Part shown: positions 1 through 63,660 of the stretch, one piece after another | Layout of the letters: the number at the start of each line of letters is the position of its first letter | Numbering within the stretch: the stretch's first letter is position 1 | Origin: Deltaproteobacteria bacterium | GTDB taxonomy: Bacteria; Desulfobacterota; Desulfobaccia; Desulfobaccales; 0-14-0-80-60-11 | Assembly (NCBI GenBank): GCA_016875015.1 | Contig: VGSJ01000006.1 | Location: 1 to 63,660, forward strand | Direction: 5' to 3' | DNA length: 63,660 nt | Position numbers and translations under genes: made by a program | The notes under the pieces: model-generated | The model's input: only the letters and a program-made list of their open reading frames with translations | Told to the model about the DNA's origin: nothing | Database searches by the model: none

Positions 1-153
1 AAAGGCCCTTTCCCCTGGGCTGGCTGCTGCTACATCGTCGTCCCCAGATAGTAGCCCCACCATCCGGGAGCGGTCAAAGGCAGTTTATAAAAATGCGTTT
101 GGGCAACAGCCCGGGGAGCTTGGGAACCAGAGAATGGCTGAGAGCTGACCGCC

Positions 154-2295
154 TTAATCCCCCGGTTCACCCAGCATCTCCTCAAGGGCTTCTTCCAGGT
201 CGGCCGGCTGGATGAGCACCTTGGCTTCCCCGGCGCCCTCCTGGGCCAGTTCCGCCGCCACCGCCCGGCGCACCGCGGCCAGGGCCGCCTGGTTGCACAC
301 CCCGGCGATCTCGGCGCCGCTTAAGCCCTCGCTCTTGGCCGCCAGCTGTTTGGCGCTGACCCCCTTGGCCAGGGGTTTGCCCTTGAGGTGGACCGCAAAG
401 ATTTCCCGGCGGTCGGACTCATCGGCCAGGGGGATCTCGACAATGGCGTCGAAGCGGCCCGGCCGCAGCACCGCGGGGTCCATGATGTCCAGGCGGTTGG
501 TGGCTCCCAGCACCAGCACCCCCTTCAATTCCTCGATGCCGTCCAACTCTGCCAGGAACTGGCTGAGAACGCGTTCGGAAACATGGGAATCGGCGCCGCC
601 CACCCCCCGGGCCGGAAGCAGGGCCTCGGTCTCATCCAGGAAGATGATGCAGGGCGCGGCCTGGCGGGCGGTCTTGAAGATCTCCCGCACGCCCCGCTCG
701 GATTCGCCCACATACTTGGACATCAGGGCCGGCCCCTTCACCGACAGGAAATTCACCCGGCTTTCCGTGGCGATGGCCTTGGCCAACAGGGTCTTGCCGC
801 ACCCCGGCGGCCCGGACAGGAGGATGCCCTTGGGGGGCTTGATGCCGGCTTTTTTGAAGATGTGAGCATATTTTAAGGGCCACTCCACCGCTTCCTTGAG
901 GCGCTCTTTTACGGCCGTGAGGCCGCCCACGTCCTCCCAGCGGACATCCGGGACCTCCACAAACACCTCCCGGATGGCCGACGGCTCCACCTCCCGGAGC
1001 GCGGCCAGGAAGTCGTCCATGTGTACTTCCAGTTGGGCCAGTTGCTCATAAGGGATGGTGGCCAGGCCGTAGTCAATGTCGGGCATGAGGCGGCGCAGGC
1101 AGATCATGGCCGCTTCCCGGCACAGGGCCTCCAGGTCGGCCCCCACGAAACCGTGGGTGATCTCTGCCAGGTGGCTCATGTCCACGTCCTCGCCCAGGGG
1201 CATGCCCCGGCTGTGGATCTCCAGGATATCCAGGCGCCCGTAGCGATCGGGGATGGGGATGGCGATCTCCCGGTCGAACCGCCCCGGTCGCCTCAGCGCC
1301 GGGTCCAGGGCATTAGGGATGTTGGTGGCGGCAATGACAATGACGTTCTGGCGCTTGTTGAGGCCGTCCATCAAGGCCAGGAGTGTGGCCACGACGCGTT
1401 TCTCCACGTCCCCGACGACATTTTCCCGCTTGGGGGCGATGGAATCGATCTCGTCGATGAAGATGATGCTGGGTCCCTTACGTCCGGCCTCCTCAAAGAT
1501 CTTGCGCAGGTGGGCCTCGGACTCGCCATAGAACTTGTGCACCACCTCCGGGCCGCTCACCGAGAAAAAGTTGGCCTCGGTCTCGTGGGCGATGGTGCGG
1601 GCGATGAGGGTCTTGCCGCAGCCGGGGGGGCCGTGGAGCAACACCCCTTTGGGCGCGTCAATCCCTAAGCGCTCAAACAGCTCGGGGTAGCGCAACGGCA
1701 GCTCGATCATCTCCCGGATGCGCTGGAGTTGGGGCTTGAGGCCGCCGACGTCCTCGTAAGACACCGCCGCCCGCCGGGTTTCCGGGGCCCCGGCCTTGCC
1801 GATCACCAGGGTGGTGGTGGGGTTGATCAGCACCGGCCCCCGGGGGGTCAGGGCTTCCACCTTGAAATCCGCAGTGCGGCTGCCGAACAGGGTGGCCCGG
1901 ACGCGGTCTCCCTCCAGCACCGGCAGGCCGTCCAGGAGGCTGCCGATGTATTGGAGGTCCCTCTCGGCCGGGGTAATGGTGATGGGGGTGAGAACCACCC
2001 GTTCCCCGGGGCGGCAGGCGATCTTCTTCACCTGGACAAAATCATCTATCCCGGCGCCGGCGTTTTCCCGGCTGATGCCGTCCAACTGCATCCGGGACCG
2101 GCCCCGCAACTCCTTGTAGGCGGGCATGGCTTTGCAGACCGTGGTCCGCTTCCCCACGACCTCCACGATGTCGCCGATGGCCACCTGGAGTCTTTCCAGG
2201 TCTTCGGGCCCCATGCGGGCATAAGCCCTGCCCACGTCTTTGCTCAGGGCCTCCGTCACTTTCAGCTTGAGGGCCGACTCTTCAGTTTTTTTCAT
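154..2295 (-). CDS. CDC48/VCP-family AAA+ ATPase (GvpZ-like)
   Basis: 713 aa. N-terminal CDC48_N-like region (DVGRAYARM), two AAA modules each with Walker A GPPGCGKT, Walker B IIFIDE/IIFLDE and SRH motifs ALRRPGRFDR/VLRPGRFD. Confidence 0.93.
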   Translation of the reverse strand: MKKTEESALKLKVTEALSKDVGRAYARMGPEDLERLQVAIGDIVEVVGKRTTVCKAMPAYKELRGRSRMQLDGISRENAGAGIDDFVQVKKIACRPGERVVLTPITITPAERDLQYIGSLLDGLPVLEGDRVRATLFGSRTADFKVEALTPRGPVLINPTTTLVIGKAGAPETRRAAVSYEDVGGLKPQLQRIREMIELPLRYPELFERLGIDAPKGVLLHGPPGCGKTLIARTIAHETEANFFSVSGPEVVHKFYGESEAHLRKIFEEAGRKGPSIIFIDEIDSIAPKRENVVGDVEKRVVATLLALMDGLNKRQNVIVIAATNIPNALDPALRRPGRFDREIAIPIPDRYGRLDILEIHSRGMPLGEDVDMSHLAEITHGFVGADLEALCREAAMICLRRLMPDIDYGLATIPYEQLAQLEVHMDDFLAALREVEPSAIREVFVEVPDVRWEDVGGLTAVKERLKEAVEWPLKYAHIFKKAGIKPPKGILLSGPPGCGKTLLAKAIATESRVNFLSVKGPALMSKYVGESERGVREIFKTARQAAPCIIFLDETEALLPARGVGGADSHVSERVLSQFLAELDGIEELKGVLVLGATNRLDIMDPAVLRPGRFDAIVEIPLADESDRREIFAVHLKGKPLAKGVSAKQLAAKSEGLSGAEIAGVCNQAALAAVRRAVAAELAQEGAGEAKVLIQPADLEEALEEMLGEPGD

Positions 2296-2319
2296 ATTTT
2301 TTGTCTCTGGTTCAGGGGC

Positions 2320-2829
2320 TTAGCCCACGCACTTGATCTCCAAAATGCCGTTGTTGCAGGTCATCTTCATCTTCTCCTGGGGATAGCTCCGGGGCAGCAG
2401 GATCTCCTTGCGGTACTTCTTATCCCGTTTCTCAGCATAAATGGTGAGCAGGTCGTCCTTGACCGTAAGCTTCACGTCCTTGGTGCTGACGCCGGGCATC
2501 TCCGCCACCACCAGGGTGTGGTCCTTCTCCTCGAACACGTCCACCACGGGCTCCCGGATTTCCTGGACCACGGTTTCCCCGGACTTCTCGTCCCGGCGGA
2601 CGTTGCCGAAAGGTTCTACCTTGACTTCTTTGTCCCCCTTGTCGCCCAGGCCGACTTTCACGGAGAAGCCGTAGACGCCTTTCACGTCCCGGTGGTGCAA
2701 CTCCCCCTCGCCCTTCTTGAGCGCCTCTCCCTTGTCCGCCAGATCGCCCAGTTTCTCGATGAGGTTCGCCAGCCCTTTGAAGACTCCTCCGAAGCCCGAT
2801 TCCTCACCGCCGCCTTTTCTTTTAGTCAT
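2320..2829 (-). CDS. Hsp20/alpha-crystallin small heat-shock protein, archaeal/GvpH-like
   Basis: 169 aa. Contains VYGFSVKVG..FGN, EPVVDVFEE, AEMPGV and C-terminal NNGILEI, as in archaeal-type Hsp20. Confidence 0.88.
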   Translation of the reverse strand: MTKRKGGGEESGFGGVFKGLANLIEKLGDLADKGEALKKGEGELHHRDVKGVYGFSVKVGLGDKGDKEVKVEPFGNVRRDEKSGETVVQEIREPVVDVFEEKDHTLVVAEMPGVSTKDVKLTVKDDLLTIYAEKRDKKYRKEILLPRSYPQEKMKMTCNNGILEIKCVG

Positions 2830-4228
2830 GAGCCACTCCAGATTGGTTAATCCCGAACTGTTTCAACTTGGTATGTATAGTCTTATAATCTATCTGCAAT
2901 AGCCGTGCCGCCTTGGCTTTATTCCCCCGGGTATGCTTCAGGACCTGGAGCAGGATTTCCCGTTCTACGGTGACCACGCTGCGGTGGACGATCTCCCGGA
3001 GAGAGAACTCGTCCCAGGGCGTTCCCTGAATCTTGGGAGTGAAGGCCAGACCGGGCACCGGGGCGCGCTTGATATCCACATGTTTCTCGGTAATGATGTC
3101 GTCGGCCAGCAGCACCGCCCGGCGGATGACGGATCTGAGCTGGCGCACGTTCCCCGGCCAGTTGTAAGACAGCAGGGCCTCGAGGCAATATTCGGAAATC
3201 CGCTGGACGCTTTTTTTCAATTCCTTATTGGTGAGATCCATGAACCGTTTGGCCAGGTAGGGGATGTCGTCTTTGCGGTCCCGGAGGGGCGGAATGGTGA
3301 TGGTAAATTCATTGAGGCGAAAAAACAGGTCCTCCCGCATCTGGCCCGAGGTCACCAGTCTCTGGAGTTCCTGGTTGCTGGCCGTGAGCAGGCGGACGTC
3401 AATCTTAACCGGCTTGACCGCGCCCAGGCGCAGGACCGCCTTCTCCTGGAGGACCCGCAGCAGTTTCGCCTGGGCCCCCAGGGGCAGGTTGGCAATTTCG
3501 TCCAGGAAGAGGGTGCCTCCGTGAGCCGCTTCGAATTTCCCCGCTTTGGGGGCGCCGGCTCCGGTAAAAGCCCCTTTTTGGTAGCCGAAAAGTTCACTCT
3601 CGATCAAGGTTTCGGGAATGGCCCCGCAATCCAGGGGAATAAAGGGGGCGTCGGCGCGGGCGCTCAACTGGTAGATGGCCCGGGCCACCAGCTCCTTGCC
3701 GGAGCCGGTTTCCCCCTGGACGATGACGCTGAAATCCGATTGGGCCACCCGGTTCACTTCCCGGATGATCCGGGTGACGGCATCGCTGGGACCCATCATG
3801 ACCCGGAGACAATTGTCCGCCGAGATTTCTTCGGACTGGGACCGGCGCCGGCGGTCCCGTTCGGCCAGGGCGGCCCGCACCACCCGGACCACCTCTTGGT
3901 GGTCAAAGGGTTTGGCCAGATAATCGAAGGCCCCGGCCCGCATGGCCGCCACCGAGGCGGAGAGCTCGGCATACGCGGTGATGAGGACCACCGGCAGGTG
4001 GGGGTCGGTTTCCTTGACCCGCTTTAATACTTCCATGCCGTCGATGCCGGGCATCTTGGCGTCCAGCAGCAGCATGTCGGGCCTGGCCAACGGGACCTTC
4101 TGTAAGGCCGTCTCCCCGTCGTGGGCCACCAAGTTGGTCAGCCCCTCTTTGTTCATGAGGACTGAGAGCAAGGCGCTGATATCCCGATCATCGTCCACGA
4201 TGAGCACCCGGGTGGCGCTTGGGTCCAT
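2822..4228 (-). CDS. Sigma-54-dependent NtrC-family response regulator (GvrA-like)
   Basis: Receiver domain (LIVDDD...LLDAKMP...KPF), AAA domain (GETGSGKE, GAFTGA, LFLDEI, WPGNVRQL) and Fis HTH (GNKAKAARLLQI). Start moved to ATG 4228, behind a GGAGGA RBS. Confidence 0.93.
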   Translation of the reverse strand: MDPSATRVLIVDDDRDISALLSVLMNKEGLTNLVAHDGETALQKVPLARPDMLLLDAKMPGIDGMEVLKRVKETDPHLPVVLITAYAELSASVAAMRAGAFDYLAKPFDHQEVVRVVRAALAERDRRRRSQSEEISADNCLRVMMGPSDAVTRIIREVNRVAQSDFSVIVQGETGSGKELVARAIYQLSARADAPFIPLDCGAIPETLIESELFGYQKGAFTGAGAPKAGKFEAAHGGTLFLDEIANLPLGAQAKLLRVLQEKAVLRLGAVKPVKIDVRLLTASNQELQRLVTSGQMREDLFFRLNEFTITIPPLRDRKDDIPYLAKRFMDLTNKELKKSVQRISEYCLEALLSYNWPGNVRQLRSVIRRAVLLADDIITEKHVDIKRAPVPGLAFTPKIQGTPWDEFSLREIVHRSVVTVEREILLQVLKHTRGNKAKAARLLQIDYKTIHTKLKQFGINQSGVAHD

Positions 4229-4241
4229 ATTTCCTCCTGGT

Positions 4242-4895
4242 TCAACGATCACGGCGGAGCGGATAGATCACCTTTACGTTCGGGTGGAGGAACCGCTCCA
4301 ATGAATGCAGCATCCCCAGGAAGAGGATGCCGGTCTCGCCGCTTTTGAGAGTTTCATTAATCCGCTGGGCCATAAATTGATCCCGGCGCTGGAGCAGGGC
4401 CTCGCTCAAGGCGCGTCGCGTCGCCGCCACCCCCGCGGCCCGGGGTGGTTTGGCGGTCAGGGATTGCCTGGCCAACTGGTACTCCTGCACCAACAGATCG
4501 CCGGATTCGGTTCCCATGAGCACGGCCCCTTGGGCCACCAGGCGCAGCAGGAGCTGATGGTTCCGGCTGCCCGCCCGGGCCAGTTCGGTGACGATCTCCG
4601 CCTCCCGCCCGCACACGGGCAGGCCGTCCTGGTAGAGGCGCACCCGGTCAAAAGACAGGACCAAAGCGTCGAGGGCCGCCTCGATTTCCGTCCAGATCCG
4701 GTCTATGGCCGCGGTCTTGCGGGACAACCCGGCCCGCCCCACCTTCTCCAGGGTGGCCCGGGCCACCGATTCCTGGAGGGCCCCCATATCCGCCTGGGTA
4801 TGGACGATGGGGAGATAGATCAACCTCCGGGGATGACCACCCGCGAGACCCTCCCCGGGAATCGGGTTATGGGTGTGGCGTTGGTCAGCAGACAT
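4242..4895 (-). CDS. Conserved hypothetical protein (GvpY-like position)
   Basis: 217 aa with LIYLPIVHTQADMG, LYQDGLPVCG and RRDQFMAQRI..GILFLGMLH; co-oriented with the regulator, Hsp20 and CDC48 genes. Confidence 0.7.
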   Translation of the reverse strand: MSADQRHTHNPIPGEGLAGGHPRRLIYLPIVHTQADMGALQESVARATLEKVGRAGLSRKTAAIDRIWTEIEAALDALVLSFDRVRLYQDGLPVCGREAEIVTELARAGSRNHQLLLRLVAQGAVLMGTESGDLLVQEYQLARQSLTAKPPRAAGVAATRRALSEALLQRRDQFMAQRINETLKSGETGILFLGMLHSLERFLHPNVKVIYPLRRDR

Positions 4896-5367
4896 AAACC
4901 CCTATCATTCTCGCCGCCTTCGACGCGGTCTCATACCCGGCCGAGGGCGGCGGTGGGTTGCCAGCCATCCCTGGCGGATGGGGGAAAAACCAGAGGAACT
5001 TTCCTTGAAAGCCTCAAATCGCCTAAACCTTAGTCGCTCGTCGGTCATAGACTACCGGCCAGGCGGTTAGGAAGCATTACACTTCGCCAAATTACCGCTG
5101 GGGTGAAAAAATGGAGGTTAAGACATGGCCCAGATAGAAGTTTTTTCGGATAGCTCCCAGCTGATGCGGCCTGATTATCCTATCGGCCCCTTTAATAGTT
5201 TCATTAAATAATTTCCGCACCCGATTGGTAATATTGGCCTCTGGAGAAATTGCCCCGGGAAATCTCCTGGGCCACCGACACCAGGGGGTAATCTCCCATA
5301 TGATGGAGCGCTAACAGTGTCAGGGGAAATCGTCCGGTTTCATAAACAAACTGGCCAGGTAGGGGGA

Positions 5368-5590
5368 TGGCTTGCTCCCCGAAAACTAGACCAGCAGAAA
5401 TTTTAGAATCTCCTGAGCCCAAGGAGATTCGAAATGAAGAAAAAGCGGTTTACGAAAGAGCAGGTCATGGGGATTTTGCAGCAAGCGGATCGGGGTGAGC
5501 AAATCATCGGCGAGATTTGCCGGACGCCTGGGGTGTCGGAGCAGTACATGTATCGCTGGCGCCAGAGGTGTGGCGGGCGAAGGATGGGGC
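5368..5590 (+). mobile_element. Truncated IS3-family (IS407-group-like) remnant: left IR plus 5' part of orfA
   Basis: TGGCTTGCTCCCCGAAAACTAGACCA resembles an IS3 left end. It is followed by RBS AAGGAG and ORF 5434 MKKKRFTKEQVMGILQQ..GVSEQYMYRWRQ (HTH_Tnp_1-like), which degenerates after ~48 codons. No orfB. Confidence 0.8.
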
Positions 5591-5614
5591 AGGCGAGGCT
5601 TGATCACTGCCCTC

Positions 5615-5765
5615 TATCCACCCTCATAAAAACCGTTAGAGTGGGTTGATATGGATATCTTAATCTCTATCTAAGACCCTGGGGGCATTTAAAGTTTTAG
5701 TCGCAAGTGTCAGGTCTAATCTGATCTCGGTTTAATGATTGTCAACTCAAATCTTGGTCATTACA
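5615..5765. repeat. ~150-bp dispersed repeat copy A (putative transposon terminal repeat, end ...GGTCATTACA at 5765)
   Basis: Same orientation as 46884-47033 and ~85-87% identical by hand alignment (one 1-nt indel); the last 20 nt CTCAAATCTTGGTCATTACA are identical. Confidence 0.9.
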
Positions 5766-5803
5766 GATGAGACAACTTCCGTTTCAGAGGTCCTAACTCA
5801 GCC

Positions 5804-8800
5804 TCAACTCCCCTCCACCTTCTCGGCCGGGGGCGCCGCCGGGGGGGCAGGTTTCTTCCAGCGCTCGCTGAGTCTCTCGGTGATCACATAAAACACCGGC
5901 ACAAACGGGATGGCCAGGATGGTTGAGGCCAGCATGCCGCCGAAGACCACGGTGCCGATGGCCTGCTGGCTGGCCGCGCCGGCGCCGCCGGCGACCATGA
6001 GGGGCACCACCCCGAGGATGAAGGCGAAGGAGGTCATGACAATGGGGCGGAAGCGGCGGCGGGTGGCCTCCACCGCGGCCTCGGTGATGGACATGCCGTC
6101 TTCCCGCAGTTCCCGGGCGAACTCCACCACCAGGATGGCGTTTTTGCTGGCCAGGGCGATCATCAACACCAGGCCCACCTGGGTATAGATGTTGTTGTCG
6201 AAGTTCCGGACCATCAAGCCCAAGAGGACCCCCACCATGGCGATGGGCACCACCAGAATGACCGCGGCCGGGTTAAACCAGTTTTCGTATTGGGCCGCCA
6301 GCACCAGGAACACCAGGGTGATGGACAGGGCGTAGATGAAATAGGCCTGGCTGCCCACCTGCTGCTCCTGGAAGGAGGTGGCGGTCCAGTCGTAGGACAT
6401 GCCCCGGGGCAGGGTGTTTTGGGCCACCTGTCCCATCAGTTTGAGGGCTTCACCGGAACTGAAGCCCGGGGCCGCCCCCCCGAAGATGGAGGCCGCGGGA
6501 TAGAGGTTGTAGCGGGTGACTAATTCCGAACCCAGGGTCCGGTTGACCTTCAGCAGGGTGCCCAGGGGGGCCATTTCCCCTTTGAGATTGCGGACGTAAA
6601 GGCTCTTGATGTCCTCGGGTTGCAGGCGGTACGCCGCGTCGGCCTGGACGTAAACCTGGAACACCTGGTTGAACTTGTTGAACAGATTGACATACGTCGA
6701 CCCCAGGTAGGCCTGGAGGGTGTCGAAGACGTTGTTCAGGGGAATATTCAGGGACTCGGCCTTGGTCCGGTCGATGTCGAGATAGAGTTGGGGACTGCGG
6801 GCGCTGAAGGTGGTGGCCATGAAACCCAACCCCGACTGCCCGGAGGCGGCCCGCATGACTTCCATGGCCGCCTTCTGCAGTTCGGCCAACCCCAGGCTGC
6901 CCCGGTCCTCCACCATCATCTGGAAGCCCCCGGACTGGCCCAGGCCGGCAATGGGCGGCGGCACCAGCACCGCGACCTGAGCGTCCTGGATGGTAAAAAA
7001 CTGCCGCTGCAAGGCGCCGACGATATGGTCCTGGCTCAACTTGGACCCCCGCTTGCCCCAATCCTGGTAAATCACGAAAGTGGTCATAATGTTGGAGACG
7101 TTGGTGCCGTCCAGGATGGAAAATCCCCCCACGGTCACCCAGGCCTCGACGCCCTGCGCCTGCTTGAGGATGGCATCAATGGCCTCCGAGGTCTGTTTGA
7201 CCCGGGGTTGGGCCGTGCCTTCGGGCAGCCTGGCCAACACCATGCAGTAGCCCTGGTCTTCCGTGGGGAGAAACCCGGTGGGCTGCAGGGTAAACCGCCA
7301 GCCGGCCAGGGCAATGACGGCAATAAACACCAGCACCATGAGGGTAGTGCGCGCGACCATCCACTGAATGAGGACGACGTAGGCGTGCTCCACCACCGCG
7401 TAGCCCCGGTTGAACCCCCGGTAAAACAGGTTGGGTTCCTTCTTAACGTGGGGGCGCAGCCAGAGGGCGCACTGGGCGGGCTTCAAGGTCAGGGCGTTCA
7501 GGGCGCTGATGATGGCGGTGGCGGCAATGACCAGGGCGAATTGCCGGAAGAGTTGCCCGGTGATGCCCGGCATAAACGCGGCGGGCAGAAATACCGCGGT
7601 GAGCACCAGGGTGATGCCGATCACCGGCCCGGTCAACTCTTTCATGGCCTTGATGGCCGCCTCGCGCGGATGGAAGCCTTTCTCGATGTAAACCGAGGCG
7701 TTCTCGACAATGACGATGGCGTCGTCCACCACGATGCCGATAGCCAGGATGAGGGCGAACAGGGTCATTAAATTGACGGTGAAGCCCAGCAGGGCCATGG
7801 CCGCAAACGCGCCGATGATGGTCACCGGCACGGTGGTGGCCGGGACCAGCATGGCCCGCCAATTTTGCAGGAACACCATGATGACGATGAGCACCAGGAT
7901 GCCGGCTTCAAACAGGGTTTCATAGACCGCGTGAATGGCCTGGCCGATGAACTCAGTGGTGTCGTAATGGATGGCGTATTTCAGGCCTTCCGGGAAGGTC
8001 TGGCTCATCTCGACCATGGCCGCCTTGACCTTGGCGCCGACGTCCATGGCGTTGGCCCCGGGCAGGGCGTAAACCAGGATTTGGCCGGATTGCTTGCCGC
8101 TCAGGCCGCCAAAGTTGCTGTAATACTGCTGGTCCAAATCAACCCGGGCGATATCTTTCACCCGCACCAATTGCGCGGTTTCGCCTTGGTCGCGGCGCAC
8201 GCTTTTGACGATGATATCTGAGAACTGCTTGACGTCGGACAGCCTTCCCAAGGCGTTGACCGTGAACTGGAAGGCCTGATCCGGCGGCACCGGCGGGGCC
8301 CCCAGCCGACCCGCCACCACCTGGACGTTTTGCTGTTGAATGGCGTGCACCACATCCAGGGTGGTGAGATTGTAGTACTTGAGCTTGTTGGGGTCCAGCC
8401 AGACCCGCATGCTGTAGGGCCCGGCCCCGAAGACCTGGATCTGCCCCACCCCGGCCAGACGGCCCAGGGGGTATTGCAGGTTGATGATGGCGTAGTTGGA
8501 GAGATAGGTCGCATCATAGCGGTCATCGTCGGAGTAGATGCTGATCACTTGCAAGATGTTGGTGGAGACCTTGCGCACGGTGACGCCTTGCGCCTGCACC
8601 GTCTCGGGAAGCTGGGCGGTGGCGCCGTTCACCATGTTCTGCACCAGGGTCAATGATGTATTGAGATTGGTGCCCACCGCAAAGGTCACGGTGAGGGTGT
8701 AATTCCCGGAACTAGAACTGGTGGACGACATGTAAATGGAGCCTTCCACGCCGTTGACCGCCTGTTCGATGGGAACCCCCACCGTGTTGGCGATGACCTC

Positions 8801-8965
8801 GGCGCTGGCTCCGGGGTACATCGTGGTCACCTGGATGGTGGGCGGCACGATTTCGGGATACTGCGCCACCGGCAACGTGAACAGACACACCAACCCCAGA
8901 ATGACGGTGACGATGGCGATGACGTTGGCGAAAATCGGCCGATCAATAAAAAACTCGGAGATCAT
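5804..8965 (-). CDS. RND efflux permease, HAE1 (AcrB/MexF-like)
   Basis: 1053 aa. FFIDRPIFA start, GIVVDDAIVIVEN, KNAILVVEFA and RFRPIVMTS motifs. Confidence 0.95.
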   Translation of the reverse strand: MISEFFIDRPIFANVIAIVTVILGLVCLFTLPVAQYPEIVPPTIQVTTMYPGASAEVIANTVGVPIEQAVNGVEGSIYMSSTSSSSGNYTLTVTFAVGTNLNTSLTLVQNMVNGATAQLPETVQAQGVTVRKVSTNILQVISIYSDDDRYDATYLSNYAIINLQYPLGRLAGVGQIQVFGAGPYSMRVWLDPNKLKYYNLTTLDVVHAIQQQNVQVVAGRLGAPPVPPDQAFQFTVNALGRLSDVKQFSDIIVKSVRRDQGETAQLVRVKDIARVDLDQQYYSNFGGLSGKQSGQILVYALPGANAMDVGAKVKAAMVEMSQTFPEGLKYAIHYDTTEFIGQAIHAVYETLFEAGILVLIVIMVFLQNWRAMLVPATTVPVTIIGAFAAMALLGFTVNLMTLFALILAIGIVVDDAIVIVENASVYIEKGFHPREAAIKAMKELTGPVIGITLVLTAVFLPAAFMPGITGQLFRQFALVIAATAIISALNALTLKPAQCALWLRPHVKKEPNLFYRGFNRGYAVVEHAYVVLIQWMVARTTLMVLVFIAVIALAGWRFTLQPTGFLPTEDQGYCMVLARLPEGTAQPRVKQTSEAIDAILKQAQGVEAWVTVGGFSILDGTNVSNIMTTFVIYQDWGKRGSKLSQDHIVGALQRQFFTIQDAQVAVLVPPPIAGLGQSGGFQMMVEDRGSLGLAELQKAAMEVMRAASGQSGLGFMATTFSARSPQLYLDIDRTKAESLNIPLNNVFDTLQAYLGSTYVNLFNKFNQVFQVYVQADAAYRLQPEDIKSLYVRNLKGEMAPLGTLLKVNRTLGSELVTRYNLYPAASIFGGAAPGFSSGEALKLMGQVAQNTLPRGMSYDWTATSFQEQQVGSQAYFIYALSITLVFLVLAAQYENWFNPAAVILVVPIAMVGVLLGLMVRNFDNNIYTQVGLVLMIALASKNAILVVEFARELREDGMSITEAAVEATRRRFRPIVMTSFAFILGVVPLMVAGGAGAASQQAIGTVVFGGMLASTILAIPFVPVFYVITERLSERWKKPAPPAAPPAEKVEGS

Positions 8966-10203
8966 GGGGCGGCTTTCTTGAGTTGCCCGCCGGGCGCCGG
9001 GGCCGGTGGCTGTTCCGAGTTCGAAGCCGAGGTCTTGACGGGAGTCACCTGTTTACCCGGGATGGCCAAGAGAAGCCCGTTGGTGATGGCCCACTCCTGC
9101 TCCTTCAGGCCTTCGGTGATGACCGTCAGGTCCTTGACCTCGGCACCGAGTTTGACGCCCCGGCGCTGGACGACGTTTTTGTCGTCCACCAGCAACAGGT
9201 AGGGGCCCAACTGGTCGAAGCCGATGGCTACGGTGGGAACCAGCAGGGCGGACTTGTCGTGCGTCACCGGCACGCGCAGCCTGGCGAACAGCCCCGGCAA
9301 CATCATGCCCTGGGGATTGGGGAAGACCCCCCGCAGGGTCAAGGTGCCGGTGGTGGCGTTGAGGCTGATGCTGGCGAAGTCCAGGGAGCCTTGGTGGGGA
9401 TAGCCCTCCTCATTGGCCAGATTGAGATACAGGGGGATGTCCTTGCGAATCACCGCGTCCACCGATTCCTTGGTCTCCCTGGTGATGTCCAGGAGGTCGC
9501 GCTCATTTATGGTGAAGTAGACATGCAGAGGGGCGATCTGATCGACATCGGCCAGGAGGGTGGCTTCGCCGGCGCCCACCAAATTGCCGGGGTCTTTCAA
9601 CCGGCGGCCGATGCGGCCGTCGAAGGGCGAGGTCACCTTGGTGTAGCTCAGGTTGAGCCGGGCCAGGTCTCTCTGCGCCTCCGCGGACATGACCGCGGCC
9701 TGGGCCGCATCCCGCTGGTAGAGCCAGTTGTCCACATCCGTCTGGGCCGCGGCCTTCTGGGTCACCAGTTTGGTGAACCGGGCATATTCGGTCTGGGCAT
9801 GGAAGAGTTTGGCCTTCTGGGAGAGAATCTCCGCCTCCGCCTGCTTGAGTTTGGCTTCGTAGGTGTTCGGCTGGATCAGAAACAGCAGTTGCCCTTTTTT
9901 CACCCGGTCGCCGTCTTTGAAGTAGACCTGCTCTAAATAGCCCTCGACCCGGGCCTTGAGTTGCACCGTGTTGATGGCCTGGGTGTTGCCGGTGAATTCA
10001 AGGTAATTGGTCACCGGCTGTTTCACCGGCTGGTTGACCGTAACCTTGGGCGGCGGCGGCGGCATGTAAGTGTTTTTTTCGCCGCACGCGGCGCTCACCA
10101 TCAGGATCGCCGGGATTATCAGCGCACCCAGGGCGCGGGGGCGCAAACGCGCCGCCGGTCTGATTTGCCCCGCTCCGGTCCCGGCCTTTCCTTCGCTTAT
10201 CAT
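8962..10203 (-). CDS. RND membrane fusion protein (MexE/AcrA-like)
   Basis: Lipobox-like SAAC, ARVEGYL, hairpin region and LSYTKVTSPFDGR. Start is uncertain; ATG 10203 follows GAGGTGG, while the longer start at 10260 lies inside a REP-like palindrome. Confidence 0.9.
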   Translation of the reverse strand: MISEGKAGTGAGQIRPAARLRPRALGALIIPAILMVSAACGEKNTYMPPPPPKVTVNQPVKQPVTNYLEFTGNTQAINTVQLKARVEGYLEQVYFKDGDRVKKGQLLFLIQPNTYEAKLKQAEAEILSQKAKLFHAQTEYARFTKLVTQKAAAQTDVDNWLYQRDAAQAAVMSAEAQRDLARLNLSYTKVTSPFDGRIGRRLKDPGNLVGAGEATLLADVDQIAPLHVYFTINERDLLDITRETKESVDAVIRKDIPLYLNLANEEGYPHQGSLDFASISLNATTGTLTLRGVFPNPQGMMLPGLFARLRVPVTHDKSALLVPTVAIGFDQLGPYLLLVDDKNVVQRRGVKLGAEVKDLTVITEGLKEQEWAITNGLLLAIPGKQVTPVKTSASNSEQPPAPAPGGQLKKAAP

Positions 10204-10246
10204 GGACCACCACCTCATTTCGGCGCCACTGTCCTGAAAAGATTTT

Positions 10247-10535
10247 CGTAGAGTGCGCACTGCGCACCCTTGGCGGGCAGTGCCCGCCCTACACGGTTAA
10301 GAAAAGTTCTTTGAAGCTGGTGTAGGACCCCCGCCCTCGGGTGTCCCGCACCGGCTGGAAAGCCTGTGCTACCAGCCATTACCAAATTTTCATTTTTCAT
10401 ATTTTTCATAAATCTTCTCGTTCCCAAGCTTGGCTTGGGAACGCCATTGCCCGCCAAGCTTTGCTTGGTATTGGCTGGGTTCCAATCTGAGCTTGGGTTA
10501 CACGTGGGTTCCCAAGTTCAACTTGGGAACCAGGA
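10247..10535. repeat. Cluster of REP-like palindromes
   Basis: GTAGAGTGCGCACTGCGCAC, GGCGGGCAGTGCCCGCCCTAC, GTTCCCAAGCTTGGCTTGGGAAC and GGTTCCCAAGTTCAACTTGGGAACC hairpins stacked between the efflux genes. Confidence 0.75.
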
Positions 10536-10570
10536 CCATCGTTTGATCCCGTCCCGCGATTTTCTCCCGC

Positions 10571-12163
10571 TTACCATTCCGGGGCGCGAATCAGGCGGCC
10601 TTGAGCCTCCGGGGCCGGCGCCACTGCGGCCGGGGCCAGCAGACGGCCCCAATTGGTGCGCTGGGCCATGGTCTGCCTGATCTCCGCCGGCACGAAATCC
10701 TGACCTTCCCGAATCTCCCAGCCGCCCCCCAGGGCCCGGTAAACCCCCACCAGGTTCCGGGAGATGTCTCCCAGGGTGACGGCCAGGCTGTCCTGCTCGC
10801 TCAACAGGGCCTGCTGGGCGGTCAGGACGGTGGTGAAGTCGGTGATCCCCTCCCGGTACTGGAGGACGGCCAACTCCAGCGACCGCATCGCCGCAGTGGT
10901 GCTGTCGGACAGAAATCGGGACCGTTCCTGGGCTTTCAAGAACGCCACCAGGTTGTCCTCCACCTCCTGCTGGGCTTTGAGGACCGTGTTCTGATAGGCG
11001 ATGAGCGCCTCCTGGAAGCGGGCGTCCTGCACCCTCACCTCGTTGGTGATGCGGCCGTAGTTAAAGAGGTTCCACTGGAAGGAGGGGCCAAAGCCGGCGG
11101 AGCGACTCCGCCACTGGAACAGGTCGCCCATATAGAAATTGGCCACATCACTGGCCTGGAAGCCTACCGTGCCGGTCAGGGAGAAGGCCGGGTAGAGGTC
11201 GGCCTTGGCCACCCCGATGCGGCTGCATTGGGCCACCGCCCGCAATTCGGCGCTGCGGATGTCCGGCCGCCGACGCAACAGATCGGCGGGAATGCCCACC
11301 GCCACCTGGGGCGGGGGCGCGGGAATTTCCGCCTTACCCTTCAACCGGTCCGCCAGGTTGGTCGGCGGCAGGCCCAGGAGCACGCACAGGGCGTTTTGGG
11401 CCTGGCGCACCTGGGTCTCCAGGGTGGGGATGGTCGCCTGGGTATTAGCTAGAATAGTCTTGGCCTGTTGCACGTCCCGTTCTGAGGTGGTGCCGCCCAA
11501 AAACCGCGCCTCGGCGATCTGCAAGCTCTCGGTCTGGATGCGAACATTTTCTCTGGCGATGGCCAGTCGCTTTTCCAGGGTGCGGATGGCAATGTAGCTG
11601 TTCGCCACATCCGCGGTGAGGCTGACCAGGACATTGTCATAATCCGCGATGGTCGCCTCCAGGCTGGCATCCGCGGACTGGATGCCCCGGCGGAATTTGC
11701 CCCAGAAGTCCAGTTCCCAACTGGCGTTCAGCCCCACCTGGGCCTGGTTGAAGGTGAACTGGCTGGAAGAAGCCGCATCGGCGGCGCGTTCACTGAGGCG
11801 GGTTCTATCGAACGAGCCGGCGCCCTGTTGGGTTTGGGGATAGATGCCCCCGATGGCCACGCCCAGTTGGGCCCGGGCCGCCAGGACGCGCACCCCCGCA
11901 ATCCGGAGGGGCAGGTTCTCCAGGTAGGCGGTGTCGATGAGCCGGTTGAGGGCCGGATCTTTGAATGCCTGCCACCAGTCTTTATATTCCGCCGACGCGG
12001 TTTTAACCCGCTGGTCAGCCGTGTCCAGCCAGGTCTGCTCCACCTGGACCGGCGGGCGCACGTAGTCCGGCCCCACCATGGCGCAGCCCAGGACCAGCAT
12101 GGCCAGGCCGGCGACCAGGCAACCCAGCCGGGGTACCCGGCTTCTGCGGCTTTCACCCCTCAT
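10571..12163 (-). CDS. RND outer membrane lipoprotein (NodT/OprM family)
   Basis: Lipobox VLGC, VGPDYVRP, SWELDFWGK, PADLLRRRPDIR and YRALGGGW. Confidence 0.95.
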   Translation of the reverse strand: MRGESRRSRVPRLGCLVAGLAMLVLGCAMVGPDYVRPPVQVEQTWLDTADQRVKTASAEYKDWWQAFKDPALNRLIDTAYLENLPLRIAGVRVLAARAQLGVAIGGIYPQTQQGAGSFDRTRLSERAADAASSSQFTFNQAQVGLNASWELDFWGKFRRGIQSADASLEATIADYDNVLVSLTADVANSYIAIRTLEKRLAIARENVRIQTESLQIAEARFLGGTTSERDVQQAKTILANTQATIPTLETQVRQAQNALCVLLGLPPTNLADRLKGKAEIPAPPPQVAVGIPADLLRRRPDIRSAELRAVAQCSRIGVAKADLYPAFSLTGTVGFQASDVANFYMGDLFQWRSRSAGFGPSFQWNLFNYGRITNEVRVQDARFQEALIAYQNTVLKAQQEVEDNLVAFLKAQERSRFLSDSTTAAMRSLELAVLQYREGITDFTTVLTAQQALLSEQDSLAVTLGDISRNLVGVYRALGGGWEIREGQDFVPAEIRQTMAQRTNWGRLLAPAAVAPAPEAQGRLIRAPEW

Positions 12164-12462
12164 AAATTCGGTTCCGAAAAGTTTTCAAGGTGCGTCTTAC
12201 GCACCACTTGACCTGGTTGGCGGTGGGCACAGTTTTCGTAGACACTGCGCACTGCGCCTCATTGTATGGCACCCTTGCCCAAAATTCCAAGGGAAAAACG
12301 GCGCGCCGCCATGAATCTTTGCGCCCGGGAGACGTTGACGTAAGCACGAACAATCCTTACTTTAAACGCCTGGGATAATATCCGGCAAAATTGCCGGCCA
12401 AGTCCCCACCCGGCTGACCGCTTGAACCAAGATGAATTTACCACGAAAAAAAGGAGCAGGTT

Positions 12463-12900
12463 ATGGAACTTCCCGTATACGTCACCGTGGAGGAAGTGCA
12501 GCGAGTCTGCAAGGCACTGAACATCCAGGACTGGACCCAACTGACCGATGCCAAGGTAATGCCCGAGGAGGCCCGGGTGATTCTTCAGGAGGTCAACACC
12601 GAGGGCATGCCTATCCCCCTGGTGGATTTCGTCATCGGCCTGGAAGTTGAACTGGAACACGGCACCCGCTTCCAGGATGCCAACGTCACCAACAATCACC
12701 CCATCCTGACCGGCAAGATCGTCCTGGCCCACCTTAAGGAAACCATGGACTATTATCAGCGCCTGGACGTGGCCGAACTGGAGGGCGACCTGCTCAAAGC
12801 CATGGCGGCCAAAGACCTCAACAAGGCCGCCCAGAAGTACCGGAAACTGCTGAAGGCCAAACTGGCCCTGGCGGAGGCGGAATTTCTGGGGATTCCCTAA
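12463..12900 (+). CDS. DUF5661-like protein
   Basis: GLEVELEHG..NVT..KIVLAHLKE..DYYQRL motif; RBS AGGAG. Confidence 0.75.
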   Translation: MELPVYVTVEEVQRVCKALNIQDWTQLTDAKVMPEEARVILQEVNTEGMPIPLVDFVIGLEVELEHGTRFQDANVTNNHPILTGKIVLAHLKETMDYYQRLDVAELEGDLLKAMAAKDLNKAAQKYRKLLKAKLALAEAEFLGIP

Positions 12901-13056
12901 TTTAAGGAAATTGGAGGGGAGGGACAGGGGCTTTTCATAAAGCGCCCCCGGCCCTCCCCTCAAAATGCTCTCATCTCATCCTCCGGGTAGGATGCCGGGG
13001 TTGACGCCCCGGCCGGACCGCTGGGCGCGGACCGGCGTTTTAGGATCAGGCTCCGG

Positions 13057-13326
13057 CTAACCGTCCAGGGCCAGGTCCACTTCCTCGGCCAATTCGGTGA
13101 TCCGTTTCTGAACCGTCTCCAGTTCCTGGGTCAGCATTTGGGCCCGACACCTCAGATCGGCCAGTTCCTCTTTCTGGGTAGCATACGACCTGGCAGCCGG
13201 GATATCCCACCACATAGCCGGACCGTAGCCGGGGAACTCATACTCGCCCCCTAAGTGGCAATCCCTCCAACTTCTGCCGCGGCGGGGCCCACGCCCCCAC
13301 GGTCCCAGCCCGTTGAAACCTGGCAT
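13057..13326 (-). CDS. DUF5320-like small protein
   Basis: MPGFNGLGPWGRGPRRGR start with a C-terminal coiled coil (ELETVQKRITEL); GGAGG RBS before ATG 13326. Confidence 0.65.
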   Translation of the reverse strand: MPGFNGLGPWGRGPRRGRSWRDCHLGGEYEFPGYGPAMWWDIPAARSYATQKEELADLRCRAQMLTQELETVQKRITELAEEVDLALDG

Positions 13327-13633
13327 ATCCACATCCTCCCGGAGTATGGACTGATTGACGATCATCGGGCCGCGACCCGGCCCGGTCCCCTTACCTGCCA
13401 TGAGCGCACTTTTGTGCAGGGATATATTAATAGTTGACGGCCCTATTTGTCAACGGGAGATCAATGTTTTATTATTACATAGTTTATCGCATAAGTGTGG
13501 AAATTCGACACTGCAATCGCCCAACGCGCCGGGCCTCCCGGTATTTTCATCGGTTTCCCACCGATTTGCTTGCCAGATACGTGAAAAATAGGATATAAGC
13601 AAATACGATTCCCTTTAAGTTGGTAAATGAGCC

Positions 13634-14206
13634 ATGATACACATCTTACGGAGCGGTTTTTTCGGAGATAAGCGCCGTTTTTGGACGGTTCTCCTAGCAG
13701 GTGCGGTCATACTGTTTTTCGGGTGTCAGGCCCGAGAGGCGCCGTTGAGCCCCGGGGCCGCCGCTTTCAAGCAAGAATTGAAAAGTTGCTTTGACAATCT
13801 CGGCGTCACCCTGATGGAGCCGGTTGTCAAGAATGATCTGGCGGGAATCAGGGACGCTCTGGAGAAAGTCGAGTCCCCGGCGGCTAAGTTGTGCCGTTTG
13901 TGTCCTTTTGAAATCGGGGTGTTGAACCCGTCCGGCGAGACGCTGGCGGCATATCCCGTCAAAGGGGACGGTAAGGCGAAAGATTTTTCCAGCTATGACC
14001 TAGTGAAAAAAGCCATCAGCAGCAAAAAGATTCAGCAGCAGCAATTATTTTTGCAGGACGGCGCCAAACTCTATCTCGTCTGCGCCCCCCTCATCCGCGA
14101 GAATGCGTTGATCTGCCTGGTAGCCATCGCCATCAACTCCGAGGACGCGGCAAAGAAGTGGGGCGTCACGGAAAAAGAGTTCCTGTCCATGGATTTTAAT
14201 ACCTGA
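13634..14206 (+). CDS. Hypothetical lipoprotein with a Cache-like periplasmic fold
   Basis: Hydrophobic N-terminus with LFFGC, then IGVLNPSGETLA and YLVCAPL motifs. Confidence 0.6.
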   Translation: MIHILRSGFFGDKRRFWTVLLAGAVILFFGCQAREAPLSPGAAAFKQELKSCFDNLGVTLMEPVVKNDLAGIRDALEKVESPAAKLCRLCPFEIGVLNPSGETLAAYPVKGDGKAKDFSSYDLVKKAISSKKIQQQQLFLQDGAKLYLVCAPLIRENALICLVAIAINSEDAAKKWGVTEKEFLSMDFNT

Positions 14207-14299
14207 GCGCCGCCCACCGGAGGCTTGAGAGCCACAAGATGGGACCCTTTTAGGGTGACAGGGATTGACCCTCCCCCGAGAGCCAAGGAAAGCGTTAAA

Positions 14300-15436
14300 G
14301 TGCCAGGGCACGGCCACACCATTCAGGTAAGCGGCGATCCAGGGCAACAGGTCATCTTCACCGTGTCCGGCCGGATCGCCCTGGATAATCTGGAATTCTT
14401 CATCTCCGAGACCCAGGCCCGCCTCCGGGAGATGACCCCCGCCAGCCTCACGGTGGACCTGGCCGGCGTTGAGTATCTGGACAGCGCCGGGGCCCTGGCC
14501 CTGATTGAACTGGAAAGCAACGCCCGGGGCCGGTCAGTGACCTTTGAGTTCGCCAACCTCACCGACAAGGCCCGGGGCATCATGGGGCTCATCAACCCGC
14601 AAGCTCTGGTCACCCCGCCGCTCATCACCGATCGCCAGACCGGCAATTTCGTGGAACGGGTGGGTGAGACAACCCTCAAGGTCATCGACGACTACAAGCG
14701 GATGTTGATCTTCCTGGGGGAACTCCTGGGGGCCTTGACTCATGCGCTCTTCCATCCCCGGGAGGTGCGCTGGCAGGACGTGGCCTTTTACATGAAGCGG
14801 GCCGGCGTAGACGGTCTGCCCATCGTGGGCCTCATCAGCCTCCTCCTCGGCCTCATCCTCGCCTTCATGTCGTCTCTCCAACTCAAGCAGTTCGGAGCCA
14901 ATATTTATGTGGCCTCCCTGCTGGCCATTTCCATTGTCAAGGAACTGGGGCCCATCATGACCGCCATCCTGGTGGCCGGGCGGTCGGGATCGGCCTTTGC
15001 CGCGGAAATCGGCACCATGATGGTCAACGAGGAAGTGGACGCCCTCACCACCATGGGCTTCAGCCCCGTCCGCTTTCTGGCCGTCCCCAAGGTCCTGGCG
15101 ACCATGATCGTGGTGCCCCTGCTCACCCTCTATGCCGACTTCTTCGGCATCCTGGGCGGCCTGATCGTGGGCGTCGTGGGGTTGGACCTGACGGCCTACA
15201 CCTACTTGAAGGAGACCCAGACCAGCCTGACCCTGATGGATCTCATCACCAGCCTGATCAAAGCCGGGGTCTTTGCCGTGATCATCGCCGGGATCGGCTG
15301 CCAGCGGGGCTTTGAGGTCAGGGGCGGGGCCGAAGCGGTCGGCTCAGCCACCACTTCCGCGGTGGTGGCGGCGATTTTTCTCATCATTGTAACGGATTCG
15401 GCCTTTGCCCTGGTCTTCCAGTATCTTCATATCTGA
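14300..15436 (+). CDS. MlaE-family ABC permease with N-terminal STAS domain
   Basis: DLAGVEYLDSAG (STAS) and ELGPIMTAILVAGRSGSAFAAEIGTM (MlaE). GTG 14300 chosen as start; ORF track begins at 14225. Confidence 0.92.
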   Translation: MPGHGHTIQVSGDPGQQVIFTVSGRIALDNLEFFISETQARLREMTPASLTVDLAGVEYLDSAGALALIELESNARGRSVTFEFANLTDKARGIMGLINPQALVTPPLITDRQTGNFVERVGETTLKVIDDYKRMLIFLGELLGALTHALFHPREVRWQDVAFYMKRAGVDGLPIVGLISLLLGLILAFMSSLQLKQFGANIYVASLLAISIVKELGPIMTAILVAGRSGSAFAAEIGTMMVNEEVDALTTMGFSPVRFLAVPKVLATMIVVPLLTLYADFFGILGGLIVGVVGLDLTAYTYLKETQTSLTLMDLITSLIKAGVFAVIIAGIGCQRGFEVRGGAEAVGSATTSAVVAAIFLIIVTDSAFALVFQYLHI

Positions 15437-15489
15437 GGTGAGAACGGGGATGGGAAAGCTAACTGACCGGGAAACCAACGTTCCCAGAA

Positions 15490-16290
15490 TTGGATGGGGC
15501 GCCTGTGAACAACCCTGAAAATGCCCCGGTCATCGTCGTGGACCAGCTGACAGCCCGCTTCGGGGCCAACACCATCTTCGACCGGGTGAGCTTTCAGGTC
15601 AATCGCGGCGAAATCCTGGTGATCCTGGGAGGCAGCGGCTGCGGCAAGTCCACCATGCTGAAACACCTGATCGGCCTCTATAAACCCGCCACCGGCCAGG
15701 TCCTGATCAACGGCGTCAACATCAATACCGATGATGAGCGCATTTTGCGCCGGGTGCGCATGGACCTCGGGGTGCTCTTTCAGTCCGGGGCTCTCTTCGG
15801 TTCCATGACCCTGGCGGAAAATGTGTCCCTGCCCATCCAGGAATACACCGACCTGGATTCGGCCACCATCGAACTCATCGTCAGGATGAAGCTGGGCCTG
15901 GTTAACCTGGCGGGGTATGAAAACCACCTGCCGTCGGAAATCTCCGGGGGCATGCAGAAGCGGGCGGGGCTGGCCCGGGCCATGGCCCTGGACCCCACGG
16001 TCCTGTTTTTCGATGAGCCTTCCGCCGGGCTGGATCCCATCACCTCGGTGGAGCTGGACAACCTGATCAAGAGCATCAATGCCGGGATGGGGACCACCAT
16101 GGTAATTGTCACCCACGAACTGGAGTCCATTTTCAACATAGCCCACCGGGTGATCATGCTGGACAAGGAAGCCCGGGGCATCATTGCCGAAGGCGATCCC
16201 CGGGAGTTGAAGGACCACTCCACCGACCCCCGGGTGGTTAACTTTTTCAATCGCCGGCCACCGGCCGGACCCGCGCCCCGAGGAGCGTAA
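15490..16290 (+). CDS. MlaF-family ABC ATP-binding protein
   Basis: GGSGCGKS, ISGGMQKRAGLARA and FFDEPSAGLDP. Confidence 0.93.
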   Translation: MDGAPVNNPENAPVIVVDQLTARFGANTIFDRVSFQVNRGEILVILGGSGCGKSTMLKHLIGLYKPATGQVLINGVNINTDDERILRRVRMDLGVLFQSGALFGSMTLAENVSLPIQEYTDLDSATIELIVRMKLGLVNLAGYENHLPSEISGGMQKRAGLARAMALDPTVLFFDEPSAGLDPITSVELDNLIKSINAGMGTTMVIVTHELESIFNIAHRVIMLDKEARGIIAEGDPRELKDHSTDPRVVNFFNRRPPAGPAPRGA

Positions 16291-16291
16291 C

Positions 16292-17188
16292 ATGGCCAGG
16301 CAAAAAACCAATCTGATCATCGGGCTCTTTGTGATCCTGGGCGTGGTCATGGGCGTCGCCGCCATCATCTGGGTGGGCGCCACCAGCTACTTTCAGAAGG
16401 GGACGACCTACGTCAGCTATTTCGACGAGTCGGTGCAGGGCCTCCAGCTAAATTCCGCGGTCAAGTTCCGCGGCGTTGATGTGGGACTGGTGGAAAGTAT
16501 CCGGGTGGCCCCCGACAACCGCAACATTGGCGTGGTGATGAAGGTCAACATGCGGGAGAAACTGCAAAAAAATTACGTCGCACAGCTCAAATCCGCGGGG
16601 ATCACCGGCATCATGTTCGTGGAACTGGACCTCCGCAAACCCGGGGACCCGGATTTATCCCCCAAGATCGACTTCCCGTCGGAGTATCCCATCATTGCGT
16701 CCAGCCCCTCCGAGATGCAGAGGCTCGTGGCCGGCGCCAACGAAATCGTGCAAAAGTTTAATCAGATTGACGCCAAGGGCATCTCTGACCAGCTGATCAA
16801 CACCACCAAGGCCCTGGAAGAGTTGATCAAGAGCAAGCAGATAACCAGCATTCTGGCCCGGGTGGATGCCGCGGCCGGCAACCTGGACCGGCTCACCGCC
16901 CGGGCGGACAAGATCCTGGGCGAGGCCGGCCTGGATAAGACCATGGCTGAGGCCCGGGAGGCCATCAAAGGGGCGCAGGCCATGCTGGCCACCGTCAACG
17001 ACCAGCTCCTGGGCATGCAGCTCCCGGCCACCCTGGGAAAAACCCGGGAACTCACTCGCGAACTGCAAGCCACCAGCCAAAACCTGCGGCAAAGTTCCGA
17101 GACCCTGGAGATGTTTCTCCAGAGGGTCTATGACCGCCCCTCGGACCTCTTGTTCGGCAAGCCCCCCAAGAAAAGGTGGAATGAATGA
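16292..17188 (+). CDS. MlaD/MCE-domain protein
   Basis: N-terminal TM, FDESVQGL..AVKFRGVDVG and GITG..FVEL, followed by a coiled coil. Confidence 0.92.
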   Translation: MARQKTNLIIGLFVILGVVMGVAAIIWVGATSYFQKGTTYVSYFDESVQGLQLNSAVKFRGVDVGLVESIRVAPDNRNIGVVMKVNMREKLQKNYVAQLKSAGITGIMFVELDLRKPGDPDLSPKIDFPSEYPIIASSPSEMQRLVAGANEIVQKFNQIDAKGISDQLINTTKALEELIKSKQITSILARVDAAAGNLDRLTARADKILGEAGLDKTMAEAREAIKGAQAMLATVNDQLLGMQLPATLGKTRELTRELQATSQNLRQSSETLEMFLQRVYDRPSDLLFGKPPKKRWNE

Positions 17189-17907
17189 AGGCCATGACTG
17201 ACCCGAGGTGCAAGCCCCTTCCTTCTGAGCGACCCCGCCCGGGTCGGTTGACGATCCGGCCCTGGCGCCGGTCTCTGCTGGCGGCCCTGCTGGTTGCGTG
17301 CCTGGGCGGCTGCGGCAAGCCCCCGGTGCTGGTAAACCAGTACATCCTGGAATACCCGGCGCCGATGGTGGGCGGCAAGGCGAGGATCCCGGCGGACCTC
17401 AAAGTGGAGCAGTTTTCCGTGGCCCAGGCCTTCAACACCAACGCTATGGTTTATCAGCCCCAACCTTTCCAGAGCCAGTCCTATAATTACAGCCGCTGGC
17501 GCGTCAATCCCGGCTACCTGGTCACCGACTATCTCATCCGGGATTTGCGGGAATCGGGCCTCTTCAAGGCCGTGTTTGGGTCCGACAGCAGCGGCAAGCA
17601 CCGGTTCAAGCTCGAGGGCGGCGTGGCGGAATTTCAGGAACTGGATGCCGCCGACGGCTGGAAGGCGGCCCTGGCCCTGACGGTCACCCTCCTGGAGATC
17701 AATCAGGAGGAGCTTCCCCAGCGGGTGGTCTTCCAGAAAAACTACCGGGTCCTTGAGCCCCTGCCGGAGAAAACCCCCCAGGGATTGGCCCAGGGGATGA
17801 GCCGGGCCATGGAGCAGGTCTCGGCCCGGATCATCAATGACACCTACGAGGCCGCCCGGACCCGAACCACCGGCAAATATACTTATCCCAGTTGCGGTCA
17901 TCCATAA
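17185..17907 (+). CDS. ABC transport auxiliary lipoprotein (PqiC-like)
   Basis: Lipobox LGGC and YNYSRWRVNPG; located last in the MCE operon. Confidence 0.8.
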   Translation: MKAMTDPRCKPLPSERPRPGRLTIRPWRRSLLAALLVACLGGCGKPPVLVNQYILEYPAPMVGGKARIPADLKVEQFSVAQAFNTNAMVYQPQPFQSQSYNYSRWRVNPGYLVTDYLIRDLRESGLFKAVFGSDSSGKHRFKLEGGVAEFQELDAADGWKAALALTVTLLEINQEELPQRVVFQKNYRVLEPLPEKTPQGLAQGMSRAMEQVSARIINDTYEAARTRTTGKYTYPSCGHP

Positions 17908-18515
17908 CCTCAATCCTGGCCCGCCTCAAGGACCATTTGCCCCTGGAGCCGGCCCCGCCGGCCCCGCCGGCCCCGGCCCCGGACCTGGTAGCCGCCGGGG
18001 TGCTGGTGCCCCTGTTTGTTCAGGAAGAGGCGCTCCAGGTGCTGTTCACCCAGCGCACCCTGATCGTTAAGGACCATCGGGGCCAGATCGCCTTTCCGGG
18101 CGGGGTCCGGGACCCGGAGGACGCCCACCTCCTGGCCACGGCCCTCCGTGAAACCGAAGAGGAGATCGGCCTGGCCCCGGACGCGGTGGAGGTGCTGGGA
18201 ACGCTCCCCTCCGTAGCCACCATCACCGGCTACCACATCACCCCCTTCGTGGGGCTGATTCCACATCCCTACGACTTCCACCCCAGCCCCCGGGAGGTCA
18301 AGCGTCTGCTGGCCCTGCCGGTGGCGGAGTTTTACGCTCCGGCGCGCTGGCGCTCCGGCCCCTACGTTTTCCAGGGGCGCACCACCCGGGTGTGCTACTG
18401 GCAGAATGGCCAGGAAGTGGTCTGGGGCGCCACCGCCCGCATCCTTTTGAACCTGCTGGCTCACCTGGGGGTCCACCCCATACCGGGAGACCGCGAGGCC
18501 ACCTGTCTGGACTGA
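17892..18515 (+). CDS. CoA pyrophosphatase, Nudix family (NudL-like)
   Basis: LFTQR..HRGQIAFPGG, Nudix box ALRETEEEIGL and VWGATARIL. Confidence 0.9.
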   Translation: MRSSITSILARLKDHLPLEPAPPAPPAPAPDLVAAGVLVPLFVQEEALQVLFTQRTLIVKDHRGQIAFPGGVRDPEDAHLLATALRETEEEIGLAPDAVEVLGTLPSVATITGYHITPFVGLIPHPYDFHPSPREVKRLLALPVAEFYAPARWRSGPYVFQGRTTRVCYWQNGQEVVWGATARILLNLLAHLGVHPIPGDREATCLD

Positions 18516-18732
18516 CCTGGCCACCGCCGCGGGCTGGTCAGAAACGGGGACCTGCTGCCCCTGGGGGGCCACACCCGGCGCCGAAAAACCCGGGGGGTTG
18601 CCTCAATCAGGTCCTCGCCGCCAGACTGGCGTTCGCCCACCTCCCTTCCCCGGTGCGGCCCCCCTTGCATCGCCGGCCCAATTAGGCTAATTTAGCAGAA
18701 GCGGGACCGCGAGGTCCTTCACCTTAAAACCC

Positions 18733-19707
18733 ATGTGGCTCTATATCCTGAAACGTCTGGGTCTGATGATCCCCATGCTCCTGGGGATCACCCTGATTTC
18801 GTTCACGGTCATTCACCTGGCCCCGGGCACCCCCACCGACATGCAGACCACCCTCAACCCCAAGGCCTCCCTGGAGGCCCAGAAGCGCCTGCGGGAGCTC
18901 TACGGGCTGGATAAGCCCCTGATTGTGCAATACGGGGACTGGATCACGAGGCTTGCCCACCTGGACTTCGGCCGCTCCTTTTCCCCGGACCGTCGGCCGG
19001 TGTGGGACAAAATCAAGGAGCGCATCGGCATCACCCTGGGCCTCAACCTCATGAGCCTGATCATCATCTTAGGCGTGTCCATTCCCATCGGGGTGATCGC
19101 CGCCTATCGGGCCCATTCCTGGTTTGACCAGGCCACCACCCTCTTCGTCTTTTTCGGGTTCGCCATGCCCACCTTCTGGCTGGCCCTGCTCCTCATCATG
19201 TTTTTCGGGGTTTACCTGGATTGGCTGCCCATCTCCGGCCTCACCTCCCTCAACTATAGGCAATTTACCTTCTGGCAGAAGGTGCAGGATTTAGGGGCCC
19301 ACGTGACCCTGCCGGTGCTGGTGGCCGCCTTCGGCGGGCTGGCCGGCATGTCCCGGTACATGCGGGGCAACATGCTGGAAGTCATCCGCCAGGATTATAT
19401 CACCACGGCCCGGGCCAAGGGGCTGCCGGAGCGGGTGGTGATTTTCAAGCACGCGCTTCGAAACGCCCTGCTGCCGGTGATCACCATCCTGGGGCTGAGC
19501 GTGCCGGGCCTCATCGGCGGCAGCGTCATCTTCGAGTCCATCTTCGCCATCCCCGGCATGGGCCAGTTGTTCTACGGCGCGGTGATGGCCCGGGACTATC
19601 CCCTGGTGATGGGAGAGCTGGTCATCGGCGCGGTGCTGACGCTGTTGGGTAACATGCTGGCGGACCTGGGCTATGCCCTGGTGGACCCGCGCATCCGGGC
19701 GGGATGA
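18733..19707 (+). CDS. Peptide/nickel ABC permease (DppB/OppB-like)
   Basis: [31 protein letters not shown] and VDPRIR. Confidence 0.93.
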
Positions 19708-19839
19708 GGAGAAGGTTTTTGGTTTTTAGCACGCCTGGTGCGCAGTGCGCACCCTGATCAACTTTGAACTTTGATCTTTCAACCTTGAACCTTTCGGGTC
19801 AGAGGCGGTAATCGCGGCAATCCTTATATTGCTTTTACC

Positions 19840-19874
19840 AAAAACCAAAAACTAAAAACCAAAAACTAAAAACC
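19840..19874. repeat. Heptamer tandem repeat (AAAAACY)x5
   Basis: aaaaacc aaaaact aaaaacc aaaaact aaaaacc; a short reverse-complement copy sits at ~19713-19729. Confidence 0.85.
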
Positions 19875-19881
19875 CTCTCCT

Positions 19882-20718
19882 ATGAGACAACGTGAATTCT
19901 GGGGGCGCCTCAAGCGGAACCGCATGGCCATGACCGGCCTGGCCCTGGTCTTGGGGCTGTTTGTGGTGTCCGTCTTCGCCCCCTGGCTGTCGCCTTACGA
20001 CCCCAACAGCATCAATCTCAAGCAGGTTCTCATGCCCCCCAGTTCGGATCACTTTCTGGGAACGGACACTTTGGGCCGGGACGTTCTGTCCCGCATCATC
20101 TTCGGCACCCGGATATCCCTGTTGGTGGGGTTTGTGGCGGTGGGAATAGCCACCCTCATCGGTCTTCTCGTGGGGGCCCTGGCGGGGTATTATGGCGGTT
20201 GGGTGGACCAGGGCCTCATGCGCCTGGTGGACCTGATGCTCTGTTTTCCCGCCTTCTTCCTGATCCTGGCCGTGATTGCGGTGCTGGAGCCCAGCATCTG
20301 GAACATCATGGCGGTCATCGGCCTCACCGGCTGGATGGGCGTGGCCCGTCTGGTCCGGGCGGAGTTTCTCTCCTTGCGGGAACGGGAATTCGTCATCGCG
20401 GCCCGGGCCTTGGGGGCCGGCGACACCCGCCTGATCCTCCGCCACATGCTGCCCAACGCCCTGGCGCCGGTGATGGTCTCCGCCACCCTGGGGGTGGCCG
20501 GGGCCATCCTCACCGAGAGCGCCCTGAGTTTCCTGGGGCTCGGGGTTCAGCCCCCCACCCCCAGCTGGGGCAACATCCTCACCGCCGGCAAGGACAACAT
20601 TGAGATCGCCTGGTGGCTTTCCGTGTTTCCCGGGCTGGCCATTCTGGTCACGGTGATGAGCTACAACCTCTTGGGGGAAGGCATCCGGGAGGCCATCGAC
20701 CCCCGGTTGAAGGAATAA
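19882..20718 (+). CDS. Peptide/nickel ABC permease (DppC/OppC-like)
   Basis: HFLGTDTLGRD, EFVIAARALGA and LSFLGLGVQPPTPSWG. Confidence 0.93.
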   Translation: MRQREFWGRLKRNRMAMTGLALVLGLFVVSVFAPWLSPYDPNSINLKQVLMPPSSDHFLGTDTLGRDVLSRIIFGTRISLLVGFVAVGIATLIGLLVGALAGYYGGWVDQGLMRLVDLMLCFPAFFLILAVIAVLEPSIWNIMAVIGLTGWMGVARLVRAEFLSLREREFVIAARALGAGDTRLILRHMLPNALAPVMVSATLGVAGAILTESALSFLGLGVQPPTPSWGNILTAGKDNIEIAWWLSVFPGLAILVTVMSYNLLGEGIREAIDPRLKE

Positions 20719-20916
20719 CCCTGCGCCCCGGGCAAGCAACCGCGCTTCATGCCATCCAGGCATTGGATGGCGGAGGCTTCCTCAGTTGGGGTCGCGCCAT
20801 AAGGGAGACGGGGGGCTGATTCACCGGCATACCGCCGACAATTTCTACGAAACTTCATTGAGGCCGTAAAAAATGTGGTAATTAATGAAATCTGCCGGGT
20901 TTCCCCGCAAAATATT

Positions 20917-20945
20917 TTGACAATCCGCCGGGAATCTCTTATCCT
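20917..20945 (+). promoter_or_regulatory. Putative sigma70 promoter
   Basis: TTGACA-17 nt-TATCCT upstream of ORF 21007. Confidence 0.55.
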
Positions 20946-21006
20946 ATGTGAGCAGGGCGGCATCACTGGATCATTAAGGCATCATCATAACTAAGGGAGG
21001 GAGAAT

Positions 21007-21486
21007 ATGAAACGGACGTGGGTCAAAGTAATTGCCATCGTAGTGGCCCTGGCTCTGTGCGGGGCGGGGGCGGCGTTTGCGCAAACGGCCAAAAAGCCCG
21101 AAAAAGAGTTTGATGTCGGCAAAGCGCTGTTGGATTCTTATGATTTGATCGAAAAGCAACAGTACAAGAAAGCCGACGCGATCATCGACAAGATCCTGGC
21201 CAAGGATCCCGGCAATCCCCTGGCCTTGAACAACAAGGCCTCCATCATGGTGTCACAAAAGAAATTTGACAAGGCCGACACCTACCTGAACCAGGCCCTG
21301 GGCAAAGCCAAAGGCTACATGGTGCAGGTGAACCGGGTGTGCTCCGTGGGCAACATCTGTCTGGCCTTCAAACCCGTGGCCTCGGGCACCGGTAATCAGG
21401 ACTTGGAGCCCTTGATCAAGATGAACATCGAAATGGTCAAAGGCTATATGACTGCGGGCCCCGTGCCAGGGAAAGGCTTGAGATAA
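21007..21486 (+). CDS. Secreted TPR-like protein (paralog 1)
   Basis: Signal peptide ending AFA-Q, DPGNPLALNN and VNRVCSVGNICLAF; RBS GGAGG. Confidence 0.8.
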   Translation: MKRTWVKVIAIVVALALCGAGAAFAQTAKKPEKEFDVGKALLDSYDLIEKQQYKKADAIIDKILAKDPGNPLALNNKASIMVSQKKFDKADTYLNQALGKAKGYMVQVNRVCSVGNICLAFKPVASGTGNQDLEPLIKMNIEMVKGYMTAGPVPGKGLR

Positions 21487-21519
21487 TTAACGCGTAACTG
21501 CCGCCCACTAGGAGCTCCT

Positions 21520-21545
21520 AGGCCCCCCTCCGGGGGCCTTTTTTT
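21520..21545 (+). terminator. Intrinsic terminator
   Basis: AGGCCCCC-CTCC-GGGGGCCT followed by a T run. Confidence 0.8.
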
Positions 21546-21598
21546 GCGGTCGTTGGGGGAGTTATGCCGATCTGCGCTCAAAAAGGTAATTTCCCTTT

Positions 21599-21645
21599 GT
21601 AGGGTGCGTCTTACGCACCAAGAATGGCGCGTGAGACGCGCTACA
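21599..21645. repeat. REP-like doublet
   Basis: GTAGGGTGCGTCTTACGCACC ... GGCGCGTGAGACGCGCTAC; related units at ~12189 and ~48960. Confidence 0.7.
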
Positions 21646-21746
21646 GATTTTAGTGCCTTGAAAAACCATTCTCCGGACCTGAAAATACTTTTCTGAGAGC
21701 AACCTGGTATTACCCTCCAGGCGGTGGGCTTTAATCCAACCCGCCA

Positions 21747-21775
21747 TTGACATCTTGGCTAACCGCCGCTATGGT
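21747..21775 (+). promoter_or_regulatory. Putative sigma70 promoter
   Basis: TTGACA-17 nt-TATGGT upstream of ORF 21807. Confidence 0.55.
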
Positions 21776-21806
21776 GCAAGCATTTCGTATCAACCGGGGG
21801 TAAGGC

Positions 21807-22250
21807 ATGAAACGGCACTTCTGGCAAATGGTCCTCATGGCGGCGGCCCTGGGGCTGGCCCTCGCCGGGCCGGTCCGGGCCCAGGCTGACGCCGGCCTCA
21901 CCAAGATGCTGGTGGAAAGCTACGATTTACTGGAGGCGGGCAAACTGGCCGAGGCTCAGAAAATCTTCGAGCAGATCCTCAAGCAGGACCCCGGCAACCC
22001 CCTGGCCTTGAATAATCTGGGGGCCATCAAGGTCAAAGAGAACCGGTTTCCGGAAGCCCTCGCCCTCCTTGCCCAGGCCCTGCCCCGGGCCCAGGGCTAT
22101 AAACTGAAGGTGAACCGGGTGTGCGATATGCAGGGCCTCTGCCTGGCCTTCCGGCCCCTGGAGGCGGTTTACGGGGACCAGGACCTGGCGGCCCTGGTGC
22201 AGTTGAACCTCAGCCTGGTCAAGGCCAAACTGGCGGGTGAGAAAAAGTAG
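21807..22250 (+). CDS. Secreted TPR-like protein (paralog 2)
   Basis: Signal peptide ending VRA-Q, ESYDLLE, DPGNPLALNN and VNRVCDMQGLCLAF; clearly paralogous to 21007. Confidence 0.8.
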   Translation: MKRHFWQMVLMAAALGLALAGPVRAQADAGLTKMLVESYDLLEAGKLAEAQKIFEQILKQDPGNPLALNNLGAIKVKENRFPEALALLAQALPRAQGYKLKVNRVCDMQGLCLAFRPLEAVYGDQDLAALVQLNLSLVKAKLAGEKK

Positions 22251-22338
22251 TGTCGCGATTCATAAATTGTCGGGTTAGAAAAGGGGGGAGCCCCCCATAT
22301 TTAAATCCCGTATTAGTCATGAAACGTCACCCGAGGCG

Positions 22339-23031
22339 CTATTTTTTGCTCCCGCTCTCTGCGGCGGTCAGCTTTTCCTGGAAATACGGCGCCATGGCGG
22401 CGTCCGGCGGCTGGTCCAGCAGTTTGCGCCAGTAGACCGCGGCTTCTTTGGGTTCCTTAGCCTGTTCGTAGAGCATGGCCAGCCGGCGCATGACCTCGCT
22501 CTTCAGGGGTTCGGAGATCTGTTCCACCACGGGCTTGAGCACCTCGGCCGCCTTTTTGAAGTTGCCCATGCCTTCGTAGCAATAACTGAGACTTTCCTGC
22601 ACCAGGGTGTCCCAGCCCGGGTCGCGGCCGTCCTGGAGGGATTCGTAAGCCTTGGCGGCCTCGCTGTACTGCGCAAGCCGGTAGAGAAGGTTGGCCCGCA
22701 TGAGTTGGGCTTCCCGGGCCGCCCGGGTGTTGGGATATTCCTTAATAAACTTATCCAGGTCATTGGCCGCGGCCAGGGCCGGGATATTAAGGTCGATCTT
22801 GGGGGTCACCTGGGTCAAGGCGGCCGCGGCCTTCTCCTCCCGGCTTGCCTGCATCTTGGCGTTCACCCCCCAGGCTCCCAGGCCCACCGCGATTAAGACC
22901 ACGGCCAGCACCAGCCATTTGGCATAGGGCCTCACCCGCTCCAGCAGGCGCTGCGCCAGGTTTAACACTTCCTCGGGATTGTCCAGCGCCGACCGGCGCC
23001 GGGAACTTAGCTTGGCCATGTATGTCTCCAA
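22339..23031 (-). CDS. Membrane-anchored TPR protein (YfgM-like)
   Basis: Single TM (WLVLAVVLIAVGLGAW), FIKEYPNT and TPR helices. Confidence 0.75.
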   Translation of the reverse strand: METYMAKLSSRRRSALDNPEEVLNLAQRLLERVRPYAKWLVLAVVLIAVGLGAWGVNAKMQASREEKAAAALTQVTPKIDLNIPALAAANDLDKFIKEYPNTRAAREAQLMRANLLYRLAQYSEAAKAYESLQDGRDPGWDTLVQESLSYCYEGMGNFKKAAEVLKPVVEQISEPLKSEVMRRLAMLYEQAKEPKEAAVYWRKLLDQPPDAAMAPYFQEKLTAAESGSKK

Positions 23032-23113
23032 AAAACTTCGATTTTACCTTTATACCCTCTTAAGTTGCCATAGTCGAGGTTTGATGCCCTGGCAAAAAGT
23101 CAGGCGGCCATTT

Positions 23114-23590
23114 TTAACTCGACTGGGCCGCCGCCAGCTGCCGCACCAACTGCCAGCTGCGCTCCCCGTGGCCGGTGAAGGTGAGCTGCCGTTGGTCTTC
23201 CCCGACGATCTCCATATCAACTTCCAGGTAATCGCCGGGGAGCAGGGGGGCCAGCCGCCGGGCCCATTCCGCCGCCACCACCTGGGGCCCGGAGAGATAT
23301 TCTTCCAGGTCCGGGAGCATCGAAAGGGGCAGGTCTTCCAGGCGGTAGAGGTCCAGGTGGACCAGCAGGACGCGCCCGGGATATTCGTGCACCAGGGTGA
23401 AGCTGGGGCTGGCGACCAGGTGGGGCGGCACGTGAAGCCCCTGGGCCAGGCCGTGGACGAACTCGGTCTTGCCGCTGCCCAACTCACCGTTTAAGGCCAC
23501 CACATCCCCCGGGGCAAGCCATTGCCCCAAACGAGCCGCCAGGGCCCGGGTCGCCTCGGGGCTGCGGCTGACCCGCACAAGCGGTTTCAT
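23114..23590 (-). CDS. tsaE: tRNA threonylcarbamoyladenosine biosynthesis ATPase
   Basis: GELGSGKT, VASPSFTLVHEY, HLDLYRL and AEW. Confidence 0.93.
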   Translation of the reverse strand: MKPLVRVSRSPEATRALAARLGQWLAPGDVVALNGELGSGKTEFVHGLAQGLHVPPHLVASPSFTLVHEYPGRVLLVHLDLYRLEDLPLSMLPDLEEYLSGPQVVAAEWARRLAPLLPGDYLEVDMEIVGEDQRQLTFTGHGERSWQLVRQLAAAQSS

Positions 23591-23730
23591 ACCGGGTTAG
23601 GGTGACGCTGCATCATTAATATGGTATTCAAATCGGGCTTTTCTCCCCCCCTTTTCTAAAGGGGGACTTTCAAAACACCGCTCTTTGGCAAAAGGGTGGG
23701 TCCCGGGGCTGGCAATGACGGCGCCCCTTA

Positions 23731-24192
23731 TCACTCCCCGGGTTCCCGGGCCATAGCCCTGACCAGGTCCATCTTCCCGATGACGCCCACGATTTTGCCC
23801 CCCTTAAGCACCGGGATGGTGTGGACCTTCTGTTTGGCCATGAGCGCGGCGATCTGGGAAACCGGGGTGTCCGGGGCCACCGTGACGGGGTTGGGGCTCA
23901 TACAATCGCCCACCGTGGCGCCCAGCATCTTTTCCACCCGCTTAATTAAATGCGAAGGAATTTGGAGGTAGATATGGAGGTCCAGGATATTGATGGCCGG
24001 GGGCAGTTCCAGGTCCCGGGCCCGCTCCACCAGGTCGCTCTGGGTGATGACCCCCACCAGGCGGCCGCCTTGATCCACCACCGGCACGCCGCCGATCTTG
24101 CGGTTCTCCAGGGTCTTGGACAAATCCGCGATAGAGGTTTCCGGGCTGACCGTGAGGACCTCCGTGGTCATGATATCACGCGCGTAAAGCAT
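23731..24192 (-). CDS. CBS-domain protein
   Basis: Two CBS repeats (ARDIMT, VPVVD..LVGVIT, VGDCMS). Confidence 0.9.
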   Translation of the reverse strand: MLYARDIMTTEVLTVSPETSIADLSKTLENRKIGGVPVVDQGGRLVGVITQSDLVERARDLELPPAINILDLHIYLQIPSHLIKRVEKMLGATVGDCMSPNPVTVAPDTPVSQIAALMAKQKVHTIPVLKGGKIVGVIGKMDLVRAMAREPGE

Positions 24193-25781
24193 ATATCTCC
24201 CTCTGCCGGGGGTATCGTCCCCTGGCTGAATTCTGTGAGCATTTGGGGCCAGACAGCCAACAAGTCACCGGCGATCATCCCCCGGGGGCCGCGGCGGCTG
24301 ACAAAAAAATCCGCGGCCAGGCCGTGGAGATAGACGCCCAGGCGGGCGGCGTCCCAGGGAGTCAGACCCTGGGCCAGAAAACCGCCGATGAGGCCGGTGA
24401 GCACGTCCCCGGTGCCGCCGCTGGCCAGGGCCGGGTTCCCGGTGGAGTTGAGCGAGGCGCGGCCGTCGGGGGCGGCCACCACGGTCTGGGCCCCTTTCAG
24501 CACCAGGGTGACCCCGAGACGGGCCGCGGTTTCCCGGGCCAGGTCCAGACGCCGGGCCTGCACTGCCGGGGTGGTGAGCCCCACCAACCGGGCCATTTCG
24601 CCCGGGTGGGGGGTCAGGATCCGGGGTCCCGCCGCGTCTTTGAGGCCGGGGTAATCCCCCGCCAGGTTGTTGATGCCGTCGGCATCGATGACCATCGGAC
24701 AGGAAAGGTCGGGCGCCAGCCGCTCAACCAGTTCCCGAGTCTCCGGGTGGGTCCCGATACCCGGCCCCAGGGCCACGGTGAATTTTCCGTTTTTTCCGTT
24801 TTTTTCGTTAATGAACTCTACGATGGGGTCCCACGCCGCTTTACCCAGGGCCCGGGCCGCCGCCGCCTCGGGCAGGGGCAGAGTCATGGCCTCGGTGAGC
24901 TTCACTTCCAGAATGTCGTTGAGGCTGGCTGGGATCCCCAGGGTCACCAGCCCGGCCCCGGCCCGGAGCGCGGCTTCGGCAGTCAAAACCGCGGCCCCGG
25001 TTTTGCCGATGGCGCCGGCCAGGACCAAAAGGTGGCCGAAGGACCCCTTGTGGCTGCCGGAAGGCCGGGGCGGCAGCAAGGCCCGCATTTCCCCGGCTTC
25101 GGAAAGCGAAACCCGCGCCTCCCGGGCGAGGTGCGCGGGGATGCTGATATCCACCTGCCAGAGGCGGCCCACGTAATCCCGGCCCGGCGGCAGCACCTGG
25201 CCGAGCTTGGGCCAGCCGTAGGTCACGGTGACCTGGGCCTTCAGGGCCACCCCCAGCACTTCCCCGGTATCGGCGGAGAGGCCCGTGGGCATATCCACCG
25301 CCAGCACGGGCGCCCGCAGATGGTTGAGCCGCTCGATCAAGGCGGCCAGCAACCCTGTCACCGGGGAATTGAGGCCGGTGCCCAACAGGGCGTCCACGAT
25401 GAGACCGGCTTTGGCCAACCGGTGGAGGGTGTGGTTCAGGTCCGCTTCGGTGAGGACCTCCGTCACCGCGATCCCCAGGTGGGCCAGGATCTCCAGGTTG
25501 ACCCGGGCATCCCCACTCACCCGGTCCCGCGGCCCCAGGAGGAAAACGGCCACCGGAATGCCGGCGTTGGCCAGGTAGCGGGCCACCACAAAACCGTCTC
25601 CGCCGTTGTTGCCCCGTCCGGCTACCACCGCCACTTCGCCCTGAAGGCCGGGAAATTCCCGCCGGAGAATCTGGTAGGTCGTCCGCCCGGCATTCTCCAT
25701 GAGGACCAGGGAAGGGATGCCGAGGTCTTGGATAGCCCGGCGGTCCAACTCCCGCATCATTGATGCCGTTACGAGTTTCAT
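24168..25781 (-). CDS. nnr: Bifunctional NAD(P)H-hydrate epimerase/dehydratase
   Basis: LMENAG, GRGNNGGDG, VDALLGTG, HKGSFG, ILTPHPGEM and GGTGDVLTG. Confidence 0.93.
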   Translation of the reverse strand: MKLVTASMMRELDRRAIQDLGIPSLVLMENAGRTTYQILRREFPGLQGEVAVVAGRGNNGGDGFVVARYLANAGIPVAVFLLGPRDRVSGDARVNLEILAHLGIAVTEVLTEADLNHTLHRLAKAGLIVDALLGTGLNSPVTGLLAALIERLNHLRAPVLAVDMPTGLSADTGEVLGVALKAQVTVTYGWPKLGQVLPPGRDYVGRLWQVDISIPAHLAREARVSLSEAGEMRALLPPRPSGSHKGSFGHLLVLAGAIGKTGAAVLTAEAALRAGAGLVTLGIPASLNDILEVKLTEAMTLPLPEAAAARALGKAAWDPIVEFINEKNGKNGKFTVALGPGIGTHPETRELVERLAPDLSCPMVIDADGINNLAGDYPGLKDAAGPRILTPHPGEMARLVGLTTPAVQARRLDLARETAARLGVTLVLKGAQTVVAAPDGRASLNSTGNPALASGGTGDVLTGLIGGFLAQGLTPWDAARLGVYLHGLAADFFVSRRGPRGMIAGDLLAVWPQMLTEFSQGTIPPAEGDICFTRVIS

Positions 25782-25834
25782 ATCTCAACCTGGGTCTGAA
25801 ATTTACGGTTTAAGATAACACACCCTCCGGGGTA

Positions 25835-25876
25835 TTAGCAATTAGCGGTTAGCAGTGAGCAATTAGCAGTTAGCCA
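25835..25876. repeat. Degenerate heptamer tandem repeat (TTAGCAR-like)x6
   Basis: ttagcaa ttagcgg ttagcag tgagcaa ttagcag ttagcca. Confidence 0.7.
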
Positions 25877-26081
25877 AGACCAGGGATGGTGAAAACGATT
25901 CCTCCAGCCTGCTTCATCCCCCCTCACCTCAATCATCTCCCCCCAAGGGGGGAGATGATTTTGGACTTTTTACGGGTTCATCATTATTCGCTTGGCTCAG
26001 AATGACCATTAACTACGGAATGAGGTTTTGAAATGGTTTTTTCTCTTGGCTGAAAGCTGATGGCTGATACCGTGTTCGTTT

Positions 26082-26112
26082 TGTAGGGGCGGGTTTGAAA
26101 CCCGCCCCTACG
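26082..26112. repeat. REP-like palindrome
   Basis: GTAGGGGCGGGTTTGAAACCCGCCCCTAC. Confidence 0.8.
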
Positions 26113-26235
26113 AGAGATATCAATAGGTTATCTGGATGGTTTGTTTCATTTCAAAGGGAGCACGGTATGATAGCTATTGTCACAGAAAAGGCGGCCCGGG
26201 GGCCGCCTGATCGTTTAAACGACAGGGTGGTTTCC

Positions 26236-27105
26236 TTACCAGTGGTAGGCCAGGCCCGCCACTACTCTATGGGTGGCAAAATCCAGCGTCGTCAGGCCAC
26301 GGCACTCCGTGCCGTTGGGCAGGTAAAAGGGATGAGCTTCAATTTCTATAGCCCATTGGTAGTTGTATTTGTACTCCACGAAAGTGGAGATATGTTTGGT
26401 GATCATGTAGCGCAACCCCGCCATCACATCAATCCCGAAATTTTTGGCCGAGTCCACCTCTTCATACACGACCGAAAAACAGGGGCCAATGCCCACGTAG
26501 GGCTGCAACCGGCCAAAAGGCACCTCCTTATCCGGTAAAAAGCCGTAGCGGCCGACGAGGTGTAGCGCCGTAGTCCAATTTATCCAGAAGTCGTTGGGGA
26601 CGGTACCCACGGTCGCCCCCTGAATGGGTCGGCTCAAAGACAAAGTGCGCCGGTTCACATAGCTATTGTTGACGCCCGACTCCACTTCCAGACCCAGGTA
26701 GGGGATGGTTCGGGTAAAGTAGCCGAACTTCACGCCCCCGGCCAGGGAGTTGGCAAATTGATTGTTACGCAGGGTGACCGCCCCTGAACTGACACTGGCC
26801 CCACCATTGAGGACAACGCCGTTATAGAGAAGATCCTGGCTGGGAGTAAAGGCCACCCCCAAAAAGCCCCCGGCATAAAATTCACCGTTAAGCAGGCGCT
26901 CCTTCCCCCGGCGCGAAGGGAGATTCTCATAGACCCCATAGGCGATCATCGGCGTGGCCAGCAAGCCCAGGATGGTGCAGCCGATGGCCAGATTGGTGTT
27001 CAGCGCCATAACCGGCGTCGGCGCCGGCATCAGGAAACCTATCGTTAACAGTATGATGACAAACCCCGGCCCCCATTTTCTGTGATTCCTGCGCCCTCCG
27101 TGCAT
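26236..27105 (-). CDS. Outer-membrane beta-barrel protein
   Basis: Signal-like N-terminus, LQPYVGIG, FVEYKY and aromatic C-terminus GLAYHW. Confidence 0.75.
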   Translation of the reverse strand: MHGGRRNHRKWGPGFVIILLTIGFLMPAPTPVMALNTNLAIGCTILGLLATPMIAYGVYENLPSRRGKERLLNGEFYAGGFLGVAFTPSQDLLYNGVVLNGGASVSSGAVTLRNNQFANSLAGGVKFGYFTRTIPYLGLEVESGVNNSYVNRRTLSLSRPIQGATVGTVPNDFWINWTTALHLVGRYGFLPDKEVPFGRLQPYVGIGPCFSVVYEEVDSAKNFGIDVMAGLRYMITKHISTFVEYKYNYQWAIEIEAHPFYLPNGTECRGLTTLDFATHRVVAGLAYHW

Positions 27106-27329
27106 TGTCGCCGCCCCCTTGAGACCGTTATAATGGAGTTATTCTAGTGTTTAAGATTGCTTAAAGTCAAGGGAAAACCGAGGCGGGGCCACCGGGAACG
27201 GCAGTTGCCCCAAAAAGTTCCCCGGGACCGCAACCAGGACGTCCAGGCGCAGGATAATCCTGTTGACTCATAGTCGCCGGATTGATAAATTTTACAGTAT
27301 AAGAACCATCTCTCCATTTCAAGGAATCC

Positions 27330-27950
27330 GTGATCGTCATCATCGATTATCAAGCCGGCAACCTCACCAGCGTGGTCCGGTCTCTCAAAGCCCTGGGGGT
27401 GGAGGGTACGGTGACCCAGGACCCGGCGGTGGTGGCCCAGGCTACCCGCGTCATTTTCCCCGGGGTGGGAGCGGCCGGCAAGGCCATGGCGACGCTCCGG
27501 GAGCTGGGTCTGGATCAGGCCCTGCGCCGGAGTTTGGCGCGCGGCATCCCCATCCTGGGCATCTGCCTGGGGGCGCAAGTTATCCTGGCGCGCAGTGAGG
27601 AAAATGATACCGCCTGCCTGGGCCTGTTGCCCGGCCGCACCCTGACGCTCCCTCGCACCGAGGGCTTGAAGATCCCCCACATGGGCTGGAACCGGGTGCG
27701 ATTTCTCAGCGAGCACCGGGTATTTAAGGGATTGCCGGAGGGCGCCGAATACTATTTTGTCCACAGCTACTATCCCGCCCCAGCCCAAACGGCCATGGTG
27801 CTGGGGGTGACGGACCACGGCATTGAGTTTCCCAGCGCCATTGGCTGGCGCAACCTGGTGGCCACCCAGTTTCACCCGGAGAAAAGCGGCCGTTTCGGAC
27901 TGCAGATCCTGGAGAATTTCCTGGTCTGGGACGGCTCCGATGCTGAGTAA
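27330..27950 (+). CDS. hisH: Imidazole glycerol phosphate synthase, glutamine amidotransferase subunit
   Basis: [33 protein letters not shown] and QFHPEKSG. Confidence 0.95.
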
Positions 27951-28719
27951 ACGGATTATTCCCTGTCTGGATGTCCGGGACGGCCGGACCACCAAGGGCA
28001 TCAAATTCAGGAACAATGTGGATATCGGGGACCCGGTGGCCATGGCCCGGCTCTATTATGAAGCCGGGGCCGACGAACTGGTCTTTTACGATATCACCGC
28101 CTCCAGTGACCGCCGGAACATCATGATCGACGTGGTCCGCCGGGTGGCGGCGGAGATCCTCATCCCTTTTTCGGTGGGCGGCGGCATCCGGAACCTCAAC
28201 GACATGCGGGACGTCCTCTTGGCCGGCGCCGAGAAGGTGAGCGTCAACAGCGCCGCCATCCTGGATCCCGCGCTGATCACCGCGGGGGCCCAGGCCTTCG
28301 GCAGCCAGTGCATCGTCTTGGGCATGGACGTGAAAGGGGTCCCCCCCTCCCTGACGACCCCCTCGGGTTATGAAATGGTGATTCACGGGGGCCGCACCCC
28401 CATGGGGATCGACGCCCTCTGGTGGGCCCAGGAGGCGGTGCGGCTGGGAGCCGGGGAAATCTGCCTCAACTCCATCGATGCCGACGGCACCCAGGCGGGT
28501 TATGAACTGACCCTTACCCGGATGATTTCCGAAGCCGTGCCCATCCCGGTGATTGCCTCGGGCGGCGCCGGCGCCCCCGAGCACCTCCACCAGGTTCTTG
28601 CCCAGGGTCGGGCGGATGCCGCGCTCATTGCTTCCATGGTCCATTTCGGCGCCTATACCATTAAAGGCATTAAAGACTATCTGGCCCAGCGCGGCATTCC
28701 GGTTCGCCTGGTCTGGTAA
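27940..28719 (+). CDS. hisF: Imidazole glycerol phosphate synthase, cyclase subunit
   Basis: [29 protein letters not shown] and PVIASGGAG; start at ATG 27940 overlaps hisH. Confidence 0.95.
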
Positions 28720-28768
28720 AAACATGAACCCGACACGGGTTGGAAACCTGTGCCACCCTCCAGGAAGG

Positions 28769-29749
28769 ATGCCCTTGAACGATCAGTTCGACATGAAGGT
28801 GGCCGATTTTCCGGAAGAGCTGCCGGAAATTCTGGAACCCGAGATCGAGGCGGACGTCGAAGACCCCGAGGTCACTCTTCCGGTTCTCAGCGATCTCGAC
28901 CTGGTGCAGCGCTATATCCGAGAGGCGAACCGCTTTGCCCTGCTCACCCCGGAGGAGGAAAAAGCCCTCACGGCCCACTATCATGAGACCGGCGACCGGG
29001 AAACCGGCTCCCGCTTGATCACCAGCAACCTGAGGTTGGTGATCAAGATTGCCCTGGATTTCCAGAAATACTGGATGAAAAACCTCCTGGACCTTATCCA
29101 GGAAGGCAACATCGGCCTGATGCATGCCATCAGGAAATTCGACCCCTACCGGGGCATCAAGCTCTCCTACTATGCTTCCTTCTGGATCAAGGCTTACATT
29201 CTCAAGTTCATCATGGACAACTGGAAGCTGGTGAAGATCGGCACTACGCAGTCTCAACGCAAACTCTTTTACAACCTGAAACGGGAGAAGGAGAAACTCC
29301 GGTCCCAGGGGTTTGAGCCGGGACCCAAACTCCTGGCCGAGGTCTTGAACGTGCGGGAGGAGGAAGTCATCGAGATGGACCAGCGCCTGGGGGCCTGGGA
29401 GCTATCCCTGGACGCCCCCTTGAAGGAAGGCTCCGATGAATATCACAAGAATTTCCTGCCCGCCAGCGAGCCCCAGGTGGAAGAAATGTTGGCCGATGCG
29501 GAACTGAAAAACCTGTTCCGCCGGAAGCTTTCGGAGTTCCGCACCGAACTCAACGACAAGGAACTGGATATTTTAGACTTACGCCTGTTAGCGGAAAAGC
29601 CCATGACCCTGCAGGATATCGGGGTCCGCCATCAAATCTCCCGGGAGCGGGTGCGTCAGATTGAGGACCGCCTCATTAAACGATTGCGTCAATATCTCAA
29701 AAATGAAATCGCCGACTGGGAAGATTATCAGACCCAGATGGGGGATTAG
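28769..29749 (+). CDS. rpoH: RNA polymerase sigma-32 factor
   Basis: Region 2 (DLIQEGNIGLM, YASFWIKAYI), RpoH box TTQSQRKLFYNL and region 4 ISRERVRQIE; start taken as ATG 28769. Confidence 0.88.
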   Translation: MPLNDQFDMKVADFPEELPEILEPEIEADVEDPEVTLPVLSDLDLVQRYIREANRFALLTPEEEKALTAHYHETGDRETGSRLITSNLRLVIKIALDFQKYWMKNLLDLIQEGNIGLMHAIRKFDPYRGIKLSYYASFWIKAYILKFIMDNWKLVKIGTTQSQRKLFYNLKREKEKLRSQGFEPGPKLLAEVLNVREEEVIEMDQRLGAWELSLDAPLKEGSDEYHKNFLPASEPQVEEMLADAELKNLFRRKLSEFRTELNDKELDILDLRLLAEKPMTLQDIGVRHQISRERVRQIEDRLIKRLRQYLKNEIADWEDYQTQMGD

Positions 29750-29781
29750 CTGGCCCCGGGGCCGCCTTCCGAGGAACAACT

Positions 29782-31566
29782 TTGCTTAACTGCAAAATCT
29801 TAATGAGCATCAACGGTATGTTGTGCATCCGCGCCTCCTGGTCCCGCATCGTTCTCGGCGGGATCCTGGGGGTTTCCTTGTGCCTGGCAGTCATGGGGTG
29901 CGCCTCCCTGGGTCGGATGGCCCCCACCGGAACCGGGTTCGAAACCACGCCGGAAACCCCCAAAAGTCTGTCGTATTACCACTTCCTCAAGGCCCAACAA
30001 CGGCTGGTGGCCGATGACACGGCGGGGGCCATCCGGGAATATGAGACGGCCATAAAAAATGATCCCGACTCGCCGTTTTTGGAGATGGAACTGGCCGCCC
30101 TCTACCAACGCCAGGGCGATGTGAAGCAAGCCCTGGCTCACGCCGAAAAATCCCTCCGGTTGGATCCCAAGCAGCAAGAGGCATATTTTCTCCTGGCCAG
30201 CCTGCACGTGGGCCTGAACCAGTTGGATGAGGCTACTCGGGAATACGAACACATCCTCACGTTAGACCCGGAAAACCGGGAAGCCCGCCTCTTCCTGGCC
30301 ACCCTTTACGCCCAACAGCGGCGGTATCCCAAAGCCATTCGCACCGTCCAGGAACTCTTGCGCCTGGACCCTCAACTGATCGTGGGGTACTACTACCTGG
30401 GGCGCATTTACCTGGAAACCGGCCGCCTGGCGGATGCGAAAAAAGAATTCCTGCGGGTCCTCACCATGGACCCCAAATTCGTCCCGGCCATGTTCGATCT
30501 GGGGGCCACCCTGGAACGGGAACGCCAGTACACCCGGGCTTTGTCCATGTATCGCCGCATCCTGCGCGCCCACCCCCGGAACAGCAAGGTCTGGGTCAGC
30601 ATCGCCCGCCTCTACCTGATTATGAACCGGTACAGCGATGCCCAGAAGGCCTTCCGCCAGGTCAAGGAGTTGGAGCGGAATGATCCCGCCGCTGACTTCA
30701 ATATCGCCCTGATCTGCCTGGAGCAAAAGCTGCCGGACGACGCCATCCGCCTCTTCCGCCCCCTTTTGGGCCTGCCCCGCTACCAAGAACGGGCCCGCTA
30801 CTATATCGCCATGGCCCTGGAGGAAAAGGGCGACCTGAAGGCGGCCGCCCTGGAGTATCAACTGGTGGACCGGGAATCCGAACATTTCATCCAGGCGCGC
30901 CTCAGGATGGCCTATCTCACCTTTCAAACGGGCAACAAAGAGCGGGCCCGGCAGATCCTTAACGACCTCCTGACCCAGGCCCCCAAACAGGAAGAGGTCT
31001 ATCTCACCAACTCCTATTTTTACGAAGAAGACAACCAGTGGGACCTGGCCATCCAGGCCCTCACCGCCGGGCTGGGAAAGGTGGAGCGGCCCCGGGAAAT
31101 CTATTTCCGCCTGGCAGTACTGTATGAAAAACAGAATAATCGCCCCGAAAGTATCCAGCAGATCAAGAAAGTCCTGGAACTGGACCCGAATAATGCCGAT
31201 GCCCTAAATTTCCTCGGCTACTCCTACGCCGAAGCCGGGGTAAACCTGGATGAGGCTGAAAAGCTGGTCCGGGAGGCCCTGCGGGCCAAACCCGACAGCG
31301 GCCACATCATTGATAGCCTCGGGTGGGTCTATTATAAAAAAGGCCAGTACGACAAGGCGGCGGCGGAGTTGGAGCGGGCGCACCGCATCATGCCCCAGGA
31401 CGGCACCGTGGCCGAGCATTTGGGAGACGCCTATTTCCAGATGAAGCGCTACCGGGACGCCCTGCGCATCTACCGCCGGGCCCTGGTTATGGATAATGCC
31501 AACGCCTCGGCCCTGCGGAAGAAAATCAATCAGGTGGAAATCATCTTGAAAGGGCCAGCCCATTGA
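29782..31566 (+). CDS. TPR-repeat lipoprotein
   Basis: Lipobox-like VMGC and many TPR repeats; C-terminal ALNFLGYS, IDSLGWVY and EHLGDAY. Start uncertain. Confidence 0.88.
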   Translation: MLNCKILMSINGMLCIRASWSRIVLGGILGVSLCLAVMGCASLGRMAPTGTGFETTPETPKSLSYYHFLKAQQRLVADDTAGAIREYETAIKNDPDSPFLEMELAALYQRQGDVKQALAHAEKSLRLDPKQQEAYFLLASLHVGLNQLDEATREYEHILTLDPENREARLFLATLYAQQRRYPKAIRTVQELLRLDPQLIVGYYYLGRIYLETGRLADAKKEFLRVLTMDPKFVPAMFDLGATLERERQYTRALSMYRRILRAHPRNSKVWVSIARLYLIMNRYSDAQKAFRQVKELERNDPAADFNIALICLEQKLPDDAIRLFRPLLGLPRYQERARYYIAMALEEKGDLKAAALEYQLVDRESEHFIQARLRMAYLTFQTGNKERARQILNDLLTQAPKQEEVYLTNSYFYEEDNQWDLAIQALTAGLGKVERPREIYFRLAVLYEKQNNRPESIQQIKKVLELDPNNADALNFLGYSYAEAGVNLDEAEKLVREALRAKPDSGHIIDSLGWVYYKKGQYDKAAAELERAHRIMPQDGTVAEHLGDAYFQMKRYRDALRIYRRALVMDNANASALRKKINQVEIILKGPAH

Positions 31567-32351
31567 AACTCAGAACTTTTTCATGGCTGGCGCTGGTGGC
31601 GCTCCTCTGGTCGGCAGGCTGCCGGGCCCTGCCGCCGGCCCCGCCGCCGGTGGCGGTTGTTTCCCAGGAAGAACTGCTCGCCCGTCTGCAGGCCCGGCAA
31701 GAACGGGTTCAATCTTTCCAGGCCAAAGGCCGCATCACTTTCCTGTCCCCGCAGCAGAATTATTCCGGCACGGCCTGGCTCACGGGTCAACTGCCCGCCA
31801 GTCTCAAGGTTGATGTCCTGGATTTCCTGGGCCGCACCATCCTGAGCTTCGCCACCGACGGCGCCGAGGTTAAGGTGCTGTCTCCCGGGGAAAACAAATT
31901 GTTTCAGGGCCCCGCCACTCCCCGGAATCTGGCTGCCTTCATTCCCCCCACCGTCAGCCTGCCCCAGGCCCTGCGCCTGCTGGTGGGGGCCCTGCCTTTG
32001 AGCCAGGGACCCCCCCAGAATTTCGAATATGAAGCCGCCGCGGGCCGTTACCGCTTGGAGTGGCGCCAGGGCGGCGCCCTGACCGAACGCCTGTGGGTTG
32101 CAGCCCAGGGTCTTTACCCCTTGCAAGAAGAGTGGTTCGGCGGCGCCCCGGAACCGCAATTTACCGCGGAGCTGGCCAACTTCGGCGCTCTGGCGCCCGA
32201 CCTGCCCGAAAAAATCACCCTGAAGACTTCCACGCCTAAAATGGAAATGCGCCTGGTGTATCGCGACCTTAAGCTCAATCCGCCCCTGACCCCGGTTGAG
32301 CTGACCCTAACGCCCCCCCCCGGCGTGGTCCAGGTGCCCATGGGAAGATAG
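31563..32351 (+). CDS. LolB-like/DUF4292 outer-membrane lipoprotein
   Basis: Lipobox SAGC; follows the TPR gene, as in TPR-lolB loci. Confidence 0.6.
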   Translation: MKLRTFSWLALVALLWSAGCRALPPAPPPVAVVSQEELLARLQARQERVQSFQAKGRITFLSPQQNYSGTAWLTGQLPASLKVDVLDFLGRTILSFATDGAEVKVLSPGENKLFQGPATPRNLAAFIPPTVSLPQALRLLVGALPLSQGPPQNFEYEAAAGRYRLEWRQGGALTERLWVAAQGLYPLQEEWFGGAPEPQFTAELANFGALAPDLPEKITLKTSTPKMEMRLVYRDLKLNPPLTPVELTLTPPPGVVQVPMGR

Positions 32352-32522
32352 CTGTCAGCTGTCAAGGCCGTAGGGCGGGAAAGCGAAGCGCATCCCGCCT
32401 TTAGCGTTCTCAGGCTGCCAGGCTGGGGTGGGGGTGAAATTGCTGGGCATTGCTTCAACCTATAAGGGATAAGGGGGAGAGGGAAGGAGTCTTTTGTCAA
32501 TTAATTCAGGGTTTCTAACTCT

Positions 32523-33017
32523 ATGAACTTCCTGGTGGATCAGCCCCTGGGCGGGCTGGCCAAGTGGCTGCGTTTCTGCGGCTTCGACGCCACCCTCATG
32601 CGCCTGGCCCCGGATAAGCCCGGGAGCTGGCCGCCCTCCCAGCCCCAGACTCACATCCTGACCCGGCAGGCAGCCTGCCAGCGTCTCAAGCGGCCTGATC
32701 TCCTGGTGCTGGCCGCGCCCGACCCCGAGGGCCAGTTGGCCGAGGTGATCCGGCGCCTGCGCCTGGCGCCCCGCCTATTCAAGCCCCTGAGCCGTTGCCG
32801 CCACTGCAACGATCCCCTCGCCCCCCTCAACCGGGACCAGGTCCAGGGCCGGGTGTCAGAGCATGTCTTCCTGCACCACCGCCGGTTCTACGAATGCCCC
32901 CGCTGCCACCGGGTTTACTGGCCCGGCAGCCACATCCAGGGAATCACCGGCACCTTGCGGGACCAACTAAACCAACTGGAGCAACTGGGAGACCGGGGCG
33001 ACGACCCTGAGAATTAA
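32523..33017 (+). CDS. Mut7-C RNase domain protein
   Basis: FLVDQPLGGLAKWLRFCGFD, RCRHCN and CPRCHRVYWPGSH. Confidence 0.9.
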   Translation: MNFLVDQPLGGLAKWLRFCGFDATLMRLAPDKPGSWPPSQPQTHILTRQAACQRLKRPDLLVLAAPDPEGQLAEVIRRLRLAPRLFKPLSRCRHCNDPLAPLNRDQVQGRVSEHVFLHHRRFYECPRCHRVYWPGSHIQGITGTLRDQLNQLEQLGDRGDDPEN

Positions 33018-33175
33018 CGAGCACTAATTTTCGGCGCTTTTGAGATTGCACCGGCCCCTTCCCGACCCTATAGTAAATATTGAAGAAAAAGTGCCTGGGG
33101 CCGGATAACCATCTCCGGTTGCCTTCCAACGCCGGGTTTCCCTCCCGGTTCCTGCCTCCGGGAAAGGAGTTATGC

Positions 33176-33595
33176 ATGAGCGCCGATTATAAAAGTTTGG
33201 CTCTTAAGGGACTCAAGGGCGCCTGGCGGTACGCCAGGACCCTGGCCCTCAATACGCTGCGCCGGGGTCTGATCCTGGGCCGCTACACCCTGGCCTGCTG
33301 GCAAAAGCAGAGCGTTAATCGGGCCATGCGCCGATTGGGGGAGCAGTTCTTTCAGGCGCTGGAACGGGGCGAGACCAACCCATTGGTGGTGAATGAAGTG
33401 AGCGATGCGGTCCAAAAGGCGAAGGATTTAAAAGAGGTCAAGGACAAGAATTATCAGGCCGTGGCCGCCATCCGGGACAAAATCCGGGCCGCCTGGGCTA
33501 AGGAACCCCCGCCGGCGCCCGCCCCGGAACCGCCACCCGAGGCCGCCGAGCCAGTTGGGGAAGCTGAGAAGCCCCAGGAGCCTGCGGCTCAGTAG
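33176..33595 (+). CDS. Hypothetical protein
   Basis: RBS AAGGAG before ATG 33176; helical protein with a Pro/Glu-rich tail. Confidence 0.6.
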   Translation: MSADYKSLALKGLKGAWRYARTLALNTLRRGLILGRYTLACWQKQSVNRAMRRLGEQFFQALERGETNPLVVNEVSDAVQKAKDLKEVKDKNYQAVAAIRDKIRAAWAKEPPPAPAPEPPPEAAEPVGEAEKPQEPAAQ

Positions 33596-33625
33596 GATTT
33601 TGCTATCCTGGTCTGAAAAGTTCTT

Positions 33626-33681
33626 GGTGGCACCGGTATCTTACCGGTGCAGGGGCACAGGTTGAAAACCTGTGCCACCAA
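33626..33681. repeat. REP-like doublet
   Basis: GGTGGCACCGGTATCTTACCGGTGC ... GCACAGGTTGAAAACCTGTGCCACC; related units at ~10350, ~28733 and ~34877. Confidence 0.7.
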
Positions 33682-33844
33682 TGCCAGGCGCTTTTCTAGG
33701 CCAGACTGTGGCCTTCTCCGCCTGTGCTCTATGTGGGGCGCCTGGCGCACCTCTGGCGGACCCGGAGCCCCGCCCCACCGGATTCTTCATGGTTTTTAGG
33801 TGCGCCGCAGGCTCATGAACGACTGCAAATTACCTTATCTGCCC

Positions 33845-34336
33845 TCACTCCGCCCCGCACTCCGCCGGGCTGCCCCGGAGTTTTTCCAGGGCGTGGGGCA
33901 GGGCCGGCGCCACCGCCGCCAGGTTCTCCCGGGCCCCCTTGGGACTGCCGGGGAGGTTGATAATCAGGGTGCGGCCCCGGATCACCGCCACCCCCCGGGA
34001 GAGCATGGCGTGGGGGGTTATGGCCAGGCCCGCGGCCCGCATGGCCTCGGGGATGCCCGGCACCAGGCGCTGGGCCACGGCCAGCGTGGCCTCCGGGGTG
34101 GTGTCCCGGGGGCTCAGGCCCGTCCCCCCGGTGGTCAGGATCAGGTCCAGGCCATCGTCGTCGCTCCAGGCCTTAAGTTGCGCCGCAATGGCCTCCGGCT
34201 CGTCGGGCGCCACCTGGTAGGCGGCTATCTCATAGCACCGGGGGTCGAGCAACCGGCCCAGTTCAGGCCCGGCGGTGTCGGCCCGCTCCCCCGCGTGCCC
34301 CTTGTCACTGACGGTCAGGATGCCCACCCGGAACAT
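33845..34336 (-). CDS. mog: Molybdopterin adenylyltransferase (MogA/MoaB family)
   Basis: ILTVSD, TTGGTGLSPRDTTPEAT, AMLSRG and NLPGSPK. Confidence 0.9.
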   Translation of the reverse strand: MFRVGILTVSDKGHAGERADTAGPELGRLLDPRCYEIAAYQVAPDEPEAIAAQLKAWSDDDGLDLILTTGGTGLSPRDTTPEATLAVAQRLVPGIPEAMRAAGLAITPHAMLSRGVAVIRGRTLIINLPGSPKGARENLAAVAPALPHALEKLRGSPAECGAE

Positions 34337-34811
34337 CCGTCACCTCGATGGTATCGCCGGGCTTGACCAGGCCGTCTTTCAACACCCTTGCAAAAACCCC
34401 TTCCCGGGGCATGACGCAGTCCCCCACCTGCTCCCGGATGGCGCAGCCCTTGTGGCAGGCCTTGCCGATCTGGGTGATTTCCAACTCCACCGTATCGCCC
34501 ACCTTGAGCCGGGTCCCCACCGGCAGGTCCATGACCGCCAGGCCCTCCACGGTGAGGTTCTCGGCAAAATCGCCGGGCGCAACCTTTGCCCCCGCGGCCA
34601 CCATCTTGTCGATGCTCGCCTGGGCCAGGAGGCTCACCTGGCGGATGCCGCCTTCGGCGTGGGCGTCGCCGGCCAGGCCGTGCTCCTTCACCAGCCGGGC
34701 CTGGTCCACGTTGCGCTTGACCACGCCCTTGCGGTCGCTGACGGAGACCGCATTGATGCGGCCGCGTTGCCCCGGGGCGGGAGGCGTTGTTGGTGAGTTT
34801 TCTAAAGTCAT
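34305..34811 (-). CDS. MOSC-domain protein
   Basis: GDAHA, RQVSLL, GDFAENL, TQIGKACH..C and CVMPREG. Confidence 0.9.
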   Translation of the reverse strand: MTLENSPTTPPAPGQRGRINAVSVSDRKGVVKRNVDQARLVKEHGLAGDAHAEGGIRQVSLLAQASIDKMVAAGAKVAPGDFAENLTVEGLAVMDLPVGTRLKVGDTVELEITQIGKACHKGCAIREQVGDCVMPREGVFARVLKDGLVKPGDTIEVTDVPGGHPDRQ

Positions 34812-34920
34812 TATGTCTCAATTGGGGGCTTTTTACCCCCGGCTAAACTTCATGGCCGCAGGCGAAAGCACGCGATGGCACAGGCTGGAAGCCTGTGCTA
34901 CCAACCCCCTGATCCCTGCT

Positions 34921-37002
34921 TTACTCCTTTTCCTTCTCCACCCTGGCTTCGTTGATGATTTTTTCCGCCAGGTGGGGCGGCATTTCTTCGTAGTGGTCGA
35001 ACTCCATCTCGTAGGTGCCCCGGCCCCCGGTCTTGGAGATCAAATCCGGGGCATAGAGCAGCACCTCGGTCATGGGCACGTGCGCGGTGATCACCTGCTG
35101 CCGGCCTTCGGCTTCCACCCCCAGGACCCGGCCCCGGCGCCCGTTGAGGTCGCCGATAATATCCCCCATGTTTTCTTCCGGCACCGTCACCGTCATCTTC
35201 ATAACAGGTTCCAGCAGGATGGGGTTGGCCTGCTCCATGCCCTTCTTGAAGCCCATGGACCCGGCGATTTTAAACGCCATGTCCGAGGAGTCCACGTCGT
35301 GGAAAGAGCCGTCATACAGGGTGACCCGGAAATCCACCACCGGGAAGCCGGCCAGGATGCCGGTGTTCTTGGCCTCGGCGATGCCTTTTTCCACCGAGGG
35401 GATGTACTGTTTGGGGATGGAGCCGCCCACGATCTTGTCGGCGAACTCAAAGCCGCTGCCCTTGGGTAAAGGCTCCAACTCCAGCCAGGTATCGCCGTAT
35501 TGACCCCGGCCGCCGGACTGGCGTTTATATTTGCCCTGCACCTTGACGGTGGCCTTGATGGTCTCCCGGTACGGCACCCTGGGGGGCTTCAGGTTGACTT
35601 CCACCCCGAACTTGCGCTTCAACTTTTCCGCGGTGGCCTCGATATGGACCGAGCCCACGCCGGACAGCAGGATTTCCTTGGTGTCGGCGTTGCGGGTCAG
35701 GCTCAGGGAGGGATCTTCTTCAATGAGCTTGGAGAACGAAGAGAAGACCTTGTCCTCTTCCCCCTGTTTCTTGGGTTCCAGCGCAAAGGTGACCATGGGC
35801 CGGGAGGACGGGATGGCCGGCAGCAGGATGGGCTTGCCCTCAGTTGTCAGGGTGTCGCCGGTGACGGTTTCCTTGAGTTTGGCCACTGCCCCGAAGGCCC
35901 CGGGGCCCAGGTGGGGCACGGCCTTCTGACCTTTGCCCTCCAGCAGGAAGAGCTGCCCGAAACGTTCCGGCGCCGCCCGGGTGGCGTTATTGACCGTGGA
36001 GTCGGCGGCCATGATGCCGGAGTAAATGCGAAAGATGGACAGGCGGCCGGCATAGGGGTCGGCCACGGTCTTGAAGACTTGCGCCGCCAGGGGGCCATCC
36101 GGGTCCGCCTCAAAAGCCGCTTCCGCTCCCGTAGCAGGATGCTGCCCCTTGAGCGGGCCCCGGTCTTCCGGGGCGGGGAGAAAGAAATTGATGGCGTCCA
36201 GCAGGAGCGAGGCGCTGGCGCTGTTTTGGCTTGCCCCGCACAAAACCGGCACGAAGTTGCCTTTCAGGGTGCCGACCCGGAGTCCCTGGTAGATTTCCTC
36301 CGGCGTGAGTTCCCCTTCCTCCAGGAACTTTTCGATCAGGGCGTCGTCGCTCTCTGCGGCAAAATTGAGCAGATCGCCGCGTAGCGCCTCCACCTCATCC
36401 TTAAGGTCGTCGGGGATGGGGCCCGCCTCCATCTTGCCGCCCCCGGCCGCCGCCACATAGGCCTTCTGGCTGATCAAATCCACCACCCCTTTGAAACCGG
36501 CTTCCCGGCCGATGGGGAGTTGGATCGGCACGGCCTGGACCTCCAACACTTCCCGGACTTCCTTGAGCGCCTGGTGAAAATCGGCCCGCTCCCGGTCCAT
36601 CTTATTGATAAACACCAGGCGGGGCAGATTGTACCGGTTGGCCGTGTGCCAGACCTTTTCGGTACCCACCTTGACGCCGTCCACCGCGTCTACCACCACC
36701 ACGGCGCCGTCCGCCACATGGAGGGCGGCCCGGGTGTCCGCCAGGAAGTTGTCATCCCCGGGAGTGTCGGCCAAATAGACCGTGTGCTTTTTCCACTGAT
36801 AGTGGTGAAAGGCGCTGGAGATGGTGATCTTACGTTTAATCTCCTCAGGCTCGTAATCCAGGACGGAACTGCCGTCGTCGACTTTTCCCAGCCGGGAGGT
36901 GGCCCCCGCCCCAAAGAGGAGGGCCTCGGCCAAAGAGGTCTTGCCGCAGCCCCCATGGCCGATCAGTGCTAAGTTGCGAATCTGTGCGGTTTTGCCGGAC
37001 AT
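34921..37002 (-). CDS. fusA2: Elongation factor G-like protein (EF-G2)
   Basis: Full EF-G architecture (NKMDRE, YRETI, RQSGGRGQYG, HDVDSSDMAF) with divergent G1 GHGGCGKT and G3 DTPGDDNF. Confidence 0.9.
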   Translation of the reverse strand: MSGKTAQIRNLALIGHGGCGKTSLAEALLFGAGATSRLGKVDDGSSVLDYEPEEIKRKITISSAFHHYQWKKHTVYLADTPGDDNFLADTRAALHVADGAVVVVDAVDGVKVGTEKVWHTANRYNLPRLVFINKMDRERADFHQALKEVREVLEVQAVPIQLPIGREAGFKGVVDLISQKAYVAAAGGGKMEAGPIPDDLKDEVEALRGDLLNFAAESDDALIEKFLEEGELTPEEIYQGLRVGTLKGNFVPVLCGASQNSASASLLLDAINFFLPAPEDRGPLKGQHPATGAEAAFEADPDGPLAAQVFKTVADPYAGRLSIFRIYSGIMAADSTVNNATRAAPERFGQLFLLEGKGQKAVPHLGPGAFGAVAKLKETVTGDTLTTEGKPILLPAIPSSRPMVTFALEPKKQGEEDKVFSSFSKLIEEDPSLSLTRNADTKEILLSGVGSVHIEATAEKLKRKFGVEVNLKPPRVPYRETIKATVKVQGKYKRQSGGRGQYGDTWLELEPLPKGSGFEFADKIVGGSIPKQYIPSVEKGIAEAKNTGILAGFPVVDFRVTLYDGSFHDVDSSDMAFKIAGSMGFKKGMEQANPILLEPVMKMTVTVPEENMGDIIGDLNGRRGRVLGVEAEGRQQVITAHVPMTEVLLYAPDLISKTGGRGTYEMEFDHYEEMPPHLAEKIINEARVEKEKE

Positions 37003-37316
37003 CAAGCTCTCCCTTCCCTCATGGTCGCCTCCCCGGTTCCCGATGTGCTATCAGTCCGGGGCAACCTTTTAAAATTAACAGGTTTGTCCATAAATCTCAA
37101 CCGCTACGGAAAAACTTTTCGGAACAGTTCCTCATGGGCCTGTGGCCCACCCATAAATTTATGAAAAGTTCATGATGGGCATACCCCTGACTTTGAACCT
37201 TGAACCTGGAACTTTTCACGACAAATAAATCAGGTAGATAGGCATGAAAGGTCCGTTATTTTCCAAAAATATGTCACTACGTTGGGCGCCTAACCCCAAA
37301 AACCGCGCTAAAATTA

Positions 37317-38606
37317 TCAGGTAAACGGCGTAATTGTGGGCGGGATGGGGGCGGGGGCGGGCGGTTCCGGCTCGGTGAAGCCAAAGTGGCGCAGGGCTGG
37401 GTTCTTCAAGAGCACGACCCCGGCCACCACTGCGGCGATGCAGGCGCCCCCGGTGATTGACGGACCGGCTCCCACGTAGTGGGCCGCGACGCCGTACAAA
37501 ATGCTGCCCACCGGGGCGAAGCCCATGACGATGAGCCCGAACAGGCTCATAAGGCGGCCCCGCAACGCATCCGGCACGTTGAGTTGCAGCAGGCTGTTGC
37601 CGGTGGAGAGCTGGGTCACCAGGCCGAACCCGGCCAGCGCCATGCAGCCCAGCGCGGCGTAATAGTTCCGGCACAGCCCCAGGCCTATCAGCCCCAGGAG
37701 GAACAGGCCCTGGCCCGCCAGAAACGAGGGCATGGGCGGGCGGCGCGTGAGGCGCCGGGCCAGGGTGAGCCCGCCGGCAAAGGCCCCCAGGCCGCTCATG
37801 GCCATGAGCAGACCGAAGCCCCGGGGCCCCACCCCCAGGGTGTCCCGGGCCAGGATGGGCAGCAGTACGAAATACGGCATGGCGAAGACCGCCACCGTAG
37901 TCATCAGCACCAGGATAAGCCTCAGTTCCCGGCGGTCCAGCAGGTAGTCCAACAACTCCTTCCAGGCCCGGAGAAAGGGTTTCCAGGGCACGGCCTGGGT
38001 CGGGGGCAGTTTGATGAGCACCAGGGCCAGGAGCACCGCCAGAAAGCTGGCGGCGTTCAGGAAGAAGCAGTTGGCTATGCCCACCGCGCCGATGATCACG
38101 CCCCCCACCGCCGGGCCCGCCACCCGGGTGGCATTGAACAGCGTGGAGTTGAGGGCGATGGCGTTGGGCAGGTCCGGTTTGCCCACCAGGTCCACGATGA
38201 AGGCCTGGCGCACCGGGATGTCAAAGGCCATGGCCGTGCCCGACAGAAAGACCAGGGCGCAGAGCATCCAGACCCGGACCACGTTGGCTTCCACCAGCAC
38301 CCCCAGGATCAGGGCCAGGAGCATGAGAACGGCCTGGGTGATGAAGAGCAGCCTGAGCTTGGAGGTGTGGTCGGCCACCACCCCGCCGAGGAACGAAAAG
38401 AGGAGCACCGGCAGGGTCTGGAGCGCCCCCACCAGGCCCAGGTAAAAGGCGGAGTTGGTGAGCACCAGGACCAGCCAGCTGAAGGCCACGGACTGCATCC
38501 AGGAGCCGGTGAGGGAGATCATCTGGCCGGAGTAGAACAGCCGGAAATTGCGGTGGCGCAGGGCCGCAAACGTGGACCACCGCGCCGGGTTCATGTCGGC
38601 TCCCAC
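37317..38606 (-). CDS. MFS transporter (MFS_3/DUF894-like)
   Basis: ALRHRNFRLF..GQMISLTGSWMQ and NAIALNS; about 12 TM segments. Confidence 0.9.
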   Translation of the reverse strand: MGADMNPARWSTFAALRHRNFRLFYSGQMISLTGSWMQSVAFSWLVLVLTNSAFYLGLVGALQTLPVLLFSFLGGVVADHTSKLRLLFITQAVLMLLALILGVLVEANVVRVWMLCALVFLSGTAMAFDIPVRQAFIVDLVGKPDLPNAIALNSTLFNATRVAGPAVGGVIIGAVGIANCFFLNAASFLAVLLALVLIKLPPTQAVPWKPFLRAWKELLDYLLDRRELRLILVLMTTVAVFAMPYFVLLPILARDTLGVGPRGFGLLMAMSGLGAFAGGLTLARRLTRRPPMPSFLAGQGLFLLGLIGLGLCRNYYAALGCMALAGFGLVTQLSTGNSLLQLNVPDALRGRLMSLFGLIVMGFAPVGSILYGVAAHYVGAGPSITGGACIAAVVAGVVLLKNPALRHFGFTEPEPPAPAPIPPTITPFT

Positions 38607-38865
38607 ATAAGCTGGCGCGTGGTCAAAATCACCTCTTCTCTCGGGTCCGGGATCAGTTATGCTTAGCTTGGGTCAGGCGCTTTGCGGGAAGCCGGCGCTG
38701 CGCCTCTACCTTTAATAATAAGAAAAGACCCGAGCTTGTGCAATGGTCTGGGGGCGAGATCCATGGATGGACCGGGCGACGGCTGCCCCGGGCTGCGGGC
38801 TTGACAAGGGCTCGGCCCCGGGTCTATATATATGCCAAACACTTAAGACTTCGGAGACCTGGAAA

Positions 38866-39165
38866 ATGTTTGCCCTTGGACACCTGATCAAAGCTCTGGC
38901 CGACATTCTGAACCTGGCCCTGACGATCTACATGTGGGTGATCATCGCCCGGGCCCTCCTGTCCTGGGTCAATCCCGACCCGTATAATCCCATTGTCCGG
39001 TTTTTGTACAACGTCACCGAGCCGGTCCTGAGCTGGGTTCGGGCCCGGGTGCCCGTGGTTTTCGGCGGCCTGGACCTCGCCCCGCTGCTGGTGCTGCTGG
39101 CCATCGTCTTCCTGCAGCGCTTCCTGATCCCCACCCTGATGGATCTGGCGCTGCGCCTCGGGTGA
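38866..39165 (+). CDS. YggT-family membrane protein
   Basis: IIARALLSWVNPDPYNPIVRFL..TEPVL..GGLDLAP. Confidence 0.92.
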   Translation: MFALGHLIKALADILNLALTIYMWVIIARALLSWVNPDPYNPIVRFLYNVTEPVLSWVRARVPVVFGGLDLAPLLVLLAIVFLQRFLIPTLMDLALRLG

Positions 39166-39184
39166 GGGCGGATTCCTCCGCCTC

Positions 39185-39499
39185 ATGCCCCCCTTTTTTC
39201 AGCCTACCAGCCAGGGATACCTGCTGCGCCTGACAGTGGCGCCTGGCGCCCGGCGCACCCAGGTGGCGGGCCTGTACGGCGACCGCCTCAAGGTCCGGCT
39301 GGCGGCCCCGCCGGAAAAAGGCTCGGCCAACCGGGAACTTATCGATTTTCTCGCCCGATCCCTCAACCTCCCCAAGAGTTCCCTCAAGCTCACCCTGGGC
39401 GCCCAGAGCCGGTCCAAAGTGGTGACAGTGTACGACCTGTCCCCGGACCTGCCCGACCGCCTCTGTCGTCTGGCGCCGGCTTCAAAAGAATCTGCCTGA
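39185..39499 (+). CDS. DUF167/YggU-family protein
   Basis: LKVRLAAPPEKGSANRELIDFL..GAQSRSK; follows yggT. Confidence 0.9.
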   Translation: MPPFFQPTSQGYLLRLTVAPGARRTQVAGLYGDRLKVRLAAPPEKGSANRELIDFLARSLNLPKSSLKLTLGAQSRSKVVTVYDLSPDLPDRLCRLAPASKESA

Positions 39500-39618
39500 T
39501 TTCACCGGCAACACTGCGGGGCCATCCTTGACAATGGTAAGCCGGATGATAACAATTATGGGCACATATACCGGTGCGCCGCCATTGGTAATCCCAAGGG
39601 GCTTGTGGTTGTTTCTGG

Positions 39619-40701
39619 ATGACGACCTATTATGAAATCCTGGAGGTTTCGCGGGAAGCAATCTTGGAGGAGATCAGAACCGCGTATCGGCGGTTGGCCC
39701 TCAAGTATCACCCGGATAGGAACCCCGGGGATAAGGTGGCGGAAGATCGATTCAGACAGATTTCCGAAGCTTACCAGGTACTGGCCGACCTGGAAAAGCG
39801 CCAGCTTTACGACCTCTACGGTGATGCCGGGCTGGTGGGCCTGGACGTAAGCGGCTTCAGCGGCTTTGAGGATATTTTCAGCTCGTTCGGGGAGGTCTTC
39901 GAAGATTTCTTCAGTTTCGGACGCTCCCGGAACGGGCCGGATCGGCCCCAGCCCGGCGCGGACCTGAGACAGCCGGTGGTGCTGACCCTGGAGGAAGCCG
40001 CGCGGGGATTGGACACCAGCCTGACCGTGGAACGCCGGGTTAACTGCCCGCAATGTGGCGGGAGCATTGCTGAGCCCGGCCGCCCGCGCCAGACTTGTTC
40101 ACGCTGCCAGGGTAAGGGACAGGTCAGTCAGTCCCAGGGGCTCCTGAAAATCTTCAACACCTGTCCGGATTGCCAGGGGGCCGGCGCCAGAATCACTTCT
40201 CCCTGCTCCGTCTGCCAGGGCGCCGGGGTCATCAAGGAAAAAAAGCAGATACAGGTGCGCATCCCGCCGGGGGTGGATACGGGCGCCCGCCTGCGCCTCC
40301 GGGGAGAAGGGGAAGCCGGGACCTACGGGGCGCCGCCGGGGGACCTCTACCTGGAAGTCTGCGTCGCCCATCATCCCACCTTCACCCGCAAGCACCAAGA
40401 TCTCTATTACCGCGCCCAAATCTCTTTCGTGGAGGCCGCGCTGGGGACGAAAGTGGAGGTTCCCACCCTGACGGCTTCAACCTGCCTGGTCATTCCCCCC
40501 GGTACCCAGCCCGGGGCCACCCTGCGGATTCCCGGCCTGGGTTTGCCCGGCCTGCGGGGCAAATCCTTGGGCGACCTGGTGGTGGTCGTGGACCTCCAAA
40601 CCCCCACCCAGCTCTCCGAGCAGCAGAAGCAACTCCTCCAGGAGTTTCTCAGACTGAAGGATACCGTGGGATTGGATGGGTTCACAGGGATGGAAGCCTG
40701 A
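39619..40701 (+). CDS. dnaJ: DnaJ-family chaperone
   Basis: J domain with HPD, four CxxCxGxG-type motifs (first degenerate) and C-terminal IPPGVDTG/GDLY/IPPGTQPG. Confidence 0.88.
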   Translation: MTTYYEILEVSREAILEEIRTAYRRLALKYHPDRNPGDKVAEDRFRQISEAYQVLADLEKRQLYDLYGDAGLVGLDVSGFSGFEDIFSSFGEVFEDFFSFGRSRNGPDRPQPGADLRQPVVLTLEEAARGLDTSLTVERRVNCPQCGGSIAEPGRPRQTCSRCQGKGQVSQSQGLLKIFNTCPDCQGAGARITSPCSVCQGAGVIKEKKQIQVRIPPGVDTGARLRLRGEGEAGTYGAPPGDLYLEVCVAHHPTFTRKHQDLYYRAQISFVEAALGTKVEVPTLTASTCLVIPPGTQPGATLRIPGLGLPGLRGKSLGDLVVVVDLQTPTQLSEQQKQLLQEFLRLKDTVGLDGFTGMEA

Positions 40702-40918
40702 AGGGGATTAGCCGGACCTGGCCGCCGCTCCCAACCCAAAGAAGTTAACCGGGTTAGCGCGCCGCTCACCGGCCGAGCCATGTGCCGATCAATGGGTGCT
40801 GTCCTAATTTGATTTTGGATTTTTGCAAGCGATTGCAAAGTTTGGATAAATTGATCTGAGAGTGGATAGGAGCAAAATGACATTTTCGTTCAAAGACTGT
40901 CATCCTCACCAAACGCCA

Positions 40919-40947
40919 TTGACAATGGACTTTGGACAGAATATAGT
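40919..40947 (+). promoter_or_regulatory. Putative sigma70 promoter P1 of the NYN islet
   Basis: TTGACA-17 nt-TATAGT; the -35 box lies in the palindrome CCATTG-A-CAATGG. Confidence 0.6.
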
Positions 40948-41013
40948 CTTTTTGGAAAAAAGAGGTATCTATATTTTTTTTTATGTTTTCTATAGCTTTT
41001 CCCGATTATTATC

Positions 41014-41042
41014 TTGACACGGTCAATCTGACCCACTACCAT
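41014..41042 (+). promoter_or_regulatory. Putative sigma70 promoter P2 of the NYN islet
   Basis: TTGACA-17 nt-TACCAT with overlapping inverted repeats TTGAC-N3-GTCAA and GGTCA-N3-TGACC. Confidence 0.65.
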
Positions 41043-41049
41043 ATAGTCA

Positions 41050-41162
41050 TTGAGACCCATCGACGGAACCCATCATCTTTTTTGGATTTGGATGTGGATT
41101 AGCTTCTGTCGATAATTGAGCCCCCAGGGAGTGATCCATTTGGACACTCCCTGTTTTGTTTT
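41050..41162 (+). ncRNA. Candidate structured leader/small RNA upstream of the NYN nuclease gene
   Basis: Two units, each TTGAGNCCC followed by a stem: ATCGACGGAA/TTCTGTCGAT (41059-41113) and CAGGGAGTG/CACTCCCTG (41125-41153), then TTTTGTTTT. Confidence 0.5.
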
Positions 41163-41179
41163 GGAAAGGTAGAGACGGA

Positions 41180-41821
41180 ATGAACCGTATAAGGATATTT
41201 GTAGATTACTGGAATTTTCAGTTGACTATGAATAAACGCGAAGCCTCAGAAAGGGGCAAAATCGACTATCGTTTTGAGGTTGATTGGCTTGGCTTAGGCC
41301 CTTGGCTTGCCCGAAAAGCCTGTGAGCGAATACAAATTACCGATTATTCGTTTGATGGAATCAATATTTACACTTCCTATAATCCAACCACTCAAGAGGG
41401 AAAAAAATTTAATCAATGGGCCAAAAATATACTCAGTAAAGGAACTGGGGTTAGCGTAGAATGCATTGAGAGGAAGCCCAAAAATTATCCAGAATGCCCA
41501 ATTTGTCATCGTGAAATTAGAAATTGCCCTCATGGTGATTGCGGTGCAGAGATGAACCGAACTATAGAAAAAGGGGTAGATACCTTAATTGCAACCGATA
41601 TGATCCGGTTGGCTTGGGAGGATGCTTACGATTTTGCTGTATTGTCCACAATGGACCGCGATTTAATCCCAGCCGTTAAGTTTTTGAAACAAAAAGGAAG
41701 AAAGATAATTCACGCAGGCTTTCCGCCCCTAGGAACTGATTTAGCCGCAGCTTGTTGGGCTTCTTTCGATGTCTATCGCTCACGGAAAGAAATAAATAGA
41801 CCTCCAAAAAAGAAGACATAG
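41180..41821 (+). CDS. NYN-domain (PIN-fold, LabA/DUF88-like) protein with a Zn-ribbon-like insertion
   Basis: IFVDYWNF, EKGVDTLIATDM, LSTMDRDLIPAV and LAAAC; insertion CPIC..CPHGDC; AT-rich codons. Confidence 0.9.
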   Translation: MNRIRIFVDYWNFQLTMNKREASERGKIDYRFEVDWLGLGPWLARKACERIQITDYSFDGINIYTSYNPTTQEGKKFNQWAKNILSKGTGVSVECIERKPKNYPECPICHREIRNCPHGDCGAEMNRTIEKGVDTLIATDMIRLAWEDAYDFAVLSTMDRDLIPAVKFLKQKGRKIIHAGFPPLGTDLAAACWASFDVYRSRKEINRPPKKKT

Positions 41822-42003
41822 GCTTAATTCAACTTCCCCACACTTTATGATCTGGTCAATGAGAAAACCTGACTTCCGGCCAGTTATCTGATATCATCCG
41901 GCTGACGAGAGAAATCCCCTGGAAGTTTAAACGGCACCAGGCGCATGATCAACTGCCGTTTCGGGGCCGGAACCGCCCCCATCCTGCATAAGTTCGCCTT
42001 ATT

Positions 42004-43317
42004 ATGATGAAAATACTATTAATCCAAGCTTCCGGCTACCGGGAAAACGGCCGCCTGGACCGGCGAAAGAACCGCTGGCTGCTGGGGATGACCCTGCCGT
42101 ATGTGGCGGCTTTGACCCCCGGCGATATTCGGGTGGAGATCAAGGACGATATGCTGGAGGAGATCACCTTCCGGGAAGACTGCGACCTGGTGGGCCTCTC
42201 CTTCATGTCCCACCAGGCCCCCCGGGCCTTTCACCTGGCCGCGGGTTTCCGCAACCGGGGCATTCCCGTGGTGATGGGCGGTTTTCACGCCACTCTGGCC
42301 CCGGAAGAATGCCAGGCGCATGCCGATGCCCTGGTGCTGGGGGAGGCCGAGGAGGCCTGGCCCAGGCTCCTCCGGGATTTCCAGGCCGGGCGGCTCCAGC
42401 CCCGCTATCAGGCGGAGAAACTTTCGGACCTGAAAAACCTGCCGGTGCCCCGCTATGACCTGCTGGATCTCAAGCGTTACAAGGTCTGGAACATCCCTTC
42501 CCAGACTACCCGGGGGTGTCCCTATAATTGCAGCTTTTGTGAAGTCACTCAGGTCTATGGGGGCAAGTTCCGGCACCGCCCCGTGGACGAAGTGATCCAC
42601 GAAATTAAGGAGATTCGGCGGTTAACCGACAGCGGTTTTATCTACTTCGTGGACGACAACTTCGTGGCCAACCGCGGCCACGCCATGGAGATTATGGAGC
42701 GCCTCATCCCCCTCAAGCTGAATTACGCCTGCCTGGCCACGGCCAACGTCGGGGACGACCCGCAGTTGCTGGACCTCCTGGCCCGCAGCGGCTGCCGCCA
42801 CGTGAACATCGGCATGGAGTCCATCAGCCCGGAAAGTCTCCGGTCCATCAACAAAAAACAGAATAAGACTACGGATTATGAACGTCAGTTTAAAGGCCTG
42901 CGGGACCGGGGCGTCGGCTTTTCGGTGAACGTCATGTTCGGGCTTGACGGCGACCGGCCGGAGATCTTCGGGGCCACGGTGGATTTCCTCAATCGCGTCA
43001 AGGCGCCGGCCGCGTTCATGTTCATCCTGGCCCCCCGCCCCGGCACCAAGGTGCAGAAGCAACTGCTCCAGGCTGGGCGGATTTTTGACCACGACTGGAG
43101 CCATTACAGCGGCTTTCAGGTGGTTTACCACCCCAAACACATGTCGGTGGGGCAACTGGAGGAGGGCTACTGGCGCGCCAACCGGAAGTTCTATTCGCCC
43201 CTGTCCATGCTGAAGCGCTTCCACCGGGCCCCCTATGACCTCAACATGCTGATTTTCAACCTCTATTTCGCCTGGGCGGTGCGCCGCCGCTTTCAACCCC
43301 TGAATTATTTTTTTTGA
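42004..43317 (+). CDS. B12-binding domain radical SAM protein
   Basis: LPYVAALTP, DLVGLS, VVMGGFHAT, GEAE, TTRGCPYNCSFC and FVDDNF. Confidence 0.9.
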   Translation: MMKILLIQASGYRENGRLDRRKNRWLLGMTLPYVAALTPGDIRVEIKDDMLEEITFREDCDLVGLSFMSHQAPRAFHLAAGFRNRGIPVVMGGFHATLAPEECQAHADALVLGEAEEAWPRLLRDFQAGRLQPRYQAEKLSDLKNLPVPRYDLLDLKRYKVWNIPSQTTRGCPYNCSFCEVTQVYGGKFRHRPVDEVIHEIKEIRRLTDSGFIYFVDDNFVANRGHAMEIMERLIPLKLNYACLATANVGDDPQLLDLLARSGCRHVNIGMESISPESLRSINKKQNKTTDYERQFKGLRDRGVGFSVNVMFGLDGDRPEIFGATVDFLNRVKAPAAFMFILAPRPGTKVQKQLLQAGRIFDHDWSHYSGFQVVYHPKHMSVGQLEEGYWRANRKFYSPLSMLKRFHRAPYDLNMLIFNLYFAWAVRRRFQPLNYFF

Positions 43318-43412
43318 GCCTGGCGGAAGAAGTCATGCCTGGGCCTTTTGCCCACCCGTAAATCATGAAATGTTCGGTGGGGCGGGCCTCCGTGCCCGCC
43401 GCGGCCATAAGG

Positions 43413-43562
43413 CGTAATTCCTAAAATTTGAGATGACTATCATCAAACCGAGAAAAGATGAGACCTGACCCTGGGGACAAAAACTTTAAAGGTCGCCAGG
43501 GTATGAGATAGAGCTAAGATATCCATATCAACCCGCGGTAATGGATTTTATAAGGGTGGATA
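43413..43562. repeat. ~150-bp repeat copy B (left TIR, begins CGTAATTCC)
   Basis: Reverse complement of copies A and C; shared blocks TCATCAAACCGAGA, GACAAAAACTTTAAA, GATATCCATATCAA and GGATTTTATAAGGGTGGATA. Confidence 0.9.
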
Positions 43563-43599
43563 GATAGCAGTTATATGTTCCGGGGGCATAGAGCAGGTC

Positions 43600-44898
43600 C
43601 TATGCCCCGCCAAATTCTAAAAATATTACCCGGCTTTTATCATCATAGCTCAACAGTTCTGCATATCGCCCCCAGTCGACCACAATCTCCAACTGGTGTT
43701 GGGCCTCTTCCGGGTGGAATTCGAGTTCCAGGGCAGCCTGCACAACCTCCCATTTTTGCTGATTTTTTTCAGAGGCGCGCAAGATGGTCGTTAACCATTT
43801 GAACAATGGCAGTCGGCGGAGGCGGGCGGCAAAAATTTCTTTGCGACCGATAATGCTGGCCTCCGCAAAAGTCTCCCCCAAGGGGGTAAGGTGTATATCC
43901 CCCTTTGCAACTGTGGCAAAACCCAATAGTTCCGCAGCCTCGATCAAACTCAAAAGCTGATCGGAACCCACCTTAATATCATCGGCTAAAGCATAAATGT
44001 CATGTCGATGGTCAGTGGCTTTTTCCAAATGCTCCATTAGACCGGGGAGATCGCTGATGGGAATTTTAGGCAGCCTGCGGGTCGGCCCCGGCTCACCGGG
44101 CGCAGTTCCAAGTTCCTCATGCTCCGGCTGGGTTTGTCCGGCCAGCAGAGCATATACCTTATCCACCACCTCTTCAAAGTCCAGGTCCTTACGATGCCGG
44201 GGATGTGAGAGGTCCACGTTGAAGTCCATAATGAGGCGGCCTGGGTCTTTTTCCATGACCACGATCCTGTCGGCCATGAACACGGCTTCCTCAATATTAT
44301 GGGTGACCATCAAAATGGCCTTGGTAGGCAGCTTGCCGCTGGTCCAGAGTTCCAGCAGCTCTCCCCGCAGGGTCTCCGCACTGAGGACGTCCAGATTAGA
44401 AAAAGGCTCATCCAGGCAGAGCAACTCCGGTTCCACGGCAATCGCCCGGGCAAAACCGACTTTCTGGCGCATGCCCCCGGAAAGCTCCCGGGGGTAGGCA
44501 TTCTCAAAACCATCCAAGCCGACCCGGTCCAAGATTTCCAAGGTCCGGCTCGCCCGCAACCGGGGAGGCAAGCCGCGGGCTTCCAAAGCCAGTTCCACGT
44601 TTTCCTGCACGGTCAGCCAGGGGAACAAGGCGAAGGTCTGGAAAACGATGGTGGCATGGGGGTTGACCCCAATAAGAGGTTGGTTGCGATATAATACCTC
44701 ACCGCTGGTGGGAGGCTGCAAGCCGGTGATAATCCGTAAAAGCGTGCTTTTGCCGCACCCTGATGGCCCCAATAAAGCGCTAAACTCACCCTCTTTCAGG
44801 GTGAGGCTGAAGTTTTTGATGGCGGTGAATGGCCGCGCCCCCGCGGCATAGACCTGATTGACGTCTTTTAGCTCAAGGAGAAAATCATTGTTGGTCAT
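43600..44898 (-). CDS. NitT/TauT-type ABC ATP-binding protein with C-terminal AAA-associated domain
   Basis: GPSGCGKS, FQTFALFPW, LSGGMRQKV and LDEPFS; C-terminal extension AAELLGF..DWGRYAEL. Confidence 0.9.
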   Translation of the reverse strand: MTNNDFLLELKDVNQVYAAGARPFTAIKNFSLTLKEGEFSALLGPSGCGKSTLLRIITGLQPPTSGEVLYRNQPLIGVNPHATIVFQTFALFPWLTVQENVELALEARGLPPRLRASRTLEILDRVGLDGFENAYPRELSGGMRQKVGFARAIAVEPELLCLDEPFSNLDVLSAETLRGELLELWTSGKLPTKAILMVTHNIEEAVFMADRIVVMEKDPGRLIMDFNVDLSHPRHRKDLDFEEVVDKVYALLAGQTQPEHEELGTAPGEPGPTRRLPKIPISDLPGLMEHLEKATDHRHDIYALADDIKVGSDQLLSLIEAAELLGFATVAKGDIHLTPLGETFAEASIIGRKEIFAARLRRLPLFKWLTTILRASEKNQQKWEVVQAALELEFHPEEAQHQLEIVVDWGRYAELLSYDDKSRVIFLEFGGA

Positions 44899-44901
44899 GG
44901 T

Positions 44902-46647
44902 TCAATCCATGTGGAATTTTTCTTCCGCCAGGCGGTAAAGTCGCCGCCATACCAGGCGGTTGATGGTGGTCACGGCCAGGATCATCCCCAGGGTGGAAGC
45001 CAGGAGAAGGGGGTAATTTCCGTTGGCGGTGGCCTGGGCGATGAGGGAACCCACGCCTACGGTAAACAAAGTCTGCCCCCCGAATTGGACGTATTCCGCC
45101 ACGATGCTGGCATTCCAAGCTCCCCCGCTGGCGGTGATGGCTCCCGTGATGACATACGGGAATAGGGCGGGTAAAATCAGGGCGCGCCAACGCCGCCAAC
45201 GGCTCAATTGCAGCAGGGAGGCGGTATATTTCAAATCCTGGGGGATAGCCGAAGCCCCGGCAATGACATTGAAAAGCAGATACCATTGGGTCCCCATGAG
45301 CATCAGCAGTACGGCGGCCAAGTTGAGTCCGGAAGGAAGCTTCAGCACTACCAGCAAGACTACCGGGAAAAGGGCGGTGGCGGGCACCGAGGCCGCGACC
45401 TGGACCACGGGTTGCAACCAGGTGGCCAGGCGGCGGTTGGTGCCGATGGCTACTCCCAAAGGGATAGTCCAGGCCAGCGCGATTAGCAGGGCTAAAAGGA
45501 CGCGCAGCAACGTGGCCAGCACTCCTACAAGAATTCGGCCCCAATCAGTCAATGAGACATTCAAGAGCAACTGCATTGCCTGGTATGCTTCATATAAAAT
45601 TATTGAAAGACCTAAAAATCCCAAACCATAAAAAAGATAGCGATAGCTCCGTTTCCCGGCAGGTGGAAGCTGACTTTCTTTGCTGCCCTGATACTTGATC
45701 AACCGGGAATCCAAGAGTCTGCTCAGAGGGTTAAAGACTCTCCGGCGAATGCGGGAAATCAGGTGAGAACTACGTATGGCCGAATAAAACCAGGACGTCG
45801 GGGGAATCTCTTCCTCTACCATTCCCAACTTGAAACGTTGACCCCAGGCCAACAGGGGCCGCCAGACCAACTGGTCTAAAACCACAATGGTGCCCACCAA
45901 AGTCGCCAGTCCCAAAGCTATGGCCTGGAGATCGCCTTCATTGGCAGCCGATTGCAAATAAGAGCCTAAGCCTTGGAGACGAAAATCTTTGTTTCCGGCG
46001 GTGAAAATCTCTGCCGCCATCAGGAAAAACCAGCCCCCGGCCCAACTCATCATGCTGTTCCAGATGAGAGAGATTGCAGCAAATGGCAATTCTAACCTCT
46101 TGAAGCGCAGCCAAAAGTTGAGCCGGAAAATCGAGGAGGCTTCCTTTAAATCATTAGGGATGGTGGTCAGGGATTGATACCAGGCAAAGGTAAAGTTCCA
46201 TGCCTGGCTGGTAAATATCAAGACGATGGCAGAGAGTTCCACCGCCAATTTCTGGGGAAGGACGGCACTCAGTCCTAACAGGACTACCGGTAAGAACGAA
46301 AGGATGGGCACGCTTTGCAGGACATCGAGGAGGGGAAGCAAGATTTTTTCGGCTGTTTGATACCTGGCCGCCATGTAGCCGTAGACCAGGGAAAAAATAA
46401 CGGAGAGGACATAGGCTGCGGCCATGCGCCCCAAGGACAAACATAGGTAATAGGGCAAGACCTTTGGGGAAAGATTGACCTCTGGGCCGCTGACCACTTC
46501 CGGGGCACCCATGGCCAGGCGGACCCCCATGTATATAAGGCCCCCGACACCCAGCAAAACCACTCCATCTCCCCAGGTGAAAGGGCGGAGGGTATGGAGA
46601 AGCCTGAATTCTCGGCTGGTTCGTTTCAATTTGTCTCCAAAAACCAA
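44902..46647 (-). CDS. NitT/TauT-type ABC permease with duplicated TM domain
   Basis: LDVLQSVPILSF, WNSMMSWAGGWFFLMAAE, QWYLLFNVIAG and GGAWNASIVAEY; start uncertain. Confidence 0.9.
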   Translation of the reverse strand: MVFGDKLKRTSREFRLLHTLRPFTWGDGVVLLGVGGLIYMGVRLAMGAPEVVSGPEVNLSPKVLPYYLCLSLGRMAAAYVLSVIFSLVYGYMAARYQTAEKILLPLLDVLQSVPILSFLPVVLLGLSAVLPQKLAVELSAIVLIFTSQAWNFTFAWYQSLTTIPNDLKEASSIFRLNFWLRFKRLELPFAAISLIWNSMMSWAGGWFFLMAAEIFTAGNKDFRLQGLGSYLQSAANEGDLQAIALGLATLVGTIVVLDQLVWRPLLAWGQRFKLGMVEEEIPPTSWFYSAIRSSHLISRIRRRVFNPLSRLLDSRLIKYQGSKESQLPPAGKRSYRYLFYGLGFLGLSIILYEAYQAMQLLLNVSLTDWGRILVGVLATLLRVLLALLIALAWTIPLGVAIGTNRRLATWLQPVVQVAASVPATALFPVVLLVVLKLPSGLNLAAVLLMLMGTQWYLLFNVIAGASAIPQDLKYTASLLQLSRWRRWRALILPALFPYVITGAITASGGAWNASIVAEYVQFGGQTLFTVGVGSLIAQATANGNYPLLLASTLGMILAVTTINRLVWRRLYRLAEEKFHMD

Positions 46648-46883
46648 GGTTTGAACCTATTGTTAACTTAGTAAGTCGATGTGAGAAAGATGACAAGCCA
46701 GATTTTAACAAATGGTCTGAAGCATAGCAATGAAGCCAAAGAAATCCCGCCTGGCTGCGAAGGAACTCGGAACCATGACCATGATGATTGCTCCTGAAAG
46801 CCCGCGGGTGAACCATTAAGGGAAGAAACATATAGAATTCAAGTTGCAGGCCATCCATTACTGATGGCGGATAAACTTGCCTT

Positions 46884-47033
46884 TATCCACCCTTATAAAA
46901 TCCATCAAAGTGGTTTGATATGGATATCATAGCTGTATCTAAGACCCTGGCGACATTTAAAGTTTTTGTCGTAAGTGTCGAGTCTAATTTGATCTCGGTT
47001 TGATGATTGTCCGCTCAAATCTTGGTCATTACA
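46884..47033. repeat. ~150-bp repeat copy C (right TIR, ends ...GGTCATTACA)
   Basis: Direct-orientation match to 5615-5765 and inverted match to 43413-43562. Confidence 0.9.
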
Positions 47034-47058
47034 GTCTAAGCAGCAGCGGCGCGGTCAC
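47034..47058 (-). pseudogene. 5' stub of a vapC-like PIN toxin, cut at the TIR
   Basis: GTG 3 nt after the restored antitoxin stop, reading MTAPLLL(R), like a PIN first strand 'LLLD', then running into TGTAATG of the TIR. Confidence 0.5.
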
Positions 47059-47061
47059 GGC

Positions 47062-47309
47062 TCACGCCTCGCGGCCGGACAGGCGGTCCAGTTCACGCCG
47101 CAAGGTCTTGAAGTCGGGCAGATCCGCCCTCCCCTGCCACATGCCCCTGGCATTTGCAGCCGCGCCCGGCGCTCTCCAGGCTGAAATCCTTCAATCAGGC
47201 GGTCGATGGCCTGGCGGATTAATTCGCTTTGCTTCTTGCCGGTCTGCCGGGCAATGGCCCTAAGGGCGGCGCGTTCGGCTTCGGTCAGATAAATCTGGGT
47301 CCTGACCAT
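47062..47309 (-). pseudogene. Frameshifted CopG/RHH (VapB-like) antitoxin
   Basis: MVRTQIYLTE..SELIRQAID; adding one base at ~47153-47155 restores ARGMWQGRADLPDFKTLRRELDR ending at stop 47062. Confidence 0.75.
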
Positions 47310-47488
47310 GGGGACCATCCCTTTACCATGATGTATATGTGTGGTGTATAATTATGGCTAATTGCCCCGGCCTTGTAAGGCCCCTTACCTGCCCTGCCCA
47401 TCAGTTCTGCTTCCTTCATGACGTTGCCTCGCTTTCTTAAACCGCCGTCAGGTCAGTTCCCTCAGCGGCAACCGCTGCCAACCAACCC

Positions 47489-48232
47489 TCAGGGCAGGCT
47501 CAGCATCCTCAGATAAACAGTGCTAAACGCCGCCGGTTTGACGGTAATCAAACCGGAAAACGGCGTGTCGAGATCAAAAATGAAATAGATGCAGGCCAAT
47601 ACCAGGAAAATAACCATGAATTCATGGATAAGCGACACCACGGTGGGCTCGCGATTGATGAAATACAAGCCGTAAACCACTGATACAAACCCGAATATGA
47701 GGATCGCCCAGACCGGCGGGTAGAGATTGCCTTGCAGAATGTTGGCCCGGGAGGAGCGCTGCCTCCCGGCTTCGGTGAGATTGGTGTAAAGTTCGCTGCT
47801 CCTGCTGGGATCATCTTTGAGTTCATAGATTCTGGCCCAGATGTCGTCGAACCGCCGGCCGGCTTCCGGGCTCATAGCGTTTTTTTCCATCTCTGCCCAT
47901 TCAACGTCGATTACCGTCTTCACATAATTTGTCACCGCCCGGCGAAAGTCTTCTGAGCCAGGCAGGTGCTTGGCGGTGCGATAGACCACCATCAATGATT
48001 CGGCTTCCCGGGTAACGTTGGTCTTGGCGGTCAAAAACGCCGTCCACAGGGTCACCATGGCAAAGCCGATAAAAAAGGCATAGAGGGTGGTGAAAAAATT
48101 GAAAATCGGAGACTGAATATGCTCCTGATCGCGCCAACGGCCTTTACCACTCCGGCGAATCAGCAGCAAAGATCCTGAAATCACCACACTGATCAGCGTT
48201 ATCAAGGAAAACAGTATTAAGAACGGGTTCAC
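47489..48232 (-). CDS. DUF4239-like membrane protein
   Basis: TLYAFFIGF, EW..M and IFDLDTPFSG motifs; four TM segments. Confidence 0.75.
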   Translation of the reverse strand: MNPFLILFSLITLISVVISGSLLLIRRSGKGRWRDQEHIQSPIFNFFTTLYAFFIGFAMVTLWTAFLTAKTNVTREAESLMVVYRTAKHLPGSEDFRRAVTNYVKTVIDVEWAEMEKNAMSPEAGRRFDDIWARIYELKDDPSRSSELYTNLTEAGRQRSSRANILQGNLYPPVWAILIFGFVSVVYGLYFINREPTVVSLIHEFMVIFLVLACIYFIFDLDTPFSGLITVKPAAFSTVYLRMLSLP

Positions 48233-48503
48233 GAATTATCCCTCCTGCCTGGTTGTGATACAGCTTTGCCGTTCCGGAGGCTTCCATTATAGATGCGCGG
48301 CTGGATTCTGGCCAGGGCCATTTTTGCGGTGCAGATGGCCAGAGGCGGCGGCAGCCTTCCCCGCCTGGCGGAGGGCCTGATTAACCCGCTATCCCGGGAA
48401 TCAATGCCCCGGCAACTTCGAGCTTGACTTTACCCATTCAGCCATTAAGTTAAGTTTTACCAAGAAAAGCCGTTTTACCCTAAAAAGGAAAGGGTGACAG
48501 ATT

Positions 48504-48947
48504 ATGCGTACGAACCGGATTATTCTCAGCCTGGCCATGGCGGCCGTTCTTCTGTTGGTGGTCACCCCGGGCGTCGCCCAGGGACCGTATTACCCGGTGG
48601 GGTCCGTATCCGTTGACATGACTTCCGTGGCGGCGGGCGTGGGCGCCAGCTGGGGGAGCGGCGTCCTCAGGTTCAAAGGGCAACGCCTCCTCTTCAAGAT
48701 TGACGGCCTCAGCGTGGGCAGCGTGGGGGTTTCGTCCATCAGCGCGGTGGGCAATGTCTACAACATGACCAGCATTTCTCAGTTTTCCGGCAATTATGCG
48801 GCCGTCGGCGCGGGCGTCACCCTGGCCGGAGGCGTGGCCGGCCTGAAGATGCAGAACCAGAGCGGCGTCATCATCAATCTGTATGCCACGCAGGCAGGGG
48901 TGCAGCTGAACATCGGACCCCAGGGTTTCACCATCAGCATGAGATAG
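48504..48947 (+). CDS. Secreted DUF1134/EipA-like beta-rich protein
   Basis: Signal peptide, GVGASWGSGVL, GLSVGSVG, FSGNY and MQNQSGV. Confidence 0.65.
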   Translation: MRTNRIILSLAMAAVLLLVVTPGVAQGPYYPVGSVSVDMTSVAAGVGASWGSGVLRFKGQRLLFKIDGLSVGSVGVSSISAVGNVYNMTSISQFSGNYAAVGAGVTLAGGVAGLKMQNQSGVIINLYATQAGVQLNIGPQGFTISMR

Positions 48948-49034
48948 GCAAACCCCGCGTGGTGCGTGAGACGCACCCTACTAGGCTTTATTAACCGAAC
49001 CTTGAACCTTGAACTTTGAGTCATTCGGTTAGTC

Positions 49035-49823
49035 TCACGCCGTGGCGCTCATGCGGCCCAGGTAGGCCTCAATGACCAGGGGGTTGTGGCGCACCGCGTC
49101 CGGGGTCCCCTGGGCGATGCGGCTGCCGCCGTCCAGGACCACGACGTGGTCCGAGACCCCCATCACCATTTCCATGTCGTGTTCCACCAGGATCATGGTC
49201 TTGCCCGCCAGCCGCATCTGGCGGATGAAGTCGGCCACCGTCGCGGTCTCCTCGGGATTGAGGCCCGCCACCGGCTCGTCCAGCAGGGTCAGGACGGGCT
49301 GGGACACGAAGGCCCGGGCCATCTCCACCCGTTTCTTGTCCCCATAGGGCAGCGCCCCCACGGGCCAGCCGGCCTTATCCGCCAGGCCGAAGGCGTCCAG
49401 GGCCTCCAGGGCCGTGAGTTTGAGCCGCCGCTCCTGGTGGCGCAACCCGGGGGGGCGTAGGAGCGCCTCCAAAAAGGAGGCGCCGGCCTGGACCGTTAGT
49501 CCGCAGAGGACGTTGTCCAGGACCGTGAGACGCGGAAAGATGCGGAGGTTTTGAAAGGTCCGGGAGATTCCCAGCCGGGCCACCCGGTGAGCCGGCAACC
49601 CGGCAATATCGGCGCCCTCGAACCGGATGGCCCCCGCGTCGGGCCGGATGATCCCGGTGAGGCAGTTGATGAGGGTGGTTTTGCCGGCCCCGTTGGGGCC
49701 GATGAGGGCGGTGACCTGGCCCCGGACGGCGAGAAAACTCACGTCGGCCAGGGCCGGCAGACCGCCGAAATGCTTGCTGAGGCCGGATACCTGGAGGAGC
49801 GGTACTTGATTGGCTTGGTCCAT
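49035..49823 (-). CDS. Branched-chain amino acid ABC ATP-binding protein (LivG-like)
   Basis: LIGPNGAGKTT, RTFQNLR, LPYGDKKRVE, LDEPVAG and VIEAYLG. Confidence 0.9.
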   Translation of the reverse strand: MDQANQVPLLQVSGLSKHFGGLPALADVSFLAVRGQVTALIGPNGAGKTTLINCLTGIIRPDAGAIRFEGADIAGLPAHRVARLGISRTFQNLRIFPRLTVLDNVLCGLTVQAGASFLEALLRPPGLRHQERRLKLTALEALDAFGLADKAGWPVGALPYGDKKRVEMARAFVSQPVLTLLDEPVAGLNPEETATVADFIRQMRLAGKTMILVEHDMEMVMGVSDHVVVLDGGSRIAQGTPDAVRHNPLVIEAYLGRMSATA

Positions 49824-49998
49824 GGGTAAACCAAGTGACACAGGCGCCTGGCCTCTATATTGTTATAAACCGGGAAAAGATAATTTACCAGAGCGTCTGC
49901 TGATATTGACTAAGACGATAATGTTAGGTCGCCCAAAAGTTGAAATTTAAGGATGACCAGAAGAAAGTTTGGCTTCATAGCTGACCGCTGACAGCTAT

Positions 49999-50934
49999 CT
50001 AAACAAAAAGGGAACTCACGGAATCCTGATTGTGGATCCTTTTGATGGCCTCCCCCAGGAGGGGGGCCACGGACAGGACCCGGATTTTTTCCAACGCCGC
50101 GGCCTCAGGGGTGAGAGGAATGGTGTCGGTGACCGCCAGGGTCTGGACCATGGACCCGTGGAGGTTGCTCACCGCGTGGCGCGACATCACCGCATGGGTG
50201 ACGCAGGCATGGACCGTGCGCACTCCGTGACGCATCAGCAACTCCGACGCCATCGTCAGGGTGGCCCCGGTGGTGACCATGTCATCCAGGATGATGGCCT
50301 CCTTGCCCCAGACATTGCCGATAAGGGTCATGGCCTTGATGCCCGCGGCGTCCCGCCGTTTATCAATGATCGCCAGGGAGGTGTTCAGGCGCTTGGCAAA
50401 GGCCCGGGCCCGCTCCACCCCGCCGGCATCAGGAGATACCACCACCACGTCGCCGGCGAAATTCTCCCGGATATACTCCAGGGTCACGGGGGCGGCGTAC
50501 AGATGGTCCACCGGAATATTGAAAAATCCCTGAATCTGCCCCGTATGCAGGTCCATGGTGATCATCCGGTTGGCGCCCGCAATGGTGATAAGATCGGCCA
50601 CCAGCTTGGCGGAAATGGGGGTCCGGGGCGCGGTCTTCCGATCCTGGCGGGCATAGGCGTAGTAGGTCACCACCGCGGTGATGCAGCGGGCCGAAGCCCG
50701 CTTCAGGGCGTCAAGCATGATGCACAGTTCCAACAGGTGTTCGTTGCAGGGGATGCAGGTGGGCTGAATGACGTAAACATCCTTACCCCGGACATTCTCC
50801 CGAAACTCCACCGAGATTTCCCCGTCGGAAAACCGCCCCACCACCGCGTCTCCCAGAGGAATCTGGAGATGCCGGCAAATCTTCTCCGCCAGGGGCCGGT
50901 TGGCATTGCCGGTAAAGACTTTTAGATCGTCCAT
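49999..50934 (-). CDS. prs: Ribose-phosphate pyrophosphokinase
   Basis: FSDGEI, YYAYARQDRK, DLHTGQIQGFF and VSPDAGGV; start at ATG 50934. Confidence 0.93.
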   Translation of the reverse strand: MDDLKVFTGNANRPLAEKICRHLQIPLGDAVVGRFSDGEISVEFRENVRGKDVYVIQPTCIPCNEHLLELCIMLDALKRASARCITAVVTYYAYARQDRKTAPRTPISAKLVADLITIAGANRMITMDLHTGQIQGFFNIPVDHLYAAPVTLEYIRENFAGDVVVVSPDAGGVERARAFAKRLNTSLAIIDKRRDAAGIKAMTLIGNVWGKEAIILDDMVTTGATLTMASELLMRHGVRTVHACVTHAVMSRHAVSNLHGSMVQTLAVTDTIPLTPEAAALEKIRVLSVAPLLGEAIKRIHNQDSVSSLFV

Positions 50935-51791
50935 GCGTCGCGCTCCCAGGCCGTCTCGGGTTCCGGGCCGGTGAGGCCCCGGGCCACGACCAGCCAGCCC
51001 CGGAAAGTCCGGCGCAACCTCAGGCCCGCCTGATGCGCCGCCTCCCGGGTCCGAAACAGGCCGAAGAGGGTGGGGCCGCTCCCGGAAACACCCTGGCACC
51101 AGGCCCCCGCGTCGCGGAGGCCGGCCAGGAGCTGCGCCAGTTCGGGCAAGCGCTTCACCGCCACCGTCCCCAGATCGTTGCGCACCCAGGTTTCCGGGTG
51201 TTCCGGGTCCCAGGCCTCAGTCGCCGGCGGACCCGGCAGACCGGCAAGATCCAGGTTTTCATAAACCCAGCGGGTGGATAAGGGCGCCCCGGGGTTAACC
51301 AGCAGATACCAGTAAGGGAGTAAGGTCACGGCGCTGAGTTGGGCGCCGGTGCCGCGCCCCACCGCCGGCTCCCGAGCCAGAAAGAACGGCACGTCAGCCC
51401 CCAAAAGGCTGGCCAGGCGGTGCAGGCGCCCCTGGGGGAGCGGCTTGCCGGCCAGATCATTCAAGGCCAGCAATGTGCCGGCGGCGTCGCTGCTGCCGCC
51501 CCCCAGTCCGGCGGCCACGGGTATTCGCTTGGCAAGGTAAAGGCGCACCCCCGGCGTAAGCCCCGTCTCCTCCTGAAACTGCCGGGCCGCCCGCCAGACC
51601 AGGTTCTCTTCCCCCTGGGGCAGATCCGGATGGTCGCACCTGAGGCTGATACCCTCCCCGGCCAGGGTGACGGTCAGTTCATCGGCCAGGGTCAAGGGCT
51701 GCATCACGGTCACCACTTCATGGTAACCGTCGGGGCGGCGGCCCACCACCCTGAGATAGAGGTTGACCTTGGCGGGGCACCACACCCGCAT
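50922..51791 (-). CDS. ispE: 4-diphosphocytidyl-2-C-methyl-D-erythritol kinase
   Basis: PAKVNLYL..RPDGYH, KRIPVAAGLGGGSSDAA, GADVPFF and SGSGPT. Confidence 0.95.
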   Translation of the reverse strand: MRVWCPAKVNLYLRVVGRRPDGYHEVVTVMQPLTLADELTVTLAGEGISLRCDHPDLPQGEENLVWRAARQFQEETGLTPGVRLYLAKRIPVAAGLGGGSSDAAGTLLALNDLAGKPLPQGRLHRLASLLGADVPFFLAREPAVGRGTGAQLSAVTLLPYWYLLVNPGAPLSTRWVYENLDLAGLPGPPATEAWDPEHPETWVRNDLGTVAVKRLPELAQLLAGLRDAGAWCQGVSGSGPTLFGLFRTREAAHQAGLRLRRTFRGWLVVARGLTGPEPETAWERDAWTI

Positions 51792-51814
51792 CGCTTCCCC
51801 GGTGGCGCCCGTAA

Positions 51815-52228
51815 TCAGCCTACCTCCCTGACGTACGCCATCCGCAAATCATAGAGCAGGTGATCGAAGAGGTTTTCTTCCTCTGCCGTCAGGTTGTTCC
51901 GGGTCTTGTTCCGCAGCAGGCCCAGCAGGTCAATGGTCTGCTTGACCAGGGGCAGATTCTTCTCCACCTTGCCGGTGTTGGGGTCCGGAATAGCTCCCAG
52001 GTGGACGAAAGCCGAGGAACTCAACGAAAAAAGCAGGGAAGAGAAGGTGATTTCGGGAAGCGGCAATTCCTGGGCAGTTTTGTCGGCCTCAGCCGCCGCC
52101 TTCTGGGAAGCCTCCTGAAAAGCCTCTTCGGCCCCCGCCTTCTCCCGGAGTTTGTCCTTCTCCGACTCGCTCAGGTGCAGATGCCGCCGGTCTTCGACGG
52201 TATAACCTTTGTCTTCGTCCTCACCCAT
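51815..52228 (-). CDS. DUF1844-domain protein
   Basis: EDRR, LG..PDP, KQTIDLL..KTRNNL..EE and LYDLRMAYV. Confidence 0.88.
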   Translation of the reverse strand: MGEDEDKGYTVEDRRHLHLSESEKDKLREKAGAEEAFQEASQKAAAEADKTAQELPLPEITFSSLLFSLSSSAFVHLGAIPDPNTGKVEKNLPLVKQTIDLLGLLRNKTRNNLTAEEENLFDHLLYDLRMAYVREVG

Positions 52229-52260
52229 GCTTGCCTCCGGCCTTTACGGGTCGCGCCGCT

Positions 52261-53844
52261 CTAAAGCTCCAACTGGTAGGCCATGGCCACATGTTCCAGG
52301 TCCAGCACATCTTTAAGGCATTCCGGGGTGACGGGGGTGTCGGTGGTAAGCAGGATGATGTTCTGCCCCCTCTCTTTTTCCTGGCCCACGGTCATCCGGG
52401 CGATGTTGATATTGTGCTTGCCGATGGTGGTGCCGATGGCGCCGATTACCCCGGGGCGATCGGTGTTGTAGATGAACAGCATGTGCCCCGCGGGGATGAC
52501 CTCCATCCGAAACTTGTTGATTCGGACCAGGCGCGGCTCGTATTTTCCGAAGATGGTCCCGGCCACCAAGTTTTCCTCATTGCCGGCCTTGACGGTCAAA
52601 CGGATCAGGGTGGAGAAATCCTCCGTGGCATCCGCCTTCTCTTCGCTGATATGGATACCCCGGGAGGCCGCCATGGCGGGGGCATTGACGTAGTTCACTT
52701 CATCGCCCACCACCGGAGAGAGCAAGCCTTTCAGGATGGAATGGGTCAAAGGCTTGGTGTCCAGTTTGGCCACCTCCCCGACATAGGCAATGGCCACGGC
52801 GATGATGGGGCCTTCGTTGATCTGCGCCTGAAAAGCTCCCATGGCCTCGGCCAAAGTGAGATAGGGCCTCAGTTGGCCCATGGCTTCCTGGGAAACCGAG
52901 GGGGCGTTCACCGCGTTCTTGATGGTCCCGTAGAGCAGCAGTTCCAGAATCTGCTCGCACACGGCCACCGCCACATTGGCCTGGGCTTCTTCGGTAGAGG
53001 CGCCCAAATGCGGGGTGCAGACAATATTGGGCAGCTCCCGCAGCGGCCAGTCGGCAACCGGCGGCTCGGTCTCGAAGACGTCCAGGGCGGCGCCGGCCAC
53101 TTTGCCGGCCTTCAAGGCTTCGAGCAAGGCCGCTTCGTCGATCAGACCGCCCCGGGCGCAGTTAATGAGGCGCACGCCTGGCTTCATCTTCATGAAGGCT
53201 TCCCGGCTCAGGAGCTTGGCCGTATCCTTGGTCTTGGGGGTGTGAATGGTGATGAAGTCGGAACGGGCCAGGAGTTCGTCCAGGGAAACCGACTCCACCC
53301 CGATCTTGGCGGCCAATTCCTTGGTAATGAAAGGGTCATAGCACAGGACCCGCATCCTCAAGCCCAGGCCTCTCTCGGCCACCACGGTGCCGATGCGCCC
53401 CATGCCGATGATTCCCAGGGTCTTGTTGAACAGTTCGGTGCCCTGGAATTTCTTCTTATCCCACTTGCCCTCCCGCATGGAATTGGCGGCCTGGGGAATG
53501 TTGCGGGCCAGGGCCATCATAAGCGACAAGGCGTGCTCGGCCGTGGTGATGGTGTTGCCCCCGGGGGTGTTCATCACCACGATGCCCCGTTTCGAGGCCG
53601 CCGGGATGTCCACGTTGTCCAGCCCGGTGCCGGCCCGGCCCACTACCTTTAACCGGGGCGCGGCGGCGATCAACTCGGCCGTTACCTTGGTGGCGCTGCG
53701 GATGACCAGGGCGTCGGCATCCTTGATTTCGGCCAGCAACTCCTCCGGTTTCATGCCGGGGCGGTTCACCACGTCAATGTTGGGATGGGATTTGAGGATG
53801 TCAATCCCCGCCTGATGCAAGTTATCGCTGATCAGAACTTTCAT
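52261..53844 (-). CDS. serA: D-3-phosphoglycerate dehydrogenase
   Basis: IRSATKVT, GRAGTGLDNVD, GMGRIG, NCARGG and TPHLGASTEEAQ, with a C-terminal ACT domain. Confidence 0.95.
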   Translation of the reverse strand: MKVLISDNLHQAGIDILKSHPNIDVVNRPGMKPEELLAEIKDADALVIRSATKVTAELIAAAPRLKVVGRAGTGLDNVDIPAASKRGIVVMNTPGGNTITTAEHALSLMMALARNIPQAANSMREGKWDKKKFQGTELFNKTLGIIGMGRIGTVVAERGLGLRMRVLCYDPFITKELAAKIGVESVSLDELLARSDFITIHTPKTKDTAKLLSREAFMKMKPGVRLINCARGGLIDEAALLEALKAGKVAGAALDVFETEPPVADWPLRELPNIVCTPHLGASTEEAQANVAVAVCEQILELLLYGTIKNAVNAPSVSQEAMGQLRPYLTLAEAMGAFQAQINEGPIIAVAIAYVGEVAKLDTKPLTHSILKGLLSPVVGDEVNYVNAPAMAASRGIHISEEKADATEDFSTLIRLTVKAGNEENLVAGTIFGKYEPRLVRINKFRMEVIPAGHMLFIYNTDRPGVIGAIGTTIGKHNINIARMTVGQEKERGQNIILLTTDTPVTPECLKDVLDLEHVAMAYQLEL

Positions 53845-54986
53845 GCCCCCGCCTCCTTGGTCAGGATCGCCTGGGCCGCCCGCAATCCGGCGCCCGGCTC
53901 CACCTTATATCCCAACCCGCTGAGCACCGTCTCCAAACCGCCGAGGGTGCCAAGCAGATCCACGGTGTCAATAAATCCCATGTGGGCGATGCGGAAGATC
54001 TTGCCCTTGGCTTGGGCCTGGCCGCCGGCGATCCAGATCCCCTGCTCCCTAAGCTTGCTCACCACCTTCTGACCGTCAATTCCGGCCGGGGCTTCCACCG
54101 CGGTCAGGACCTGCGAGGGATAGTCCTTGGAATAGAGACTGAGCCCCATGGCCGCCATGGCCGCCTTGGTGGCCTCGGACAGCCGCCGGTTGTGGGCATA
54201 GATCTTCTCGAGCCCGTTTTTCTTGACCTTGGCCAGGACTTCCTGCAAGCCCAAAATCAGGGACACCGGTGAGGTATAAGGCGTCTGGTTCTTCCCCTGG
54301 GACTTGAGCTGCTTGGTAAAATCGAAATAATATTTGGGCAGGGTGGACTTTTTGACAAAATCCCAGGCCTTGCCGCTCAGGGCCGCAAACGCCAGGCCCG
54401 GGGGCAGCATCATGGCTTTTTGCGAGCCCGCCACCAGCACGTCGATCCCCCACTCGTCCATGGGGAGCTCATAGCCTCCCAGGGCCGAGATGGCGTCCAC
54501 TATCAGGATGGTGCCCGGGCGGTTTTTGGTCACCGCCGCCAGTTCTTTCACCGGGTGCTGCACGCCGGTGGAGGTTTCATTGGCCTGAACCATGACCGCC
54601 TTGATCTCCGGATGGGCATCCAGGATCTTGGCCACTGCTTTGGGGTCCACGGCCCGGCCCCATTCCACCGCGAGGCGATTCACCTTGACCCCGTACACAT
54701 TGCACAGTTCGGTCCAGCGCTCGCCAAACTTGCCGCCGTCCACCACCAGGGCCGTATCCCCCGAGGACAGGGTGTTGGCCACCGCCCCTTCCATGGCGCC
54801 GGTGCCGGTGGCGGTAAAAATGAGCACTTCCTGCTCCGTTTGGAACAGATATTTCAGACCATCCCTCACCTCCCCCAGGATCTCCATGAATTGGGGCGAG
54901 CGGTGGTGAATAATGGGCTGAGCCATAGCCAACTGTGTTTCCGGGGCAACCGGGGTCGGTCCCGGGGTCATCAAATACATTTTCAT
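53841..54986 (-). CDS. Class V PLP aminotransferase (alanine-glyoxylate/serine-pyruvate type; probable SerC substitute)
   Basis: MTPGPTPV, TGAMEG, NETSTGV, VDAIS and GSQKAMMLPPG; translationally coupled to serA. Confidence 0.9.
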   Translation of the reverse strand: MKMYLMTPGPTPVAPETQLAMAQPIIHHRSPQFMEILGEVRDGLKYLFQTEQEVLIFTATGTGAMEGAVANTLSSGDTALVVDGGKFGERWTELCNVYGVKVNRLAVEWGRAVDPKAVAKILDAHPEIKAVMVQANETSTGVQHPVKELAAVTKNRPGTILIVDAISALGGYELPMDEWGIDVLVAGSQKAMMLPPGLAFAALSGKAWDFVKKSTLPKYYFDFTKQLKSQGKNQTPYTSPVSLILGLQEVLAKVKKNGLEKIYAHNRRLSEATKAAMAAMGLSLYSKDYPSQVLTAVEAPAGIDGQKVVSKLREQGIWIAGGQAQAKGKIFRIAHMGFIDTVDLLGTLGGLETVLSGLGYKVEPGAGLRAAQAILTKEAGA

Positions 54987-55054
54987 CGTCCGTACCTAAC
55001 CTTGCAACCTCGCCAACCAGCGAGGGTATTTGTAAGAAGCCTCTGGAATTAGTA

Positions 55055-55083
55055 ATTCTATTTGGAAGTAGTGTTGCTGTCAA
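55055..55083 (-). promoter_or_regulatory. Putative sigma70 promoter of the aminotransferase-serA operon
   Basis: Minus strand TTGACA-17 nt-TAGAAT. Confidence 0.65.
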
Positions 55084-55128
55084 GCCTTCGGTCCGAGGAT
55101 TTGTGAAACAAAGCACAGGTGGATTATC

Positions 55129-56334
55129 TTATCTCAGATCCAGAGCCACCTTGAGGCTTTGATGGCGGCGCTTGTCAAAGGCCACCTGGAAGGCCCGGCG
55201 ATAATCGGCCAGACGAAAGAGGTGAGAAACCAGCCCCTGTGAGGGATAATCTCCCTGGGCCAGCAATTCCACGGCCTTTTCATAGGTGCGCACCGTCTTG
55301 CCCTGACAGAGGCCGTGGGCGTACATGGCGGAACCGGTGAGCCTGAGCTCCCGAAACCACAGGCTGGAGAAGTCCACCGGCCCCAGAGCGCCGGCGGTGC
55401 CCACCAGGACAAAAGTCCCCCGGCCCCGCAGGGTCAGGAGCCCCTCTTGCATGGAGCTTTTACTCCCCACGCAGTCAAAAAACAGGTCGGCGCCGCCCTC
55501 CAGGTTGCCGCCCCCCAGGGTGGTGGGCGCCAGGCGGGCCCCCACAGCCTCTCCCAGCATGGTCCGGCTGGGGCTTGACATGACGACATTGGCTCCACCT
55601 TCCAGGGCCAGTTCTGCCTGGAACCGGTGCCGGGCCACCATCACCACCCGGGCCAAGGAGCCCAGGACCCGGAGCAGGCGGATCAAATGCTGCCCGATGA
55701 TGCCGGCGCCGAAGATCACCACGGTGTGCCGGTCTTCCGGGAAGTTATCCAGGACGGGCTGGAGGGCCGAGGCCAGGGAATCGGTGAGCACGGCCACCTC
55801 ATCGGGGACGTTATCCGGCACCCGCACCAGCCGGCTGGTATGGGCGGCCATCATCTCGGCCATGCCGCCCCCCACGCCCCGGGTGAAGCCTAGAATCACC
55901 CCGGGGGCCAACTCTCCGCCCAGAAAGTTCTCGCAGAGGTTGTAGGCTCCGGCGGCGCAATAGCGGCACGGCGGCGCCCCCCTGACGGCGCAGGGGAGGA
56001 CCGGTTCCACCGCCACCCGGTCGCCCGCCCCCCACTCTGACCCCGGGGGGGCCTCCACCACTTCGGCCACCACTTCGTGCCCCAGCACCGCCGGGAGGGA
56101 GGCATAAGGCTCCAGCAACAGGGACTCGGCCCCTTTTAAGAGCCTCAGGTCCGAGCCGCAGATGCCGCACAGGCGGGGGCGCAGCACCACCCAGGCCGGC
56201 CCGGGGGGCCTGAAGTCGATCTCCTGCAACTTGAGAGGCGCCACCCGGGCGAAAAAAGTCCGGGGCCAGAAGCGGTTCAAGCCTTTGACCAACAGGTAGC
56301 GGCACACCGAGCGATAGTAAACCAGCGCTTTCAT
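55129..56334 (-). CDS. Zinc-dependent medium-chain dehydrogenase
   Basis: CGICGSD, LGHE, structural Cys cluster (C..CRYC..NLC) and GAGIIG. Confidence 0.9.
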   Translation of the reverse strand: MKALVYYRSVCRYLLVKGLNRFWPRTFFARVAPLKLQEIDFRPPGPAWVVLRPRLCGICGSDLRLLKGAESLLLEPYASLPAVLGHEVVAEVVEAPPGSEWGAGDRVAVEPVLPCAVRGAPPCRYCAAGAYNLCENFLGGELAPGVILGFTRGVGGGMAEMMAAHTSRLVRVPDNVPDEVAVLTDSLASALQPVLDNFPEDRHTVVIFGAGIIGQHLIRLLRVLGSLARVVMVARHRFQAELALEGGANVVMSSPSRTMLGEAVGARLAPTTLGGGNLEGGADLFFDCVGSKSSMQEGLLTLRGRGTFVLVGTAGALGPVDFSSLWFRELRLTGSAMYAHGLCQGKTVRTYEKAVELLAQGDYPSQGLVSHLFRLADYRRAFQVAFDKRRHQSLKVALDLR

Positions 56335-56548
56335 GATGTTTGATTCATCGGGGGACAGGTATCATCCCCGGTAATGCTAAGGACTCTGGCCCGGGAAGGG
56401 CCGCTTGTCAAGACCATTCTTTCCCCTCTTTCGTCTATTTCGTCTAGGGGTTGGGGATTCCGCCGTACTGGGGTATAATGGCTGATAATACGGGACTCGT
56501 CGGGGCCCGCGCCGCTTATTATAACAAATATCAAGGCACAAGGTTTTC

Positions 56549-57763
56549 ATGGGGACAAGGAGCAGAATCGCGCTGGGAATGGTGGTCAAAAACTTCCGGC
56601 GCCTGGCGAAACATCCCTGGATCGGCGCCAAGCTGGCGACTCTCCAGGGCGAAAAGTGGCTCTTTAATCTGCTCTATCCCCAGGCCCAAACCGGAGAAGC
56701 TAACAAGATCCGCCAGTTGAGCTTCCGCATCACCGACCTCTGCAATCTGCGCTGCCACACCTGCGGCCAGTGGGGCGACCAGGGGTTTCTCCACGGCCAG
56801 AATCTGCGGGACTTGAAGCAGAGCGAGGTCTCTCTGGACCGCTACCTGGAAGTCCTGGGGGACCTGACGCGTCACGGCCACCACCCCTTTGTCTATCTCT
56901 GGGGCGGCGAACCCATGCTCTACGAGGGCTCTCTTAAGCTGATCGAAGCGGCCACCGCCCTTAAGTTGCCCACCGCCATCGCCACCAACGGCACCCGGAT
57001 AGCCGCAGCCGCCGAGCGGCTGGTCCGGGCGCCCATGTTTCTCCTGCAGATTTCCATCGACGGCCCCGATGCCGCCCTGCACAACCAGGCGCGTCCGGGG
57101 GTGGGGGGGGCCGACAACTTCGCCGATATTCAGGCCGCCCTGGCCGCGGTGGGTGAGGCCAAGCGGGCCCGCGGCAGCACCCTGCCCCTCATCGCCTCCC
57201 TGACCACCATTTCCCAGGCCAATTTCCGGCGCCTGGTGGACATTTACGACGCCTTCCGGGACAAGGTGGACCTGTTTGTCTTTTACCTGTCCTGGTGGAT
57301 CGACGAGGCGCGGTGCGAGGCCCACGAGGCGGACTTTCGCCGCCGCTTCGGGTTTACGCCCGTGCGGCCTCGGGGCTGGGTGGGAGGCTGGAAGCCGGAT
57401 GACTACCGGGAGCTGAACCGCCAGATCGAGTCAGTACTGGCGCGGTCCCGGCCGGGGACGGCCCCGCCGGTCACCCTGATCCCTTCCCTTACCGGGGAAG
57501 ACAACCTGCGCTCCTACTACACCGAACACCAAAACTACTTCGGCTTCAATCAGTGCATCTCCATCTTCCAGGCCGTGGAAGTCAACAGCAACGGCGATCT
57601 CTCGCCCTGCCGGGACTACCACGACTATGTGGTGGGGAACATCAAAGAGGCCACCATCACCGAGATCTGGAACTCCCCGGCTTACCGTAAGTTCCGGCAG
57701 AGTCTCGCCACCGAGGGGTTGATGCCGGTCTGCTCCCGCTGCTGCGGCTTGATGGGGTATTAA
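56549..57763 (+). CDS. Radical SAM protein with SPASM/Twitch domain
   Basis: CNLRCHTC, WGGEP, TNG and ISIDG; C-terminal C..NGDLSPC..GNI..IWN..CSRCC. Confidence 0.9.
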   Translation: MGTRSRIALGMVVKNFRRLAKHPWIGAKLATLQGEKWLFNLLYPQAQTGEANKIRQLSFRITDLCNLRCHTCGQWGDQGFLHGQNLRDLKQSEVSLDRYLEVLGDLTRHGHHPFVYLWGGEPMLYEGSLKLIEAATALKLPTAIATNGTRIAAAAERLVRAPMFLLQISIDGPDAALHNQARPGVGGADNFADIQAALAAVGEAKRARGSTLPLIASLTTISQANFRRLVDIYDAFRDKVDLFVFYLSWWIDEARCEAHEADFRRRFGFTPVRPRGWVGGWKPDDYRELNRQIESVLARSRPGTAPPVTLIPSLTGEDNLRSYYTEHQNYFGFNQCISIFQAVEVNSNGDLSPCRDYHDYVVGNIKEATITEIWNSPAYRKFRQSLATEGLMPVCSRCCGLMGY

Positions 57764-58926
57764 TGGCCAGGGGCCAGGGACCAGGGGTTAGGGGTCAGGG
57801 GCTGTCTCGCAGGCGGCCGCTTTCAAGCCCTTCCCCAACCGCTCGCCCGGCCCGGCTTGTTTTTCTCCTCCAGGACTTGAAATTCGGCGGTACCCAGCGC
57901 CAGGCCCTGGAGTTGGCCCGGCTGCTTGACCCCGTCCGGTTTCAGGTGGAAGTCTGGCTGCTGGCGGCGGGGGAAGAACTGGCTCCCCTGGCCCGGGACT
58001 GGGGCCTCCCCCTGGTCCAATTGTCCCGGCAGGAGCCCGTGGGGCCGGCGGCCCTGGCCCGCCTGTGGCGGCGGCTAAAGCATCAACCCGTTGACCTGCT
58101 CATGCCCCTTACCGTGGTGCCGAATATCTGGGGCCGGGTGTTGGGTCGCCTGGCCCGGGTGCCGGTGATTGTCGGCAACTGCCGGGGGGGCGGGGCTCCC
58201 CGGCGCCAGGGGGAACGCTGGCTCTGGCCCCTGGCGCACCACATCATTTGCAACAGCGCGGCCTTGAAGGGGGTGCTCACCGGGCGCGGCGGCGTGCCCG
58301 AGGCCCGGGTTACCACGATCCCCAACGGGGTGGATACGGATTATTTCCGGCCGGCCCCGGAGGGACCCGACCCTTATCCCGCCGTGGTGCTCTCCGTGGC
58401 CCGGATGGTGCCCGACAAAGACCACGAAACCCTGATCCGGGCCTTTGCTCTGGCGGCGCCGGCCTTTCCCCAGGCGCGGTTGTGGCTGGTGGGGGAAGGG
58501 CCAGACCTTCCGGCGATCCGGCAACTGGCCGAAGCAACCCTGCCCCCGGGTTCTTTCCGGTTCATCCCGCCCCAGGCGGACCTGCGGCCTCTGTTCCGGC
58601 AAGCCGGCCTGCTGGCTTTGAGTTCCCGCACCGAGGCGCTGCCCAACGTGATTCTGGAGGCCATGGCCGCGGGCCTGCCGGTGGCGGCCACCGCGGTGGG
58701 TGGCGTGCCGGAGCTGGTGACCCCGGCCCGGACGGGCTGGCTGGCGGCCCCCGGAGACGCCCCGGGGCTGGCCGCAATCATGCGCCGGATCCTGGAAAAC
58801 CCGGAGCAGGGCCGGGCCTTTGGCCGGGCCGGGCGAGAGCGGGCGGTGAGAGATTTTTCACTTAAGGCCATGGCGCGGCGCTACGAAGAAGTCTTGGACC
58901 GCCTCCTGGCCCAGGCGGGACGCTGA
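57763..58926 (+). CDS. Glycosyltransferase family 4
   Basis: GGTQRQ, IPNGVD and EALPNVILEAMAAGLPV; the 5' end contains heptamer repeats, so the start is uncertain. Confidence 0.9.
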   Translation: MARGQGPGVRGQGLSRRRPLSSPSPTARPARLVFLLQDLKFGGTQRQALELARLLDPVRFQVEVWLLAAGEELAPLARDWGLPLVQLSRQEPVGPAALARLWRRLKHQPVDLLMPLTVVPNIWGRVLGRLARVPVIVGNCRGGGAPRRQGERWLWPLAHHIICNSAALKGVLTGRGGVPEARVTTIPNGVDTDYFRPAPEGPDPYPAVVLSVARMVPDKDHETLIRAFALAAPAFPQARLWLVGEGPDLPAIRQLAEATLPPGSFRFIPPQADLRPLFRQAGLLALSSRTEALPNVILEAMAAGLPVAATAVGGVPELVTPARTGWLAAPGDAPGLAAIMRRILENPEQGRAFGRAGRERAVRDFSLKAMARRYEEVLDRLLAQAGR

Positions 58927-58928
58927 CG

Positions 58929-60209
58929 ATGCCGGGACCGCGGGTGGCCTACCTTCTCCTCTGGTTTCCCGAGCCTTCCCAGACCTTTGTGCTGGACGAA
59001 GTCAACACCCTGGTGCGCCTGGGCCTGGACGTCAGGGTTTACACCCTCTACGGGCCCCGGCCGGCGACCCGCCTTACGGGGATGGCGGAGGTCCTGGCGC
59101 CGGTGCGCCACCTGGGAACAGCCGCCCTGAAGTTCCTGGTCCGGGACCTGCTGCGCCTGGGCCGCACCTGGGGCCCGGAGGCCGCGCCGTTTTTGCGGCG
59201 GGTACTGGTGCGCCGGTGGCGCAGCCTGGAGACCTGGGGCGAAGCCCTGTGGGCCGCAATGGCCGGGGTGCACCTGGCCGGGACCATGACTGCCGACGGC
59301 ATCGACCACATTCACGCCCCCTGGGCCAACGGCCCGGCCACCGCCGCCTGGGTGGCCGCCAGGCTCAGCGGCATCCCCTTCAGCTTCAGCGGCCGGGCCC
59401 ACGATCTCTATCCCCCCGACGGGGCGCTTCAGGAGAAGCTGGCGGCCGCCAAGTTCATCCGCACCAATACCCGGATCAACCAACGGTACCTGGCGGACCT
59501 GTGTCCCCCCCTGGCCGGGAAAGTGGTGAACATCTACAACGGCGTTTCGCTAACGCCGGCCGCCGGGCCCCGGCCCCCGGCCCGGCCGCCGTTTCACCTG
59601 CTGGCCCTGGGCCGCCTGGTCCCCAAAAAGGGTTTTCCGGTGCTCCTGACGGCCTGCCGCCATTTGCGCGCCCAGGGGGTGGATTTCCGTCTCACCCTGG
59701 CCGGCGATGGCCCGGAGCGGGGAAAAATCCGGGAGTTTATCGACCGGGAGGGGCTGGCCGACCGGGTGAGCCTGCCCGGGGCGGTGCCCCACCGGGAGGT
59801 GGCCCGGCTTATGGCCGCGGCCCACCTCTTGGTCATGCCCAGCCTGATTGCGCCCTCGGGGGACCGGGACGGCATCCCCAACGTCATCCTGGAGGCCTTG
59901 CTCTGTGAGGCGCCGGTGGTGGCCAGCGCAGTTTCGGGCATCCCCGAGGTCATCCGGGAGGGCGACACCGGCTGGCTGACCGTCCCCGGCGACCCCGAAG
60001 CCCTGGCCCAGGCCGTGGCGGCGGCCCTGGCCGACCCCGGGGAAGCCCGGCGCCGGGCTGAGAGGGGCCGGATCCTGGTGGCTCGGGAGTTCGACTCCCG
60101 CAAGAATTATGCCCGATTGAAGGCGCAGTTCGAGGGAGCCCTCCGGGTCACGCCTCCGGCCAGGTCGCCAGGAACAGGGGACGTTTCCTTAAGCCCGGGC
60201 GCACCGTGA
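58929..60209 (+). CDS. Glycosyltransferase family 4 (WcaL-like)
   Basis: FPEPSQTFVLDE, HIHA, GRLVPKKG and DRDGIPNVILEA. Confidence 0.9.
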   Translation: MPGPRVAYLLLWFPEPSQTFVLDEVNTLVRLGLDVRVYTLYGPRPATRLTGMAEVLAPVRHLGTAALKFLVRDLLRLGRTWGPEAAPFLRRVLVRRWRSLETWGEALWAAMAGVHLAGTMTADGIDHIHAPWANGPATAAWVAARLSGIPFSFSGRAHDLYPPDGALQEKLAAAKFIRTNTRINQRYLADLCPPLAGKVVNIYNGVSLTPAAGPRPPARPPFHLLALGRLVPKKGFPVLLTACRHLRAQGVDFRLTLAGDGPERGKIREFIDREGLADRVSLPGAVPHREVARLMAAAHLLVMPSLIAPSGDRDGIPNVILEALLCEAPVVASAVSGIPEVIREGDTGWLTVPGDPEALAQAVAAALADPGEARRRAERGRILVAREFDSRKNYARLKAQFEGALRVTPPARSPGTGDVSLSPGAP

Positions 60210-60353
60210 AACACCTGCCGGGCTGGGTCATCCATCCGCATAGTCTATGATTTCATAGATACGCTCACGTCATATATCGCCCCCCAACCATCTCCCCCCG
60301 AAGCGGGAGGAAAGGGGGGAATGGCGCAAAAAATCGCACCCGAGGAACAGCTC

Positions 60354-60734
60354 ATGCACAGATATACCCTGGCGGTAAAACGAGACTTCGTGGCCCGGCA
60401 CTATCTTTTCGGCGGCGATTGGGGCGCGGAAAATCAACTCCATTCCCACCATTACCAGGTTGAAGTTCAGCTGGAAGGCCGCACCCTGGATAAACACGGC
60501 TACCTGGTGGACATTGTGGCCGTAGAAGCCCATCTGGAAGAACTGGTGGCGTATTACCGGGACCAGAGCCTGAACGATCTCCCGGAATTCGCCGGGCTCA
60601 ACCCCAGCATCGAGCACTTCGCCCGCATCCTATGCCAGGAGCTTTTAGGCCGCGTGCCGGAACCCCTCAGCGCGGTCACGGTCAAAATCTGGGAAAATGA
60701 CATCGCCTGGGCCGCTTACCGCGAGGCCCGTTAG
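60354..60734 (+). CDS. 6-pyruvoyl-tetrahydropterin synthase/QueD-fold protein (Glu-type)
   Basis: FVARHYL, ENQLHSHHY, LNDLPEF..NPSIE and WE. Confidence 0.85.
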   Translation: MHRYTLAVKRDFVARHYLFGGDWGAENQLHSHHYQVEVQLEGRTLDKHGYLVDIVAVEAHLEELVAYYRDQSLNDLPEFAGLNPSIEHFARILCQELLGRVPEPLSAVTVKIWENDIAWAAYREAR

Positions 60735-61813
60735 TGCATGTGGGCCTGCTCATTTACGGGAGCCTGACCGCCATCTCCGGCGGCTTCATCTATGACCGGA
60801 ACCTGGTCCGGTATCTTAGGGAGCAGGGCGACCGGGTGGACGTCATCTCTCTCCCCTGGCGCCGCTATGGGTTAAGCCTCCTGGACAACCTTAACTCCGG
60901 CCTCCGCCGCCGGCTCACCCAGGCCGGCTTTGATGTTCTCCTCCAAGATGAGCTGGCGCACCCCTCCTGTTTCTGGCTCAACCAGCGCCTGCGCCCCCGG
61001 TTGAGCTACCCCGTGATCGCCATCGTTCATCATCTGCGCTGCCGGGAGCGCCATCCGGCCTTATTGAGCCGGCTGTACCGCCGGGTGGAAAAACGCTACC
61101 TGGCCTCGGTGGACGGTTTCATCTGCGTCAGCCGCACCACCGGGGCGGACGTGGAGGATTTGGTGGGGCGGGCCCGGCCATTGGTGGTGGCGCCGCCCGG
61201 GGGCGACCGTTTGACCGGAAAAATCACCGCAGAACAAATTGCTGCCAAGGCGGTGGAACCAGGGCCTTTAAAAATTATCTCCGTGGCCAACCTAATTCCC
61301 CGGAAGGGAATCCATACCTTGATAACTGCTCTGGCCAGTCTGCCTCACAACGGTTGGCAACTCACGGTTGCCGGCAGTCTGAATATGGATACAAGTTATG
61401 TTGGCAGTATTCGCCGCCAAATTGCGCAGGATGGTTTGAACGCCAGGATATCATTGCTGGGAACGGTTTCCGACGAAGAGCTGGCCGTGCTGCTCCCCCA
61501 ACACCACCTCCTGGCGGTGCCATCATCTTATGAAGGCTTCGGCATCGTCTACCTGGAGGGCATGCATTTCGGCCTGCCCGCCATCGCCGGAACCGCCGGC
61601 GCCGCCAAAGAACTCATCCGCCATGACCACAACGGCTTTCTGGCGCCTCCGGGGGATGCCGACGCCCTGGCCCGCTGTATCAGCCTCCTGGTGGAGGACC
61701 GGGAACTCCTGAAACGCCTTTCTCTGACGGCGCATCACTCGGCTGCGGCCCATCCTACCTGGAACGAGAGCGCCGCCCGAGCCCGGGCCTTCCTCCAGAG
61801 TTTCCTGAGGTGA
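60734..61813 (+). CDS. Glycosyltransferase family 4
   Basis: SGGFIYDR, VHH and YEGFGIVYLE. Confidence 0.88.
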   Translation: MHVGLLIYGSLTAISGGFIYDRNLVRYLREQGDRVDVISLPWRRYGLSLLDNLNSGLRRRLTQAGFDVLLQDELAHPSCFWLNQRLRPRLSYPVIAIVHHLRCRERHPALLSRLYRRVEKRYLASVDGFICVSRTTGADVEDLVGRARPLVVAPPGGDRLTGKITAEQIAAKAVEPGPLKIISVANLIPRKGIHTLITALASLPHNGWQLTVAGSLNMDTSYVGSIRRQIAQDGLNARISLLGTVSDEELAVLLPQHHLLAVPSSYEGFGIVYLEGMHFGLPAIAGTAGAAKELIRHDHNGFLAPPGDADALARCISLLVEDRELLKRLSLTAHHSAAAHPTWNESAARARAFLQSFLR

Positions 61814-62754
61814 CCGTGTCCGGCCCGGCTGCTCCCGACTTTATCCGCTATCTGGCCGCCAAAAAAGGCCTGGATGACCGCTCCCTGAATCGGCGGGTGT
61901 GGGACCACCTGGCCCGGGCGGTGCGGGACCGGCCGGACCCCGCCCCCCTCCGGGTCCTGGAGGTGGGCTGCGGCATCGGCACCATGGTGGAGCGGTTGCT
62001 GGACCGGGGTTTGCTGACCCGGGCGGCGTACACCGGCATCGATGTGGAGCCGGAGTTCATCCGGGCGGCCACGGAGCGCCTGCGCAGTTATGCGGCGGCG
62101 CGCCATGTCCTCCTGGCAGAGGAGTCCGGCGGGGTCCTGCTCTTTTCGACCCCTGGCCAAGAAGTCCGGATAACTTTAGAAGTCGCCGACCTCTTCGATT
62201 TCCTTGGCCATGAGCCGGGAAAATCGGCCTGGGACCTGCTCGTCGCCCATGCCGTCCTGGACCTGATCGACCTCCCCACCGCCCTGCCCCGCCTCTTGGC
62301 GCACCTTTCTCCCGGCGGGCTCTTCTATTTCAGCCTCAATTTTGACGGGGCCACCACCTTTGAACCCCCCATCGACCCGGACCTGGACGCCTTGATCGAA
62401 GCCCTGTATCACCGCACCATGGACACGCGAAGCCGCCAGGGCCAGCCCTCAGGCAGCAGCCTTACCGGGCGCCGACTCTTCGGGCGCCTCAAAGAGGCGG
62501 GCGCCCGGGTGGTTGCGGCGGGCAGTTCCGACTGGGTGGTCTTTCCCGGCCCGGACGGCTATTCCGGGGATGAAGCTTACTTTCTCCACTTTATCATCGA
62601 TACCATCAGCCGGGCCTTGCACGGCCACCCGGAATTGGCCGGGAGCGGTTTTCAGGCCTGGGTGGCCCGGCGCCACCGCCAGATCGAGTCGGCGGAATTG
62701 ACCTACATTGCGCACCAGCTAGATTTTCTGGGATTAAAGAACTTGAAACAATAA
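61810..62754 (+). CDS. Class I SAM-dependent methyltransferase
   Basis: VLEVGCGIG, AHAVLDL, FDG and SSDW. Confidence 0.85.
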   Translation: MTVSGPAAPDFIRYLAAKKGLDDRSLNRRVWDHLARAVRDRPDPAPLRVLEVGCGIGTMVERLLDRGLLTRAAYTGIDVEPEFIRAATERLRSYAAARHVLLAEESGGVLLFSTPGQEVRITLEVADLFDFLGHEPGKSAWDLLVAHAVLDLIDLPTALPRLLAHLSPGGLFYFSLNFDGATTFEPPIDPDLDALIEALYHRTMDTRSRQGQPSGSSLTGRRLFGRLKEAGARVVAAGSSDWVVFPGPDGYSGDEAYFLHFIIDTISRALHGHPELAGSGFQAWVARRHRQIESAELTYIAHQLDFLGLKNLKQ

Positions 62755-62833
62755 AAAAACCGGGGAAGAAATTTTTTGAAATAGAAAGAAAAAAGAGGAT
62801 AGAATATTCTGAAAAAGCTAAATTGGACTAATT

Positions 62834-63433
62834 ATGCGACCCTCATGGGATGAATACTTCATGCTCATCGCCAAGCTGGTGAGCACCCGGAGCACCTGCA
62901 ACTCCCGGCCTACCGGCGCGGTGCTGGTGAAGGACAGGCAGATCCTGGCCACGGGCTACAACGGCTCCATGCCCGGGGCGTCCCACTGCTCGGACCAGGT
63001 CATGGCCGACGGCAGCCCCTACTGTCACCGCCGGGCCTTGAGAATCCCCGACGTGGACAAGTACAACTACTGCCGGGCCTCCCATGCCGAAGCCAACGCC
63101 ATCGCCCAGGCGGCCCGCTACGGCGTGGCCATCAAGGGGGCGATGCTCTACGTCACCTTGCAGCCCTGTTTCGTGTGCATCAAGCTTTTGGCCACAGCCC
63201 AGATTAAGAGGGTTTACTTCGAGCTGGCCTACGGGTCCAACGATGCGGCCCGGGACGATTTCTGGATGAACGCGGTGGCCGAGGCGGGCTTCGAGGTCTT
63301 CCAGGAACTCCCTGTTACGCCGGGGGCCCTGGAATTTATCCTGCCGAGCCTCACGGGGATGACCTCCCGGCGGCGTCTGGCGGCCACGGCGGCGGCGGAG
63401 CCGAACTTCGTCGGCGCGGTGGAGTCCGAGTAG
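62834..63433 (+). CDS. dCMP deaminase (ComEB-like)
   Basis: RPSWDEYFM, RSTC, TGYNG, HAEANAI and PCFVC. Confidence 0.9.
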   Translation: MRPSWDEYFMLIAKLVSTRSTCNSRPTGAVLVKDRQILATGYNGSMPGASHCSDQVMADGSPYCHRRALRIPDVDKYNYCRASHAEANAIAQAARYGVAIKGAMLYVTLQPCFVCIKLLATAQIKRVYFELAYGSNDAARDDFWMNAVAEAGFEVFQELPVTPGALEFILPSLTGMTSRRRLAATAAAEPNFVGAVESE

Positions 63434-63660
63434 GGGAAGGGGTCTGGCGCGCCCGGGGATAAGGGGCAGGCCCCCCGGATTTTTTGCTGGTCCCCGGCCA
63501 GAGACAGCCGCCCCACCGACTTGAGTTTGACGGCGGGGCAGACCTCGGGGTCCGCCACCCGTTTAATCAAAGCCAGGTCCCGCCCAGCAGTGTCCGGTTT
63601 GGTTTTTGCATTGAAGGATGCTCGTTATACGTAGTCCAACAGTTCATAAATTCACTAACG

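Follow-up and report, generated by a model that had tools for sequence, protein, structure and literature searches.

Type III toxin–antitoxin systems (ToxIN, CptIN, TenpIN) combine one promoter, a small non-coding RNA, a Rho-independent terminator, and an endoribonuclease gene. They dispense with a protein antitoxin, are small and mobile, and reside both on plasmids and on chromosomes (PMC5086642). Type III antitoxins of solved structure form pseudoknots (PMC5086642), and the reviews and abstracts consulted recognise only three protein families, all with ToxN-like toxins. In the description we draw on, a similar system added recently is AbiF, a nuclease-type Abi toxin of Clostridioides difficile preceded by a structured non-coding RNA, RCd22, that contains two copies of a conserved motif and neutralises AbiF in cis and in trans by direct binding (10.1101/2025.04.15.648962).

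NYN-domain proteins are known from other contexts. The CRISPR-associated NYN protein of Bacteroides fragilis is described as a Mn-dependent ssRNA endonuclease, and a bacterial NYN protein is credited with non-specific ssRNase activity (10.1101/2024.04.08.588522). HEC-09 (PADLOC), a candidate defence gene from a defence context, encodes a single NYN-domain protein, as does the gene considered below, but with a different N-terminal domain; it is the only NYN defence candidate tested and failed to protect against the phages tried, which counts against a defence function for the protein below, and the account we rely on mentions no RNA partner (10.1101/2024.01.29.577857). In the literature searched, there was no description of the RNA reported below or of an NYN type III toxin–antitoxin system.

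An RNA–NYN cassette in the window

The window is the whole stretch of 63,660 nucleotides analysed here (contig VGSJ01000006.1). Its features relevant to this study are as follows.

40790–41863 (no strand assigned): AT-rich inserted cassette (~1.07 kb), with nothing in it but promoters and the genes for the small RNA and the NYN protein
40801–40839 (+): conserved left-edge motif with a 7-nt inverted repeat, TTTGCAA (40822–40828), gcga, TTGCAAA (40833–40839)
40919–40947 (+): upstream promoter-like site, TTGACA-17-TATAGT, 11/12
41014–41042 (+): sigma70-like promoter of the small RNA, TTGACA-17-TACCAT, 10/12; predicted start near 41049
41049–41162 (+): small RNA gene, ~112 nt, from the fold and the covariance model
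41049–41058 (+): single-stranded 5' segment of the RNA, AUUGAGACCC
41059–41113 (+): hairpin P1 (long)
41114–41124 (+): linker, AAUUGAGCCCC
41125–41153 (+): hairpin P2, the terminator stem; a perfect stem of 9 bp, extended inwards by 3 bp
41154–41162 (+): U-run TTTTGTTTT, directly after P2
41180–41821 (+): NYN-domain ribonuclease gene, 213 aa, starting 17 nt past the U-run

A preceding sequence-only reading of this DNA had described an AT-rich islet with two promoters, a two-unit leader, and an NYN gene. The islet is confirmed: its GC content is 0.33–0.44, compared to 0.6–0.7 in the flanking DNA, and its boundaries carry an imperfect direct repeat, TCAATGGG (40789–40796) and TCAATGAG (41856–41863). 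Congeners have the DnaJ gene next to the radical-SAM gene, and ~20 nt stand where the window has the cassette. The ~1.1-kb stretch with the RNA and the NYN gene is thus an insertion without a counterpart in congeners. The left-edge motif is shared by the close relatives G010/L017 and L003 and by an unrelated islet in G013, and may represent an operator or a recombination site. Small ORFs within the islet were dismissed as genes; for example, the internal in-frame ATG (the sixth-residue codon) of the ORF at 40862–41017 (+) is replaced by ATA in G010, whose copy is 85% identical, and a Pfam scan of this ORF yielded no match.

Both promoters are found where they had been read, and scanning of 40600–42100 produced five sigma70-like sites, compared to 2.2 ± 1.3 in shuffled sequence. 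However, the upstream site (40919–40947) does not appear to characterise the family: in the alignment with a few close relatives, it is shared by G010/L017 and in part by L003. A promoter-like site ahead of the RNA recurs in the family, scoring at least 9/12 in 59 of 77 RNA matches, with the −10 box 5–7 nt before position 1 of the RNA model in 61 of 77. The promoter scan gave no promoter-like site within 41043–41180, and the 17 nt between the U-run and the ORF are too few to hold a separate promoter for the NYN gene.

The predicted leader fold also holds, with the long hairpin, the perfect stem with its extension, and the T-run at the positions listed above. The two units are ATTGAGACCC followed by a hairpin, and ATTGAGCCCC followed by a hairpin and a T-run. 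They share a direct repeat, ATTGAGACCC (41049–41058) versus ATTGAGCCCC (41115–41124), identical in nine out of ten positions and 66 nt apart. The suggestion of repeated units therefore stands in this sense, but not in that of an identical tandem array: Tandem Repeats Finder reported only a TTTGGA ×3.3 run in the P1 loop, with no tandem array of identical repeats, and a true unit duplication is seen in one of 81 loci (L016). The fold of 41045–41185 has an energy of −44.3 kcal/mol (z = −2.35; equalled by three of 200 shuffles); folds were computed as nested structures only, and no pseudoknot was predicted. The hairpin and T-run at 41125–41162 were identified from the sequence and the fold and not by the simple terminator scan, which omitted the 41125–41153 hairpin, with one bulged base in the stem. 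Neither tRNA nor tmRNA was found by ARAGORN. One metatranscriptome run, assembled as Logan contigs, contained a single 257-nt contig in the NYN coding region (41454–41703) and none at the RNA, where contigs cannot reveal a small RNA and DNA carry-over is possible.

Conservation of the RNA beside NYN homologs

The statistics of the single sequence are modest, and it is the comparative evidence that is decisive for the RNA. The RNA family was defined by covariance model R1 and alignment A5, which suffice for searching. The model was applied to 81 sources, the window and 80 genomic loci. The sequence-only reading had proposed a search for covarying structure upstream of NYN homologs, and this structure was found: model R1 places the two-hairpin RNA beside an NYN homolog in 75 of the 81 sources, spanning Thermodesulfobacteriota, Acidobacteriota, Planctomycetota, Chloroflexota, Gemmatimonadota, and Proteobacteria, and all 17 of the 17 modelled pairs show compensatory changes (observed values matched by none of 500 shuffles). 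Pairing is retained in 93.8% of alignment cells, compared to 38–48% with partners slid. The window RNA scores 83.5 bits (E = 9e-16). The six loci missed by R1 have, by eye, a variant of the same layout, and with filters off five of them match weakly (12–14 bits) at the expected place. Since the same RNA, with compensatory changes, adjoins a homologous gene in unrelated genomes, its occurrence is beyond chance.

The repeated UUGAGNCCC motif noted in the window proved to be family-wide, as the consensus AUU-N4-CCC precedes each of the two hairpins. Sequence, as well as pairing, is conserved in the single-stranded segments and at the base of P2. These conserved parts are alike between loci, whereas the mRNA leaders differ.

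The RNA had been regarded as a leader, and 67 of the 75 adjacent matches are indeed upstream on the same strand, ending 11–107 nt before the first aligned NYN residue. This description is nevertheless too narrow: three of the 75 are divergent and five convergent, so that such placements occur in eight genomic loci, and also in two plasmids and one viral contig. At the convergent loci, the RNA does not overlap the NYN gene (gaps of 23–35 nt), and the divergent and convergent RNAs are among the top R1 scores (76–92 bits). Because of these placements, the RNA is a separate gene and not only a leader.

Scanning of 40600–42100 against Rfam 15 (E ≤ 10) yielded no family at the RNA and only BaMV_CRE (13.5 bits), and six further loci (E ≤ 1) gave no family at the RNA positions. 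Taken together with the comparative data, this makes the RNA a conserved gene outside Rfam.

The NYN protein

The NYN gene was likewise confirmed: the product of 41180–41821 matches Pfam NYN (PF01936) over residues 3–192 with 38 bits (cut-off 24.2), and this is the sole Pfam family returned. A Cys4 zinc-ribbon-like insert occupies approximately residues 106–121. Residues D9, N12, D134, D140, D159, and D161, as well as the four cysteines, are invariant among 26 sequences, and the conserved aspartates, given their position in the motif, probably form the catalytic site. The AF2 model (pLDDT 93) has a PIN-like alpha/beta fold, and Foldseek ranks 2qip and the NYN domain of MARF1 highest, with probability 1.00; a sequence-profile search of PDB gave no match at E ≤ 0.01. 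The PADLOC profile for HEC-09 aligns with residues 114–186 of the protein (E = 1.5e-10), covering profile positions 89–160 (72 of 203). Homologs at E ≤ 0.001 form 625 database clusters, and 117 NYN loci were found among the species genomes scanned.

Distribution and mobility of the cassette

The absence of an adjacent protein antitoxin, noted in the window, extends to the family: clustering of 1511 flanking ORFs revealed no neighbour in common, and Pfam scans of 138 flanking ORFs showed diverse, mostly housekeeping genes and not defence islands. The lack of a third component speaks for an RNA–nuclease toxin–antitoxin module, the housekeeping neighbourhood against it.

A close NYN homolog is present in two of 40 relatives, and the RNA in none of a sample of 150 further genomes of the phylum. 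Five plasmids of 6.3–12.4 kb bear a full-length NYN homolog, four of them with the RNA at E < 0.001. In the Cobetia plasmid record, a 4.3-kb unit whose only genes are Rep, Mob, and NYN is present twice, as a dimer. Plasmid-borne cassettes occur in cultured Cobetia amphilecti, Novacetimonas hansenii, and Paracoccus seriniphilus. Both of the two viral-collection contigs with an NYN homolog have the RNA, one of them with an integrase 1 kb off; the NYN protein had no match in the phage genome collection. The islet thus has every appearance of a self-contained, horizontally mobile two-gene cassette.

The reverse search, with the RNA as the query, recovered 33 true RNAs from metagenome contigs; four of these RNAs lie at contig ends, and 29 are evaluable. 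Among the latter, 21 have a full NYN gene, four a degraded one, and four (two distinct loci) no NYN within at least 700 nt of flank, so that an intact NYN gene is absent beside eight of 29, some NYN frameshifts possibly being assembly errors. In all 25 loci with an NYN match, the RNA is upstream on the same strand. Conversely, none of the NYN loci searched is without an RNA-like element. Loss therefore appears one-sided, with the RNA outliving the NYN gene and the reverse not found, an asymmetry that is partly built in, as each search selects for its intact query element.

Comparison with known systems

The order of promoter, RNA, terminator, and nuclease gene, from which a type III layout had been proposed for this locus, agrees with that described for type III systems (PMC5086642). 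It is found in the window and for 67 of the 75 adjacent RNAs, but not at the eight divergent or convergent loci. In other respects the cassette departs from type III systems. The Pfam and structure matches identify the nuclease as NYN (PIN-like) with a zinc-ribbon-like insert, and not as ToxN-, CptN-, or TenpN-like; the RNA consists of two dissimilar hairpin units with only AUU-N4-CCC in common instead of tandem identical repeats; one of the conserved RNA units doubles as the terminator hairpin; and at some loci the RNA and the gene are in divergent or convergent orientation.

The AbiF–RCd22 pair, as described, resembles the cassette in having a structured RNA with two motif copies ahead of a nuclease-type gene. 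AbiF belongs to the Abi_2/AbiD/F family, whereas the window protein is NYN, with no Abi_2 in its Pfam scan. Rfam includes an abiF motif family. No Rfam family was matched at the RNA in the window or in six other loci, and the cassette does not correspond to an Abi_2 system with an abiF motif.

LabA/DUF88-type NYN proteins (VPA0982, PDB 2qip), the MARF1 NYN domain, and the B. fragilis CRISPR-associated NYN protein share the fold and the acidic motif pattern with the window protein, and the accounts of them that we used report no cognate small RNA. Similarly, the core LabA-like gene present in 38 of 41 related genomes has no such RNA, judging by visual inspection of five loci.

Proposed function and alternatives

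In our estimate, there is an even chance that the RNA and the NYN protein constitute a type III-like module of RNA antitoxin and NYN toxin. The strong sigma70 promoter would drive a ~112-nt structured RNA of two AUU-N4-CCC plus hairpin units, with P2 and the U-run acting as an intrinsic terminator 17 nt ahead of the NYN start codon. As suggested by the layout, the nuclease would be made solely via read-through of this terminator, and hence the RNA should exceed the protein. The RNA would be the cognate partner, directly binding the nuclease, which possibly cuts it first within the single-stranded AUU/CCC segments, and binding would keep an otherwise harmful ssRNA endonuclease inactive. When the cassette or its transcription is lost, upon plasmid loss or phage host shut-off, the RNA would decay, and the freed nuclease would cleave cellular or phage RNA. 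The outcome would be a toxin–antitoxin or abortive-infection module with NYN instead of a ToxN-type nuclease. In favour of this reading are the near-constant company of RNA and gene, the covarying structure of a separately transcribed RNA gene, the mobility of the cassette and its presence on small plasmids, the one-sided loss, and, as precedents, the ssRNase activity of a bacterial NYN protein (10.1101/2024.04.08.588522) and the neutralisation of AbiF by RCd22 (10.1101/2025.04.15.648962). The dissimilarity of the RNA units and the lack of an identical tandem array count against the type III interpretation, as do, with folds computed as nested structures, the absence of a predicted pseudoknot and, for a toxin of any kind, the ~60% identity of the NYN protein across phyla, which is unusually high.

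This conservation of the protein between phyla, along with the housekeeping neighbours, would agree with a ribonucleoprotein that is not a toxin, where the RNA would be a stable scaffold, a specificity factor, or a dedicated substrate of the NYN enzyme, and the complex would be the active form serving an RNA processing or surveillance task. The comparison case is Y RNA with Ro/Rsr. The strict co-occurrence of the RNA and the gene and the status of the RNA as a separate gene also conform to it, and the conserved single strands and the P2 base suit specific protein contact of any kind. On the other hand, the cassette is patchy and mobile, and provides the sole accessory gene on the 4.3-kb plasmid unit, a pattern seen more typically in selfish or defence cassettes; with its place between RNA and gene, the terminator would enforce an RNA excess that suits an inhibitor; and RNAs persist after NYN loss, while every NYN locus searched has an RNA-like element. 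We therefore regard a ribonucleoprotein of this kind as a real possibility, albeit a somewhat unlikely one.

Two further explanations place the action of the RNA on the NYN mRNA. As a purely cis-acting autoregulatory leader, the RNA would be the 5' UTR of the NYN mRNA, with the protein binding or cutting it or modulating the terminator, and no function in trans. The prevailing upstream same-strand position (67 of 75, 11–107 nt before the first aligned residue), the terminator ending 17 nt before the start codon in the window, and the RNA-then-gene order at 25 of 25 metagenome loci with an NYN match are all consistent with such a leader. It is made distinctly unlikely by the eight genomic loci, two plasmids, and one viral contig where high-scoring divergent or convergent RNAs have their own promoter and terminator, and by the intact RNAs that remain where NYN is deleted or degraded; it is compatible, though, with a mixed cis-and-trans mode, as described for RCd22 (10.1101/2025.04.15.648962). 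An antisense regulator, pairing with the NYN mRNA near the ribosome-binding site and blocking translation in a type I-like manner, is suggested by the Aeromonas and Cobetia plasmids, where the divergent RNA starts ~25 nt from the NYN start codon, so that an NYN transcript starting further upstream would be antisense to the RNA. However, at nine trans loci the duplex energy of the RNA with the NYN start is no better than shuffled (z from −1.3 to +1.1, with approximate start codons), the RNA is conserved across loci while the mRNA leaders differ, and the convergent RNAs, 23–35 nt away, do not overlap the gene; we thus consider antisense regulation very improbable. Duplex values at some cis loci were artefacts, as approximate start codons overlapped the terminator.

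Implications

The proposed toxin–antitoxin module is directly testable because cultured hosts bear the cassette on plasmids. The arrangement may also extend further. In related genomes, a distinct 68–84-nt RNA also lies directly upstream of each of at least three further accessory NYN subfamilies. Every one of these RNAs combines a sigma70-like promoter with a single-stranded 5' segment rich in C, GC-rich hairpins, and a U-run, and in one group CCCC-CAGGG...CCCUG recurs. It is a tentative and rather doubtful idea that cassettes of NYN and small RNA make up a wide and so far undescribed group of nucleases gated by RNA.

Should the role of the RNA go beyond plugging the active site, the complex could act as a novel effector of RNA-dependent immunity or surveillance, e.g., with the RNA as a sensor that invader RNA or protein displaces, or as an element of nuclease specificity. 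If the type III-like reading is true, an NYN nuclease restrained by its own structured RNA would contribute both a toxin fold and an RNA family that are new, would suggest a function for the widespread proteins annotated as "NYN/LabA/DUF88 domain-containing," and would explain the sole accessory gene of some very small plasmids.

RNA element upstream of the NYN gene

A small RNA of about 112 nt with two hairpins (P1 and P2) and a NYN-domain gene lie in an AT-rich islet of the window (GC content 0.33–0.44 across 40800–41900, compared with 0.6–0.7 in the flanks). The sequence-only reading had placed here two sigma70-like sites, a repeated motif, and a hairpin after each motif copy, and all of these are present among the following features (forward-strand coordinates):

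~40790–41863: insertion with bounds TCAATGGG / TCAATGAG, according to alignment to empty sites (L100, L094)
40919–40947: sigma70-like site, 11/12 matches
41014–41042: sigma70-like site, 10/12 matches
41049–41058: direct repeat, first copy, ATTGAGACCC
41059–41113: first hairpin, P1
41115–41124: direct repeat, second copy, ATTGAGCCCC
41125–41153: second hairpin, P2
41154–41162: T-run TTTTGTTTT, directly after the second hairpin
41180–41821: ORF of 213 aa, starting 17 bases after TTTTGTTTT; Pfam NYN, 38 bits vs. the cut-off of 24.2

A simple terminator scan did not pick up the second hairpin, whose stem has one bulged base. In two DNA runs containing close strain variants, differences within the RNA are confined to 41067–41103 and one base of the U-run, while 41049–41066 and 41104–41153 are free of them. 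The apical loop of P1 holds a TTTGGA microsatellite (3.3 copies, 41081–41100), and small deletions at 41081–41093 distinguish the strain variants; slippage thus appears to change the length of the loop.

Conservation and covariation of the RNA

The NYN locus scan, with one genome per species, yielded 117 confirmed loci, and the 80 best were carried forward; their upstream regions, read directly, contain the same RNA element in distant phyla. A regular expression recovered the RNA in 28 sources (27 loci and the window) in three orientations, and the covariance model R1 was built from the alignment of 27 copies, in which RNAalifold finds two helices with compensatory changes in 13 out of 17 pairs. 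Applied to the window and the best 80 of the 117 loci, R1 gave 77 matches at E ≤ 0.011. The suspected presence of a covarying structure near NYN homologs is borne out, as an R1 match adjoins the NYN gene in 75 out of 81 sources, with the RNA upstream on the same strand in 67 of these 75 matches, upstream and divergent in three (L008, L015, L028), and downstream and convergent in five (L020, L023, L026, L027, L054). The remaining six (L053, L058, L068, L071, L072, L075) have a variant of identical layout, seen by eye; with filters off, weak R1 matches (12.1–13.6 bits, E 0.36–0.76) appear at the expected place in five of them, and L072 has none even then.

In the 71 matches with E ≤ 1e-4, both-sided changes are seen in all 17 pairs, 93.8% of cells are paired vs. 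38–48% with the partners slid by 1–3 columns, and the observed values were reached by none of 500 shuffles; this alignment was fitted to R1 and hence favours the structure, but the unfitted seed alignment shows the same pattern.

The consensus reads cAUUnaagCCCA – P1 – UnAUUnnnnCCC – P2 (CAGGGg...cCCCUG) – uAUUnUUU. Since AUU-N4-CCC stands ahead of each hairpin, the repeated motif first noticed in the window is family-wide; AUU occurs again 3' of P2. Family members differ in the length and sequence of the P1 tip, and the shortest RNA versions are 74–79 nt long. The spacing to a TTGACA-type promoter is fixed: in 59 out of 77 R1 matches the best promoter-like site reaches 9/12 or more, and in 61 out of 77 its –10 box ends 5–7 nt ahead of model position 1. 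Given this spacing, transcription in the window likely starts at about 41049. No Rfam family matches the RNA, and no tRNA or tmRNA was called.

According to R1, L060 and L070 carry one additional RNA copy apiece. In L060, promoter and RNA occur twice (940–1090 and 2810–2960), about 1.9 kb apart, on either side of a RES-domain toxin gene, and the NYN gene follows the second copy only. L016 (2830–2990) has three units: unit 1 (AUUGAAxCCCA and hairpin) is tandemly duplicated ahead of a terminator hairpin that has diverged, and no other of the 81 loci was seen to have such a duplication.

The NYN protein

Relatives of the protein form 625 database clusters (E ≤ 0.001), typically about 60% identical and from several phyla; across 26 aligned sequences, D9, N12, D134, D140, D159, D161, and four cysteines do not vary. 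AF2 models the protein with high confidence (pLDDT 93), and Foldseek groups it with VPA0982 (2qip) and the NYN domain of MARF1; a sequence-profile search found no solved relative. PADLOC reports a partial match to HEC-09, a candidate defence gene with a NYN domain that reportedly gave no protection from any phage in the test panel (10.1101/2024.01.29.577857). A bacterial CRISPR-associated NYN protein is described as a non-specific, Mn-dependent ssRNA endonuclease (10.1101/2024.04.08.588522); such an enzyme, if unrestrained, could plausibly be harmful.

Genomic context and mobility

The window's genome has a single RNA and a single NYN gene of this type, and close NYN homologs occur in just two out of 40 relatives, G024 (two copies) and G010. 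A search of 150 other sampled genomes of the phylum, under stricter filters with 25 candidates scored per genome, did not detect the RNA.

The DnaJ and radical-SAM genes flanking the islet are directly adjacent in congeners. Set against the empty sites of G012 and G010, the two junctions show an imperfect 8-nt direct repeat, TCAATGGG (40789–40796) and TCAATGAG (41856–41863), possibly a recombination core or a duplicated target; the cassette itself contains no recombinase gene. At the left edge (40801–40839), a motif of about 39 nt includes the inverted repeat TTTGCAA gcga TTGCAAA, with arms of 7 nt, and also adjoins a different, 260-aa LabA-like gene in G013 (L108, ~1564–1602). The 250 nt 5' of the window RNA are about 85% identical to the congener cassette of G010 (L017), the NYN proteins being merely 53% identical.

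The reported lack of a protein antitoxin agrees with clustering of all 1511 ORFs with 100 aa or more in the 81 sources: the NYN protein and antisense shadows alone are shared, and the next largest family occurs in seven loci at varying positions. Pfam scans of 138 out of 144 listed flanking ORFs (omitting L062, L069, and L076, which are duplicates, and two window neighbours already scanned) gave diverse functions, such as ThrRS, SecA, FtsK, RecA, TIM, and trigger factor; transposases, a RES toxin, and a DNA methylase turned up occasionally.

A tblastn search of 72,556 plasmids matched six records, five of which (6.3–12.4 kb; Novacetimonas, Aeromonas, Paracoccus, Pararoseomonas, Cobetia) have a full-length homolog with 37–42% identity. 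The RNA adjoins the NYN gene in four of the five (R1, E < 0.001). L103 and L107 have both on one strand; in L104 and L105 the RNA is divergent, measures 74 nt, and begins about 25 nt from the NYN start codon. At the Paracoccus locus, R1 reaches only 8.1 bits where the RNA would be expected. Five genes make up the whole Novacetimonas plasmid. In the Cobetia record (L105, NZ_CP136696.1, 8,550 bp), one set of five genes recurs every 4,275 bp, so that the unit comprises Rep, three Mob genes, and NYN; the record seems to show a 4.3-kb plasmid either as a head-to-tail dimer or duplicated by the assembly. The phage genome collection gave no NYN protein match; two contigs of the viral collection matched, both with the RNA and one with a phage-type integrase 1 kb away.

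RNA with and without the nuclease gene

The consensus pattern occurs in 39 metagenome contigs, and R1 confirms 33 of these (≥ 36 bits); six contigs without R1 confirmation were rejected as chance matches. A full-length NYN gene lies directly downstream in 21 out of 33; four have NYN fragments only (L114, L116, L117, L136), four are at contig ends with no room for the gene, and four lack it within at least 700 nt of flank (L120; L121, L142, and L148, the latter three being one locus in which the RNA, ribosome-binding site, and ATG are left). Five genomic NYN genes also look disrupted, possibly through assembly errors, beside RNAs of 39–92 bits:

L048, L070, L079: frameshift
L054, L080: truncation

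No NYN locus without an RNA-like element was found among 81 genomic, five plasmid, and two viral loci. RNA without an intact nuclease gene, and never the reverse, is the pattern expected of a toxin and its antidote, but it is only suggestive, since each search selects for its own query element.

Other NYN subfamilies

As a control, R1 was run on eight loci with other NYN paralogs from related genomes, and no match was significant (best 13.8 bits); the weak matches do adjoin NYN genes. According to inspection by eye and folding, five out of seven accessory NYN loci (three subfamilies) have their own RNA of 68–84 nt directly upstream:

L088: 1100–1172 (+)
L092: 1997–2064 (–)
L161: 1720–1803 (–)
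L089: 2006–2074 (–)
L090: 1059–1128 (+)

All five combine a promoter and a U-run with GC hairpins and a single-stranded 5' stretch rich in C (fold z from –2.5 to –7.9), and CCCC-CAGGG...CCCUG recurs in L088 and L092. No such RNA was seen by eye upstream in the accessory loci L087 and L151, for five core LabA-like genes, or in L150 and L152. PF01936 matches occur in 38 out of 41 genomes searched, mostly of the core LabA-like type; the window's own genome holds, outside the window, a further NYN gene of this core type, about 273–310 aa long (G000:C69:4443–4904).

Comparison with known systems and possible function

The promoter–RNA–terminator–nuclease gene order is identical to the layout that defines type III toxin–antitoxin loci (PMC5086642), and no promoter was found between the terminator and the NYN ORF in the window. 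The cassette does not belong to the ToxIN, CptIN, or TenpIN families, since their toxin fold is unlike NYN and the RNA here lacks a tandem-array build. [quoted passage not shown]

Among other explanations, the RNA and the NYN protein might form a non-toxic ribonucleoprotein, which we find rather unlikely; that the RNA is purely a cis leader seems improbable, and antisense control is very improbable, duplex energies giving it no support. The cassette is two-part and mobile, and we consider the chances about even that it is a module of an RNA antitoxin and a NYN toxin.

Follow-up and report, generated by a model that had tools for sequence, protein, structure and literature searches.

An ABC operon between two inverted left-end modules: a probable rearrangement of two old cargo-transposon insertions in an uncultured Desulfobacterota lineage

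An ABC operon within an inverted repeat

The window analysed here is a stretch of 63,660 nucleotides of DNA from a Deltaproteobacteria bacterium (contig VGSJ01000006.1 of assembly GCA_016875015.1), whose genome is a metagenome assembly of 148 contigs with a completeness of 99.96%. In a 3.6-kb segment of the window (43413-47033), the two arms of an inverted repeat enclose a two-gene ABC transporter cassette only (Table 1). The arms, 43414-43562 and 46884-47032, are ungapped and 82% complementary over 149 nt, in agreement with the first-pass annotation, which had reported an ungapped inverted repeat of about 150 bp (~81%) and interpreted the segment as a transposase-less cargo element. The termini (CGTAAT... 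at 43413 and ...CATTACA at 47033) are also as first written. The similarity is far above chance, as the repeat belongs to a family with 13 nhmmer matches at 12 loci of the same genome (E<=1e-3), and the third copy noticed at 5765 indeed lies by unrelated DNA.

Table 1. Features of the 3.6-kb segment, its flanks and the third repeat copy in the window
Feature	Position	Strand	Remark
LE3, third left-end module	5598..5765	-	39 nt downstream of AcrB-like efflux gene (5804-8965)
B12-binding radical-SAM gene, conserved LE1 outer flank	42004..43317	+	
Short GC-rich hairpin directly outside LE1	43375..43411	.	Acts as separate multi-copy REP-like repeat
LE1, left-end module	43413..43580	+	Outer tip 43413; inner end ~43575-43580
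GC-rich hairpin over ATPase stop codon, abutting LE1 inner end	43584..43612	-	Read directly
ABC transporter ATPase, C-terminal AAA-associated domain	43600..44898	-	Pfam ABC_tran + AAA_assoc_C
Fused two-domain ABC permease (BPD_transp_1)	44902..46647	-	
ABC operon leader/promoter region	46648..46865	-	Permease start to LE2 inner end
LE2, second left-end module, inverted	46866..47033	-	Outer tip 47033
Ribbon-helix-helix antitoxin-like gene, LE2 outer flank	47055..47318	-	Pfam RHH_1/RHH_3; frame-shifted

The cassette had been described as AT-richer than the host DNA, which holds modestly: its GC content is 54.5%, whereas the genome has 59.2% and the adjacent radical-SAM gene 60.3%. The ATPase is ~72% identical to the copies of relatives (tblastx). 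The permease is 64-66% identical to the copies of nine relatives, which are 66-97% identical among themselves, and 35% identical to that of G040, a distant genome within the phylum. In 11 relatives the operon is located elsewhere, adjoined in six of them by a preceding M-box riboswitch, while no M-box was detected in the leader here (Rfam, gathering threshold, window), where one promoter-like site (46730-46702, minus strand) is a consensus match only. The repeat is present at none of the 11 loci of the relatives, an outcome that the first-pass annotation had itself named as evidence against its reading. The hairpin over the ATPase stop codon is likely the operon terminator, and was missed by the terminator scan because it has no T-run.

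On the outer side of the right arm, the claim that this end cuts a vapC-like gene was not confirmed. The stop codon of the antitoxin-like gene is 21 nt from the repeat, and no PIN-domain sequence is left in these 21 nt; the gene is frame-shifted, with its usual C-terminus in another frame (47062-47190), and on the other side of the reconstructed insertion is the end of an unrelated gene. Outside the left arm, the REP-like hairpin has a summed contig depth of 62-120, against 5-14 alongside, in four lake metagenome runs, in which 43352-43411 alone is matched by several unrelated contigs.

Left-end and right-end modules

Both arms are copies of a non-coding module of ~165 nt with ~40% GC and sharp boundaries, termed the left end (LE). 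A second, different module of ~125-150 nt is termed the right end (RE), and the genome contains 12 LE loci and 12 RE copies. Their outer tips, read in inverted sense, share (T)GTAATGRYCAAGAYTTGA, and in the consensus have 16 of 20 and 23 of 30 bases in common, while the similarity is confined to about the first 20-30 bases. The family therefore has inverted terminal sequences at both ends; near-symmetric 150-bp ends are not supported as its design, since the canonical ends differ. The TGT tip of the earlier interpretation is not conserved either: the first base may be T, G or C, and the conserved sequence begins with GTAATG.

Among the 41 genomes searched, LE was found in 20 and RE in 17, including 15 and 14, respectively, of the 17 in the genus. 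With no more than one mismatch, the terminal 19-mer occurs in 30 of 83 genomes, from 10 of the order's 17 genera; as a control, the reversed pattern had no match in any of the 83.

Could LE serve the host, as a regulatory site or as the gene for a small RNA or small protein, rather than belong to a mobile element? Seven of the copies in this genome are located 2-95 nt downstream of a co-oriented gene, and the reverse strand has a 27-codon frame with a Shine-Dalgarno-like sequence, which is open in both arms of the window. However, the frame is intact in 15 of 26 copies, and its variability at codon positions 1, 2 and 3 is 0.149, 0.082 and 0.103, so that the third position is not the most variable. 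Conservation is uniform along the unit and drops suddenly at both ends. A structured non-coding RNA family was rejected: Rfam gave no match on the LE units and none in the window at the gathering threshold, and RNAalifold predicted no pairs on the forward strand of 26 copies; single-sequence folds of LE units gave z = -1.3 and -1.75. Together with the RE pairing, target duplications and empty sites described below, which indicate transposition, these results make a host role for LE highly improbable.

Facing pairs, cargo and target duplication

In relatives, LE and RE lie opposite each other at distances of 0.5-5 kb. Counted by eye, ~24 of the 54 long LE matches there are accompanied by an RE no more than 6 kb away. 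Pair candidates were chosen by eye as LE and RE matches on one contig, and facing LE and RE were confirmed at all 20 loci fetched from relatives. The nine candidates of a second batch were confirmed as well; seven of these span 1.3-4.3 kb, and the two intervals of 17.5 and 24 kb are doubtful. Copies in this family are thus not unpaired and randomly oriented, the finding that would have spoken against the family proposed in the first-pass annotation, and that part of its reading stands.

The canonical member consists of LE, ~0.2-5 kb of passenger DNA and RE. The smallest members (527, 595 and 700 bp) are non-coding, and the majority of members contain between one and four intact genes, with varied cargo such as AIPR, KatG with an aquaporin, radical-SAM enzymes, a methyltransferase and secreted proteins, as checked with Pfam on 10 proteins. 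RelA/SpoT-like cargo was also recognised by eye. Among the ORFs of 18 elements, nine of the second batch and three from other genera, the sole transposase gene, of IS1595 type, lies inside the doubtful 17.5-kb interval. Movement would therefore need an enzyme supplied in trans.

The seven bases beyond the tips match at a mean of 4.26 positions in 19 elements, compared with 2.99 in 342 mismatched pairings, and at least five of the seven match in 10 of the 19 elements versus 12% of the mismatched pairings. The permutation test gave p=5e-5, a value overstated because three of the 19 elements (L148, L158 and L162) are orthologues of one insertion. One element (L155) has a perfect duplication of 7/7, and a facing pair in another genus has 6/7. 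The target duplication is thus ~7 bp long, this being the length scored systematically, and lies, in decayed form, at an A/T-rich TTAAG-like site.

The 3.6-kb segment differs from these members. Both of its ends are LE, and its interior has no RE or LE remnant at E<=10 except one 13-nt match at chance level. The absence of a target-site duplication, already noticed in the first pass, is correct: the flanks, CATAAGG and GTCTAAG, match at 2/7. The cassette fits snugly between the inner ends of LE1 and LE2, with gaps of 20 and 219 nt, a placement that resembles that of the cargo in canonical members.

Two probable old insertions at the two arms

Both arms have counterparts in relatives. In G011 and G004, the radical-SAM gene is likewise followed by an orthologue of LE1, and this by 3.8 kb in the former and by 5.2 kb and an RE in the latter. 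In 9 of 11 same-genus relatives this gene is directly convergent with uvrB, without LE, and the site is empty. Here, uvrB is on contig C30 with an adjoining RE, whose flank (TATAAGC) matches that of LE1 (CATAAGG) at 5/7. An orthologue of LE2, with the same 21-nt outer flank and split by an IS5-like insertion, occurs in G013. In G008, the DNA that follows the bestrophin-like gene corresponds to the end of contig C16 here, which abuts an RE, and the site is again empty; the flanks of LE2 and this RE match at 4/7. Taken singly, each of the two flank ties is weak, since 5/7 is attained in 12% of random pairings, and the case for both pairings leans on synteny. The empty alleles that the first-pass annotation had proposed to look for were therefore found, and the LE/RE family is polymorphic for presence and absence at both sites. 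Since the copies of LE differ by ~20% and many insertion sites are orthologous across species, most insertions are old.

Based on these comparisons, we suggest that an old insertion, E1, would have separated the radical-SAM gene from uvrB, with LE1 as its left end and a right end that is now beside uvrB on C30, and that another old insertion, E2, would have adjoined the bestrophin-like gene, with LE2 as its left end and a right end on C16. The DNA would later have been rearranged, with breaks at or close to the inner edges of the end modules, so that LE1 came to face LE2 around the ABC operon; the order and mechanism of these changes are inferred. One simple inversion between E1 and E2 is not supported: the 7 kb beyond the RE on C30 contains core genes (miaB-like, mnmA), with no LE or RE nearby in 11 relatives, and consequently at least two events, or non-reconstructable ones, are needed. 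That the arms are the left ends of two old cargo-transposon insertions and the LE/ABC/LE arrangement the product of rearrangement is, on balance, the probable reading. With arms that are left-end modules of two separate insertions, the 3.6-kb segment is therefore probably not one mobile unit. The earlier proposal of a non-autonomous, gene-carrying family is upheld by the facing LE/RE pairs, the varied cargo, the 7-bp signal and the empty sites, while the segment itself, as a single element or as a member of the family, is not.

Alternatively, the segment may be a genuine homotypic composite, in which two left ends captured the ABC operon and moved it as a unit with a trans-driven machinery. 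The exact fit of the cassette between the inner ends agrees with it, as do the placement of the operon, which is unlike that of the copies in the 11 relatives and has lost the M-box leader, and an RE/RE pair in the same genome around a single 834-aa gene (C21:34321-37266). However, the flanks of the RE/RE pair also match at only 2/7, compared with the LE/RE mean given above. Moreover, orthologues of each arm occur in other species beside the corresponding flank, without the ABC cassette, their presumed RE partners are elsewhere in the genome, and no second copy of LE/ABC/LE was found in 41 genomes. We regard the homotypic composite as improbable.

Another explanation concerns the inner boundaries. 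Four of five orthologous pairs are homologous at the nucleotide level (88-94%) across the outer flank and LE, and the homology ends within ~12 nt of the inner end; in one such pair the two LEs are 96% identical. The same stop is seen in the radical-SAM trio and the acrB trio; LE3 is orthologous in G003 and G008, where synteny ends at its inner end. Furthermore, the flank ORF clusters common to loci are all on the outer side, except for the pair L028/L045, the two-locus inner-side cluster L019/L022 and three inner-with-outer clusters. Orthologous LEs that are up to 96% identical and border unrelated DNA from the inner boundary onwards suggest cassette exchange or a recombination site. LE could then be mainly a recombination or landing site, at which the cargo beside a fixed LE, and likewise the ABC operon, is exchanged through homology arms or by a site-specific enzyme at the inner boundary. 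However, no recombinase is associated with the LE/RE units, and the sequences at the inner flanks in relatives have their counterparts here in regions devoid of LE and RE. Some of the breaks may have arisen during assembly at repeats, and different members may have inserted independently at a preferred site, so that we find such a role of LE rather improbable. Slightly better, though still unlikely, are the odds of the wider idea that LE/RE ends stay put while the cargo swaps, by homology-arm exchange or at an inner-boundary site, through an enzyme unlike the transposases recognised in these genomes, with LE/ABC/LE as one outcome.

The left junction

The identity of the left LE partner is uncertain, because the left join crosses 69 nt (43492-43560) that are identical to an LE copy on contig C3, which is 88-92% identical to LE1. 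The left join in contig C6 could be a mis-join, in which case the ABC cassette would belong to the C3 copy and LE1 would run into the group II intron of C3. In k=31 contigs (Logan) from two independent lake-metagenome runs, X4 and X7, the cassette is joined to the outer part of a C3-type LE rather than LE1, with C3-type bases at 43470, 43473, 43474, 43479 and 43491 followed by the ABC genes, and further upstream these contigs have no match to the window; the X5 and X6 contigs lead from the shared stretch into intron sequence. However, Logan contigs are built with short words that are unable to resolve an exact repeat of 69 nt, and the assembler of this genome probably had longer words and read pairs. 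In addition, short contigs of X5 and X6 cross from the radical-SAM flank into the outer portion of LE1 with no difference in sequence. We therefore consider a mis-join unlikely. It would alter which LE is the left arm and not the nature of the arms, and the cassette would still be between inverted LE units.

Mobilising enzyme and known elements

No autonomous element with the same ends was found in the ~30 elements, in this genome or near the rve genes of the genus; the case for transposition is therefore a structural one. The rve domain has no match in the assembly of this genome. Genes of rve type are present in 11 of 18 genus genomes, including two (G001 and G015) without LE or RE, and were not found in the LE-rich G004, G008, G011 and G013. 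Neither LE nor RE is near the two rve frames of ~765 aa found in the genus, and no rve gene is located inside or beside any element examined.

The family resembles Tn7-like, Tn5053/Tn402, Mu, Tn552 and IS21 elements in its long, dissimilar ends that start near TGT, the short motif repeated within the ends, the variable cargo and the many LE copies situated just downstream of a gene in fixed orientation. However, those elements have an rve-type DDE transposase and an AAA+ partner, while no rve gene accompanies LE/RE, and the LE/RE family is inserted at numerous different sites in each genome. The target duplication of Tn7, Mu and Tn5053 is 5 bp long, compared with ~7 bp here. Membership among the rve DDE transposons of Tn7, Mu, Tn5053 or IS21 type is consequently not supported.

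MITEs are similar to the smallest members, non-coding elements with inverted tips that are scattered through intergenic DNA, but most LE/RE members carry intact genes, and their ends are long and non-identical. As in composite transposons made of two copies of one IS, two like inverted units bracket the ABC operon in the window; in contrast, LE units encode nothing, the LE/LE pair has no target duplication, and LE1 and LE2 each have a separate orthologous history.

The closest likeness is to mobile insertion cassettes (MICs), which, as described in PMC4337579, have passenger genes between transposon-type inverted ends without a transposase inside, and make target duplications; solo ends occur, and mobilisation in trans is presumed (PMC4337579). 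Examples are the TnXax1-type MICs of Xanthomonas and MIC231 of Bacillus cereus, the latter appearing there as a cited reference (PMC4337579). The LE/RE family likewise combines inverted ends, cargo, target duplications and solo ends with the lack of an internal transposase. It differs in that both published cases have a known autonomous element to match and none was found here, in its much longer ends, which are unlike each other past the first 20-30 bases, and in its host, an uncultured Syntrophobacterales-like lineage. The duplication given for Tn3-type MICs is 5 bp (PMC4337579), versus ~7 bp in the LE/RE family. The evidence supports LE/RE as a family of non-autonomous, MIC-like cargo transposons without a visible autonomous master.

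Implications

If this is correct, dozens of small, transposase-less gene shuttles would be present per genome in one uncultured Desulfobacterota family, moving genes for defence (AIPR, and RelA/SpoT-like as judged by eye), stress response (KatG, aquaporin), radical-SAM enzymes and secreted proteins. This raises the question of which enzyme recognises dissimilar ends of 125-165 nt and gives a 7-bp duplication. In annotation, an operon enclosed by long inverted repeats should be called a transposon only after a check for a second type of end and for a target duplication. LE/RE elements mark most of the synteny breaks examined, and they would offer a concrete handle on the movement of accessory genes in a lineage known only from metagenomes.

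The inverted repeat and the genes that it encloses

The segment between the inverted repeats had been described in the first-pass annotation as a single 3.6-kb transposase-less element with a two-gene ABC cassette as its cargo. The repeat search recovered an ungapped inverted repeat of 149 nt, whose arms are 82% complementary, and both the repeat and its tips were seen in the sequence as described there. Only the ATPase and permease genes listed in the table lie between the arms, and the third copy of the repeat was found again among the profile matches of the own genome. The GC content is 54.5% for the cassette versus 59.2% for the genome, and 39-40% for the arms.

Some other features were observed around the segment. 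A GC-rich hairpin just outside the left arm is a multi-copy REP-like repeat, whose summed contig depth in four metagenome runs is 62-120, compared with 5-14 alongside. An AT-rich segment further to the left (about 40% GC), which carries a gene with an NYN domain, is missing from the syntenic regions of the related genomes G011 and G004, and is probably a separate insertion. To the right, an antitoxin-like gene of the RHH type is frame-shifted, and its typical C-terminal part is found in another frame.

Coordinates of the features discussed in the window (contig C6) and on other contigs of the same genome
Feature	Contig	Position	Strand	Remark
LE3	C6	5598-5765	-	third copy
AT-rich segment	C6	40800-41900
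NYN-domain gene	C6	41156-41821
REP-like hairpin	C6	43375-43411
LE1	C6	43413-43580	+	left arm
Inverted repeat	C6	43414-43562 / 46884-47032
ABC ATPase	C6	43600-44898	-	AAA_assoc_C domain
Fused ABC permease	C6	44902-46647	-	BPD_transp_1
LE2	C6	46866-47033	-	right arm
RHH antitoxin-like gene	C6	47055-47318		frame-shifted
C-terminal part, other frame	C6	47062-47190
Complete LE...RE element	C64	10013-10712		700 bp
Miniature element inside LE	C64	10076-10184
c-di-GMP-I-GGC aptamer	C64	10357-10439
Miniature element adjoining RE	C118	~6900-7010
AT-rich element, ~3 kb	C73	7308-10330		subfamily-B LE, partial RE
High-copy stretch	C16	46410-46540		~130 nt
Group II intron in LE copy	C3	22084-22679	opposite to LE	L002, 905-1500
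M-box riboswitch	C86	5403-5570		L065

The left-end module as a repeat family

Each arm is a copy of a non-coding module, termed the left end (LE), for which the profile search gave 13 matches at 12 loci in the own genome (148 contigs, 99.96% complete). Alignment of 26-29 copies from the own and related genomes defines a unit of about 165 nt, which is evenly conserved with 0.05-0.16 variable positions per 10-column bin; conservation falls off abruptly at both ends, where this value rises to 0.5-0.65. Alignment A2 excludes the loci L002, L005 and L046, and some identity statistics exclude L030 and L032. LE matches occur in 15 of the 17 genomes of the same genus and in a few beyond it. The records with exact-pattern matches are titled as uncultured Syntrophobacterales or Deltaproteobacteria MAGs, with one labelled Proteobacteria and one Planctomycetota.

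Could LE be a gene in itself? An RNA gene was rejected, since there is no Rfam match and no alifold consensus structure, and single folds are weak. A small protein was also rejected: a 27-codon reverse frame runs open through both window arms, but among the 26 copies it is intact in 15 and broken in 11, with neither third-position bias nor coding-type variation.

Two individual loci deserve description. In G014, L083 and L090, about 73 kb apart on contig C4 of that genome, are 413-nt direct repeats with 94% identity, each consisting of a tRNA-like 3' end fragment followed 50 nt on by an LE of subfamily B; a tRNA or tmRNA was considered as a possible target, but neither ARAGORN nor Rfam identified a gene at these 3' ends. 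The two repeats may delimit a large island. On contig C3 of the own genome, a short and apparently ORF-less group II intron lies inside an LE copy at LE position 148, with Rfam matches to D1-D4 and domain V, and the same LE/intron junction is present in metagenome contigs.

Facing left and right ends

Two clues led to the right-end module (RE): on contig C64, a sequence in inverted orientation weakly matches the LE tip, and on contig C30, uvrB adjoins a conserved block. RE is about 125-150 nt long, with 12 copies in the own genome, and is present in 14 of the 17 genomes of the genus. The consensus tips of LE and RE have 16 of the first 20 and 23 of the first 30 bases in common, and diverge thereafter. 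The complete element on C64 contains a c-di-GMP-I-GGC riboswitch aptamer (70.8 bits versus a gathering score of 59), without a downstream gene inside the element. A distinct miniature element, which is about 110 nt long and has inverted tips (GGTTCCGTAAAAAG...), lies inside the LE on C64, and also adjoins an RE on C118. The AT-rich element on C73 (45% GC) holds two genes, one of which resembles by eye a RelA/SpoT-type nucleotidyltransferase and may be a defence gene.

Among the relatives, about 24 of 54 long LE matches face an RE that lies no more than 6 kb away on their contig, as counted by eye, with many contigs ending too soon to judge; two or three pairs in other orientations were seen by eye in the match tables. 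Facing ends were present in all 20 fetched candidates of the first batch, where the 18 elements with both tips measure 527-3870 bp, and in all nine of the second, where seven measure 1.3-4.3 kb and two, of 17.5 and 24 kb, are regarded as doubtful. Within the order, a 19-base tip pattern was matched, with up to one mismatch allowed, in 30 of 83 genomes, which represent 10 of 17 genera, compared with none for the reversed control. Facing LE/RE pairs were seen in further genera too.

The 7 bases outside the tips match at 4.26 positions on average within an element (19 elements, L160 and L163 being left out as partial REs without tips) versus 2.99 in 342 mismatched pairings, and at least five positions agree in 10 of the 19 elements versus 12% of the pairings. 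The permutation test (p=5e-5) somewhat overstates the significance, because a single insertion is represented by three orthologues among the 19 elements. One element has a perfect duplication, CTTAAGG, and in a pair from another genus the flanks agree at 6/7 when compared by eye; the target looks A/T-rich and TTAAG-like. The element interiors are mutually unrelated and carry passenger genes, such as those for an AIPR protein, KatG with an aquaporin, B12 radical-SAM enzymes, an O-methyltransferase, a sulfatase-like protein (by eye) and many secreted proteins. No transposase was found inside the elements examined, except an IS1595-type gene in the doubtful 17.5-kb interval, which has its own ends unrelated to LE and RE. 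With facing LE/RE pairs around passenger genes and a 7-bp duplication signal, the notion of a family of cargo transposons that lack a transposase was correct in general, and the family is broader than had been guessed.

Probably separate histories of the two window arms

LE1 and the preceding 95 nt or so are shared with G004 and G011, where they likewise lie downstream of the radical-SAM gene (93% identical at the protein level). In nine other members of the genus, this gene is directly convergent with uvrB, without LE. At this site, LE is followed by 5.2 kb and then RE in G004, and is accompanied by a single 993-aa gene in G011. The own genome has uvrB on contig C30, next to an RE, and the flanks of LE1 (CATAAGG) and of this RE (TATAAGC) agree at 5/7; these ends are the proposed partners of one insertion, E1. 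LE2 and its 21-nt outer flank are shared with G013, whose copy is interrupted by an IS5-like element. In G008, a bestrophin-like gene is followed by DNA which in the own genome ends contig C16 directly outside another RE, and this arrangement is an empty site, that of a second insertion, E2, with flanks GGTTTAG and GTCTAAG (4/7). About 55 nt past the RE on C16, the element interior is interrupted by a high-copy stretch, which also ends at least 10 other contigs at 99-100% identity and is an unassembled high-copy element.

A target duplication is absent around the LE1/LE2 pair (2/7). We conclude that each window arm derives from an insertion of its own, E1 or E2, and that the right ends of both now lie at other places. 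A single inversion between E1 and E2 is not supported, since the RE on C30 is followed by 7 kb of core genes (miaB-like, mnmA) around which 11 relatives have neither LE nor RE. The RE/RE pair on contig C21 was rejected as the reciprocal product of the LE/LE pair, for its flanks mismatch (2-3/7, by eye). The 3.6-kb segment is probably not one element: it has two LE ends, lacks a duplication, and its arms are orthologous to separate insertions. Most likely, two left ends were brought together secondarily, and the segment is not a transposition unit.

The assembly was compared with Logan contigs, built on 31-base words, from four lake-water metagenome runs (none flagged as a possible source), which cover the entire stretch; the runs listed as carrying the sequence include no RNA dataset. 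The right side is bridged by overlapping contigs from the ABC genes to LE2 and from LE2 to the RHH flank. On the left side, contigs bridging LE and the ABC genes occur only in runs X4 and X7, with C3-type bases at 43470-43491 and an upstream part unlike the window, and in X5 and X6 the stretch 43492-43560, common to LE1 and the C3 copy, runs into the group II intron adjoining the latter. Such ambiguity is expected with 31-base words, but it leaves uncertain whether LE1 or the C3 copy forms the left arm; either way, the ABC terminator adjoins an LE inner end.

The ABC operon in relatives

Permease homologues are present in 8 of the 17 genus genomes searched; outside the genus, they occur in three further genera of this family and in a single distant genome from the phylum. 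LE was found at none of the 11 fetched ABC loci. In six of these relatives (L054, L056, L058, L059, L060 and L062), the operon of fused permease and AAA_assoc_C ATPase lies directly beside an M-box (Mg2+) riboswitch sequence, and a role of the transporter family tied to magnesium or another metal is suggested. In the own genome, the genes that follow the M-box are instead an MgtE_N/CBS gene and an Nramp gene, and Rfam gave no riboswitch at the ABC copy of the window. The window permease is 64-66% identical to those of the relatives, which are 66-97% identical among themselves; that is, it is slightly more divergent than they are from each other. With a window copy that lacks the riboswitch and is more divergent, and relatives' operons beside the M-box and free of LE, the operon has been relocated or replaced in the own genome.

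Candidate mobilising enzymes and known elements

Which enzyme could move these elements? Transposases with an rve domain are not supported: the own genome has no such gene, their occurrence elsewhere in the genus does not track LE and RE, and neither end was found at two long rve frames of the genus. Transposases of the IS1595 family, with seven matches in the own genome, were rejected, since they have unrelated 35-nt inverted repeats of their own and lack the tip motif. DDE_Tnp_1 genes are present in the own genome, and there are thirteen matches to tyrosine recombinases.

The ends recall those of Tn7, Mu and IS21-type elements, whose defining transposase was sought and not found. Among described elements, the mobile insertion cassette comes closest: it consists of passenger genes flanked by inverted repeats of IS or Tn type, lacks a transposase, is mobilised in trans and is frequently accompanied by solo ends (PMC4337579). 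However, the LE/RE ends are long and unlike each other, the duplication is about 7 bp, and the family is abundant across a whole bacterial family without a known master element found. The full-text literature search returned the mobile insertion cassette concept and not the LE/RE family; ISfinder and TnCentral were outside this comparison, so we do not claim that the family is undescribed.

Age of the insertions and possible turnover of cargo

LE copies differ by about 20%, with a mean identity of 79.9% between paralogous pairs (sd 3.8, maximum 90.9%), and orthologous copies are 76-96% identical across species. Therefore, most insertions predate the sampled species, and no sign of recent activity was seen among the copies compared.

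In four of five orthologous LE pairs, nucleotide homology spans the outer flank and LE, and ends within about 12 nt of the inner end. The same stop is seen in the acrB trio and the radical-SAM trio, and flank ORF clusters common to several loci are almost all on the outer side. Homologous recombination from repeat to repeat is not supported as the cause, since the relatives' inner flanks map to parts of the own genome without LE or RE. Assembly breaks at repeats could contribute, and the breaks at inner ends point to turnover of cargo beside fixed ends, which is the most unusual aspect of the family.
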